The notes under the pieces were generated by a model. That model was not told the DNA's origin and searched no databases. It saw only the letters and a program-made list of their open reading frames with translations. 64,000 bases of DNA from Octopus sinensis (taxonomy: Eukaryota), in the NCBI RefSeq assembly GCF_006345805.1, contig NC_042997.1, forward strand, positions 79,174,001-79,238,000, read 5' to 3'. Positions 1 through 64,000 of this stretch are shown piece by piece (positions within the stretch are counted from its first letter, which is position 1; each line of letters opens with the position of its first letter). The translations under genes were made by a program, and so were the position numbers.

Positions 1-250
1 GGCTTCCGTGCCGGTGGCACATAAAATACAACCGTTGCCAGCCCCGCCTGGCACCTTGAAGGTGGCACGTAAAAAAGCACCCACTACACTCACGAGTGGT
101 TGGCGTTAGGAAGGGCATCCAGCTGTAGAAACATTGCCAAATTAGACTGGAGCCTGGTGCAGCCTTCTGGCTTCCCAGAACCCCGGTCGAACCGTCCAAC
201 CCATGCTAGCATGGAGAACCGGACGTTAAACGACGATGATGTGATGATGA
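1..250 (+). mobile_element. 3' UTR/tail of RTE LINE family (truncated by window start)
   Basis: Near-identical to 27780-27994 (gcacccactacactc...aacccatgctagcatgg...ggacgttaaa-(GAT)n). Confidence 0.9.
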
Positions 251-385
251 TAGATATATTATATATGTATATAATTGTATATATAATATGTTATATATAT
301 ATATGTAATATATATATATGTATATATATATATTGTATATAATATATATGTATAATATATATAATAAATATATAATATATATATG

Positions 386-417
<32 letters not shown>

Positions 418-731
418 ATATATAATATATATATATATATGTATATATATAATATATGATATATTAATATGTATATTCTATATATATGTATATATGTATA
501 TATATATGTATTATGTATATTATTATGTATTATATATCTATATATGTATATATATATATTGTATGTAATTATATATAGTGTATGTATATATATATATATG
601 TATGTATATATATATATATGTATATATAATATATATATATTTATGTATATATATATATATATGTATGTATTATCTATATATGTATGTATATATTATATAT
701 GTATAGATATATATATATATATATATATGTA
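251..731. repeat. Imperfect (TA)n microsatellite with TG interruptions
   Basis: Visible directly; the Y/I-rich ORFs here are artefacts. Confidence 0.95.
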
Positions 732-3308
732 TACTCTTTTACTCTTTTACTCTTTTACTTGTTTCAGCCATCCGGCTGAGGCCATGCTGGGGCAACGCCC
801 TTGTTGCTACCCCTCTCAAGTCCAGTTTTGCCGTGGCTGGCCACTGATCTAAGAGAGAGTTTGTAGCTGCTGCCCTTAGGTTACCTTCGTACCTTGCAGT
901 GGGTTCATCTGGGATCCCGGAAAGCAGCTTGTCTAGATGTTTTTTGAAATGTCCACATCCGCATCATGTAGATCTCTTAGTTTTCTTGGCAGTTTGTTGA
1001 ACAGCTGAGGGCCCCTGAACCCCAGGCTATTACAGTATCTGCTCCTTACCCTGGATGTGGAAGACGGGACCTTTGGCACCACACATGACGTCCTGTACGG
1101 GGATTGGAACAGCTCTCAATTCCAAATTTGGTGCTAGTCCCCTCCAGGATTTTCCATATGTATATCACTGCATATCTCTCTCGTCTTCGTTCCAAGGAGT
1201 ACAAAATTGAGTTCCCTAAGCCTCTCCCAATAGTTCTTTTCTTTCGTGGTGGAAATCCTCTTGTGAAATGTCTTTGGATTGTCTCAAGCTCTGTGGTTAG
1301 TTTGACACTATGCGGTGACCACAGTTGGGACAGTAGTCCAGGCGGCTTAGGACAAATGTCCTCCATAGTGTCAACATGGTCCTCCAGTCTCTTGTCCGGA
1401 ATGTCCTCAGGATCCAGCCTGAGTCGTCGCACATTGTCGCCACCTTCGCGATGTGTGAAGAAAAAGATGCATCGTCACTCATGTCTATCCCCAGGTCCCC
1501 GTATTGATTTCGATACTGGATTTCGATCCCTCTTGACCAGTATAGTTGTGTGTATGTATATGTGTTTACAGCTTGATATTGTAAGGCTTGAAATTTACCA
1601 GCATTAAATTGCATGTTGTTGTCTTCAGCCCTTTGTATATGGCATCCGATCTTGTTGTAAAGGTCAGCATCAGCTGGGTTTTTTTTTTGATGCCTGTGCT
1701 ACCTTTGTGTCATCAGCATAGCTAGTGAGGATGTTGTTTGTGCTACCAAGGGCATGTCAGAGAGCGCCACCAAAACAGCAAGGGTCCCAAGACTGTGCCC
1801 TGTGGCACCCCTTGCTATTGGTGTCTTTCCCGAGAGGGCTCCATTGGCTGCAACCATCTGGCTTCTGTCCTTCGGAGTCATGTATCCACTCACCTACTTT
1901 TCCTGTTATGCCGAGTCTGAGTAATTTGTGACATATCACTCCGCTGTGTCGACTTTGTCAAAGGCCTTCGCAAAGTCGAGATATACCACATCCACCTGTG
2001 AGCGATCCAGTAGTTGTTTCAGTACCCAGTCGTAGTGTTGTAACAGCTGCGTAAGGCAGCTTCTTCCTGGGCGAAAGCCATGCTGTGTGTCAGTGAGACG
2101 GTTAGTTTCTTCGAGGAACGTGATCAGTTTTTTTCTGATGATTCGTTCCATGACCTTACTTATGTGTGACGTCAGGGAGACTGGCCTGTAGTTTTTGGCC
2201 TCTGCTCTACTCCCTCCTTTGTGGATAGGGCATATGGTGCCTTCTTTTAGCGCCCTGGGCAGTTTACCGTTAGCCAAAGAACCACTGAGACTTCTTCAGT
2301 GGTCCCGCTAGGGCATGCCTGCATGTTTTTAGGAGGACTGCTGGGAATCCATCTGGTCCAGCAGCTGAGTTTATCTCATTTCTTCTATGGCAGATATTAC
2401 ATCCTCTCTGTTATGTCTAGTGGTCGATGGTTTGTGTTTGGTTTTGGAGTGTTGTGGCATCAAAGAAAACTTCTGGGTTTGTGATTTGCATGTGCCCCAG
2501 AGGGGATGTGAACACACTTTTATACTGTTCCTTTAGTATTTCACTTATCCCTTGGGGGTCCTCAGTTAGAGAGCCCTTTTTATCAAAGAGTGGGCCAATC
2601 TTGCAGTGTACCGAGGTGGTTTCTTTCGCAATTTAAAGAAGGCTTTAGGGTTGTTTTAATATTCTCTATGGCCCTGGCTTCTCTCTCTGCCCTCTCCTTC
2701 TCATAGGAAAGTTTGAGTGCAGTTTCCGTTTCAAAAAGTTTCAGGTGGAGTCCCTCATTGTTTCTCTGCCGTGCATTCAGTTGCTTCGAGAGCTTAGCTC
2801 TTCGCCTCATAAGTATTTTCCTGTCTCTGGAATAACGTTCCTATGCCCGCTGGCTTTTTTCTCCGGACAAACTTATGGCATATGTTCTGTATTGTTGTCA
2901 TGAAATGTTGGAAATGTGTGTTGGTGTCTTTGTGGTGATGAAGTCACTCCAGTCATGTTTTCGGATCTCTTCGTTGATCTTCTTCCAGTTTGCCTTATGG
3001 AAGTTTAGACTGGATAGGCCTGTGGTATTTTCTAATGGCTGCGTCTCAACTAACTCTCTCATACCATATCATACCTCTACTAAGTTGTGATCTGAGAGAA
3101 TTGTTGGTGTTACCATTATGTTGTGGATGAGCATCGGGTTGCTTGTGAAACAGAGGTCCAAGACATTCTCACCTCTTGTTGGCCAAAGCACTGCTTGCTC
3201 CATGAAAAACTTGCGTGTGAGAGCCAACAAGGACTCTGTCTGTCTCTGTTCAAGTGATGTCATTCCAGGGAGGAGATGGCCATCTGGCCATTTGACTTTC
3301 GGAAGGTT
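732..3308 (-). mobile_element. CR1-like LINE, 5'-truncated and frameshifted (end of APE endonuclease + RT + 3' tail)
   Basis: [13 protein letters not shown]...SDHNLV (APE); NYRPVSLTS...QHGFRPGRSC...YLDFAKAFDKVD (RT); SRLDYC...LYSLERRR; 3' tail (TAAAAGAG)n. Confidence 0.9.
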
Positions 3309-5010
<1,702 letters not shown>

Positions 5011-5436
5011 ATCATTATTATTAGGAATTGTTCATTAACCTGTTGATATACAAAAAAATAACTACTTACGATGGGATCTTATACATGAAGTGGAATGAAA
5101 ATCATTAATAATATTGATTTGAGTGTGAGCTCAGGTTTTGACCTTAATAGCTTATTCAACTAGGATACATGCATACATACAGACTTACTATATGTATGTA
5201 TGCAGGCAAGAATGATTCTATGTATATATGTATTCATGTATGTATGCATACATCATACACACACGCGTGCACACACACATACACGTGCACACATATAGTA
5301 AGTCTCAACATTCTTTCATTATGATCGTCTCAAAAATACATAATTCAAATCCATCATAAATATAAATGATTATGTAATATTACTTCACATTATTTTGATC
5401 TATGGTCACCTCATCAGATAATCAAAGGTCAAAAAG

Positions 5437-5489
<53 letters not shown>

Positions 5490-5879
5490 GGAATAGGCTA
5501 CAAATATTGTAAATGTTGCTTTTAAAAACAAGAATTTGTAAAGAATCTGCTTCTTGTTACTCTAACAATGACACAGAACAAAACACTACTTTAAATAGTC
5601 TATAATTTTCTACACTTGTTCATCATGAGATTTTTTAATTCCCCATTTATATATTTTCTTATGTGATTTTTTGAGTATTTTTATGTGAGTGGGTTTGGAT
5701 GTAATGATTACTTATTTGTTGTTTGTTCATATTTTCATTTGCTTATGCTTCCATGCATAGATTACATCATCAGTATGTAAGCATACATGAAATTATTACT
5801 GAATATAGGATAATTATAACTGTTCATAATATAGGCAAAAGGTATGAAATGAAACTTGAGGGAGGAGGTTAGTCAATAA

Positions 5880-6092
5880 TATTGGTTTCAAATTTTGGCA
5901 CAAGACCAGCAATTTCCGGGGAGCGGGCAAATCTGTTACACTAACCCCAACAGGTACCTGTTTATTGACCTTCTGAAGGATGAAAGGCAAAGTCAACCTT
6001 GGCAGAATTTGAACTCAGAACACCAAGACAGACGAAATGCAGCTAAGCATTTTGCCCAGCATGCTAACATTTCTGCCAGCTCATCGCTTTAA
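5880..6092 (-). mobile_element. tRNA-derived SINE of an abundant family (other degraded copies near 6190, 6990, 8140, 9450, 19000, 39820, 62130)
   Basis: A-box-like GAGCTGGCAGAA and B-box-like GAGTTCAAATTC on the minus strand, plus central motif CTTTGCCTTTCATCC shared across copies. Superfamily (Meta/Deu type) not resolved. Confidence 0.7.
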
Positions 6093-9000
6093 TATCAGCC
6101 CCAGTTCTTGACTGGTATTTATTTTATCAACACCAGAGGGATGAAACACTGCTGCCTCAGTAATAATAATAACTGCTTCTAATTTAGAAACAAGGCCAGC
6201 AATTTTGAGGAGTGGGTTTAGTCAATTACATTGACCTCACAACTTGATTGGAACTTTATTTTATTGATCCTCAGGTGAATGGCAAAATTGACTTTGGCAG
6301 GATTTGAGCTCAAAATGTAAAGAGAAAAGACTGATCTAACACAAGGTCCAGACTCTGTTGTGGTGTGATAGTTTGTATGCCAAAAGGACCCTGAGAGCTG
6401 TGCCAGAAGAGTATAAGCTTCAGGTGTGGGCCTCCCATACTGGACAGATCAATAGATAGGTTAATATGGACTGTTTAGAGGTAAAAATGGGTTTGTGTAG
6501 GGCTGACAGTCCAACCTAGAAAAAAAAACAGTAACAGAAACATCAATAACAATTCAAAACCAACAAAACTGGGGAGAGGAAAGCCTTCCTTCAGGGAAAA
6601 GACCACCTAGAGTCCAGAACAGTGGAAAAAAGTTGTCAATGGCCTATACCCCAAAGTGAACAAAGGGCTTAAGTAAGTAATTCTGGTCCAATAGTAATGT
6701 TGCAACAAGTTGCAGTGACAGTGGTTTGAAATACCCTAGAATATTACTAGTATCTATTTTACTGAACTTTCAGAAAGATAAAATAATCAAAAACAAGCTT
6801 CATGTAAACAATACTAAATCTAGTCTGTTGGTCTGTTGTCTCAATCATCTCCAGTTACAATAAAATTGATTTCTTTGATGAATTGTCGTAGATTATTGAA
6901 TTTACCTCATTATATAACTGGTGCATATTTCATTGACATCAGATGGATAAAAATCAAAATTGACACTAATGTAATTTAAACTCAGTATATATTGGTTTCA
7001 AATTTTGGTACAAGGTCAGCAATTTCAGGGGAGGGTGTAAATCAGTTATATTGACCCCATGTTCAGCTGGTACTTATTTCATCAACCCTGACAGGATGAA
7101 AGGCAAAATTGACCTCAGCATGATAATGATTCTGCCAGCTCACCACCTTATAACTCAGTATATATTGAAAGAAACTAAGCACTATAGATTGCTCTAATGT
7201 TTGTCAATTTATAAGCCTCACAATGCTCACAAAGGTGATGATGATGAGGATGATGATAATTAGGGTGGGAGAGGTCAAGTAGAGTGTGTAGTTTATAAAG
7301 GATGGTTTGCAAGTAAGGACTTGTTGCCAAAACACTGACTTTGATGTAAGTATTTGCTGCCAAGAATAAAATATAAGGTAAAAATGACCAAATAACTGAC
7401 AGTCTAAGCTAAGAATAGAAAGAGTATATTTAGGAAAGAAACATAACTTATTTAGTTGACAATGAAAGATTGTTAGTCAGAAAAACAACTATTCCATTTG
7501 CTTTCTATTCTTTTTCTTTTAATTCTATTCTCCAATTTTACCTTTTCTGCCTGTTTCCCCTTCTCCTCCTCATCATTATGATCATTTCACCATAACAACA
7601 ATGTTTTCTTGCCTTGGCATAAAGCCAGTAACTGGTGAGGGGGTACTGCATGACTTGGAAACAGCATGGTTAAGAAGTTTGCTTCACAATCACAAGGTCT
7701 AAGGTTCAATCCTACAGCATGGCATTCTTGGGTAGGTGTCTTTCAGCATGGCCTTGAGTCAACTCAAACCTTGTGAGTGAAAGCAAATAGAAAGAAACTG
7801 TGTGGAAACTCATCAGATTATGCTGGTAATTTAAAGATGAAGTTTTGTCATACATTGTGCCATGAGAATTATGTTGAAGATACAGTTGTCTGTGTTCAAT
7901 CATTTACAGCCTAACTCAATAAATAAACAGCTCAGTTGATCATACAGTTAAATATTCATCATTGAAACCAATGAAGATCCATTACTACATGATCACTAGT
8001 TATATTATTGTCACTGGAAGGATAAAAGGCAAAGTCAATATAATTGAGGTTTGAACTGTAATTTAAATTTGCAAGGCATTTTTATCAGGCACTCTGTTGA
8101 TTTAGCCATCCTCTCCTTGATAATGGTTTGTGATTTAGCAGTTTTAAGGAGAAGGGTTAGTTGATACCTTCTACCCTAGCACTTGACTGGTACTTAATTT
8201 TATTGACCTGAAAGGATGAAAGGCAAAGTTGACCTCGGGAGGATTTGAACCTAAGATATAAAGTACTGGGAGAAATATTGCAAGGTATGTTGTCTAATGC
8301 ATTAACAATTCTATCAATCCACTGCTCTTCCATTTCTTTATAAGTATAAAGATATCTTTTGTTGGCCAAATGGTAATAAGATGTTGGGGACAGTACAAAT
8401 GTGAACTATAGAAGAAAACAACAAACAAGGAACAGTGAGGTGAGGTGCTATGAATAACAGGGCGAGATTAACAATAAAAATTAATGATACAATAAATAGA
8501 TAATAATAACAATAATGATACAAGAAATATGGTACAGAACAACAATATTGGTACATGAGAGAATTTATACAATGTGCTGAGAGGGGTAGCCATTTAATAG
8601 TTTCCTTAACAGATCAAAGGCAAATATTAACTACTTTCTGATACCAAGCTACAGTTACTACATCCACTCTCAATTATTTTTCATAAAATTTACTGAGAAG
8701 AAGCATCTCTCACCTTACCATTGCCTTCCTCATCAACTGGTACTTAAAGAAGCTGGTGAGAGCTTGGCATGAAAGGAAAAATCCTGTCTTCAAAGCTTTT
8801 AACTGCATCCAGTTAAATTCCTGTGCCTAAGCTACTGAGTACAAGAAGAATATTCACCCATCATTGCCAAAAGAAGGTGTAAATTGATTTCTATGACAAA
8901 AACTTGGCTGAAAGCCAAATCTATTCCACATATAAACTCATGAACACAGAAGGAGTGCATTGTAAGACTGTTTTATGACCTTCAGCTCATCTCAAACAGG

Positions 9001-9169
9001 TTCTAATGCTGGAACTTTTGTACCTGTAGAACTGTTTTGAACACATACTGCCTTACTCCTACTCTATTGTGTAGCATCACCAGGTCAAAGATTTTTGGAA
9101 ATTGTTCCTTAATTCTCAAACATAAAATTTTCTAGACAAGATTACACAAACTTTCTTTGTCAACATCTA

Positions 9170-9310
9170 TTAGGTTGTCCCAAAAGTTCGTAAACACTTG
9201 CGAAAATTGAATTTTTCCTTGCCAAGTACTAACAAAAACAACAAAAATTATTCCTCAAAATAAAGACCATTATTTTCCAAGACTTTCTACGAACTTTTAG
9301 GACAACCTTA
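9170..9310. mobile_element. Mariner-derived MITE (141 bp)
   Basis: 23-bp TIRs TTAGGTTGTCCCAAAAGTTCGTA / TACGAACTTTTAGGACAACCTTA (2 mismatches), flanked by TA. Confidence 0.85.
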
Positions 9311-9713
9311 TAGAATTCCTCACATACTTATTGCCATACACATCACTAACCCTCTGTAGAATATAATGGCTGACATTCTACCAACTTCATTGTTAAATTA
9401 AATACTTTCTAACATAAGAACAAATTCTGGGATTATGTATAGTTGATTATATTAGTTCCAGTGTTTTGCTGATACCTTATTTTATCATCAGCAGAAGGAT
9501 AAAAGATAAAGTTAAATTTTCTGAGGTTTGAACTCAGAATCTAAAGGGATATAAATAAATACTGTAAAACATTTTGTCTGTTGCACTACCAGCCTGGTCA
9601 CCTTCCCAGCTGAGATTAAAACTTCTGCAGAATTAGTTGTGTAAGGGTCCTTACCTATTTGTTAAGGCTAACAAGGGGTCCTCTACATGATTTGCATCAT
9701 CTTATAGAAATAG

Positions 9714-12700
9714 AAATAACTATACTTTTAATAACTATATTTTTAATATAACAAAGCAAAATATTTCATAAAACATATATTAATGTCTAAATAATATGTT
9801 GAAAAATGTAATGAATTCAAAATTCTGCAATTTTCATTTTGATAATTGAAGAAAGCTGAAACAAAGAAAGATGTAGAATTGTTTGCAGTTCATAGTTTTT
9901 AATTGAAATAACCCCATGGTTAAATTTGTTTCTGATCCTTCTATGATTGATGAAATAAATATAACATAATGAAACAGGTAGGAACTGATTCAAAGCCAAC
10001 ATTGACCCCTACATAAATAAAAATGTCCTGCTTCTGAAAAAAGAAATACATGACTTACAAGTAAACTTTACAAACATAGGTGCAGGAGTGGCTGTGTGGT
10101 AAGTAGCTTGCTAACCAACCACAAGGTTCCGGGTTCAGTCCCACTGTGTGGCATCTTGGGCAAGTGTCTTCTGCTATAGCCCCGGGCCGACCAATGCCTT
10201 GTGAGTGGATTTGGTAGACGGAAACTGAAAGAAGCCTGTCGTATATATGTATATATATATATATATGTGTGTGTATGTGTGTGTGTTTGTGTGTCTGTGT
10301 TTGTCCCCCTAGCATTGCTTGACAACCGATGCTGGTGTGTTTACGTCCCCGTCACTTAGCGGTTCGGCAAAAGAGACCGATAGAATAAGTACTAGGCTTA
10401 CAAAGAATAAGTCCTGGGGTCGATTTGCTCGACTAAAGGTGGTGCTCCAGCATGGCCACAGTCAAATGACTGAAACAAGTAAAAGAGAGTATATACAAAT
10501 ATATTTTTAAGCTTGTCAAACACTTTTAATGTGTTTATCATTTCCAGACCCAGCCCTACCTAAAAATAGGACATACAAGACAACATAGTGCCTGATATAC
10601 AAAAAGATAGAAAAGTCATAAATAGAATATCTTTAATCATTGGCTTACCATATCAGGGCAAACCATGGCTAAATAACAACAGTACACTAATCATTCACTT
10701 AATACCTAGAAATGTGATTACTGTTTCTTTCAATGACTTACTGAAGACTTTTGCCTGTAGGTGTGTTGACAAGTGTTTATGCAAAATGTTTTTGTTGCAC
10801 TCTCCTTGACTTCATATCACATCACCAGTGACTCCTAGCTTACACAATTTCTCAGGAGTGGTTTATACAACATTACGGAATATAATAATACTTTTCAAAT
10901 GGACTATCATATAATCCTAATATCCTCTTGGCACACATTTTGGGAATAACTTAAAAATGAAGGTGATGAATTGGCAGAGTATTAGAACATTGGGTGACAT
11001 GCTTTGTAGTATTTATTCTGAATTTTAAAAAATTTCTGAGTACAATTCTAGCTGAGATTAATTTTGTCTTCCTCCTTTAATATCCATTTTCTGGCATGGG
11101 TCTGACGGTTTGACCAGAGTTGGCAAGCTGGAAAGCTGCACCAGATTCCAGTCTGATTCGGTTTAGCTTCTATGGCTAGATGTCCTTCCTAACACCAACT
11201 ACTTTACAAAGTGCGATGGGTGCTTGTTACTCAGCACTAGAACAGGTCCTTTTACATGGTGCAGCTGTTATGTAGCACTGGCATGGGTGGTAAATAAATA
11301 AAATAGCAGTCAGTGATATTAAGTGTAATCATTAGAGCATCAAAGATGATGCTTTGCAGTATTTGTTCCAGTTCTTTGCTTTCTGAGTTCTATTTTCAGT
11401 ATAACCTATTCGGATGGCAGATTTAATCAATTACTAAGGTTTAAACATCACCACCTAGCCCAAGGGTGCCTTTAGCAGAGACTATTCTGTTTCTAGCATT
11501 AGGGCCAGGTCTCCAGTTTAAGGATAATATCTTCCTTATTTATAATCAGTCTCAGAGGCCCTGGAAAGGGTCATGGATACTGCTTTTGTTCCTGACTAAA
11601 TAGTACATAAGATGGATCCAAGGAAACTAGTGAAGTTCTATTTTGACAAATACAACATGTTCAAACAGTAAAATAGATATTGTGAGGGAGAAGAGTAGTC
11701 TAATGTTTCAGGTAGATATTAGTATAGTCTGTTTAAATTGCAGGAATAATATACTAGGTGTAGTGCAAGTAATATAACAGAGGAAGGGACTAACAAGATG
11801 AACATATTGACTGCTGTTCCCCACCACTTCATTAATACTTGCTATCTCAGCTCCTTCTTCACTCTTATTTTTCAGTTAGAATAAGGAAGTTGACATCAAT
11901 TGTTAGAGTGGTTTACACCATAGCTATGAGAATGTGATGATGTTTCCTAACTACTACTGCTAGTGTAAAGGTATTTGAGTCATCATCACCATTATGGTGA
12001 TGGTATTGGACAATCAGTTCAAATGACTTGGATACAAACTGAATGTAGGTATTTTGACATGATGTAAAATAGCACTCACTTATTCGTATCTCAGTTCACC
12101 TGTCAGAAATATGTCTTAGATCATCTAGGAATATTATCTATGATAAATGGGTATTCTGTCAAGTAGAATATCTATTTCTTAACAAATTAATACCAACAAA
12201 CTAGAACATTTGTTATGAAATCCACTGAACACTTAGAAACATTTGTTCTTATAAGGAATTGCAATAAAACAGATGTTATACTTATCAAGACATCTAATGG
12301 TAAATAACTATACTTTTAATAACTATATTTTTAATATAACAAAGCAAAATATTTTATAAAACATATATTAATGTCTAAATAATATGTTGAAAAATGTAAT
12401 GAATTCAAAATTCTGCAATTTTCATTTTGATAATTGAAGAAAGCTGAAACAAAGAAAGATGTAGAATTGTTTGCAGTTCATAGTTTTTAATTGAAATAAC
12501 CCCATGGTTAAATTTGTTTCTGATCCTTCTATGATTGATGAAATAAATATAACATAACGAAACGGGTAGGAACTGATTCAAAGCCAACATTGACCCCTAC
12601 ATAAATAAAAATGTCCTGTTTCTGAAAAAAGAAATACATGACTTACAAGTAAACTTTACAAACATATACAAATATATTTTTAAGCTTGTCAAACACTTTT

Positions 12701-12739
12701 AATGTATTTATCATTTCCAGACCCAGCCCTACCTAAAAA
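9714..12739 (+). repeat. Recent 438-bp local duplication (9714-10566 with SINE; 12302-12739 without)
   Basis: Alignment by eye: 5 substitutions in 438 nt; 415-nt length difference equals SINE + ATA. Confidence 0.92.
10079..10490 (+). mobile_element. Full-length tRNA-derived SINE with CORE-like block, internal microsatellite and CR1-type 3' tail
   Basis: A box GTGGCTGTGTGG, B box GGTTCAGTCCC, CTTGGGCAAGTGTCTT, tail CCAGCATGGCC...GACTGAAACAAGTAAAAGAG; ATA duplicated at the junction relative to the empty paralogous site near 12666. Confidence 0.9.
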
Positions 12740-12899
12740 CCACTGATTCTGCACTTATCGAATTATCTAGCTACTGTGTAATGAAGGTCACCCACCCACT
12801 AAGGCACATCAAGCCAGTTAACTGGACAGAGCCATGCTAATTTTACCCTAATTCCCCTCTAATAGCAAATGTGCTTCACCACTGACCCATCTGAAATAG

Positions 12900-14279
12900 T
12901 CTCATAGGGTAAAAACAACTGTAGGCATGTTATTTCACATACTTCACACAACTGAAACCTATAAACTAAGTTCACATACAGACAATAATCAAAGTTACCT
13001 AGTGTTACTCACAAGCAACTGCACTGAGCTAGTCCAGGTGCAGAAACTATACCACTATTATAAACTCACCCATTACTACCAAACAAGAAGCTTTAACCCA
13101 ATGCTACAACTCCTGAATGACAATCATCTGAAAAGTGTAAAATACTTCTGTACATCTCACAAATTTGGAAAGCTTTTCTGCTTCTCAAATTGCAGCCAGT
13201 CCTTCTGGTACCTTTCCAAAGAATTATTGCCACCTTTGCAGAATCCTTCTCTCAGGGCATTTTAGAAGGGAGTTCAATTGGATAGTCCTGTACAGTCAAA
13301 GAAGGGCCAATGACTATCTGCCAAGCCAAACTTGAGAAAAAAGAAATCCCACAGCTCCACTAAATTTTGAGGACTGTTCTTCCGTTCTTCCAAGTGCCTT
13401 AAAGTAAACTTGTTCTGGTAGAACAAATTTCACTTGGAGATCCTGCTCCTACAAGCCTCTTTTCAATCAGAATGAGTCTATATGGAGCACCTCTGTAGAG
13501 GAAGCTTCTACATTTGTAGCCCACTTTGCCTCTAGCTTCACAGCACACACTCAACAAAAATCTACTGAATCTTTGCTTTTGAATTCCATCAACATACACA
13601 TATGTGCCAAGTACAAAAACACTTCTGGTCACTTAAAACCAACAAGGCTAACAGTATTGCCTTCAAATATTGCACCCCAGAGCTAGTTCTCATTCTTGTC
13701 AAATTCTTCAATATTTCTCTCCCTTATCTTGGGAAACATGTCACAGTGTAGGGTAGCATCAGCTGACCCTGCCATCTAACAACCTATCACTTTAACTTGC
13801 ACTATCTCACTGATAATAAATGAAAAAAAAATCATTAATTCCCCTCTTAGTGCATCTCCTATGTCATCTATGTTTCCTTACTCTTGAAAATTTCTGCCAT
13901 CTTTGTCCATATCTATGAGTACCAAACAACACTCATCAAAAGAGGATATGGAAGCTTCCTGTCAGATCAAAACGTTGCAAATTGTGTGATGATGGAGATA
14001 TGTCTGATCCACACTCTATGAAATCTTTGCATACCATAAGTTTCACTTATGTCACTTACACTCTTCTACTTATATATTAACAACCTACTTGCTCTAACAG
14101 TACTCAGGTTTGTATAAATGATAGCTCCTTTACTCTTCTTTAACCTTATGGCCACAGGCATTGTCCACACAACACTTGTCAAACTAGCACTCCATGAACT
14201 ATGATCCAAAAAACAATCTACAATGTGGACATGGCAATTTTGTCTTGTTCAACAGCACACACACACACACATACACACT

Positions 14280-14326
<47 letters not shown>

Positions 14327-14700
14327 ATCACTAACCCATCTTAAATAGTCTTGGACAACTAGTTACTAAAGCCCTCAAAATTACTACAAATGCTAGCCTT
14401 CGTAATCCCTGAAAATATCTCCTGGCAATTTCGTAAGCATATAAGAACAAAACTGAATCTCAAAAATTAAGCTCCCGACAGTTGCCGAATCTCTACAAAG
14501 CTCAAGTGAGGCCCACGATGAAATACTGCATCACATCTAGGATGGTAATGTTGTTACACACACACACAATGTTTTCTCATTGTACCTTTTCCACTTCTAC
14601 AAAAGCCTCTGCTTCTCGGAACTTGTGAGCGGTATATCGCTTCTACCCAATGAACCAGTACCCGTACCCTTCCCTGCTCTCTATGTCTGTCATTAACCAC
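12900..14700 (+). mobile_element. Highly degraded CR1/Jockey-group LINE RT remnant
   Basis: LKTNKANSIAFKYCTPELVLILVKFFNISL (about 13635) and PNLYKAQVRPTM (about 14485); many stops; boundaries approximate. Confidence 0.65.
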
Positions 14701-15619
14701 TAATTCCAATTCTTTCTCCTCAGAAATCTATTCTTATATTTTACTTTTTACATTCTATGTAAATGTTATTTCAAGATAGGCTATCTCAATTTTTCAGTCT
14801 TTGTAAAATATCTATTTTAACCACTGTCAAATCTTTTCTAAACAAACTACATTGGGTAAAAATGTGTAAGTAATTTACACATTATTAGCAGTCATCGTTA
14901 TTAGAGTAATACCTTAGTATAAGTAACCCCTTCAGAATGAAGGATTGCTCTTTCAACAATTCTAATAGTGTTTTTTCTTTTCGATTTTTTTTTTCTTCTT
15001 CACAAACATATAAATGACCAGAAGTAACAGATTCAACCTTGTTATGATCAACAAGTCAAGGTTAAAAAGCAAGCTAAAGAATAAAGCAAAAACTAAAGGA
15101 ATAAGTTCAAAACATTATTGCTGGCAACTTGAGTCTTTTACTTCAGAAGATATTACTCCAAAGTGCCAAAAGAGAATTTTAAATTGTTTTTTTTTTAATT
15201 ATTTTTACAATTAAAAGTGCCAAAATTGTGTACTGAAGGTGTTTATTTAACATAATACGATAAATAATTTGTTTTAAGCTTCTAAGAGATCTGAAACAAA
15301 TCTTCGTCAAATCAGTCAAAAATATAAATAACGAAGAACTTGTTCCTAATCATCTCACCACTAATTACAAGCGTATCGATTGAAGTTAAATGATGCAATG
15401 ATGAAATGCTAAACTGCACCAGCATCTTCGTCTGCCCACAACAAGTGAAAATCACACCATCGACCCAAACAAAATCCATGCATGTTTCAACTGGACAAGG
15501 AAAGAATTTTTTTAATGTTTTCAAACAGTAATTACTTTACATCGTAAAGAACATTTACAAATATTCCTGAAAAACATAACAGCAGAAAAAAAAATTACTG
15601 AATAATATTTAAAACTCCA

Positions 15620-17110
15620 ATGAACCCTGTCCCGTTAAGTCTGTTTAGTGTCACAACGACTTTATTAGCTACGTCACACAGAGAACTAAAGGGTGTGTAC
15701 AGATACACACAAATCAAATATTAAAGGTAACCTGTTCAAAATATACCGCAGATGTTAAAGGGTCTCACATCATAGATTTGCGGCTAGGGGTTAACTCGCT
15801 AAATCGTACTGAGTAATTTGATAAGTAGTTTCCGCTGCGACGATAGCGTAAAACGGAATTACGTAAATATCTGAATATTGATACAGTCAACTAAATAAAT
15901 GATGGTGGATGTCAAGGGAGTTCTTAAAATATTTGGTGCAAACTGAAAGTTACAGAAGAGAGAGATCCGAATAAGATGATAGAATTCACTCAGTCAAGTG
16001 TATATACATGATTCAGTAGAACATGCTAAGTGCGATATTGTTTACCTGGACATAAGACAATCGCTGTTAATTGAAAAATCATGTCATTCAACAATTGTCA
16101 CTTTAAAGGTGTCAACTTAGCACCCTTTATTCTTGTAAATATCATTTAAGGTGCCAACATACACATTTCACCCTTAGATACAACTTAAAATCTCTCTCAA
16201 ATCCACCTAGAAATTTCCTTAGTGATTCAAATAAACATTATTATTATCATCACTGCCACTGTCAGTCGAACAGATCCCGAATGCAAATATACAGTGAATG
16301 AATGAAACAAGTTACAATGACTTGTCTCTAAGAAAAAAGTAAATCGTTTGTTCTTACCTTCAAGTAAACAATTGTAGCATCTATGAGAAATGAACAGATC
16401 AATCGAGTATTTTCATTCGAGGTAATTGATGAATGAAATGAAGTAGCTAAAACCAGAATATTGATTTATTTGCTGCTTAGAAAACAAACGTTCTTAAAAA
16501 CAATTATATTTCCTTCGGTTGTAAGCCGACCATCGAAATTTTGACCTTAATGTAAACAGAGGAAAAACATAAAAGCAGCCGGAACTGTACGTTGTTATTA
16601 TTAATATAGGGTACAAGCACCTTTTCTCCGTTGGTTATGGATGCTGCTGGTCTCCTGCCACCAGCTTTCGGTTACGTTCTCTTCCTAATCCCCCACACAG
16701 CAATTCCTTTTCTCTTCTCTCCAACATTAGAAATATTGTAAGTCACGTGAATTGTTAACATTAGTCGTTTAAAGACATCTGTATTATATCTTAATGTGAT
16801 TGCTTTACTAATGTTACTAATTAGCTTTGTTTTCTCTGCTGCGAAACAAAACAATGCCGCATATCTATAATTTCTAGTTAAGGTGAGATGGTTAGAGATC
16901 GATCACTACTGTAAGTACAAATTCGGTTAATAATACTGCGTCGTTCGAAACCGTTATACAAAATTACAGCTACTGCATGTGTTTCAGGTTTATTCAGACT
17001 GATTCACATTTATCGTTATTTATAAACATTTTATTCAATAAGTTTTTGTATGAAAACGATCTACAGGTATGAATAGGAATCTGGCAAGATAACAATTTAC
17101 TAACGCAGAC
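15620..17110. promoter_or_regulatory. CpG-enriched island, possible promoter/first exons of an unidentified gene
   Basis: About 40 CpG in 1.5 kb by my count versus a few per kb elsewhere; GTCACGTGA E-box near 16742; donor-like sites at 16357 (-), 16045 (-) and 16738 (+). Confidence 0.45.
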
Positions 17111-17569
17111 TTGTGTAACCTGTATTTTGATAACAAGTGGTGCACTATCCACAAATATGCATGTTCAAAACTAATGTTTCAACGGGAAACTAATTACTTA
17201 CTATTACCAACCTAGTGGTGCTGAACCACCCCTTCTGTCACGTAATTCTTGGTAAATAAATAAATAAATAAAACATAATGGAAATTTCTATACCTTTTTA
17301 ATTTTTAAAAATTCTTCGAATCAAAATGTATCTCTTTATATCAGCTATTTTACTATCCCAGTCTCTCTAATAGTTTAATTCATTGTAGAAGCCATTTATT
17401 AAAATATGTCAGTTAATATAGTTTTTTCAAGTTTTATTTATTTTTAAATTAACATAAATATTTATTTACATGAAAGAAAATTACCGGAAAACATTTTCCT
17501 AATTCTTCCAAATCTTTCTGCTAAAAAATCATTAGTGGGGAAGAAAGAGAGAAAAAAAATCAAAAACAA

Positions 17570-18900
17570 TGCAGCACACGCGCTTCCACTGGCCGCATAT
17601 CACAAGGTTCAACAGAACCTACTGAAGCATTATCACGGACGATGGCGAGGCTAAATCGTTGGAAAAGCCAAGCGCCCACATAGGCATCATCTGACACCTA
17701 GATGAGGCGAGCTGCCAACAATGACAAAAAATTCACCGTTAGTTGCCCAGTCTCTCCGAACATCTCAAACGCCACAAGTTAGAAGAGATGTTCACTAGGG
17801 TTTTCTTCTGTTCGGCTACAGAAGCAGTGACCCTCCCATTTACTGCAGCATCAAGGATGTGGGAGGGAGCAACGGAGACGCAGACTGTGGCGTCCCAAAT
17901 GAGGCACCTACCTCTAACCAAGGGACAGAGTGTAAGACTATCTGGTCTCTTTCTATCACTTCTGGATAATCCTGCCAGCTCCAGAATTGAGGGGATATTA
18001 ATCCAAGCCAGGGCCCACTTAATGATTAGATTTAGCTCTGTGTGACAAGTGAAGTGACCAGCATTTAAGCAGCAAAACAGACTGTAAAGACCTGTGCATT
18101 GAGGGGCCTACCACAGTGACATCTCAGTTTCTTACAGATGTCAGTTTCCACTCTGAGTGCAATGGAGATGTGGAGTTCATCTAGACTGAGTAGACCTCCA
18201 ATGTTGGCCACAAACCAGGGCATCAATCCAATTTTGCATTAGCTGAAAGTAGGTGACACCTTGAAAATTGATCAGATTGATCAAGGAGAAGGTTGAAAGT
18301 GGCACCTGAACACAGATTGTCCCATACTCTCTGCTTCCGTCTATTCTTAACTGTAACAGGAACTGACAAACCCAGCTCTCACCACAGTAATAGAGCCTCA
18401 ACCATCTCTCTGTTGGAATTAGTCCATGTTAGAGAGGAAAGGATGTTGCTTACCAAAGGGGAGCAAGCATGGATGGAGGAAAGTAAACAGGGAAGAGATA
18501 AAGACAAGCACTTGCGCAGACCTAGACCCCCAAACCTTTTGGGCAAAGTAGCCTGGTCGTGGAACTCTGGGGAGAGTTTAATATTGACCAAGCATTCAAC
18601 TTTCCTGAAGATTAGGTTGTCAAAGTATTGGAAAGATGACAGAAAATACAATAGCTTGGGAATTGACAAGTAATTCCTAAGTATCAAAAAACTTTGGTGG
18701 GGCTTGATTAGATTTTTTTAAAAGTTGTTCAAGGTTAGCTATTTCGGATTGAAAGATGGACTTGAAAGCTAGGTCATGCTCCCTTGGAACCCTAATGGGT
18801 TCCAAGGGAGCACCATGCTGATGAAGGAGGAATCATGATTGAGGAGCGGGATTCAACAAATAGTTTAGTAGTCTGCTCATGCAAAGTACTTTCAGAATAT
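17570..18900 (-). mobile_element. Degraded CRE-like (RLE-type) non-LTR retrotransposon, 3' half
   Basis: QATLPKRFGGLGLR; GHFTCHTELNLII...LSRSDRKRPDSLTLCPLVRGRCLIWDAT (zinc knuckle/RLE PD-D region); C-terminal QRFSLAIVRDNA. Confidence 0.75.
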
Positions 18901-20234
18901 ACCCAGTATTGGATTCCTCTTGATTTGAGAAATAAAAAGAAACAGTGCATAAAACTGCATAAAAAGTGTTAAGATTTGATACAAACATAAAATAATTATT
19001 TCTAATTTGGGTACAAGGCTAGTAATTTGGGGAAAAGGGTTTAGCCCATTACATTGATCCCCAGTACATGGGCAAAGTTAATCTTGGAAGAATTTGAGCT
19101 GGAACAAACGTTACAATGTTTTCTGTTGCTTTAATGATTCTGCCAATCCACCATCCTGATTGTAGGCACAAAATAGTTACTATCTGGTATAGCCTAGCAT
19201 AGTTAAACAAATATTAAACAATGCTGAAAATCTGTTGAAGTGGGAAAACATGAAAGTTCTAACTTACACATACTTTTGGGTTTGATAAATTTCACCTTCT
19301 TCCCTTAATTTTAAATTCATTTATAACTACTAACAAGACCCGTGAATATTTCACGGAATTAATAGTAAAGTTATTGGATTATTTCTGAAAACTTTATCCA
19401 AAAACCTGAAAGTGTAGCCTGTGTGGTGTCTGTATCAAAAGATAATCACTCATCTGCTACTCATTGAAAAGGGAAGGAAATTGGAATACGATGATTATTT
19501 AATGCACTTTATATACTTTATGCATAATTTTACAGACTTGATACACAGCACTTTCTCTCTCACTCTTTGCCTTAGCCTCTTTTTCTCTCTTTTTTCTTTT
19601 GCTCTTTGCCTTTCCCTTCAAATAATCACATGAAAGCATCACAGACAGGCTATGTAACAGAGGAAAAAAACTTAGTTAAAAAAAAAATACACATTTCACC
19701 CATCTCTCCCACTCCCTATCTCTCTCCTCCCCTCTCCGTCTCCCCACCCCATTCTCCTTCAACTAATCACATGGAAGTATTATGGATGGGCTAATTAACG
19801 GAGAAACAAGCAGGATTATCATATTTGAAGTTCATAAGGCATTAATTTGGAGTAATAACTATTTTATCTGCGGTAACATAACTGAATGGTTGCTTAACTT
19901 GCTAGAAACAACAACCAAATTACTCACCACAGTTTCAAAAAAGAATACATTGGATAATATAGTTCTAGGTTGGCTGCATATAGGAAAAAGATGGAACGGT
20001 CCCAGCTAGAATGTTTTTGGTTTGGAGACAAACAATGTAGAAAGGATGCAAGGTGTATTTATTTAAAATATGCTGTCAGTTTGCAATGAATAGAATTACA
20101 CCACTTGGAATATTTTCTTGAAGACAGATTACACTTGACTTTTGACCTAAGTTGATCATTATTTTAATCAGCACTTTTATACAGCTCTGTTTGTTCAATC
20201 ATAATGAGTAAGGAATTTCTTCCCACATTTCAAA

Positions 20235-20733
20235 CTTCTGGGGCTTACTGTGGCACGTAAAAAGCACCAACCGTTCGTGGCCGTTGCCAGCCTACCCTGG
20301 CACGTAAAAAGCACCATCCTTACGTGACCGATGCCAGCGCCGCCTTGACTAGCTTCCGTGCCGGTAGTATGTAAAAAGCACCAACCGTTCGTGGCCGTTG
20401 CCAGCCTACCCTGGCACATGTGCCGGTGGCACATAAAAAGCACCATCTGTACGTGGCCGATGCCAGCACCGCCTTGACTGGCTTCTGTGCCGGTGGCACA
20501 GAAAAAGCACCTACCGATCGTGGCCATTGCCAGCCTTCCCTGGCACCTGTGCTGGTGGCACGTAAAAAGCACCCACTACACTCACGGAATGGTTGGCATT
20601 AGGAAGGGCATCCAGCTGTAGAAACACTGCCAGATCAGACTGGAGCCTGGTGCAGCCTCCTGGCTTCCCAGACCCCGGTCGAACCGTCCAACCCATGCTA
20701 GCATGGAAAACGGACGTTAAATGATGATGATGA
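20235..20733 (+). mobile_element. RTE 3'-UTR-only copy with tandem hairpin units
   Basis: Same tail as 27800-27994; about 6 GTGGCACGTAAAAAGCACC units; candidate TSD ATTTCAAA. Confidence 0.88.
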
Positions 20734-23700
20734 TATTTCAAAAAAAATGTTTACAGTAGACATAACTCATCAGAATTGTATTTTAAGTTCTTGTATTCTG
20801 GAGCTGTACTAAACTGGGTTTTATGCCTATTTCTTCTATCCATCAGTGTAGATCATTAGGGATAGTTCCCAAAGCACTTATAACCATTGTGATACATTTT
20901 ACCCATACTTTCCATAATCTCTGTAATTCAATAGCTAAGTCCTGGTTACTTTGCTATTTTTTCATGCATGAAATATGGTCATGATAAAATCACATAAAAA
21001 ATTTTATACATTTAGAGATTACGTGATTGGTAATAAGGAAATGACTTGTAGAATATGGTAGTAATCACTCTGATAATACAATATAAACATGTTTCTATTG
21101 TTACACATTGAGTAATTATAACCTGTCTTGTTTGTGATGTCAGAATAAACAGGCACAATTTGCTTGGTTATTAGATATGTAAAAAGGATCAATGCTACAA
21201 GAATGTGAAGAAATTGATAAAATAAAAAGGTTTTGGTTGAAACATCAAACCATTTCTCACTATGACACTCATGTGTCTAATGAATTTAAATAAAAATGAA
21301 TTAAGAATAAAACTGAGAATCTGACATGTTAGACAATGTATATGAAGGAGATAGACAACTTGATGTCTATTGGAAGTGCCATAAATTAGTGACTGTGGAT
21401 AAAAGAGACTTGAAATGCTCCTGTCAATCTTAAAAAAGCAAAACAAAGCAGTTGATATTACAGATGTGTATTGCAGAAAATTAACTGAAATACTTTGGTG
21501 TCCACATGCAATGATTGGAAATGGCTAATTGATTCCATGTTAGATTTGGCTTAACCAGAAAGACTGAAATGCAGTAAGAACAATGTGCACTCCTCCTTTT
21601 TGTGATTAGAACATCCAAAAAATGAAAACTCAGAATTTATATTTGTATTATAAATTGTTTAAAGGTGTTCATAGTTAGATTAATACTCAACCTCTATAGA
21701 AAATGTCTCCATTTCAAAATAGAATTGATATTTAAACCTGGATTTTGTAGAATGAAGAAGATGAGACACTAATCTCTAACTTGACTGGGTGCTAAATTAT
21801 GGGTAGCATTTCCAGTCCAGATATAACTTCATGAACCGGAAATGGTTATTTTGTTCCCATTTCAGTACCTAAACTCTTCAGTACTCAACAAATTATTTCA
21901 TATAAGAACATAAATATGATTTTCAGTTTGAAATTAATATTTTCCATAACACATGTTTTATTTATCACATCAATCTTCCCATGCCATTTCATAAAATGCT
22001 TGAGTCGTACAATCCAGCATCATAACATCATTATGAATATACCTTTTAAATGGTATTTCCAAGTCAACTCTTATATCACAATATCGTACCAGTCTACCTG
22101 ACTTTTTATCTCATTTAGTATATTTATTATATATTTCAATCTTCTCAGGTTCTTTTGGTGTTGTTTTGATCCATCCTCAGACCTTATATGAAAAATTGGG
22201 TCCTTCTTGAGAGCATCGTTCTCAATCATAAAGCACTCTTTTTTTATTTCAGTATTTATGTTCAACTATAATCATCATCATTATTTTAACATCCACTTTT
22301 CCATACTTGTACGAATCAGACAGAATGCATTGAGGCAAATTTTGTATAGCTAGATACCTTCCTGTCAAAAACTGAAATAAGATATTACCTTATGGGCAAT
22401 CCTTTACAGCTGTTCTAGGGATTTGATGATCAGTAAGTGCAATAATGTACCTTGCATACATTTACAAGGAGTAACTTGGTCTGCAAATGTATATGAATAA
22501 TACAAATTTAAATTACTGTGTCATCTACCTCATCATCAGATTGTTTGCATTCTTCTCTCTCTTATTTGTGATGTTAGAGTATGAACTCTCCGAATATCTA
22601 CCAATCTATGAAGAACTAATATAGAGGAGAATTGCTAGGATTCTCCTCTCTGTCTGTGATATTAGATAATAAGCTTCCTGGATATCTGCCAATCTATGAA
22701 GAACTATAATGGGCTTAGTTTTCTTGTTTAATTATATTTTTAATACTCATTCTGTATAACATATTTATAAATACTTTGTTGCTATTAACAACCGCCACTC
22801 CAGCTTTTGCTTTATTATACTGTCATTAGCCAACTGCTACATTTTGTACGGTCAACTCTTGTTCACCTGGATTCTGTATCCTATTGTTTGATGTTGGATG
22901 TTAGGTATTTGATCCAGTCCAAGGAATAATCTATTATACACCTTTTGATGTAATCTTACTCATTATGTCATCATCATCGTTGTTGTTGTAATTTAACATC
23001 AGTTTTCCTTGCTGACATGGGTTGGATGTTTCAACAGTATCCAGCAACCCGAAGGGCTGCACCAAGCTCCATGTCAGCTTTCGCATGGTTTTTACAGCTG
23101 GATGCTCTTCCTAAAGCTAGTTACTCTACAGTGTGTGTTGGGGTTTTTTGTTTTTTTTTCATGCATGCCACTGGCATTAGTGCGATTGCCAAATAACTTG
23201 CAAGACAGAAAAGAACAAGTACGAGAATATATATATTACATATAAATACACATATATATAATCTTCCTCATCAGAAATTTTTCTAAATCATAAAATATTG
23301 ATTTGTTTTTGCAAGGCACAATGCCACATTTCCACAAAGGAGAACTGTAACTGATTGAATCATTTTCATTGTGGTTCTGGTACTTTTCTGTTAACTCTAC
23401 AAGAATGAAAGGCAAAGTTGTCTATTGAGCAATTTGATTTAAGAGCTACAGGGAACCTAAATACTCTGGTATTACTTGTAATTATTAATTCATTAAATAC
23501 CTTCACCCTCCAACTGTTTCAAAGAATTTTGTTAGATCTTGGTAATTTCCTTATTATTCTGTATTATGATAAAATAAAATGTTAATTGAATGTATACCAA
23601 CAGGCCATTAAAATTCTCTTTTATGATATTCTACAGTGAAGAATATATAGTTCACCGAAGCCTGATGCAGATTGTTTTGTCATTCAGATTATTGTTGTTG

Positions 23701-24530
23701 ATTATATTTATAACTTTGTAAATGGCAAATATAAGCTGAAATTTTCAAATATGAATTTTCTTACTGTAATATCACAAGATATTTCAGGGAAATGAGAGAT
23801 GAAAGGGAATTTTCATCTTCCTTTACCCTAAAATTTACTGTTAAGTTAAAGTAACGATTAGAATGATATAACAGGGTTTGCAGAATGAGTAATTTAAAAA
23901 TAATAAGAATGCATTATACAAGAAGTGTGCAGACTTATATTGAAAACTATACAAATGTAAAGCAGGATGATAAACTCTTTTGTGATTATGTTTTTAACAA
24001 GAAAAAAATGTGTAGCAGTTAAGTTTTAAAATCAAAAATTTTCTATTATTTCATTTCATTTTCACTATCTCAGAGAAAATCATCTAATAAATGATGAAAC
24101 AGGCCGAAGGTATTGTTCAAGCCATAACATCCCATAGTTTTTCTCAGACCTGCTGTCTTTTTTAGCTAGAGGTGACTGCTATTTCTAGCAGGTCATGCAA
24201 TCAAGTAAGGTTTCATTTATTTTATCTGTATATTGTTTGTTTGGAATATAATTTAAAAAGTTTCTTCATAAAACTATGATGGAATTTCTACCAATGGAAA
24301 TTTTATGTTACTAACATACAGGTTTTGAATTTAAATCATAAACATTCTAACACAGGCAATTTGGGACAGGATGGTATTACAGGGCCATCACTTGTAGGTT
24401 AAAATAGTGTGAATTGCAGCTTTCTTTATATACTAGATAACAAATTATAACATTGTCTGAGAATATGTAGTTTGAAATATTACATAAACATGTTCCTCTT
24501 TCTTAGATAACATAAATTTTAACCTCTAGC

Positions 24531-24570
<40 letters not shown>

Positions 24571-24572
<2 letters not shown>

Positions 24573-27442
24573 TTTCTGGGCAGGGAACACTGACGGGGTC
24601 GGGGGCGTGGGTATACTTCTTGCGGAGAAATAGGTAGATAAGGTAATCGAGGTAGTCAGAGTAAGTGATAGAGTACTTAAGATTAGATTAGTGCTTCACC
24701 ATAGGTCAGCTACCATCATCTCGGCATATGCCCCTCAACCAGGGCTACCGGAAGGACAGAAAGACCAATTCTACGACACCCTATTGCGGACTACCTCGTT
24801 GACAAATGACAGTGACCTTCTCTTTGTGGCAGGTGATTTCAATGGACATGTTGGACGGCATGTTGGGAGCTTCCATGGCGTTCATGGAGGCTACGGTTTT
24901 GGCTCTCGAAATGAGGAGGGAACCAGGCTGCTGGAGTTCTGCGATGCAAATGACCTTATGGTTTGCAATACCAACTTCAGGAAACCCACCTCTCACCTAG
25001 TCACCTACCGTTCTGGCAGACACACTAGTCAGATTGACTACATCCTCGCCAGAAAGAGGGAAAGAGGGCTGCTTATAAATGCCAAAACCTTTCCAGGCGA
25101 AGAATGTACTCCTCAACATAGATTAGTAGTTAGCGACATCAGGATCAGAGCTAAATGGCTGCCCAGAAGAAGACCAGCTTGGAGGAGAAGGGTCTGGAAG
25201 CTTAAAGATCCTGCAAATGGACAGAGATTTAGAGACATACTACTCGAAGCCTTTGACGAAATAGAAGGGGATGTAACTTCACTTAATGTGGAAGACAACT
25301 GGAGATTTCTACGGGACAATCTGCTGACAGCCACTGACCAGATCTGTGGATGGAGCAAAGTCCCGTCTCGACCCAGAGTAACATGGTGGTGGAACAATGT
25401 GGTTGACAGGGCTATTAGACAAAAGAAACGGGCTTGGAGGGACTGGAAGAACGGTGGTAGCAGGGAATTGTATCAGACAGCCAGAAGGGAAGCTAGGAGA
25501 CACGTTTATTTAGCCAGAGGGGAAGCGGATAAGAAAAAATTTGCCAATGTTCTGCACCGTGAGGATGAAAGACTTGAGGTATTTCGTGTTGCAAGACAGT
25601 GTATGAGAGAGAATCGTGATGTGGTAGGAGAGAAATGTGTCCGCATGGATGATGGTTCACTTGCGCTAAATGAGGATGCAAAGAGAGAGGTTTGGAGATG
25701 CCACTATGAAAGGTTGCTAAATAAAGAAAATGAATGGGATAAAGAGAGCCTGCCAAATGTCAACCCAACAGAGGGTCCAGCCATCCGAGTTGATAATTCT
25801 TTGATAGTTAAAGCAATTAGAAGCATGAAGACAGGGAAAGCCCCAGGCCCATCAAGAATTACTGCAGAGATGCTCAAAATATCTGGCAGTGTCGGTTATA
25901 ACCTAGTCACCCGTATAGTTAACCAGGTGATACACGAAGGAGTCATACCCAATGACTGGTGTAGCAGCATACTAGTCAACTGCTACAAAGGTAAAGGAGA
26001 CGCCCTAGATACAAATAATTACAGAGGTATCAAGCTGTTGGATCAGGTAATGAAGGGTACAGAGAGGGTCATAGCTCAACTGATTAGGGAGAGAGTCAAC
26101 TTGGATGAGATGCAGTTTGGTTTCATGCCAGGGAAAAGCACCACTGATGCCATATTTCTGGGGAGACAGCAGCAGGAGAAATACCTAGCCAAAGATAAGC
26201 CCCTGTACCTGGCTTTCGTTGACATGGAGAAAGCCTTTGACAGGGTCCCTAGATCCATTATCTGGTGGTCAATGAGGAAACTAGGGATAGATGAATGGCT
26301 GGTGAGGGCTGTGCAAGCCATGTACAGGGATGCTGTAAGTAAGGTTAGGGTTGGCAACATGTACACAGAAGAATTCAAAGTAGAGGTTGGGGTCCACCAG
26401 GGTTCAGTACTCAGCCCCCTCCTATTTATCATAGTCCTCCAGGCAATTACGGAGGAATTCAAGACAGGTTGCCCCTGGGAGCTCCTATATGCTGACGACC
26501 TTGCTCTAATTGCAGAGTCACTATCAGAACTGGAGGAGAAGTTCCAGGTGTGGAAGGAGGTTCTAGAATCGAGGGGCCTTAGAGTCAACCTAGAAAAAAC
26601 CAAAGTAGTAATAAGTAGGAAGGTAGACAATCCACAAATGTCTTCAGGAAGATGGCCCTGCTCGATCTGTAGAAAAGGTGTAGGTAGAAACTCTATAAGA
26701 TGTACCCAGTGTAAGCTATGGACACATAAGAGGTGCAGCAATGTCAAAGGAAGGCTAACTGGGAAGATAGTTTTTGTATGTGGCAGATGCTCGGGAGCAT
26801 TAACCTCTGAAAATCTGCAGAAAACAACTTCCGTCACTTTCCAGGGGAAAAAACTAGAAGTAGTTGATAGCTTCCGCTATCTTGGTGACCAAGTCAGTAG
26901 TGGGGGTGGGTGTGCTGAAAGTGTAATGGCTAGAGTAAGAATAGCCTGGGCAAAGTTTAGGGAGCTCTTACCTCTGCTGGTGACTAAAGGCCTCTCGCCC
27001 AGAGTAAAAGGCAGACTGTATGATGCATGTGTACGAACAGCCATGCTACATGGCAGTGAAACATGGGCCGTGACTGCTGAGGACATGCGTAAGCTCGCAA
27101 GAAATGAAGCCAGTATGCTCCGATGGATGTGTAATGTCAGTGTGCATGCTCGACAGAGCGTTAGTACCTTGAGAAATGTTGGGCCTAAGGAGCATCAGTT
27201 GTGGTGTGCAAGAGAGACGATTGCGCTGGTATGGTCATGTGGCGAGAATGGATGAAGATAGGTGTGTGAAAAAGTGCCAATCCCTAGCAGTGGAGGGAAC
27301 CCGTGGAAGAGGTAGACCCAGGAAAACTTGGGATGAGGTGGTGAAGCACGACCTTCGAACTTTAGGTCTCACTGAGGAAATGACCAGTGACCGAGACCTT
27401 TGGAAATTTGCTGTGCGTGAAAAGACCAGGCAGGACAAGTGA
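24571..27442 (+). pseudogene. RTE ORF2 (EN-RT), disabled by a TAG at about 24630 and a frameshift at about 27175
   Basis: 854-aa ORF 24691-27255. The true C-terminus (RLRWYGHV...GRGRPRKTW) continues in another frame to 27442. Confidence 0.9.
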
Positions 27443-27994
27443 GTCCAGCACACTTATGCATGCCTTTCCTCCCTTGGACACACAAAGACCTGTTGAGGCA
27501 AGCGAAGTCGATATCGAACTTCATTGCGAAGACCTGTTGGGGCAAGTGAAATCGGAATCGAAATTGAACCAATCCTATGACTGGCACCAGGCAGATGCCA
27601 GGACCCCTGGACTGGAGATACATAAAAAGCACTATCCGAATCGTGGCCAATGCCAGCGCCGCTTCGACTGGCTTCCGTGTCGGTGGCACGTAAAAAGCAC
27701 CATCCGAATCGTGGCCGAAGCCAGTGCCGCCTCGACTGGCTTCCGTGCAGGTGGCACGTAAAATGCACCAATCCGACCGTGGCCAATGCCAGCCTCGCCT
27801 GGCACCAGTGCAGGTGGCACGTAAAAAGCACCCACTACACTCTCGGAGTGGTTGGCGTTAGGAAGGGCATCCAGCTGTAGAAACTTTGCCAGATAAGACC
27901 GGAGCCTGGTGCAGCCTTCTGGCTTCCCAGATCCCCGGTCGAACCGTCCAACCCATGCTAGCATGAAGAACGGACGTTAAACGATGATGATGAT
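24571..27994 (+). mobile_element. Young RTE-clade LINE, 5'-truncated: APE C-terminal part, RT with internal PHD-type finger, 3' UTR repeat array, (GAT)n tail
   Basis: AYAPQ, GDFNGHVG, SQIDYIL, QHRLVV (APE); NYRGIKLL, QFGFMPGKSTTDA, GVHQGSVLSPLLF, YADD, FRYLG (RT); flanked by ATATATATATATACACATAT on both sides. Confidence 0.96.
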
Positions 27995-28016
27995 ATATAT
28001 ATATACACATATATAT

Positions 28017-30102
28017 GCTTTAGATAGAAATAACTACAGGGGTATCAAATTATTGGATCAGGTGATCAAAGTTACAGAGAGAGTCATAGTCTAACTAATT
28101 ATGGAGAAAGTTAGCCTAGATGAGATGCAGTTTGGTATTGTACCAGGTAGAAGCACCACTGATGCTATATTTCTTGTAAGGCAACAGCAGGAGAAATATC
28201 TAGCCAAAGATAAACCTCTGTACTTGGCTTTTGTTGACCTGGAGAAAGCCTTTGACAGGGTCTCCTGATCCCTCATCTGGTGGTCAATACAGAAACTGTC
28301 AGGGATGCTGTCAGTAAGGTGAGGGTTGGCAACGAGTATAGTGAAGAATTCTGGATAGAAGAAGGGGTTAACCAAGGATCAGTCCTCAACTCCCTCATCT
28401 TCATCATAGTCCTCCAGGAAATAACACAGGAATTCAAGACAGGCTGCCCCTGGGAGTTCCTCTATGCTGATGACCTTGCTCTAATAGCTGAATCACTGCC
28501 AGAACCAGAGATGAAGTTTGGGGTGTGGAAGCAAGGTCTAAAATTGAAGGGCCTTAGGGTTAACCTAGCAAAAGCCAAAGTCATAGTAAGTAGGAAGGCT
28601 GACAAATCACAATCCCCTTCAAGTAGATGGCCCTGCTCGATCTGTAGAAAAGGCGTGGGTAGAAACTGCATACGATGTACCTGGTGTAAGCTATGGACAA
28701 ATAAAAGGTGCAGCAATAACAAAGGAAAGTTAACCAGGAAGATCATTTTTGTGTGCGGAAGATGTACAGGGGCAATAAATACTGAAGATGTACAGAAAAC
28801 AGATTCCATCACATGCTGGAGGAAAAACTATAAGTAGTTGATAGTTTCTGCTACCTAGGCAACCAAGTCTGGAATGAGGGTGGTTGCTCTGAGAGTGTAG
28901 CGGCTAGAATAAGAATAACCTGGGCAACGTTCAAGGAGCTCCTGCTTCTGCAGGCAACTAAGGGCCTCTCACTCAGGATGAAAGGTAGACTGCATGATGT
29001 CTATGTGTGAACTGCCATGCTACATGGCTGTGAAACATGGGCCATGACTGCTGAGGACGTGCATAGGCTTGAAAGAAATGAAGCTACTATGATCAGCTGG
29101 ATGTGTAATGTCAGTGTGCATACATGACAGAGTGTGAACATCCTGAGAGAAAAGTTGGACATAAGAAGCATCAAATGTGGTGTGCAAGCGAGATGACTGC
29201 ATTGGTATGGTCATGTGTTACATATGGATGAGGACAGCTTTGTGAGGAAGTGCCACACCCTAACTGTGGAAGATGAGGTGGTAAAGCATGACTTCGAACA
29301 TGGGGCCTCACAGAGGCAATAACAGGAGACCAAGACCTTAGGAGATGTGATTGAGAAGACCCAGCAACTACAGTGAGATTGCAGCCATGGGTGATACCAG
29401 TGTTGCATGTCCAGCCTATTTAAGAGTACTCTTGATGTGTTGTGTGATATGGTATGCTTGAGAAAACCTGTTGAGTCAAGTAAAACCAAAATCGTAGCAG
29501 TGGCTACTGCCCTGACTGGCTCATATTCCAGTGACACATAAAATGCAGCATTCAAATGTGGTCAATGCCAGTGTCCCCTGAATGGCTTCCATGTGGGTGG
29601 AACATAAAAAAACCATTCCGAATGTGATCAATGCCAGGTCTGCCTGACCAGCTCCCATGCCAGTGGCACATAAAAAGCAACCCCCGAAAGTGGCCAATGC
29701 CAATACCCATTGACTGGCTATCATGCCAGTGGTATGTAAAAAGTATTATCCGAATGTGATCAATGCCAGGGCTGCATGACTGGCTCCTGTGCTGGTGGCA
29801 CATAAAAAGCACCATCTGAATGTAGCTGATGCCAGTATCCCATGACTGGCTCTGGTGCCAGTGGCACATAAAAAGCACTATCCAAGTGTGATCGATGCCA
29901 GGCCTGCCTGACTGGCTCCTGTGCTAGTGGCATATAAAAAGCATCCACTACACTCTTGGAGTGGTTGGCGTTAGGAAGGGTATCCAGCTGTAGAAACATT
30001 GCCAGATGAGATTGGAGCCTTGTGCTGCTGCTGGTTCTCCAGACCTCAATGAAACCATCCAACCCATGCCAAGATGGAAAACAGACATTAAACAATGATG
30101 AT
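28017..30102 (+). mobile_element. Older RTE copy of the same family, directly downstream in tandem
   Basis: ALDRNNYRGIKLLDQV..., [15 protein letters not shown], 3' UTR array and tail; stops and deletions. Confidence 0.92.
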
Positions 30103-30467
30103 CATATAAACAAGTAGAATTGATCATTAATCTCCAGTGAGAATCCCTAAATCCTGAGCAAATTTTTGTCCACTGCAAATGGTTTTCTTTATAATTTTGC
30201 TTACTTACTTTAGTAAACAGATCAACTATTGATCACTGGTGAGAATTTCAAATTTTCTATCAACTCCTCAGTCACCATATTAACAATTGATTATATATTC
30301 CACAGATGTGTACTTTAAATGTAACCTTCAAGCACAATTAGTGACAAAACCAGCCCTTTCAACTTAGAGGTACAGTCTTTCAAAGTTTCTGCTAATCCAA
30401 TTTTACTGACAAGGGTAAGATAGAAGACATTCCGCTCAACATGCTATGAACAGAAATTGAATGAGGA

Positions 30468-33400
30468 TGTAGCAGTAATTTGAAACCAAATCCCTGGATA
30501 CATAGTCAAACATCAGGAGCAAACCACTGCAGTTTCACATAATCGATCTATTAATCAACCAATCAGCATGAAGCAATGGCATAGACAGGTTTCTTTGAAC
30601 ATTCTAGAATTTGACTTTTGGTCCCTTGATATCATGAAAAACATTTGGTGTGCATATTTACATAAACAACTACCACATGAAGAAAGCTCAAAGGGAGCAA
30701 AAGCTATCACACATGCAAATCTTACCACTGCAAGCTATGATGTTGGGAACACTATCTTAGACACATCTTGTCTTGCTCAAAATAACAGTCATATCTACCC
30801 TTCAACACTGAGTAAAATCTCTTCTCTAGAATGTAACTCCAGAGTGAAGTTGATCTGGTAATTCTCCAAGTTTGCTATTACAGCCAGTATTTAATCTTTT
30901 AATATCCTTTCATTTGTGTGATTCCAAATAATTTCAATCAAAAAGAACTTGTTCTATTTCTTCTGAAAATAGTGATAGGTTAGTTATTTAAGCTGCCTTA
31001 TCCTTTGCTTCACTTCCATATACTGGTCATTCTTCCATTTGGTTTTCTCAGCTCAAAGCCAATTTTGCAGGAATCAAATTTCTTCAATATCACCTTTTAG
31101 TCAGTGTCTTGTCTTCAGCAATGAAGCCAGAGATTTGATTACGAACCATTCTGGCTCCACATCTTATCAAAGCATGAAGCAGTTTCACCAGCTCCTTTAC
31201 AGAATCTGTTATGTTCCTAAAACAGTCATAACTACTACTTATAGATTTTTCAAATTTCTTAAAATACCTTTAGGTCTTTGGAATACTAATACATCTCAGA
31301 GATTTATTATCAAAGTCATGCATGTTTAGACTTTGCTTTTGCCTATATCGACAACTTGTTGATTGCTAGCTCTATGGAAGAGCAGCATGAACATCACTTA
31401 AAAATAACTTTTTACAAGATTGTGATAGTTCGATGTAACTGACCCTAGTAAATGTCTTTTTGGTGTTTCTTCAATTATTTTTGGGACATATTAATAAAGA
31501 TGTAATTTGTTTATTAAAGGAAAAGTAGATGCTATTACAAATATTCTTGTCCCTGCATTGCTAAGAAAGTTGCAAGAATTTTTCATATCATTAATTTTCC
31601 ATAAAGGTTTTTATTCCTCACTGTACAGAATCCATACTTCCATCAAGAGAGTTATGTAATTGTAAAAGAAAACAAAAACTATTTCTCTAAATCTAGCAGA
31701 ATTGCAATCTTGTAATGAAATCAAAGAAAAGTTAACTAAAGTTATACTATTAGCCCATCTGGTACCAGACACTCCCTCTATCAATGGTAGTAGATACATC
31801 TGACATTGGAATCTGTGGGGTACTGCAACAGTTTAAGATGTTTGGCAACCCCTTCCCTTTTTTCCAAGCACTTCAAACCAACAGAAACAAGGTACAGTAC
31901 TTTCGGAAGAGAATTATTATCTCTTATTTATCTGTGAAGCATTATCAACATTTCTTTGGATGAACTTTCATCATTATGTAGATCTTAAGTCACTGACATA
32001 TGCATTGCAATCTAAGACTGATAAATACTGAGAGACACCTTGATAATATCTGGCAGTTAACTGTCAATAGTCATTATATCAAGTGCTGATAATTCTGCAG
32101 CAGACACCTTATCCAGTATTTATGCTTTGCATTCCACTAATACTATTGACTTGGAAAAGATTGTTATGGATCAAAAGGACAATAAAGAGTTATTATTACT
32201 CCAGACAACAGTCTTCTCTAGATGTTCATCGATAACTACTGCATTTTAGTGTTTTATTTATATGGTGTGATGTTTCTACTGGACTGTATGCCCAAGAGAA
32301 TCATCTTTGCTCTCCATAATTTATCTCATCTGTATATTTCAGCAATTGTGAAGCCAATTTCGAATCATTTTGTTTGGCCTAGTACGGAGGACATTAATAA
32401 TTGTGTGCCATTGTATGTTCTGCCAAAATGCCATGGTTAAGTGCTACATCAAAACACCATGAGACACTTTCCCTATTTCTGATACTCATTTCAAACATAT
32501 CTACATAGATACTAGAAGTCCTCTTCCACCAGTTCAGGATAAAATGTATCTTTTGACCTGTATAGACTGTTTTTCCAGATGGCCCAAAGCCATAGCAATT
32601 AAGGACATTTCATCCCTTACAGTTGCAAAGGCTCTAATGGCCAAATGAATTTCATGTTTTGGAACACCTATGACAATAACAACCAACATGAGTCATCAGT
32701 TTGAATCCAGTCTTTTCACCAACCTATCTAACCTGCTAGGTAAGTGTTGAATTTGTACTACAGCTTACCACTGTGTTTAACAAAATGATAGACCTTTTTC
32801 AACATCTTAAAGCAGCTTTACAAGCACATTCTGATTCAGACAGGTTAGAAGCCCTGCTGATTGTGTTACTAGGTTTATATACCACTTAAGGATGACAGGT
32901 TATTCCCAGATAGGTTGGACATTTATATGGCCTGGTCATTGGTTACAGCTACTCAAAATGACCCAACTATATTAACTGCAAAATTACATGGTGGAAATAC
33001 CTCTTAATAATCAGACCACAGTTCATTCCACCTGATATCACTACCTGTTCTCATATTTGTAAGGAGTTATGTAGTCAAGCATCCCTTGCAGACAGTTTAT
33101 TCCAGCATTAAAATCTAAACCAAAGTGAATGGCTTTGACATTCAGGGGAGACAAGAAACTGTCAGTGTTGATAGGCTTAAGCAGGCTATCGTCGAGTCTA
33201 ATCCCCAACCACAACACTTCTCTGCCACACCTGAACAATCCATACACAAGCATAAAGCATTATCCAACAACAGTACATCTCATACTGACAGGGTAACCAA
33301 AAGTGGAAGAAAATTAGTGGTCAGCTAGTAACACTTGCACATATTTTTAAGAAAAAAACTGCAGAACTTTTCATTGTAGCAAGGACATTTTTTCAACAGT

Positions 33401-33630
33401 TCTTCACTATTCAATGCACATTTCTTTTTCTTTATTGTATTTGTCTCTCTCTTTTTATATTCTGTAATTGCTGAAGGGGTAGCAGTGATTTGAAACCAAA
33501 TCCCTGGATACATAGTCAGACATCATGAACAAACCAGTTTCATGTGATTGGTCTATTAACCGACCAGCCAGCATGAAGCGATGATGTGGACAGGTTTACT
33601 TGAACATTCTAGAATTTAACTTTCAGTCCA
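30468..33630 (+). mobile_element. Degraded Ty3/Gypsy LTR retrotransposon with both LTRs (about 30468-30634 and 33479-33630)
   Basis: Direct repeats of about 155-165 nt (GTAGCAGT.ATTTGAAACCAAATCCCTGGATACATAGTCA...); FAFAYIDNLLIAS (RT), VDTSDIGICGVLQQ...TETRYSTFGREL (RNase H), YLLTCIDCFSRWPKA (integrase) in Gypsy order; purine run GAAGGGG before the 3' LTR. Confidence 0.85.
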
Positions 33631-35627
33631 ATATGGTTTCATATTTGGCAAGCAGTTTTACAAGCCCAACAACTAAGACAGATGGCACAGATAGACAACA
33701 GGAACCTTTGTCACTACAAATATAGCACAATTGTTTTCAATTATGTTAGGCAAACCACAGATTGCTGTAAATGCCAAGTAATATCTCTCTCCCAGTATGT
33801 AATTATTGCTGTTACCTGTAAAAGGCCAATGCAGTTTGTCTTTATGTGTAACAATAAAATCTTGTTAAATGTTTGCAGATGTTGTTCAGTTACTTCTACA
33901 GAAATCAAGAAACAAATTTTCATTCAACTCAACCAATAATCACCAGACCTTCATATCATAAGGGATTTCATGATTGCAAAGAGAATTTCTTAACCACTTT
34001 AATCCAACACAGTAGGTTGAGATTGTTAGCATATAATTAAGGTTTGAAACATTAAAATATGTGGTGAGAAAAATAGCAGCTGATGCCAAATATTTCATCT
34101 AGTACAAGAGTACACCCATGACATGTTTCTATCTTGTTTTGTGAAATATAATTTTACCATATATTGTTAAATAGTTTGGAAATTGAGATGCTATCATTAA
34201 GATAAACAAGAGGACAGTATCTGCATATTTAATACATGTAGCATGTAAAATATATGCAGTTTGTGAATAGAAAGAAATATAATAATAAAAAAAAAGGGAT
34301 TGTTGCGAAGAAGGAACACAAAATATATTTCTCATTTAGAAGTAGCAAAAAATTTATAATTATTACATTTTTAATGAATTTAATTGCATTATTTCCTCAA
34401 ATTGACCATTAGTAGTCTGCAAATAATGTGCTAAAGCAATTTAGAAAACTAAGTTTGTGGGTTGTCAGAGAAACAAAACATTTCAGGCAAGGCCTTTTGA
34501 GAAAAAAAACATGAACTAGGAAACAGTAAACATTGTTTCTTTTTTTTTTTTCTTTGTCTTAAGAAAAATATATACTAAATATAATTTTGTACTTCAGAAT
34601 TGCTTTTGGACATAAGAAACTGTACATCTTTAAAACCCTTTGATACATTAAAAACATACATAATGTACATAAAAATATACTACTGACAAACCATTTCAGC
34701 TTATCCTTGTATAGATTTATGGTATGCAGCCAAAGTTCTCAGTAACTGAAGACTATATTTCAATTACAAGTTTAAAGCATTTACTTGATCACATTCATCT
34801 CCGTAAATTGGTAGGTATTTCTAGCAGTGGTCAAACTAAATATATTGTCACTGTTTTAATAGGCAAATTTCTTACAGCCAAATGCCTTTCCTGAAACTAA
34901 GTTTCTACTATTTCCAAGCAAGTTAATTTTCCCCCATAACTGGACATGTTTTTAGGGAAGATTACATATGAACAGCACCACTTGTTAGATGGTGAGGTTT
35001 GTTTACAATTATCACAATGTCAAAATATAACATACAAATACATATGACAAACTTCTTTCAGTTTCTGTCTACCAAATCCTCTTGGACAGTCTGAGTGCAT
35101 AGTAGAAGACACTTGCCCAAGTTGCCACACAAAACTATGTAATTGGCAAGGAAAATAGTCATGTGAGGAGTAAAAATCTTACATGAAAAGAGGTAAAAGT
35201 TGGTAATAGAAAAGACATAAGGCTGTAGAATATTGCCTTAGATCTTTGTTCCAAGAAAGTCAACATGGAAAGTGTGGATGTAAAAAGGATGATGAGATGT
35301 GAGCCAAAGTTCTCAGTAAATGAAGACTATATAATTCAATGGCAAGTTGAAGGCATTTACTTGATCACATTCATCTCTATAAACTTTCCATTAAAATTCA
35401 GGCCCCTACTTAATAAATTTTGTAATGAAAATATTAAAAAATAGTGGTTTTTCAGTTGCCATCATTCCACTTATAAATATATATTTAACTTCTTGGTTGC
35501 TGCTTTTAGGAGATAGAGCTGTCACATCCACTGGGCTGTCCAGTCAAAATAAGCCCTTAGTATTTAAGACAAGACTATGAAAAGAAAACTGGACAGTTCA
35601 AGTAGATTAAACTAACACCTCCAATAT

Positions 35628-35658
35628 TTTATTCAAAAATATATTTGCATACTTTATT
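35628..35658 (-). terminator. Candidate PRPF39 polyadenylation signals (two AATAAA)
   Basis: AATAAA on the minus strand at 35653-35658 and 35628-35633, about 420 nt past the stop codon. AT-rich DNA makes chance hits likely. Confidence 0.35.
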
Positions 35659-36073
35659 TAGAGGTGTTTTATGGTGAGACGTTTTTTAATTGGTTAGTTT
35701 TATATTTTCTCAGAGAAATTGATATTTTGAGACTGGTAAATTTACTCTATTTTACAGTATATGCGTAAACATATTGTAACTGGTTATATACCAATTTTAT
35801 CAATACAATAATTAAACTTAGATCACTAATAAAACAACTGACATACATTCTATATGTTCTAGATCAAACCCAGCTGCAATCTGTTTTTCAATTAACAAGA
35901 AAGATTTTGTTCACATTTTGGAAATTGAATTTAATACAAATGAAAATGAATTGCTGTGATGAGCAGGAGGCAAGAGAGAGATGTAAGAAGTCAGGCAGGA
36001 ATTGAAGAGTTGGAGGACTATAAATAGAGGCAATGATTTAGAAGTCCACAATGATAAATATGGAGTTTGACGT

Positions 36074-36145
36074 CTAGGACGGGTAATACTGATTATTATA
36101 TGAAGACCAATGAGGATGTGGATAGCCTCCGTAACTGGCAGCATT
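36074..36145 (-). CDS. PRPF39: PRPF39 last coding exon ([23 protein letters not shown])
   Basis: 72 nt; acceptor ttatttatttacAG; Tyr-rich tail ending QYYP like the vertebrate C-terminus; TAG stop. Confidence 0.88.
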   Translation of the reverse strand, partial: NAASYGGYPHPHWSSYNNQYYPS

Positions 36146-39100
36146 CTGTAAATAAATAAGACAGAATTTCAATACAGACAAGAAAACAAACATTCCAGCA
36201 AAATTAATAATAGTTAAATCTTTAGCATTTAAACCAGTCAAAATATTCAATTTTATGTTCAAACTGGCTAGATGTGGCCTCTCTCACATATTCTACAATA
36301 TCATTCTAAAAATTAACAGTTACCTCATAAAAATCTCAAAGCTACAAGATAATACATGATTAATTCATAACAATGTGAATAAATAAGCATTATATTTAAT
36401 GGAATAATCTGAATGCTAAAGGGTTAAGTTTATATCATAAAATATGAGAGGAGAGAGGAAAGTGTCTCAGCCTCTTTTAACAGTAAAAGTAATATCATCA
36501 TTATCATTAAGCCTTAGATATCTTCTCTTGTCCTAGGTCCTAATAAGGCTGGTTACCATGGTATATAAGCAACTAAGATCACAACATTCCTTCTGAATGG
36601 GACACCAGTTCTCATTTACAGCTGACTGGACTGCAGCAATGTGAAATGATGGTATTCTGCTTAATACAACATACCACCCAGTCTAAGAATTGAAACCACA
36701 ATCTTGCAATCATGAGTGCAAATCCTAACCACAAAGTCACCTGTTGCCACAAAAATGTAATATGGCTGCTATTTCTTGACAAAAGAGACCAACTGATTTA
36801 TTTTAGTCAAGACCTACCTTATTCATTTTAGATAGCATTAGTCATTCAACCAAGCTTAGTGCTTATGTGTGAAAGTTGCAATACTGAAATATTTTCTTTT
36901 TATTTCAAAAATTTAGGGTTATTTATATATTTATAATAATTTCAGACAATCAAAGAACAGGAAAACTTCTGAAAAGCCAAAGGTTTTCCACTAAAGAAAC
37001 TAGAGAGAAAATGGAAAAGTGTAACTTGGTTAAGAAATAGAAGTATTTTCCCCACTAATGCTAACAATAACAGACACTGGGTTAAATCAACAACAATAAA
37101 AATAGGTAATGATTTTACTTACTTGATATGAACCCCAATGAGCATACTGAAAAGGGGTATTTTGTTGTACTACATTAGATATATCATTATTGCCGGACAC
37201 GGCTGTTCCAACACTTGTTGCAGATAATATGTCTTTTGATCCATTGGCACGGGTGCAGTTGTTATTCACTCCACCATCCAATTTAGCCTTTTTCTCCAGT
37301 GGATCTTCTCTGAAAATTATTTTAAAACAATGTAAATCAAAATATTTTTAAGATATATAATAAAAAGAAAGGATAAAAACTGAGTATTATAATGGTACGT
37401 AAATAATCTTTCAAGTAATAAATTTCATAGGCAAAGAAAAAATGACACTTCGCATCAGTTTTTCACTATCTCTTGGCGCACAGGCCACATTCTTCCCCAC
37501 CCCCAGAAACATAGACCACTTTCTGCAGGAAATTCAAAACTGTATTTCACAAATAAAACTTAATCAAATCAACATATTTTGTTGTTTTTACATCCAACAC
37601 TTTCTTTTGACCACCCCATTATTACTCCACTTTTCCACTTCAACACCCTGCCGGATGCTTTTCACCACCCTAAGGCATGGGGAAGTACCACCCACTTTGG
37701 GATAGTTTCAACCATTCTAAATTTCAGGAAATTCATTTAGCCAGTCTCATCTGTATAAAGTGACTTACCAACATAGGAGCTAAATATTTTTTTTGCTATA
37801 CAATGAGAGGACTATTATCTCTAACTTCAGAAGAGCTTTATTACATCATGAAAAATCAATAGTTAAAAGAGACTGTGATAGTAATGCTGACATTAGAAAA
37901 GGAATATTCCCAGTGGATGTTCAATTGAAACAACTGTCCGGTGTGCACACTGTAGAGTCAGATGTTTACAAATCATCTCACAAAAGCTTTTCATATGAAT
38001 ATCAAAAATTGAAAGAAAAAAAAGCAAAACAAAAAAAAATTTCAAGTCAGTTTTGTTCAATATTTTAATTTACCTGAATTTAACTATAAAGATATGGTGA
38101 CATATTACACCAAATTCAATCAGAAAATCCTTTCACTGCTACAATCACACATTTTTTTCCCCTTTCTATAGTTTTCTTCAGAGATGTTTTAATATAAATC
38201 CTCAATCTCTATATGCATAACCATTCTCCATGCACCCAAATTAAAAATTAAATAATGCATTAGAATTCATCTTTGTTGTACTATACAACAATTCTAATAT
38301 ATTTTAATGGAATAAGAGATAACTCACATTATTCATTAGTTTTAAAACAAAACTTGATTTTATATCTAATTCAATCTACCTGTAATTAGTTTTGAATCCA
38401 AATTTGCAAGCATTTCCTGGGAGGTACTGTGTGCTCCAAACACCCACTTAATGTAAACCAGAAAACAAAAACAAATTGAAATTTTCTCAGACCATATAAA
38501 TTTTGAAATACAGGAGCAGCCTGTTCTGATTAGAAATATAACAAAAGGGTAAACTCTGATCAGTTTAGGAGAAAGAACTATAACAGAATAAAACTTCTGA
38601 TAGTTTTATTGTTTTACAAGCATTTCTCAATGCTAGGATGGAGTACTTGACAGCTTGCCCAGTCAGCTACTTAGTGGTTCTTTTGTGTCAGCCAAACAGG
38701 TGGGGGGGGGGGGTTCTAACATTAGTACAATAAATTATATGGGCCTTTTTCAGTTTTGTCTACCAAATCCACTCACAAAGTTTTGGTTGGTCTGAGGCTG
38801 TAGAAGACACTTGCCCAAGGTGCTTCAATGTTTAACATATGCACCAAGCTACATCATACATTTTGTAGAGATGGAAATTAGGTGACACGAGCTTTATTTT
38901 TCTTTACAGAATGCAATTCAAAATGAAAGAATACTTACCCACATTCAACCATTTTCCGTTTCTTTTCTATGTGAGCCTCTTTCAAAACCTTTTGGTGCTC
39001 ATCATAAGCATCAAGCAACCTAAAAGAAAAAGGAAGTCCACAATCAGCATTAAGTGTGTGTGTGGGCACAATTTAAAAATTTTTTTAATTGGTTTAAGTC

Positions 39101-42100
39101 ATTAGACTACGGCCATGCTGGAGCATCACTCAGAGTTAGGTTTTCTTTTTAATCAGTCATATCAATCTCCAGCAGTTATTTCATCATTCTATATTTTAAT
39201 ATTTGTCAAAGTTACCATTTTTACTCAATTATAAAATAAAATGAAAATTAAAAATCAAGGAAGTAGCCTCTATGATTAAATTATAACATAAATGTTAGCT
39301 TTTATTCATTAATGTTACACTATGGAATAAAACTGACAACAAAAAAAAAAATTATTTTAAAACAAAATTATCATAATCAAACAACTTACTTGGTAATATC
39401 TTTTCCAAAATCTTCTAAAAATTCTATTCGCCTTTGTGAAAATTTAATTTTGCTTTGTAAAGACATGTTAGTTGATAGTGTAAATTTAAAAGTGTCAAGT
39501 ATTGAATCTTCATTCATTGGTTGCGTCTGATATTCAATATCTAATAACTGAAGGTGTAATTTAGGATTTGTCTGAAAAAGGAAAGGAATTAAAGGCTGAC
39601 AAAGCTTTAACAAAAAAAAAAAAAAATGAAAAAGCCTTTACATTCTTCTTTTTTCCGGAATAGCTTTCCAACTGTATGGGTTATGTATCTACCTCACAAG
39701 CTTTATCTTGATTTTTATCAAAAGGTTACTTTCTCAAAATTCTTAATCAGCTATGCCATCAAATCTGAATTTTAAGTAGACCAATTTCAACACTTAGGTC
39801 CTCTAATAATTTTTTCTTTTAGTGGCATAAGACCTGAAATTTTTAAGAGGAGACTAGTAGATTACACTGACCCCAGTGTTCAACTGGTTCTTTATTTTAT
39901 TGATCCTGAAGGGAAGAAAGGCAATTGACCTTGACAGAATTTGGACTGGAAGGAATGCCATTCAGCATTTTTGTCCAGCATGTTAATTCTGCCAGCTTGT
40001 AATCCTAAGACCTCTAACAATAAAAACACCCTTAGAATATGTAACAAATATTTCTATGATGGAATCATAGAAAATAAACTCATTACTTTATCACTTGGCT
40101 GCAATATAGCAGGAGCTTTGAAAAATGGGAACTGAATTAATTTTATTTATAGTTCATGGTTAAACCTAATTTAGTCTTTAATAAAAAATAAAATCTCACA
40201 GATTTTAGTCTCATTTAACAATGAGAAAATCAATTATCTAGATATATCAGTTTATTTTGTAGAGAAATGAAGGAAACCTTTCCAAATGCAATTAGAGAGA
40301 GAGAGAAATGTGATGTTTTATTAAACAGGATAAAAGTTTTTTTTATAAAAGCCTGTCTACTTACCTCATCAATTTCTATTGCTTCTTTTAAAATTTCTTT
40401 GGCTTTATTTACATCATGACAAACCTATAATTGTATAAAGTAAACAATTTCAACTCGTCAATATATTAAAAAAGTGCCATACTTGTAAAATTAATTTAAA
40501 TTTAATCAAAGATTGTCAAATATCTTAGAATTACAATTACCTTTGACAGGAAACGTGAGTATTTTATGGCAAAAAATGAACGTATTTCTTTGGTAGCTGC
40601 TGTATCCATATATTCTTGGAACAAAGCTGCAGCAGCAGCAAAATTGTATTGATGCCGCTCTAAACTTATTCTCCGAAGTGCAACCATGGCAAGTCCAGGA
40701 ATGTTTTTTTCTAGATTGTTTAATATTTTCCAAGCTTCATCATAATTACCTTCAAAAACAAAATTTGTTTAAGCATTTACACACAGAGTGAAGGTTCATA
40801 CTGAATTTTTCATAAATCTTAACCAGCTGCACTTTTCTAAGAAGTTGTAAACATTTAGAAGTAAAAACAAAATATGATTTTAAAACTAGATGGTGCAGTA
40901 TCAAAATACTTATCATTGGTGAATTAAAACAATGATTGTGAATGTGTGTACAAAGTCCCTAAAAATGATAAATTGTCGAAGTTTGAAAACTTCAGCACAT
41001 ATCACTGACTAAATATACTGCATTCTATAAGTATACAAAATCAGTCAAAGAAACTACATTATAAACTCATTAAGGGTGTATATTCTTTGCAACTTCATAA
41101 ATCTAATAATACTATTCTTTTTTATTCCTTTGTGCTAGAACCAGATTTTTATGACATTTGACAATAAATACTTTACATAAACAGTGTCCAATAATTCAAT
41201 TAATCAAAATTTCAATTAAATTTTCCACCTATACATATGAATAAACACTATGTAAGAGGCTGTAAAAATTAAGTGCAATGATTGTGGACATGCTGGGGTT
41301 CCTCTTTCAAATGCATAATTCCTTGAAAGGTAAATTGATCTTATATGATTTGAACTTAGCCAAAAGTTACTTCATCTGATACTCTACTTGAAGGATCAAA
41401 TCTGCAATATATATATATATATATATATATAGATATAATTTTTAGAAAAAAAAAACAATATACACGTCTCTTTTATAGGTTTATAGAAATATACTTTATT
41501 CTATTACTAGTTCTCGTCTTTGGATGCAGCCATTTTGGGGCATCACCTTTAAGGCTTTTAGTTAATTATATCAATGCCAGTACCTAACACTACATAAATT
41601 ACAATTAGATGGCAATTTTTAAAATGCAATAAGATATCAACCCTATATTAACAAAGACATCTTAGAAATTGTTTCATTTCTTCAATTGTATCATAATAAT
41701 ATTGAGGTGATACTCCATACATTTTCCTCAAATATAATTTTGTATAAATGTACTCCTGTCATCTAATTTTGTAACTGTCATGAGAATTCAATTAATGGCA
41801 TGCCTTTAATTGATGCCTTGTTTGTTTATACAAATTTGTTTCATCTTCACTGCTGCTAGCATAAAAATATGATTACCTACATCATCCACAGTAAAATTGG
41901 GACAGTTTTCTCTAAATAATTACAACATCCTGAGAGAAAAAACATTAGAAAGTAGCTGAAGTTGGTCATATAGCAAGCATCATCTTTGAAAAATATGCAA
42001 GATTTGTGAATAAACTAAATTTCAATAACATTTACATATACAAATAAATGAAGTTTTATTAGGGGTATAAGATATCTCGTGAATGAGCAAGCATTTTCTT

Positions 42101-44878
42101 CTTGCCCAAATCCGCTCATTATCAAGGCAAAATGGTGTTTTAGGTGTCACAAGATATCTTGTGATCAAGCTTTGGGTGTTAAGTTGTTTGTCCAATAATA
42201 CACTTGATAATTCTATTAAAAACAGAAAGTATTCTAGTCAGGTTTATAGCAAATCAATTTTTCACTTACCTTGACTTTCTTCAAAAGCAGCCCAAGTTAA
42301 ATGTATTGATGGCTTTTTAGGTAAATGAATATTACATGCTCTTTTATAAACATTGCGGGCAGCTTCAATACTATGTTGTTCTATATATCGAGCATACTAT
42401 AAAAAACGAGAACATACAATTTAATCAAGATATTGAGCATACTATAAAATTTTCCTGTTAAGAGAAGAATATCATCAACACGATGTCATGTTAAAGATGA
42501 AATGGACATAACTAACAACAACGAAAATTTTAAGGTAATCCATACACATCACAGGACCATTTCAGTGCGAGAGAGAGAGAGAAGACTGTGTTGATATGGT
42601 CTTGTGATGTGCATGGATGAGGGCAGCTGCATAGTGCTGATCTCTATTTGTGGAAAAGGTAGACAGGAGATGAAGTGGCAAGGAATGATCTTCAGATGCT
42701 GAGCCTCACAGAGGAGGTAATAAAGGACTGACATTTCTGGCAATTTTGCCAAGCTTGAGAAGACATATCAAGCTAAGTAATATTGTGGTCACCCATGCAT
42801 AAACATGTTCTTTATGGCCATGCCCTCCCCGCCAACCAAGTCACACACAATCTGACCTCTGTCAAAATTGCCTCGCCACCTATCTTTCCAGCAACGCTCA
42901 TGATCATTACTCTCTGCAGGTCTCTCCACTCTCCCTTACATATCTACCATACATGCCTACCAGCCACTCCAATTTCTCTCACCATCAGTTGCTACTGTCA
43001 CCTGTTCACACCATTTATTTCTCTCTCACTGTCTCTATTTCTCCTCCTCATCCTCTCTTTTCCTACTAGGGCAGCCAAATATTTCCTTTATCCCTCTATT
43101 ATATTCTAATTTATCACCTGGCACAAAGCCACCTCTCTTGATTCCATTCCTTCTCTTTTGTCTCACAAGTTACTTGGCAACCTTTAAAGCTTCATCTTTA
43201 CATTAAACAATTTGCAAATAAGCTCTCATTTCAAATGCTATATGCAAATGCCTCTATAAATGCTGATTTTGTTAGGACTTATCTGTAAATACTTAAGAGA
43301 AATATTTTCAAGAACAAAATTTTCTTCTTCTATCATAAAATATAAGGGCATAAACAGAAAGTTTAGATGTGCAGCTATTGCAAGAACTTTCATATTGGAA
43401 TATGTGGAAAATGGCTATAATAGAAGTTTGATCAACTTAAGTCAGCCTCATTAAAACATGGATTTTTTTTTAAATGGCACCTTAAATAGAAAGAAACAAA
43501 TTTATATTTTCAATGAGTAAATTTCAGAAACTTACTTTCAACCAAAAATCTTCATATAATGCAGTCGCTATTAAGCATCTTTCAAAGAGAACAACAACTC
43601 TCTCATGTGTTCCAAATTCAATTTCAAAATCTAAATAATCTTTCCAGTTTTTCAACTGTGATCTTTCTAAAGGTTTAACATGGAAATAAGGCCGTTTGAT
43701 CTGAAAATTGATATTGAAAAGTTATATTACATTTTATATAATACAGAAATTTCCAAAGCATTTCTAACAAAATTATAGAATAACCAAAGAGAAAATATGA
43801 TAGTCTTTATAATAATATTAGAAGGAATGACTGAATAAAAATGTGTTATCTATTAAGAAAATCAGTTCACTTTAATTTCTATACCAAACAATATAATTTT
43901 CCTTTTGGCTTTTATCACTAGAAACATCTTAGAAAATATTTCAATATCAAGCAAAGAGCATATTTAAAAACTACAACAATTTCTTTTTAAGTATTTTAAA
44001 TCTGTTATTCCAGCATACTTCAATATCCTTTTAATAGTTGTGGATAGAAAGCAAACAATAGTATAACATTTCCATTGATTAGAGGGTCCAGTAGTTGATC
44101 AATGTGAATAAGAAGGATGCTTTAATTCAAAGCAACATATCAAATCAAATGAGAACAAAGTCATGTTCAACAGAAAAATGTTTCTTGCCTTGTAATTTAA
44201 TCATGCCACCTTTAGATTGGAGACCTGATCAGAATGCTTGAAATGGATTGGATCTGTACCCAGCAGCTCGTAGAAAGATTAAGTTTACCACCTAAGAGTA
44301 GTACTTTCAGTTTTTGTCTACCTGGTCTCATTCACATTGCATCAAAAATTATGGTAGAAGACACTTGCCCAAGGTGTCATACATTAGGAAAAAAACTAGT
44401 AAACACAAAAGCGCAAAATTCTTAACCACATATATATGCCCAAACTTTTAGTAGCATACAACAAAAGTTAGTTTGTTCAATATTTCAACATTGTAATATT
44501 ATCATAATATAATGCAGTAAATTGCACAGCAGTTTGTTTTTTTTTCTACAAGAAGCAATTAAATATCCAACAGCATATATTTCATTTCAGATATTAAAAG
44601 TAAGGACAAATAGGAGTAACTAAGACATTTGTTATATCTGTAAATTAGAGTGTGATGGAGTGAACCTGTCTGTTTCAAACAATATGTTCAGAGAAGGTCA
44701 ATAATAATAGCTTCAATGGAATTTTATCAATTGCATCGACCCAACTACTTTAGTATTTTATCCATCTCTTTTAAAAAAACGAAAAGGCAAAGTAGTCTTT
44801 CGGCCTAAGGGAAATAACTTGGACAGTTGTTAATACCTTTTTTTTTAAACATTAGTTCTTTAGTTACCCTATACTGAT

Positions 44879-44917
<39 letters not shown>

Positions 44918-46720
44918 TCATCATCATTTAACGTCTGCTTTCCATGCTAGCATGGGTTGGACGATTTGACTGAGGATTGGCGAACCAGATGGCTGCACCA
45001 GGATACAATCTGATCAGGCAGAGTTTCTACAATGCCCTTCCTAATGCCACCACTCCGAGAGTGTAGTGGGTGCTTTTATGAGCCACCAGCACTGGCAACA
45101 GCCATGCTCAAATGGTGTTTTTTACATGCCACCTGCACAGGAGCCAGTCCAGCAGCACTGGCAATGACCTTGCTCGAATGTTTTTTCACATGCCACTGGC
45201 ACAGAAGCCAATCAGCTGCACTGGCAACAATCATGCTTGGATGGTGCTCTCAGCACTCCACTTGGCACGGGTGCCAGTCATCAAATTTGATTCGATTTCA
45301 GTTTCACTTGCCTCAACAGGTCTTTGCACGAAGAGTTTAGTGTCTAATGAAGGAAAGGTATGCATAAGTGGGCTGGTTACACCCCTGGCATAGGTCTTGG
45401 GTTATGGTCTCACTTGGCTTGCCAGGTCTTCTCACGCACTGCATATTTCCAAAGGTCTCGGTCACTAGTCATTGCCTCAGTGAGGCCTAATGCTCGATGG
45501 TTCTGCTTCACCACCTCATCCCAAGTTTTCCTGGGTCTACCTCTTCCATGGGTTCCCTCAACCGCTAGGGTGTGGTACTTTTTCACACAGCTATTCTCAT
45601 CCATTCTCACCACATGACCATACCAGCTAAGTCATCTCTCTTGCACACCAACTTTTCTCTCAAGGTATTTACACTGCCGAGTATGCACACAGACATTACA
45701 CATCCATAGGATCATACTGGCTTCATTCCTTGCAAGCTTACGCATGTCCTCAGCAGTCATGGCCCATGTTTCACTGCCATGTAGCATGGCTGGTCATACA
45801 CATGCGTCATACAGTCTACCTTTTACTCTGAGCAAGAGGCCCTTTGCCACCAGCAAAGGTAAGAGCTATCTGATCTTTGCCTGGGCTATTCTTATACTAG
45901 CAACTACACTTTCAGCACACGCTCCTCCATTACTGACTTGTTCACCTAGGTAACAGAAGCTATCAACCACTTCTAGTTTTTCTCCCTGGAATGTGGCAGA
46001 AGTTGTTCTCTGCACATTTTCCGTGTTTATTGCTCCTGAGTATCTGCCATATACAAAAACTATCTTCCCAGTTAGCCTTCCTTTGATATTGCTGCACCTC
46101 TTATGTGTCCATAGCTTACACTGGGTACATCTTATAGAGTTTCTATCTACACCTTTTCTACAGATCGAGCAGGGCCATCTACCTGAAGGGATTTGTGGTT
46201 TGCCTGCCACCCTACTTATTAGGACTTTGGTTTTAGCTAGGTTGACTCTAAGGCCCTTCGATTCTAATCCTTGCTTCCACACCTGAAACTTTTCTTCTAG
46301 TTCTGATAGTGAGTCAATAATTAGAGTAAGGTCATCAGCATAGAGGAGCTCCCAGGGGCATCCTGTCTTGAATTCCTCTGTTATTGCCAGGACTATGATA
46401 AATAGGAAGGGGCTGAGGACTGAACCATAGCAGACCCCTATATCTACCCGTAATTCTTCACTGTACTCGTTGCCAACCTTCACCTTACTGACAGTGTCCC
46501 TGTACATGGCTTGCACAGCTCTCACTAACCATTCATCTATCCCTAGTTTCCTCATTGACTACCAGATAAGCGATCTGGGGACCATGTCAAAGGCTTTCTC
46601 CATATCAACAAAAGACAGGTACAGAGGTTTATCTTTGGCTAGGTATTTCGCCTGCAGCTGTCTTACCAGAAATATAGCATCTCATCTAAACTGACTCTCT
46701 CCCTAATTAGCTGGGCTATG

Positions 46721-46764
<44 letters not shown>

Positions 46765-49236
46765 TATATATATATTTATATATACACACACACACACACG
46801 AGGGGGGTACCCAAACCTGAATTTTGCAATATAATTTTATTCACGCAGTTTTACATGTTTTTATCGCCTTCAAAGTATTCTCCATTTTGAAGCAATGCAT
46901 TGGTCCAGATCCATTTTCCACTATTCAAAGCAGTCTTGGAACTCTTGCAAAGTGATGCCTTTTAATGCCTACCTCACTTTTTTCTTCAGCTCTTCCACAT
47001 CTGCAACACGTTTACCTTAAAGAACTTTTTTCATTCGGGGAAACAGAAAAAAGTTGCAGGGAGCAAGATCGGACGAATAGGGAGGTAGGATAAGCAAGGT
47101 CATGCCGTTTTTGGCAAAAACTGTCTCACACCCAAGGTGGTGTGTGCAGGCGCATTGCCATGATGAAACCACCACTCTGCCACAGATCGAGAAAGTTTCA
47201 TCTCACCACATCTCACAAACACTTCAGAACTGTGAAGCAAAATGTCTGGTTAACCATTTGACCAAGAGTCAAATTGTGTGGACAATTCCTTTCACATCAA
47301 TGAACAAATTAGCCTTGTATTGATATTGGATTTTATTTATGCTTTTTGGGGCGTGGTGATATTGAATGCTTTCATTGACTTGATTGCTGCTTCATTTCCA
47401 GGTCATAGCCATAGCACCAGCTTTTACCACCAGTGATGACCTTTGGAAAGAAATTTTGATCAACTTCCAGCTGTTCTTTCAGTTCATGACATGTATTCAG
47501 TCATGACTGCTTTAGATCTTCTGTGAGCAAGCAAGACACAAATTTTGTTGCAACTCTTCATTCAAAATTTGTTGGCAGGAGCTCCAGGATACACCAGTCA
47601 TATCAATAAGTTTGTCAATTGTTCAGCGACAGTCCTCCAGGATCAGTTCACATGAATTTTCGTGATGTTTTCAATAGTTTGGGAGGTTGACGGTTGCCCT
47701 GAATGAGGTTGATCTTCAAATGACAAGTGAATATTTCTAAAGCAAGAAAACCACTCACATTTGTGTTTTGCTCATGGCTGCACCCTTGTAAGCTGTTTCA
47801 AGCATGACAACTGTTTTGGCTGCCGTTTTCCCTAGTAGAAAACAGGATTTTACAGAAGCACGCTGTTCCTTTGTTTCAACCATCGCAAAAATCAACCAAT
47901 GGGAGAAGCACTGCAAAACAAAGAGACTGACACCTGAGGATCACGTCTAGAGGGCAGAAGCCTCAACAATGAGCTTGTCCCACAGAGAACATTTCTAGTT
48001 ACTTTTGGGTACCCGCTCATGCATAAATGTATATAATTAAATAATAAAAGCATTCACAACACTTGAAGTATTGTTCAACCTGCGGCTATAGTAGAAATCA
48101 GAAGACTCACCCCTTCTTCGAAGGCCCACCGCTTGCTAACTTCTTCTTCGGTTTCTTTATGAACTGCTTGTCGAATTTCAATTATTTTTGCACGTAATTT
48201 ATTTGCTTCCACTTCATCTGACTGAAAAAAAAATTTCCAAGTACAAGAAATGAAACTTGATAGCTACAAATACATCTGAAACGATAAACTTTATAACCTT
48301 AACTAGTTACTAATGGTCATTGACAAAAAGACTGTCCCCACAGATCCTTGACAAGGGAAAATGACTTGTTGGCATATGAAAACTTTAACAAGCCATGTGA
48401 ACATCACAAAACATTTACTAATCAAAATCTTCAAAAACTACCTATATTTAAGTTAAAATTGACTTATAAAAACACTTATAATTTAATAATTCAAGAACTT
48501 GGTTTTATTCTGTAAAGTCTTAAGCATGACTAAATTCATATCTTGCACAAAGTGTGATATGGCTTAATACAATAATTGATATAATTAACCATAAAACTGT
48601 GTGATTAAAGCAATAACAGGGTCCGTATGTGGCATCCGCTTCTTCGGGGAATGATCTCCCTTTGCAGGATAGAGGAAACCGTGATGGTGTCAAGCCTATC
48701 TGGTGACGTTGATGATCGCCTGGGGCTAAATGCATCAGTAACACCCCCACCGCCCTGCCCCTAGCCACATTCAAATGGCTAATGTCCCTTTTGTTATGGA
48801 GCAGTTACTGTCTATATCTCGTTTAGAGAATTATTATAATTACTTGTATGTTATGTGTAATGTAAACAATACAATAATTCTTGACAATTTTACAATTCCA
48901 TTGTACTTGGATTGGATGAGGCTTCAGAGAAATGAAGAAACAAATTGCTATATTGATGTTTTTCTAAAATAAGGTAGCCGATAGATCTAATTTATACACA
49001 TAAAAAAAATCACATTACATTATCTATTAAGAATAAAATAAGTAGATCTAACTGCAACTTCTAGGAATATGATGCATTTAATGTGCATAAGTGTTCAAGC
49101 AAAATGCACAGCTCTTTTCAGAGATTTGCTGTTAAAGCACAAATTAAATACAAGGTATTAAATTGCAGGTAAATGAAGTTTAATAAAGTCTTATTACCAG
49201 TCTATGTTGAAATTTTAGAAGATTTATCAAAACATG

Positions 49237-49274
<38 letters not shown>

Positions 49275-51911
49275 TTTGATGCTCAGGAAAATGAAAACGA
49301 CTTTTACATTTTGAGCCTACAGTCTTCAACAGAAGGAATAAGAGAAAATAAACAGAAAGAATGAAAAAAAAAACTAATAGATTTCAGCGGTCCAGCATAC
49401 CTTTCCACCTTCACTTTCTACACCAGGAGGTGCTTCTTCAGTCAACTGTTGATCATCAGGACCATCCTCTTCCTCAGCAGAACAATCAGATCGTTTGGCT
49501 AATACTTCTTCTCTCAGTTTAAAGAACTCGTCTAGAGATAAGATTTCTTTGGGATGATGACTATTTATAAAGGATTTAAAACTGGAAAAATAAAAAGAAA
49601 CAAAAAAAAGGCAAATTTTTTTTAGTATATAACCCAAATTGCATTTACTAAATATAAAATTTAATGGAAAGGGAAAGACAAAGAGATGGGATTTATATTT
49701 ACTGTATTACCATCTCTCTTGTATAGGCTCCCTGTTGTCATTTTCCCTTCCTCTTATATTGTCAAAGAATCAAGTTCTAGATTTACATTCTGAACCAGAC
49801 TGCTCTCCTCAAATCACCCTTGGAATCAACTTGGCTATAGGCTCACCCCTTTCCATGTAGTGATCTCTGATATGGAAAAAAAAATAAGCAAAAGATTTTA
49901 TACTATATCAAGAATAAAATTAACTCTAGTAGATCTTATGTGCAACTTCTTGAATATGATGTATTTAATGTGCATATCAATGTTTAAAGTTTTATCATCT
50001 AGCTCAGTGTGCAGGTCCTTTCAGAGATTTGTTGTCAAAACAATTAAACACACAAAGTACTGTCTAATTATTGTGAACAGTCACTTAGCTAGTGATTTTC
50101 AGTTCTATTCTATGGGTTTTAGGGTTACTATAAATGTAATGTAAATGAGGAACCTAACGCACTGATTTAGTAAAAGCAGGTGCTTTAAATTCCACTTTTC
50201 CCACCAGTGATATGATAAACTTCTACAGTTAAAATGTCCCTAAAAACTTCTAGATTGCAGTCTAATTAATGGTAGTCAATGTTTTAACACATGATTTAAA
50301 AATTAAACAGCTTCAAACTCTAAGATTTGATAATTATAGTAATATCAAGAAAGCAAGAAATTATTTATAATTAATGCAGAAGAAGCACTTCCATAATCTT
50401 TGAATTCTAACAGATGAGTATAATGAAAAGCCAGTTATGTGGGGATGAAACAGGAGAGATTGTTTCCTTTATAATTAAAAGCCATTCTTTATAAATAATT
50501 TATATTTTACATTAAAATATTTGGAAAATATGTTATTAGTTCTGTTTTTAAGGCTTATAAAATAGAGGTGAATTAACAGAAGCAAAGAAGGAATTGTGAC
50601 ATTTAAGTTATATACACACTGACACATACATATATAATTTACACATATGTACACACACACATACATGTATACATACATAAATGAAGTTCAGGTTTGTGCC
50701 AGGACAGAATCCCACCAATGCCATCTTCCTAGTGAGACAACTACAGAAGTTATTAGCAAAGAGCAAGCCACTATACTTAGCATTCACTGTTCTGGAGGTC
50801 TTTGACAAGGTACCATGCTCTGTAGTTTGTTGGTCACTAAAAAAAACTTAGGTGTAGATGAATGGCTTGTGATAGCTGTGCAAGCCATGCACAGAGATGC
50901 TGTCAGCAAGCAGAGAATTCAGTAAGGAATTTAGTGTGCAGGTTGGTGCTCATCAGGGCTCAGTTCTCAACCCTCTTCAGTTCATTAAAGTTCTCCAGGC
51001 CATAACAGAGGAGTTCAAGACCAGCTTCTTTGAGAACTTCTGTATGCCAATGATATAGTTCTCGTAAGTGAATCTGTTGAAGATTTAGTGGAGAAATTCC
51101 TAACATGGAAGCAAAGTCTAGATTGAGAAGCCTCAAAGTAAACCTAGTAAAGAAAAAAGTTTTAGTTAGCAAGAAAGATAGGATTAAAGTCACCTGGGAA
51201 GTAGACATGCTCAATATGCAGAAAATGATAAATAAGAATTCAATATGGTATAAGCTATGAGTGAACAAAATATATAGTGGAATTACAAGAGAAGAAAAAC
51301 TTAGAGAAAAATTATATATGTAATAGTTGCACAGGAGTAGTTAGCCATAACAGCAGTTGTGAGAAAATACTTGGCTTGGAAGACTCTCTATAAGTAGTTG
51401 ACAGCTTTTTGTTTACTATGAGACCTCTAATTAGCTTTGAAAGTAGAGAAGCCAGAGTAAGCATGGAATTGTAGGAAGATCACAGAGTTAATCTTGCTGG
51501 CAACAAGATTCACTTTTCAAGTGAATGGTAGATTGTGTGATGCATGCATATGAAATGTGAGGATGTGTTACAAGAGAAACATGGGTACTAAATGTAGAGG
51601 ATGTATGAAAGAAATGGGACAAATATATGTCACTGGAACGACAGAGCAAAGATGAGGTGAAAGACGAGCTGGGTTTAAAAGGAATTGGCTGTAATGTGTA
51701 AGAGTGAAGACTGTACTAGTGTAGACACCTGACACATATAGATGACAATAGGGTGTACAGAAGTACCAAACAATCTAAGTGGAAGGACACTGCAGAAGAG
51801 AGAATACATAGGAACAACTTCATGAATGAGATGACAGAGAAGCATAAGTCCTAACTTATGATTCGTCGTCTAGATAAATTCTGTCCTGCCTACACAAACA
51901 TAGAAAGAGGG

Positions 51912-51966
<55 letters not shown>

Positions 51967-52685
51967 GATGCATACACACATTCAACAGGTGTATTTGTAT
52001 GCATGTATAAAACCACACATACATAGTGGCAGAGTTGTTAGAATACCTCATGGTATTTGCTCCAACTCTCTGCCCTCCCAGTTTAAATCCATCAAGGTCA
52101 ACTTTGTGTTTCACATTTTATAGATGAAGAATTGATCCAATCCAGGTGAATTGGCAGTACTGTTAGAGTACCAGATGAGATACCTTGTGACATTTGTTTT
52201 GGTTTTTTTGCCATCTGACAGTAATGCCTGTGGAGTCACTAATGCCATCATGCCAAACTGTATTGGCTTGTTATCTGACTTCCTCTTTGACAGCAATTGA
52301 CAGTGTGGAGAAGGGAGATTTGCACACATGGGTAGCCACTAATCTTCAAAAAGGAAAATAAGGAAGGAAGAAAAAAAGAAAAAAAAGAAAAGAAAAAAGA
52401 AACTTGGCCCGGGCTTTTGCCTTGAAGAAGATGCACTCTTGACTGAAAGCCCAGCCATTCATATACACCAGAAAAGCATAAATTTCATACATTCACATTG
52501 TGCTCAACAGCTGTTTCATGATAAACACCATCAAACTGTATTTCCCCAAATCATCAGGAATGTAATGTGTTGATCAGAAAATCATTAATGTTTTAAAAAC
52601 ACTGAGACAATACAATGAGAAGTAGCAGAAGAAAATGAATAAGGAGTCCATCGATAAATATAAAATATGTAAATACATCTGTCTC

Positions 52686-52729
<44 letters not shown>

Positions 52730-54147
52730 CATACATACATACATACATACACACACACACACGAAAATGATTGCGTCTGACCCAAGTGAGCATGGGAAAG
52801 TGGACATTAACATGATATACACTCAAACTATACCTATATACATAGATAGGTATATGCATAAATAGGAATTCAATGCAGTCCTTGGGCATACTGGTTCCTG
52901 TCATACCAATCCGTGTGCCAGCATGGAACATGGACATATGATAATGACACATAAAACATGCATATACAAACAAAATATAAAATGTACATAGATACAAAAA
53001 GAAGCAAAACTACTAATTAAGAAAAGAAAAAATATATAAACAAAATGCAATTGAAATAAATATATTACTGCACACACTCACCAATACATGTATATAGATA
53101 CAAAACACTAAATGCTATAAAAGATGAAGGTGAGCTATCCACATTTCTAGCATCAAAATATAACGGTACTCTTGGAAAAGGCTAACAAAAAAAGTGATGT
53201 TATATACATATACTAGAACTTGAAGTATACATACATATTGACACACACATAAATGTAAATACATACATACTCATACACACATATTTATGGAACACAAAGA
53301 AAACTATACTTAAAATTCATATAACACACAAACATATAGAGAGTGTGATAAATACAATACATATGAATTTTTAAAATCAATTCAGATTCTATGTGATGTG
53401 CCATATTTAGCAAATGACAATTAAGATCAGCACCTTGAGATGGGGAAATAATTGCAAGAATCAAGATTTCTCCAACATTGAAATGCCGTTTAAGAAAAGC
53501 GCAGGCTTATTGTCTGAAGATAAGAGGACAGTCGTGGATGTATCTTTGCCTTTGGTTACTGTATTTAGAAAAAGGATAGGTATTTAACTGTCAATAGATC
53601 ATTATAATTTCATATTAGAATTAAATTATTTTAGCTGGCTTTGATGGTCTCCAGAATCTCACATACACATAACTGGAAACTTTTACCACCACAAGAATTT
53701 GCAGATTTTAGAATAGAACATTCTAAACCATAAAGAATCTTTTTAGCCTTCAAATCGAAAATATATTCAACAAAGGATGTAGAGTTTTTTAAGGTATCTT
53801 TAGAAAATGAATCGCAATGCTAATAATACACTCTTTTGAAATTAGAAGTGGAACCAACATAGAATTTAGAGATTTGTGGGCTTTAACAGTACATTTATAA
53901 ACATTATTACTTTTGCAGAAACCATTCTATGGACAATTAACTTTCACTCAACATTTACACAGAGTTTTATTAGAGTTTGTAAAAAAAATTGTTATCTTTG
54001 ATAGAAGAAATTTTATTATTTCTAACTTTAGTTACCTTTAATTTTTTAAATGAAAATGAGTGTGTGGTGATATGTTTATTTTCATTCTATTTATTTCTAC
54101 ATCCCTTTTTCATCAGGTTTACTTCTGCTAGTATGCATGTACATGTA

Positions 54148-54216
<69 letters not shown>

Positions 54217-56162
54217 GAAAATGGAGATATAGCTTTTAATTTTCTTTTGAATGATTATAAACCATGATTTATATATAGACCCATCATTTTATGAATATTA
54301 CTATCCTTTAATGAGGCTAATTTAACATCTAATTGTGTATGTATGTATATATACGTATACACTAACTTAAAAGCCTCTTGATATGGTGGCTTTTAAGCTG
54401 GCTCCTGCAGAGTGCTCTTCATTGGGCCTTGGGCCCAACAATGATACTTCATGCATTGAGTACCTATTAAATTTTATTAAACTTGAACAATATTTTTCAA
54501 GCAATGAACAATTTTCATCAAAACAATAATTTGTCGAATTTGCATGACAAACATTTTTAGTCTTCCCATTCGAGGGTCAGTACAATTTTTTTCTATCTAC
54601 TATCTAACCTCTTTCTCTCTCCCTCTCTTACCATTGATTGTTAACAACCCTCACCAGTACCACCACCATAACTGCCATACACACACCAGACTTCTAATGC
54701 CACCACCATCAATACTTTTGATTTCATCGCCTTCCCCTCCATCACAACCACCACTATTTCACTATCATCATCACAGCTGCCTCCACCTCTATCAGAACTA
54801 CAGCTCATACTATTACCGGGGTTTTCCGAAAATCTGCCCATGGGCTGTTAAATGGAAAATTCTATTTTACAAAACTATTTTCTTCACCGTCTCTATGCCT
54901 ATTATTACTCTCACCCCAGCACGAAGAAGTGTCATGGAATAGTGACGGATTGGGGGTGGGTGGGTGACAAAAACACACAGAATTTAGTTTGTACATTAAT
55001 GATATTAGATATATATATATGCATGCACATATAGATATTTATACACTTTTGTATATTTAGGATTTTTTCCTTTTTCCTTCTTACTGTAGTCTGTCCTTTT
55101 TGTCTTAATGTACAGGGTGCGATGGGTAGATTGTTGCCATTTTATATTTTCAATTTTGCACATGTGCAATGTTTGTTTTTGATTTTGTCAACTACACAGT
55201 ATTGTAGGGTGAGTTGGGCACCGCCTGTGACAAAAACAGCACCATGATGCAATTCAGTCTGCAAGAAATTTGGAAACAACATGCTGTACTGCTTGGCATT
55301 CACACCAGAAGCTCCAATATGAACAGATGGTGAATACACAGAACAACTGTTGGCTTGCCATGTTCCTAAAACATGTATTGAGAGTGATAAACATCAAACA
55401 TCCAGTCAACATCATGTTGTTTGGAGTGATCACTAATGATGGTGACATAGTGCCTCCATTCATCTTCCCACATGGCCTCAAACTCAATATGGAGGCCTAC
55501 ATCAAGTGGTTGGAGGAGGTAGTGCTGCCCTGGGTTAAGAGGGTGGGTGCTCAAAAACACTATGTCTGGCAACAGGACTCTGCACCATGCCACACAAGCA
55601 GAAGAACCCAGTCACGACTGTCAGACAATTTCTGCAACCATATCACCACCAACACCTGGCCAACTAACTCCCCAAGCCACAACCCTCTTGATTATTATGT
55701 GTGGGGTGCAGTTGAATGAGAGACCTACAAAACCCCTCGTAACACTAAAGACAAGGATTATGGCAGTATTCACCAACTTAAACAAGGAAACTGCCCAGAA
55801 GAGTTGCAGGAGATTCTGAAGTCGTCTGGAGGCCATGGTTGAAACCAATGGCAATTTTATTGAATAAATTTACTCTATTTCAAGATATTTTTATGTAATT
55901 TTGGTAAATACATCTGTTAAAAAGAGATGTCTGGTATTTTCATTTTTGTGTAATTTAGATAATATATTCACTGCACCCTGTATTTAAACCAGTAACAGAT
56001 TTCCGATTAACATAACATTCCTGATGATTTAGGTGAACACACAAAATAATTTGACTTGATTTAAATTATATATTACAATTATTGTAATTATATATTTGGC
56101 AGTGTTTATGTTATTGAAACAGCTGTTGAGCACAAATTATGAATTATATGAAATTTATGCTT

Positions 56163-56228
<66 letters not shown>

Positions 56229-59200
56229 CACATGCAAGTTGGTCCCAGTTGGGTTTACTGCAATGTAATGATCTATTAATAACTGAGCTCTTAATTATGG
56301 TGGATTAATTCTTTGAAGTTTATCAATTACACACACACACACACACATATATGCATATCTGGTGATGCTCCAATATGATTACACTCTAATGACTGAAAGC
56401 AGTAAAAGTATATACATATATGTATAATTTTTTGGTTTATTTAGTACATGAAAGTACTGTGGCTGCCTAACAAAGAAACTCTATAATAACTGCTATTCTA
56501 CTCCAATTGTAAACAAAAGCAGCAAACACTTTTCAAACTACACACTAATACTGAAATTATTATTAAAATTAAAACAAGACCTTCATAATGCATAATAGAT
56601 GACAGCTGGCACCAATGACCAAGTGACCATTCAAAAACACAGCAAACAGTGACTGAACAAGAGTAAGGTTTGGAAATGTTACGTTATTTATCTTACATGT
56701 AAATTATGCACAACTACAAATTTATGCTATGCAACTGCATATTGAGAACTAGAGTGCTATAGAAAAATAAACCCTTCCAATGTAATAGGCATGAGCCGCT
56801 AAAATAATTTAGTAAGACAAACAGTTATGGATCCAGGTAAAATTAAGACAAGGTGCAATGACTAAATGGAAAAGTTGTTGAATTTGGAGAATGAATGGCA
56901 ACATACAGAACCATTCTAGAAGCAGTAGCATAGATAACCAAGTAAGAAGATGAAGTGATAAGTGAAGAATGGAAAGGTAAAAGAATAGGCTGCACGAAGT
57001 TAAAGTATGAAGAAAATGACAGATCTGTAAACTGATGTTGAAAGAAGGTAGTAATCCGGTGGGTTAAGAGGTGAATACTGTCAGGTCTTTGTACAAAGGA
57101 AAAGGCAATCCCCTTCCCTTCACTGTGGGTCATATAGAGTAATTAAGTTATTGGAGCATTGAATTACCATATTTTCCGGTGTATAAGCTGCTATATGTTA
57201 CCTGGGAAATTAAGTGTGCGGCTTATAGAAAGGTGCATCTAATGTGTGTATTTTTTATAAGTTTCAGGAGGAAAGTAATTTATGTATGGAGATCGAATGA
57301 TTCCACTGATTGTTTTTTCAGAGGAAAGGTTGATTGGTGAACAACATCATCATCATCATCGTTTAGTGTCCGCTTTCCATGCTAGCATGGGTTGGACGGT
57401 TCAACTGGGGTCTGTGAAGCCAGGAGGCTGCATCTGGCCCAGTCTGATCTGGCAGTGTTTCTACGGCTGGATGCCCTTCCTAACGCCAACCACTCCGTGA
57501 ATGTAGTGGGTGCTTTTTACGTGCCACCCGCACAGGTGCCAGACGGAGCTGGCAAATGACCACAGACGGATGGTGCTTTTTACGTGCCACCGGCACGGGG
57601 GCCAGGCGAGGCTGGCAACGGCCACAATCGGATGGTGCTTTTTACGTGCCACGAACGGATGGTGCTTTTTATGTGCCACCGGCACGGGGGCCAGGCGAGG
57701 CTGGCAACGGCCACAATCGGATGGTGCTTTTTACGTGCCACGAACGGATGGTGCTTTTTATGTGCCACCGGCACGGGGGCCAGGCGAGGCTGGCAACGGC
57801 CACGAACGGATGGTTCGCTTACTTGTCACCGGCACTGGTATCACAGCCGCAATTTCCATTGATGTCGATCGACTTCGATTTTGGTTCTGCTTTCTGATAT
57901 CTGATTTGATTTGGTTTGATTTTGATTTTCACTTGCCTCAATGGGTCTTCACAAGTGGAGTTTTGTGTCCCAAGAAGGAAAGGTGTGTATAAGTCGACTA
58001 GCTACATACCAGGTAGAGGCCACGTGAAAGACTACTGCTACAGTACATTGGTACCCAGAAGAAAACAAAGCACATTTGTTTTGTTTTACCATCACATTTT
58101 GATAATGTCATTTTTAATCTAATAAAGACTTTAATATTGACAAAATGTGTTTGTTGTTGATTATATTAAGATAAAATCATAACATCTCTTAGTTGTAAAA
58201 TAAGGCATTTTGAAACTACATACACAACAACAACAAAAACGCTAGCTGCGGACCTGTAGCTCTATAGGTCTTTTAAACACCGGTGCACTTCATGTGTGGA
58301 TAAAACCAAAATTTCCCCCCAAATCCAGCTCTGCAGCTTAAATACCAATGTGTTTTATAGACCGGAAAATACGGAAATGTATTAGAAAGAATCTTAGATG
58401 ACATGGAAAAAAATGAAGATGAAATGCAATTTGCATTTATCTGATGAAAAGGAACACTTAATATAAATTTTTATTGTAAGACAATTCAGTCACAGGTGAA
58501 ATACAAGAGAAAGAAATGGTTAAGCTTGTTGATCAAGAGAAAGTTTTTAATACCATCTATGTGCAGTGATGACATGTATATTAAGAGTCAGGAGTGGAAG
58601 TATGGTTGGTTTAGAGTGGTCAAGTATGAGAAGTATGCAAAGGATGAATTTGAAATGAAAATTTGAGTACATCAAAGGTTAGTATTAAGCCAACTTACTG
58701 TTTGTCATTGTGATGGTGCTCATTCAAAGCATAAAAAAAGGTTTATCATGAGAGTGTACCACTCTCATGATAACCTTATATCAACAGTCGAGTGTATGAA
58801 TGGATTGAAGATGAATAGGTCAAAGAAATGTATGAAAGCAAAAGATTTGAAAGTGAATATGAGGGAAGTGGCAGTGTGCAGAAGTAAACTATTAAACATA
58901 GAATATGTACTCATCATCATCATTATCATTTAACGTCCACTTTCCATGCTAGCATGGGTTGGACGGTTCAACTGGGGTCTGGGAAGCCCGAAGGCTGCAC
59001 CAGGCCAGTCAGATCTGGCAGTGTTTCTACAGCTGGATGCCCTTCCTAACACCAACCACTCCGTGAGTGTAGTGGGTGCTTTTTATGTGCCACCGACACA
59101 GGTGCCAGACGAGGCTGGCGAACGGCCATGCTCGGATGGTGTTTTTTACGTGCCACCGACACAGGTGCCAGACGAGGCTGGCGAACGGCCATGCTCGGAT

Positions 59201-61358
59201 GGTGTTTTTTACGTGCCACCGACACAGGTGCTAGACGAGGCTGGCGAACGGCCACGCTCGGATGGTGTTTTTTATGTGCCATGGACACAGGTGCCAGACG
59301 AGGCTGGCGAACGGCCACGCTCGGATGGTGTTTTTTTACGTGCCACTGGCACGGAGGCCAGGCGAGGCTGGCACGGCCACGATCGGATGGTGTTTGTTAC
59401 GTACTGGGTGGATTAAGTGAATATGTAGTCATATGAGAGGGTTTGTAACTGATGTAGCTGTTGCACTGAAATGTAAGGCATTTTGAGAGAAACTGCAAAG
59501 ATAGAGTGAATGATGGCCTAGATTTTAGAATCTGCATTCAGATGAAAATATTTGGTTATCTAGAAGACATGTTAAATGGAGATTGTGGGATATAACTCAG
59601 TGATGGTGATTAAAATGAGATGAACAAGGAACAAGTTCTATGAACTGAGTGGTGTACTAATGAGAAGGGGTGTGTCACTGAAATTGGAAGTAAAGGTGTA
59701 TGTTGTAGATAGGAATAGAACCAGCAAAGGGTGTTGTGAATAGAAATGGGATAAAATAGCTGAGTCATGAGTGCAAGAAGGATGAAAGTGACTTGGTGAG
59801 AGGAATGATGAAAATGAATGTGGAAGACCAAGAAAAATATAAAGGAATGGAGAAAGAATTGAAAGCAAAGAGCAAAATAAAGACAAAGATTACAATGGGT
59901 CTGCAAGCTAAGCCCAGCATGAAAATGGTCTTAAGACACTTGCACATTTTTGTGTGTGTGTATATCCACATAAACACATGCTCACATATGTCCAACCTAT
60001 GCAAACATGGAGAAAGAAAACAAAAATGATGGTGAAATAGTGTAGTAAACAAGTGAAAAATCAAAAGTCATTAGAAGTGAGGAAATAAATAATCTGAAAA
60101 CCTAGCCAATTAGAACACATACACAACAATGCAAAGAGAGGAAGAGAGGAAAGAAAAAATGCAACAAGGAGACATTAGTAAGAAATTTGATACATAATCA
60201 CTTAAACAAGAATAAGACTAACAAATCATTATTTTTAACTAGCCAGGAAAAAGTCTACTTTTATTATCAAAATTCCTACTTTGAGAGTTTGAAGATCAAA
60301 CTACTAAATGCATGTGATTATAGCGTGTGTGTGTGTGTGTGCGTGTGTTTGTGTAAAGACTTTTTTTTATCAAAATGCAAGAATAAATGGATTTACTTGT
60401 CAAAATGATGACTGTATAGTTGGAGAGGAATTTTCAGCAGTTCATCATATAAGCACATTACATTTTGCAAATTTTTTTGTTGTTTTTCCCAGTGAATAAC
60501 TGAATCCCACAAGCGATCAGCACGGAAGTCAGTACCAGCAGCATTCAGAGCTTTTCTGTATAATCTGAAAACAAAAGCCAAAAAGATTAACTGCAAAGAA
60601 ATTTATGCACCATTGTTTTGGTTATTATAGTAAAATGTCTCCCTGCTGTTACTATCCTTTTTCATTACTCCTATCATTATCTCCTTCTCTTCACACTGGC
60701 ACTTGACATTCTCCTATACCATCTCTTATTTCCTACTCTGAGTATCTATTGCAGTCAACCTTGTACAAAGGTGAAGCTTTCCTTTCATCTTGCAGGATAC
60801 AAGACCTCACAAGTGCAGGTGCAATGATAAAACATCCCTTGTAAACTCTGTAAAGTGAATGATGAACAGGCAGAGATAAAGTTGAGAGAACCTTATACTC
60901 TTGTTTTTTTTTTGTTTTGTTTTTTTTTTAAACATGGCAACTTCTAGTGTTGGTGCCACAATAAAATGCACTCTGTATACTATTACATGACTAGTGTTAG
61001 GAAGGGTATCCAACCATACAAATTATGCCAAAGTAAAACATGAGTGAAGTATGGTCTCCAACTTGCAACTTGTTCAACCCATGCCAGTGTGGAAAGTAGA
61101 TGCAAAATGATATACAGTTAAAATATTTTAGAGAATATATATCACATTAAAAGTATTGAAGAAAAAGCAATTTTACTGAGAATTAAAAATATCAATGTTT
61201 GAAAAATCACACTGCAAAGTCATCAAACTTAAGATTAACACTACTTACTCCTGAATTCTCTCAACATTTTCACACTCTCTTGATTCAGTAACAGAAGAGA
61301 TGTAATGAAGCCAAAGTTCTACACTTAGAGGAATAGCCTTTACACCACGCTCAAAGAC
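36074..61358 (-). CDS. PRPF39: Pre-mRNA-processing factor 39 (HAT-repeat U1 snRNP-associated protein); 12 coding exons in window, 5' part outside window
   Basis: Exons joined by hand at GT-AG sites give 1653 nt (550 aa + stop). Diagnostic motifs match PRPF39 as I recall it: [107 protein letters not shown]. Confidence 0.96.
36214..36427. mobile_element. TTAA-flanked MITE (piggyBac-like ends)
   Basis: TTAAATCTTTAGCATT ... AATGCTAAAGGGTTAA imperfect TIRs. Confidence 0.55.
37123..37309 (-). CDS. PRPF39: PRPF39 exon ([13 protein letters not shown]...[11 protein letters not shown])
   Basis: 187 nt; acceptor aattttcAG, donor CAA|GTAAGT; phase 2/0; EDPLEKK resembles vertebrate EEPEEKK. Confidence 0.88.
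38939..39019 (-). CDS. PRPF39: PRPF39 exon ([26 protein letters not shown])
   Basis: 81 nt; acceptor ttcttttAG, donor GG|GTAAGT; phase 2/2. Confidence 0.94.
39390..39571 (-). CDS. PRPF39: PRPF39 exon ([15 protein letters not shown]...[17 protein letters not shown])
   Basis: 182 nt; acceptor cctttttcAG, donor AA|GTAAGT; phase 0/2. Confidence 0.95.
40365..40424 (-). CDS. PRPF39: PRPF39 exon ([20 protein letters not shown])
   Basis: 60 nt; acceptor attatAG, donor GAG|GTAAGT; phase 0/0. Confidence 0.9.
40541..40749 (-). CDS. PRPF39: PRPF39 exon ([10 protein letters not shown]...[14 protein letters not shown]...YSRFLSK)
   Basis: 209 nt; acceptor tgtttttgaAG, donor AAG|GTAATT; phase 1/0. Confidence 0.95.
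42270..42396 (-). CDS. PRPF39: PRPF39 exon ([42 protein letters not shown])
   Basis: 127 nt; acceptor ttttttatAG, donor G|GTAAGT; phase 0/1. Confidence 0.96.
43536..43700 (-). CDS. PRPF39: PRPF39 exon ([28 protein letters not shown]...LYEDFWLK)
   Basis: 165 nt; acceptor aattttcAG, donor AAA|GTAAGT; phase 0/0. Confidence 0.97.
44915..46724 (-). mobile_element. RTE LINE, 5'-truncated, in a PRPF39 intron; (TA)n on both sides
   Basis: 229-aa ORF 45866-46555 matches the RT of 24691-27255; same 3' UTR and (GAT)n tail. Confidence 0.93.
46798..48020 (-). mobile_element. Degraded mariner (DD34D-type) transposon
   Basis: [11 protein letters not shown]...[21 protein letters not shown]; TIR-like ends ACGAGGGGGGTACCCAAA / TTTGGGTACCCGCTCAT. 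Confidence 0.8.
48111..48221 (-). CDS. PRPF39: PRPF39 exon ([18 protein letters not shown]...[11 protein letters not shown])
   Basis: 111 nt; acceptor tttttttttcAG, donor GGG|GTGAGT; phase 0/0. Confidence 0.96.
48600..48800. other. GC/CpG-rich structured intronic island (regulatory element or ncRNA, unassigned)
   Basis: About 190 nt with much higher GC than its intron, 7-8 CpG, several nested stems; no transposon hallmarks seen. Confidence 0.45.
49401..49581 (-). CDS. PRPF39: PRPF39 exon ([26 protein letters not shown]...GVESEGGK)
   Basis: 181 nt; acceptor tttatttttccAG, donor AAG|GTATGC; phase 2/0. Confidence 0.94.
50680..51870 (+). mobile_element. Old degraded RTE RT fragment
   Basis: [34 protein letters not shown]...[19 protein letters not shown]; boundaries approximate. 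Confidence 0.8.
55113..55980 (+). mobile_element. maT-type (DD37D) Tc1/mariner deletion derivative
   Basis: WQQDSAPCH...[17 protein letters not shown] with 37 residues between the last two Asp; ends TA|CAGGGTGC ... GCACCCTG|TA. Confidence 0.85.
57167..58374. mobile_element. Non-autonomous Tc1/mariner-superfamily (pogo/Tc2-like ends) element interrupted by an RTE tail
   Basis: Ends CCATATTTTCCGGTGTATAA / TTATAGACCGGAAAATACGG; TA on the left. Confidence 0.65.
57345..58025 (-). mobile_element. RTE complete 3'-UTR copy without ORF
   Basis: Reverse complement of 27445-27994, with a higher-order repeat array. Confidence 0.88.
58912..59400 (-). mobile_element. RTE 3'-UTR copy with homogeneous about 57-nt tandem units, inserted in an older LINE remnant (about 58380-59900, +)
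   Basis: Same tail; candidate TSD GTACT; flanks show EMQFAF- and YLEDML-like RT residues. Confidence 0.8.
60397..60564 (-). CDS. PRPF39: PRPF39 exon ([19 protein letters not shown]...QLYSHHFD)
   Basis: 168 nt; acceptor ttttgttttcAG, donor AA|GTAAAT; phase 2/2. Confidence 0.96.
61249..61358 (-). CDS. PRPF39: PRPF39 exon ([36 protein letters not shown])
   Basis: 110 nt; acceptor ttttctccAG, donor GA|GTAAGT; phase 0 in, phase 2 out. Confidence 0.95.
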
Positions 61359-61722
61359 CTGGAGAAAAATATGTAACAGTTACAAACCAAGATAAATCAA
61401 GCCCTGCAAACAGGACCGAATAGAGTAAAGTAGTTGTAAAATGTTGAAAAGTAAATGGGGTAAAGTCGAGCAAGCCGAACAATTGGAAGTACAACCACGT
61501 GATTACCGTCGTCAACGAAGCTCTCCTGGCGACTGGCACAGTCAAACAGGGACAGTTGACGTTCATCTGTTGTTGACCCTGTAGTATTAGGGATTTTCTT
61601 GCTGCAAATCCATAGCCCTCCCTAGCAGTGGACAAGTTCAAAATTGTGAAATCTCACAAAAAATCTAAATCACGATTTCAGAGACCCTCACATCTGCCAG
61701 GTCTCCAGTAGATTCATTATGT
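61359..61722 (-). promoter_or_regulatory. Candidate poison exon / structured splicing-regulatory element of PRPF39
   Basis: Acceptor tttttctttgcAG followed by in-frame ACA TAA TGA; donor-like motifs at 61691, 61657 and 61506; about 10 CpG in about 300 nt versus nearly none in flanking intron; several hairpins. Confidence 0.6.
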
Positions 61723-64000
61723 CTGCAAAGAAAAATATTACATAATAACACAGTGAGAGCTTGATTCTAAACTAGGCACCTGGCATGAAGCAGGAAATAA
61801 TCAAAGATCTGTGTGTGTGTGTATTCATGTATTATAAATTGGGCATTCTCTAAAAAGTATTGAAGTTATGAAGTGGGTGGCAAATATCAAGTTACTTGAA
61901 ACTGAGTGTGTGTAAACATGTAAAACAGCATGTGAAAATATGTTTAAGTTATTAAGTTTAGAATAGAATGCATCAGTTCTGAGGAACTAGATAATAATAC
62001 TTTTAGAAACATTGTATGCTAAAAAACGTAAAACCATTTTAAAACCAAAAGATGTTAGACTTTGAACTTTACTCTATCGATGTCAGCATTTCTAAAAACC
62101 TTAACATCTTTTTCTACTATGTTGATATATTTAGGCAGTAAAATAATAGACTCAGAGCATTGGACAAAATGCCAGTGGCATTTCAAGTACAATCCTTTAT
62201 GTTCTAAGTTCAAATCCCACTGAGGTCAACTTTGCTTTTTGTACTTCTGAGGTCATTAAAAAAAAATACCAACCAGTCCAGTACTAGAGCTGATTTAATA
62301 TTCATATAAATGCATTCTAAATATCAATGGAATTGTACTAGAGTTTCTATTTTAGTATTATAATCTTCTTGCATATTATTCTAAATGGTAAAAACTTTTC
62401 TTTATTCCCATGCACCTTTTCATATATTTGGAGTGTTTAGACATGATGTGAGTTCTTGGGTGCCTTTAGCAAAGTTTACTGGATTGCAAGCATTCAAACC
62501 AGACCACCACCAGTTCACTCTCTATCCAGATTTTTCCTGCAGACATTGATCTACATGTTAGACATGGCATCAGATGTACTGATCTCAGGAGCCTGAGACT
62601 CTGCTCTCCTTTATCCTCAAACTTTTAAATATGCATATATAAATACATTAAGTATTTCATTATACAATTATTTCTGTGTAAATTTGAAAAGAAAAAAGTC
62701 AGTAGTGATTATGCAAAATAATTCATATAACCTACATGATTACAACTTACTAAAATAGTATTCAGAATTATGTTTCAAGTATAAAGAGTTATTGTTGGAT
62801 CTTAAAATACAAGATTATTACCTTTGACAGAGCAATTAAAAGAATCTAAAGACCACAGACAAGTACAAATGAACAAACATGTAAGCACTATCATTTGTCA
62901 TTACTAACATTTTCTGAAGAAACCTGGAAAAACACCCTTTAAGTAACAGACTTATATCACATTCAGATGAAATCAGAAGATTTATTACATAGCTGAAAAT
63001 GAGAACTTGCACTAAAGGATTCGGAAGAGGAGTAAATATTTTCTATTGTAAATAATGTTTCAAGTTGTTTGAGGATTTTTATGTCTCTGACGTATATTTT
63101 CATGAGTCAAATTTTCTAAAAATCAAAGTTCAAGATAGTCTAAATCAGAGATAAATGGAGAAAGAGTTTGATATTGTTAACTAGAAATTTATGTTGTCTT
63201 CAATCTTGTAAATAATAATATACAAGAGAAATTACTTATGAATAAAAAAATATTTAATTATTATCAGAATTATGACTACCCTCTCTCATTAAAAAATTAA
63301 ATAAACCAACAAAAAAGCTGTTATGCGATTGACCAACCTGCTAATACTACCAACCAAATTTCCATCAAACTGCACCTTGCTGTTTTAAAAAATGGAAAAC
63401 ACATTGGACAACATAGTCCTCGATGGTGCATTGTCTGAAAATCACAAGATGAGATATACACAGCTGGAAGGTTTTTAGAGTTGACACTGAGCTAAAGAAT
63501 AATAGATTTCGTTTACCAAGGGCATCCAACTACATGACTTGCTTCAACAATTTAAAGTTTCAAAACAATACATTAATGGTTATTTTATAGACATCTTCAA
63601 TAAATTATAGCTAGATTAGGTATCAAAGTTTGTTTACTTATCCAGCATATTTAATATTCATTTCATTCAACAGGAAACCTTTTTACAACAAAGCCAAATT
63701 ACTATTTTCTTTTGTACATGCACAGTATGTTTTCTTTGAACGAGTCAAAGAGGTGGTTTAGTCAATTATATTAAAAGAGCCTTTATGCAGCTACTCAACT
63801 GCCTAGAAATAGCTGTTAAGCTTCCCTTGGAGATATATCAGGAAAAAAATGCTCAGGGGATATAAAAACTACCAATAAATCTTTTGTCATGTCTGGAGAG
63901 ATGAAAGACAGGAGGAGAAAATTGAAGAATTTCAACTCAAATCTACAAGGTACTGAACTATATACAACAAAGCATCTAATTTGCCTCCCTACTGCTAATA

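What the first reader, a model, noticed from the sequence alone, without database searches (positions are those of the whole stretch)
61359..61722. Candidate poison-exon cassette directly upstream of the PRPF39 'VFERG' exon
Seen: on the gene strand a strong acceptor (taatatttttctttgcAG) opens onto ACA-TAA-TGA. The downstream exon starts in phase 0, so any exon beginning here adds a stop at its second codon. Donor-like sites give exons of 31 nt (GAT|GTGAGG, 61691), 65 nt (TT|GTGAGA, 61657) or 216 nt (ACG|GTAATC, 61506; leaves a 148-nt intron with a long pyrimidine tract). The segment keeps about 10 CpG in a CpG-depleted gene body and has no transposon hallmarks, which suggests purifying selection. 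Established: splicing factors commonly autoregulate through AS-NMD poison exons. Recollection, not checked: vertebrate PRPF39 has NMD-coupled alternative splicing and ultraconserved intronic sequence. Inference: this could be a cephalopod counterpart, homologous or convergent, in a U1-associated factor.
Basis: partly seen in the sequence, partly recalled or inferred. Interest (0 to 1): 0.88.

Follow-up and report, generated by a model that had tools for sequence, protein, structure and literature searches.

The report
Conserved poison exon in octopus PRPF39
An extra, stop-codon-carrying exon sits inside the octopus gene for splicing factor PRPF39. It is more conserved among cephalopods than the gene's coding exons and probably serves to turn the gene's own output down.

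Summary
The sequence is as described, and the feature is real. The gene on the minus strand is PRPF39 of Octopus sinensis/vulgaris; coding exon 4 ('VFERG') is 61358..61249.

- **Conservation:** The block 61810..61423 is about 93% identical between Octopus and Argonauta. Every coding exon is less conserved (75-90%), and the rest of the intron is unalignable.
- **Donor use:** The 216-nt donor (ACG|GTAATC, 61507|61506) is used in annotated 'isoform X2' of three Octopus species. The homologous donor is used in an assembled mRNA from a more distant cephalopod.
- **Not shown:** Use of the acceptor at 61722 in cephalopods is not shown. The 31- and 65-nt donors have no transcript support. NMD could not be tested.
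- **Other molluscs:** They carry a stop-containing alternative exon in the same intron. A bivalve mRNA and a Pecten RefSeq model join it to the upstream exon, so there it is an internal cassette.
- **Vertebrates:** The documented mammalian PRPF39 poison exon lies in intron 8, a different intron, so this is not its orthologue.

Best reading: a conserved poison cassette with a weak donor, plausibly sensing PRPF39/U1-auxiliary activity. It is a new member of a known kind, partly present already in RefSeq models. A second similar block lies upstream of exon 6.

The parts
61723..61810 (-). Conserved upstream intronic flank holding the polypyrimidine tract and the acceptor AG (61724-61723).
   Evidence: This flank is 90.9% identical to Argonauta and 100% identical to O. 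bimaculoides, while sequence further upstream is unalignable at 42%. The 14-mer TTTTTCTTTGCAGA occurs once each in the window, L001, L002, Gigantopelta L006 and Pecten L008, always at the orthologous spot. No cephalopod transcript shows use of this acceptor.
61507..61722 (-). The 216-nt alternative (poison) exon. It begins ACA TAA TGA and has four in-frame stops. The ATG used for annotated isoform X2 is at 61566-61564.
   Evidence: It is 92.2% identical to Argonauta and 100% to O. bimaculoides. Its 3' two-thirds are 81% identical to the cephalopod mRNA L007. Isoform X2 (P0121, P0124) begins MNVNCPCLTVPVARRASLTT|VFERG, which is this exon's last 60 nt spliced to exon 4.
61423..61506 (-). Weak donor GTAATC followed by the most conserved piece of the element. 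It contains CpGs and U-rich runs and may be an intronic splicing enhancer.
   Evidence: It is 97.6% identical to Argonauta, with 2 mismatches in 84 nt. The donor matches 6 of 9 consensus positions; 7 of the 11 constitutive donors in the window are GTAAGT. The signature A[CT]G|GTAAT[CGT] with at least 2 CpG in the next 45 nt sits at the orthologous place in all 8 genomic loci examined.
61359..61422 (-). Non-conserved 3' end of the 148-nt downstream intron, including the pyrimidine tract and acceptor of exon 4.
   Evidence: It is only 50% identical to Argonauta.
61249..61358 (-). PRPF39 coding exon 4 ([36 protein letters not shown], phase 0 start, donor GGA|GTAAGT).
   Evidence: The spliced model of exons 4-15 translates exactly to residues 98-647 of P0122, the O. 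sinensis/vulgaris PRPF39 X1. The exon is 87.3% identical to Argonauta.
61686..61691 (-). Candidate alternative donor GTGAGG, which would give a 31-nt exon.
   Evidence: The site is present and conserved in Argonauta. No transcript or annotation uses it.
61652..61657 (-). Candidate alternative donor GTGAGA, which would give a 65-nt exon.
   Evidence: The site is present. It reads GTGACA in Argonauta. No transcript supports it.
49620..49950 (-). Second conserved intronic block, upstream of coding exon 6. It looks like a second cassette, with acceptor ttccatatcag|AGATCAC and donor GAGATG|GTAATAC.
   Evidence: A colinear block at 81.6% identity over 637 nt covers exon 6 plus about 440 nt of intron, and the core is nearly invariant in alignment A3. 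This is a sequence reading only; no transcript was checked.

Best explanation
Window 61722..61507 (minus strand) is an alternatively included 216-nt exon in the intron between PRPF39 coding exons 3 and 4.

When included as an internal cassette, it places TAA and TGA at the second and third codons after residue 97. The main reading frame then ends after 98 residues, with twelve exon junctions still downstream. That is the classical configuration of a nonsense-mediated-decay substrate, so inclusion lowers productive PRPF39 mRNA.

The exon has a strong, conserved acceptor. Its donor is weak (ACG|GTAATC) and sits in the best-conserved, CpG-containing part of the element, followed by U-rich intron. 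The donor is therefore the likely control point. By analogy with human PRPF39, high PRPF39/U1-auxiliary activity would raise inclusion and close a negative feedback loop. Human PRPF39 recruits U1 to weak donors near GC-rich RNA and drives inclusion of its own poison exon.

**Shown:**
- The exon and its flanks are under strong purifying selection.
- The donor is used in Octopus gene models and in a cephalopod mRNA.
- The stops are in frame.

**Inferred:**
- Use of the acceptor at 61722 in cephalopods.
- NMD of the inclusion isoform.
- Autoregulation by PRPF39.
For: **Gene identity and model**
- PRPF39 is identified. Exons 4-15 translate exactly to P0122.

**Conservation**
- Only exons and two intronic blocks align between Octopus and Argonauta across the gene.
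- The block 61810..61423 is about 93% identical, against 75-90% for the coding-exon blocks.
- The two Octopus species differ at 2 of 562 positions here, against 92.8% identity over the surrounding 3.7 kb.

**Donor use**
- The 570-aa isoform X2 starts MNVNCPCLTVPVARRASLTT|VFERG in O. sinensis XP_029635355.1, O. vulgaris CAI9715355.1 and O. bimaculoides XP_014790339.1.
- Logan mRNA contig L007 from another cephalopod carries the homologous exon spliced at ...TTGACGACG|GTTTTTGAACGAGG onto exon 4, followed by the fully spliced downstream CDS.

**Cassette architecture in the same intron elsewhere**
- Bivalve mRNA L010 reads exon 3, then a 110-nt insert with an in-frame TGA, then exon 4.
- Pecten X2 maps as exon 3, then an ~80-nt exon, then exon 4.
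- Many mollusc RefSeq isoforms start M|VFERG-exon, which reflects an exon ending ATG|GTAAT.

**Not a coding exon**
- Frame-shifting indels (+2, +6, -11) separate Octopus and L007.
- The in-frame ATGs are at different positions in the two.

**Mechanistic precedent**
- PMC9808567: PRPF39 promotes weak 5' splice sites near GC-rich RNA.
- PMC13408128: human PRPF39 is needed for inclusion of its own poison exon.
- PMC11389820: an activator binds the intron just downstream of the human poison exon.
- PMC6582350: the mouse and human alternative exon is NMD-inducing.
Against: - No read or contig in hand joins coding exon 3 to 61722 in any cephalopod. L007 starts inside the exon.
- Pecten X2 uses an internal acceptor, not the conserved 14-mer acceptor.
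- Annotators read the inclusion isoform as coding for an N-terminally truncated protein.
- NMD sensitivity and dependence on PRPF39 are untested.
- Across molluscan classes, only the acceptor region is significantly similar. Deep homology therefore rests on position and splice-site signature.
- Predicted RNA folding is no more stable than shuffles (z about 0).
Confidence: 0.65

Rival explanations
1. The conserved block is an alternative first exon with an internal promoter. It would produce a functional N-terminally truncated PRPF39, the annotated 570-aa 'isoform X2', which lacks the first two and a half HAT repeats. The block would then not be a decay-inducing cassette.
For: - RefSeq and ENA annotate the product as a protein isoform in three Octopus species.
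- Many molluscs have models starting M|VFERG.
- An in-frame ATG with an open frame to the donor exists in Octopus, Argonauta and L007.
- The block is richer in CpG than its surroundings.
- L007 begins inside the exon.
Against: - A strong pyrimidine tract and AG are conserved at the 5' edge, with 88 nt of conserved intron before them. That is typical of a regulated internal exon.
- The ATG is not at the same position in Octopus and L007, and +2/-11 indels shift the frame between them, so the peptide is not conserved.
- In bivalves the exon is joined to the upstream exon.
- ATG at the exon end in other molluscs, against ACG in cephalopods, L010 and P0034, is also what CpG decay of ACG would give.
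- Annotation pipelines pick the longest ORF whenever a PTC lies upstream.
Confidence: 0.2
2. The block is a conserved intronic splicing-control element, or a structured RNA, needed for correct removal of the long (>7 kb) intron or for exon 4 definition. The exon-like transcripts would then be by-products.
For: The highest conservation is intronic, just after the donor (97.6%). A local hairpin (CGUCAAC...GUUGACG) abuts the donor, and L007 keeps it with a one-sided C-to-U change.
Against: - The donor is used in mature, otherwise fully spliced mRNA and in gene models of three species.
- Folding energy equals that of shuffles.
- The inner hairpin arm is deleted in L007.
- The acceptor is not a recursive splice site, because AG|ACATAA does not recreate a donor.
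- There is no Rfam match.
Confidence: 0.1
3. The segment is a chance arrangement of splice-like motifs in ordinary intron, or an exonised transposon fragment.
For: About 100 comparable acceptor-like sites lie on this strand of the window. Stops are expected in AT-rich sequence.
Against: - The segment is 93% identical to Argonauta where the neighbouring intron is unalignable.
- There is no second copy in the window or in the 43-53 kb orthologous loci.
- There are no terminal repeats and no tRNA head.
- Transcript evidence supports it.
Confidence: 0.01

Closest known systems
Mammalian PRPF39 poison exon (between exons 8 and 9; De Bortoli 2019 PMC6582350; PMC11389820; PMC13408128)
   Same: It is in the same gene. 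It is a PTC-containing alternative exon with highly conserved flanks. Its inclusion lowers productive mRNA. In human it depends on PRPF39 itself and on a factor bound in the intron just downstream.
   Different: It lies in a different intron: intron 8 there, the intron between coding exons 3 and 4 here. Octopus intron 8 has no conserved block. The mammalian product keeps the N-terminal domain, whereas here translation stops after 98 residues. No sequence comparison with the human exon was possible.
Ultraconserved poison exons of SR-protein and hnRNP genes (Lareau 2007 and Ni 2007, as cited in PMC9808567)
   Same: These are non-coding cassettes in splicing-factor genes that are more conserved than the neighbouring coding exons. 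Conserved intronic flanks of roughly 100 nt surround them, and they give AS-NMD feedback.
   Different: Those are vertebrate elements in RNA-binding regulators. This one is in a U1-associated HAT-repeat protein. Its strong conservation is shown only within cephalopods, with positional conservation across molluscs.
NMD-coupled alternative regions of other U1-associated factors (SNRNP70, LUC7L family); from my own knowledge, not checked here
   Same: The logic is the same: a component or helper of U1 snRNP limits its own mRNA through a splice choice that needs U1 activity.
   Different: None of these was examined here, and no sequence relationship is claimed.
RefSeq/ENA 'PRPF39 isoform X2' models of Octopus and other molluscs
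   Same: These models contain this very exon, or at least its 3' part and its donor.
   Different: They present it as the 5' end of a coding isoform. They do not note the in-frame stops relative to the main start codon or the exceptional conservation.

Membership tests
AS-NMD poison cassette exon of a splicing-factor gene | Both the inclusion and the skipping isoform exist. | tested here: met
   The X1 (647 aa) and X2 (570 aa) models exist in O. sinensis, O. vulgaris and O. bimaculoides. The same distant-cephalopod protein cluster holds both the inclusion contig L007 and canonical contigs such as L004.
AS-NMD poison cassette exon of a splicing-factor gene | The exon's 5' splice site is functional. 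| tested here: met
   The ...ACG|GTAATC junction to exon 4 is implied by the X2 proteins. It is seen directly in mRNA contig L007.
AS-NMD poison cassette exon of a splicing-factor gene | The exon is internal, so its 3' splice site is joined to the upstream constitutive exon. | tested here: inconclusive
   The acceptor is strong and conserved. No cephalopod junction was found, and L007 starts inside the exon. An internal cassette is shown in the same intron in bivalve mRNA L010 and in Pecten X2.
AS-NMD poison cassette exon of a splicing-factor gene | An in-frame premature stop lies more than ~50 nt upstream of the last exon junction. | tested here: met
   TAA is at 61719-61717, the second codon of the exon. 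Exons 4-15 follow it.
AS-NMD poison cassette exon of a splicing-factor gene | The exon and its intronic flanks are conserved above the neutral background. | tested here: met
   Identity to Argonauta is 90.9% (upstream flank), 92.2% (exon) and 97.6% (downstream flank). Adjacent intron is 40-50% and exon 4 is 87.3%. The exon is 81% identical to L007.
AS-NMD poison cassette exon of a splicing-factor gene | The inclusion isoform is stabilised when NMD is blocked. | not testable with these tools
   This needs an experiment or read-level RNA-seq data.
AS-NMD poison cassette exon of a splicing-factor gene | Inclusion responds to the level of the encoded protein (autoregulation). | not testable with these tools
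   It is inferred only, from the weak donor and from human data (PMC9808567, PMC13408128).
Orthologue of the mammalian PRPF39 poison exon | It lies in the same intron of the gene. | tested here: not met
   The human exon lies between exons 8 and 9 (PMC13408128), and its product lacks only the C-terminal domain (PMC6582350). The octopus exon precedes coding exon 4. Around octopus exons 8 and 9, only the exons themselves align to Argonauta.
Alternative first exon encoding a conserved N-terminal variant | The start codon and the encoded peptide are conserved. | tested here: not met
   The ATG position differs between Octopus and L007. Indels of +2, +6 and -11 nt shift the frame.
Alternative first exon encoding a conserved N-terminal variant | A transcription start lies at or just upstream of the exon. 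| not testable with these tools
   No 5'-end data are available.
Intron-hosted small RNA (snoRNA, miRNA, other Rfam family) | It matches a covariance model or has an unusually stable fold. | tested here: not met
   No Rfam hit falls in 61359..61810 even at E up to 10. Folding z-scores are -0.13 and -0.01.
Transposon-derived exon | There are dispersed copies or terminal repeats. | tested here: not met
   No other copy exists in the window or in L001 and L002. There are no terminal repeats and no tRNA-like head.
Recursive splice site / RS exon | The acceptor is followed directly by GT, so that a donor is recreated after the first splicing step. | tested here: not met
   The acceptor reads AG|ACATAA.

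The most novel reading that the evidence does not exclude
The exon could be the cephalopod form of an ancient PRPF39 control module.

- **The module:** a stop-containing cassette 120-250 nt upstream of coding exon 4. It would be defined by a strong acceptor (TTTTTCTTTGCAG|A) and an unusual weak donor A[C/T]G|GTAAT followed by CpG-containing intron.
- **Its reach:** it is present in cephalopods, gastropods and bivalves, and possibly in fish. In Conger conger the annotated CDS starts ATG|GTAATG, 192 nt before the VFRRG exon.
- **Its function:** it would act as a sensor of U1-auxiliary activity.
- **A possible duplicate:** a second GTAAT-donor cassette upstream of exon 6 could duplicate it within the octopus gene.

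If so, PRPF39 would have kept decay-coupled self-control since before the mollusc classes split, and vertebrates would have added or moved a second poison exon to intron 8.
Probability: 0.3. Interest if true: 0.7.

Novelty: new member of a known kind. Interest (0 to 1): 0.5.

Why it matters
PRPF39 is a helper of U1 snRNP that decides the use of weak donors. In mammals its level is set by a poison exon.

Cephalopods and other molluscs hold a different, very strongly conserved stop-carrying exon in another intron of the same gene. This suggests that decay-coupled self-limitation of this factor is a recurrent or ancient solution.

The exon also gives a concrete, compact element of about 390 nt on which the 'weak donor as sensor' idea can be tested outside vertebrates.

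For annotation, it means that 'isoform X2' of mollusc PRPF39 is probably a non-productive transcript, not a protein variant.

Tried and rejected
- **Short protein queries:** Queries of 37 and 44 aa failed, one as too short and one with no shared words.
- **P0004:** Its 'MFERG' start looked like a poison-exon product. Its contig L003 uses the normal exon 3-4 junction, and the truncation comes from a different 5' end.
- **Isoform X2 look-up:** X2 could not be looked up on contigs, because only the longest product per gene is on record.
- **Cephalopod profile against other molluscs:** An nhmmer profile of the cephalopod block gave only the acceptor as top hit in Gigantopelta (E 0.03), a weaker one in Pecten (E 0.21), and nothing at the site in Mya or Mytilus.
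- **Shuffle tests:** Exon bodies and downstream introns are not significantly alike across classes. I therefore do not claim sequence homology beyond cephalopods.
- **Other element types:** Small RNA, stable RNA structure, tRNA-derived SINE, terminal repeats and recursive splice site were all negative.
- **Human minigene sequences:** The supplement of PMC13408128 is not held as text.
- **Literature:** A search found no paper on a cephalopod or mollusc PRPF39 poison exon.

Full report
**Observation.** On the minus strand the sequence reads ...tgtaatatttttctttgcag|ACA TAA TGA ATC..., with the exon's first base at 61722.
- GAT|GTGAGG (GT at 61691);
- TTT|GTGAGA (GT at 61657);
- ACG|GTAATC (GT at 61506).

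The next exon starts at 61358 in phase 0 (GTC TTT GAG CGT GGT = VFERG) and ends at 61249 with GGA|GTAAGT. The segment has 10 CpG, o/e 0.62 against 0.32 for the window, which is only in the top ~10% of windows. The motif pattern by itself is not remarkable. About 100 equally pyrimidine-rich YAG sites lie on this strand of the window, and half of them have a donor-like motif 30-300 nt downstream.

**Gene and species.** A spliced query built from the open frames of the minus strand hit Octopus bimaculoides PRPF39 at 99% identity and Argonauta hians PRPF39 at 90%. A splice-aware reconstruction of exons 4 to 15 translates exactly to residues 98-647 of the O. sinensis/O. vulgaris protein P0122. The window therefore comes from that species pair. 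Coding exon 3 lies beyond the window edge. In O. bimaculoides the intron is about 7.4 kb and in Argonauta about 8.3 kb.

**Conservation.** I fetched the genomic loci of Argonauta (L001) and O. bimaculoides (L002). Across the whole gene, Octopus and Argonauta align colinearly only at exons and at two intronic blocks. Everything else is either unalignable or dispersed repeats. The first block is 61809..61240.

Identity to Argonauta by segment:

| Segment | Identity |
|---|---|
| 88 nt before the acceptor | 90.9% |
| 216-nt exon | 92.2% |
| 84 nt after the GTAATC donor | 97.6% |
| Last 64 nt of the intron | 50% |
| Coding exon 4 | 87.3% |
| Flanking intron | about 40% |

No coding-exon block of the gene exceeds 90%. 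Between the two Octopus species there are 2 differences in 562 nt here, against 92.8% identity for the surrounding 3.7 kb. The acceptor tract, TAA TGA, the GTGAGG site and the GTAATC donor are all kept in Argonauta. The GTGAGA site becomes GTGACA. The Argonauta exon is 217 nt, so frame preservation of the exon is not conserved.

**Transcript evidence.** The protein cluster of Octopus PRPF39 contains a 570-aa 'isoform X2' in three species: O. sinensis XP_029635355.1, O. vulgaris CAI9715355.1 and O. bimaculoides XP_014790339.1. It begins MNVNCPCLTVPVARRASLTT followed by VFERG.... These twenty residues are the last 60 nt of the candidate exon, from the ATG at 61566 to 61507, spliced to exon 4. 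The 216-nt donor is therefore used in three annotations.

A Logan RNA-seq contig from a more distant cephalopod gives direct evidence. Its protein is 80% identical to Octopus, so it is probably a squid or cuttlefish, but the species was not identified here. The contig (L007) starts inside the homologous exon, at the equivalent of about 61653. It runs through ...GTGCCAGTCGCCAGGACCGCCTTGTTGACGACG|GTTTTTGAACGAGG into exon 4 and then the fully spliced remainder of the mRNA. Its exon part is 81% identical to Octopus, with indels of +2, +6 and -11 nt. These indels shift the reading frame, and the in-frame ATGs are at different positions. The exon is therefore conserved as nucleotide sequence, not as a peptide.

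No contig or model in hand joins coding exon 3 to 61722 in a cephalopod. That step remains inferred. The 31- and 65-nt variants have no transcript support.

**Other molluscs.** Many RefSeq 'X2/X3' isoforms start exactly at this exon boundary. Examples are M|VFERG in Mya, M|IFERG in Gigantopelta, M|VYETG in Mytilus, M|VFDKG in scallops and M|VFEKG in Biomphalaria.

Genomic loci show why. Each has an exon ending ATG|GTAAT[C/T/G] 123-247 nt upstream of exon 4, followed by CpG-containing intron. The signature A[CT]G|GTAAT[CGT] with at least 2 CpG in the next 45 nt sits at the orthologous place in all eight genomic loci.

Two cases show an internal cassette directly:
- Pecten X2 maps as exon 3 (read in another frame), then an ~80-nt exon, then exon 4.
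- Bivalve mRNA contig L010 reads ...YWKKYADMEKRHNNLDKATE, then a 110-nt insert with an in-frame TGA, then IFERG....

The 14-mer TTTTTCTTTGCAGA occurs once each in the window, Argonauta, O. bimaculoides, Gigantopelta and Pecten, always at the orthologous position, and nowhere else in 284 kb.

Shuffle tests temper this. They find significant cross-class similarity only around the acceptor: Octopus-Gigantopelta z = 8 and Octopus-Pecten z = 3.9. The exon body and the downstream intron are not significantly alike. Profile searches agree. A stop-containing alternative exon in this intron is therefore a general mollusc feature. Common descent is plausible but not proven beyond cephalopods.

**Vertebrates.** The literature confirms that mouse and human PRPF39 carry a conserved NMD-inducing alternative exon (PMC6582350). 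It lies between exons 8 and 9, and its inclusion needs TRNAU1AP and PRPF39 itself (PMC13408128, PMC11389820). That is a different intron. The octopus introns around exons 8 and 9 contain no conserved block. The octopus exon is therefore a counterpart in logic, not the orthologue of the documented vertebrate exon.

One loose end remains. The annotated CDS of the eel Conger conger starts with ATG|GTAATG, 192 nt upstream of its VFRRG exon. This single case has the same signature.

**Mechanism.** Inclusion puts TAA at the second codon after residue 97, with twelve junctions still downstream, the textbook NMD configuration.

The donor matches 6 of 9 consensus positions. Seven of the eleven constitutive donors in the window are GTAAGT. 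The region of strongest constraint spans the last third of the exon and the first 84 nt of the intron. It is CpG-containing and is followed by U-rich runs.

Human PRPF39 promotes use of weak donors near GC-rich RNA (PMC9808567) and is required for inclusion of its own poison exon (PMC13408128). I therefore think the most likely working is negative feedback: more PRPF39/U1-auxiliary activity leads to more use of the weak donor, more inclusion and less productive mRNA. This last step is inference.

A local hairpin next to the donor is predicted. Folding energy is no better than that of shuffles, and part of the hairpin is deleted in L007, so I give structure little weight.

**Rivals.**
- **Alternative first exon making a truncated protein.** This is the main rival. 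It fits the annotation. It is weakened by the conserved acceptor and upstream flank, by the non-conserved ATG and frame, and by the bivalve cassettes.
- **Pure intronic control element.** This does not explain mature mRNAs that use the donor.
- **Chance, transposon, small RNA or recursive splice site.** All were tested and rejected.

**Novelty and score.** The exon is implicitly present in RefSeq/ENA models. I found no description of it as a conserved poison exon. It is a new member of a known kind: poison exons in splicing-factor genes, already known for this very gene in mammals at another site. It is notable for its degree of conservation, its recurrence across molluscs and its unusual conserved weak donor, but it is not surprising in principle. 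Interest 0.5.

Noticed in passing
window 49620-49950 (minus strand), upstream of coding exon 6 (49581..49401): This is a second intronic block that is nearly invariant between Octopus and Argonauta, inside an otherwise unalignable 10.8-kb intron. It reads like another cassette: acceptor ttccatatcag|AGATCACTACATGG and donor GAGATG|GTAATACAG, about 130 nt before exon 6. In the gene frame it carries a TGA about 19 codons in. The donor is again ATG|GTAAT.
   Followed up: partly
L011 7833-8196 (Conger conger PRPF39 locus): The annotated fish CDS starts with a 3-nt initial exon, ATG|GTAATG, 192 nt upstream of the VFRRG exon. CpG-containing intron follows it, and a possible acceptor ttttgggcag|ACTCTGTCAGTGATGCTCTAA lies 171 nt before it. 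This is the same signature as the mollusc exon. It is one species and one annotation only.
   Followed up: partly
protein P0123 (O. vulgaris CAI9715356.1); start codon maps to exon 5, window 60564..60397: A third annotated isoform of 478 aa starts at MCLYDELL, the first Met after V98. An annotator would call this isoform if a stop lies upstream and the 61566 ATG is absent. It might reflect a shorter variant of the cassette or another 5' structure.
   Followed up: no
exon-end codon of the cassette in several species (window 61509-61507; L005 7875; L006 9186; L008 4092; L009 6925): The cassette ends ACG in cephalopods, in bivalve mRNA L010 and, judging from its terminal Thr, in P0034. It ends ATG in Mya, Mytilus, Pecten, Gigantopelta and Conger. 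A C-to-T change at a CpG would turn one into the other and would create the 'M|VFERG' isoforms seen in annotation.
   Followed up: partly
window 59072-58911, 57495-57347, 44984-44914, 27994-27836, 20743-20583, 259-94: A short dispersed repeat of about 150 nt is present in many copies on both strands. It is shared with many places in the Argonauta locus at 70-85% identity. It is probably a SINE-like family common to octopods.
   Followed up: no
window 46558-45413 and 3560-940 (minus-strand frames): Long open frames here have reverse-transcriptase-like motifs (for example YADDL) and lie in PRPF39 intron 7 and downstream of the gene. They are probably LINE/retroelement remnants.
   Followed up: no
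window 12596-12334 and 10008-9746: Two stretches about 2.6 kb apart give nearly identical open frames (GSMLALNQFLPVSLCYIYFINHRRIRNKF...). This is a local duplication or two copies of one repeat.
   Followed up: no
window ~3000-5200 and 200-700: These are long AT-rich, low-complexity TA/CA-type simple-repeat tracts. GC falls to 0.20 in 4001-6000.
   Followed up: no
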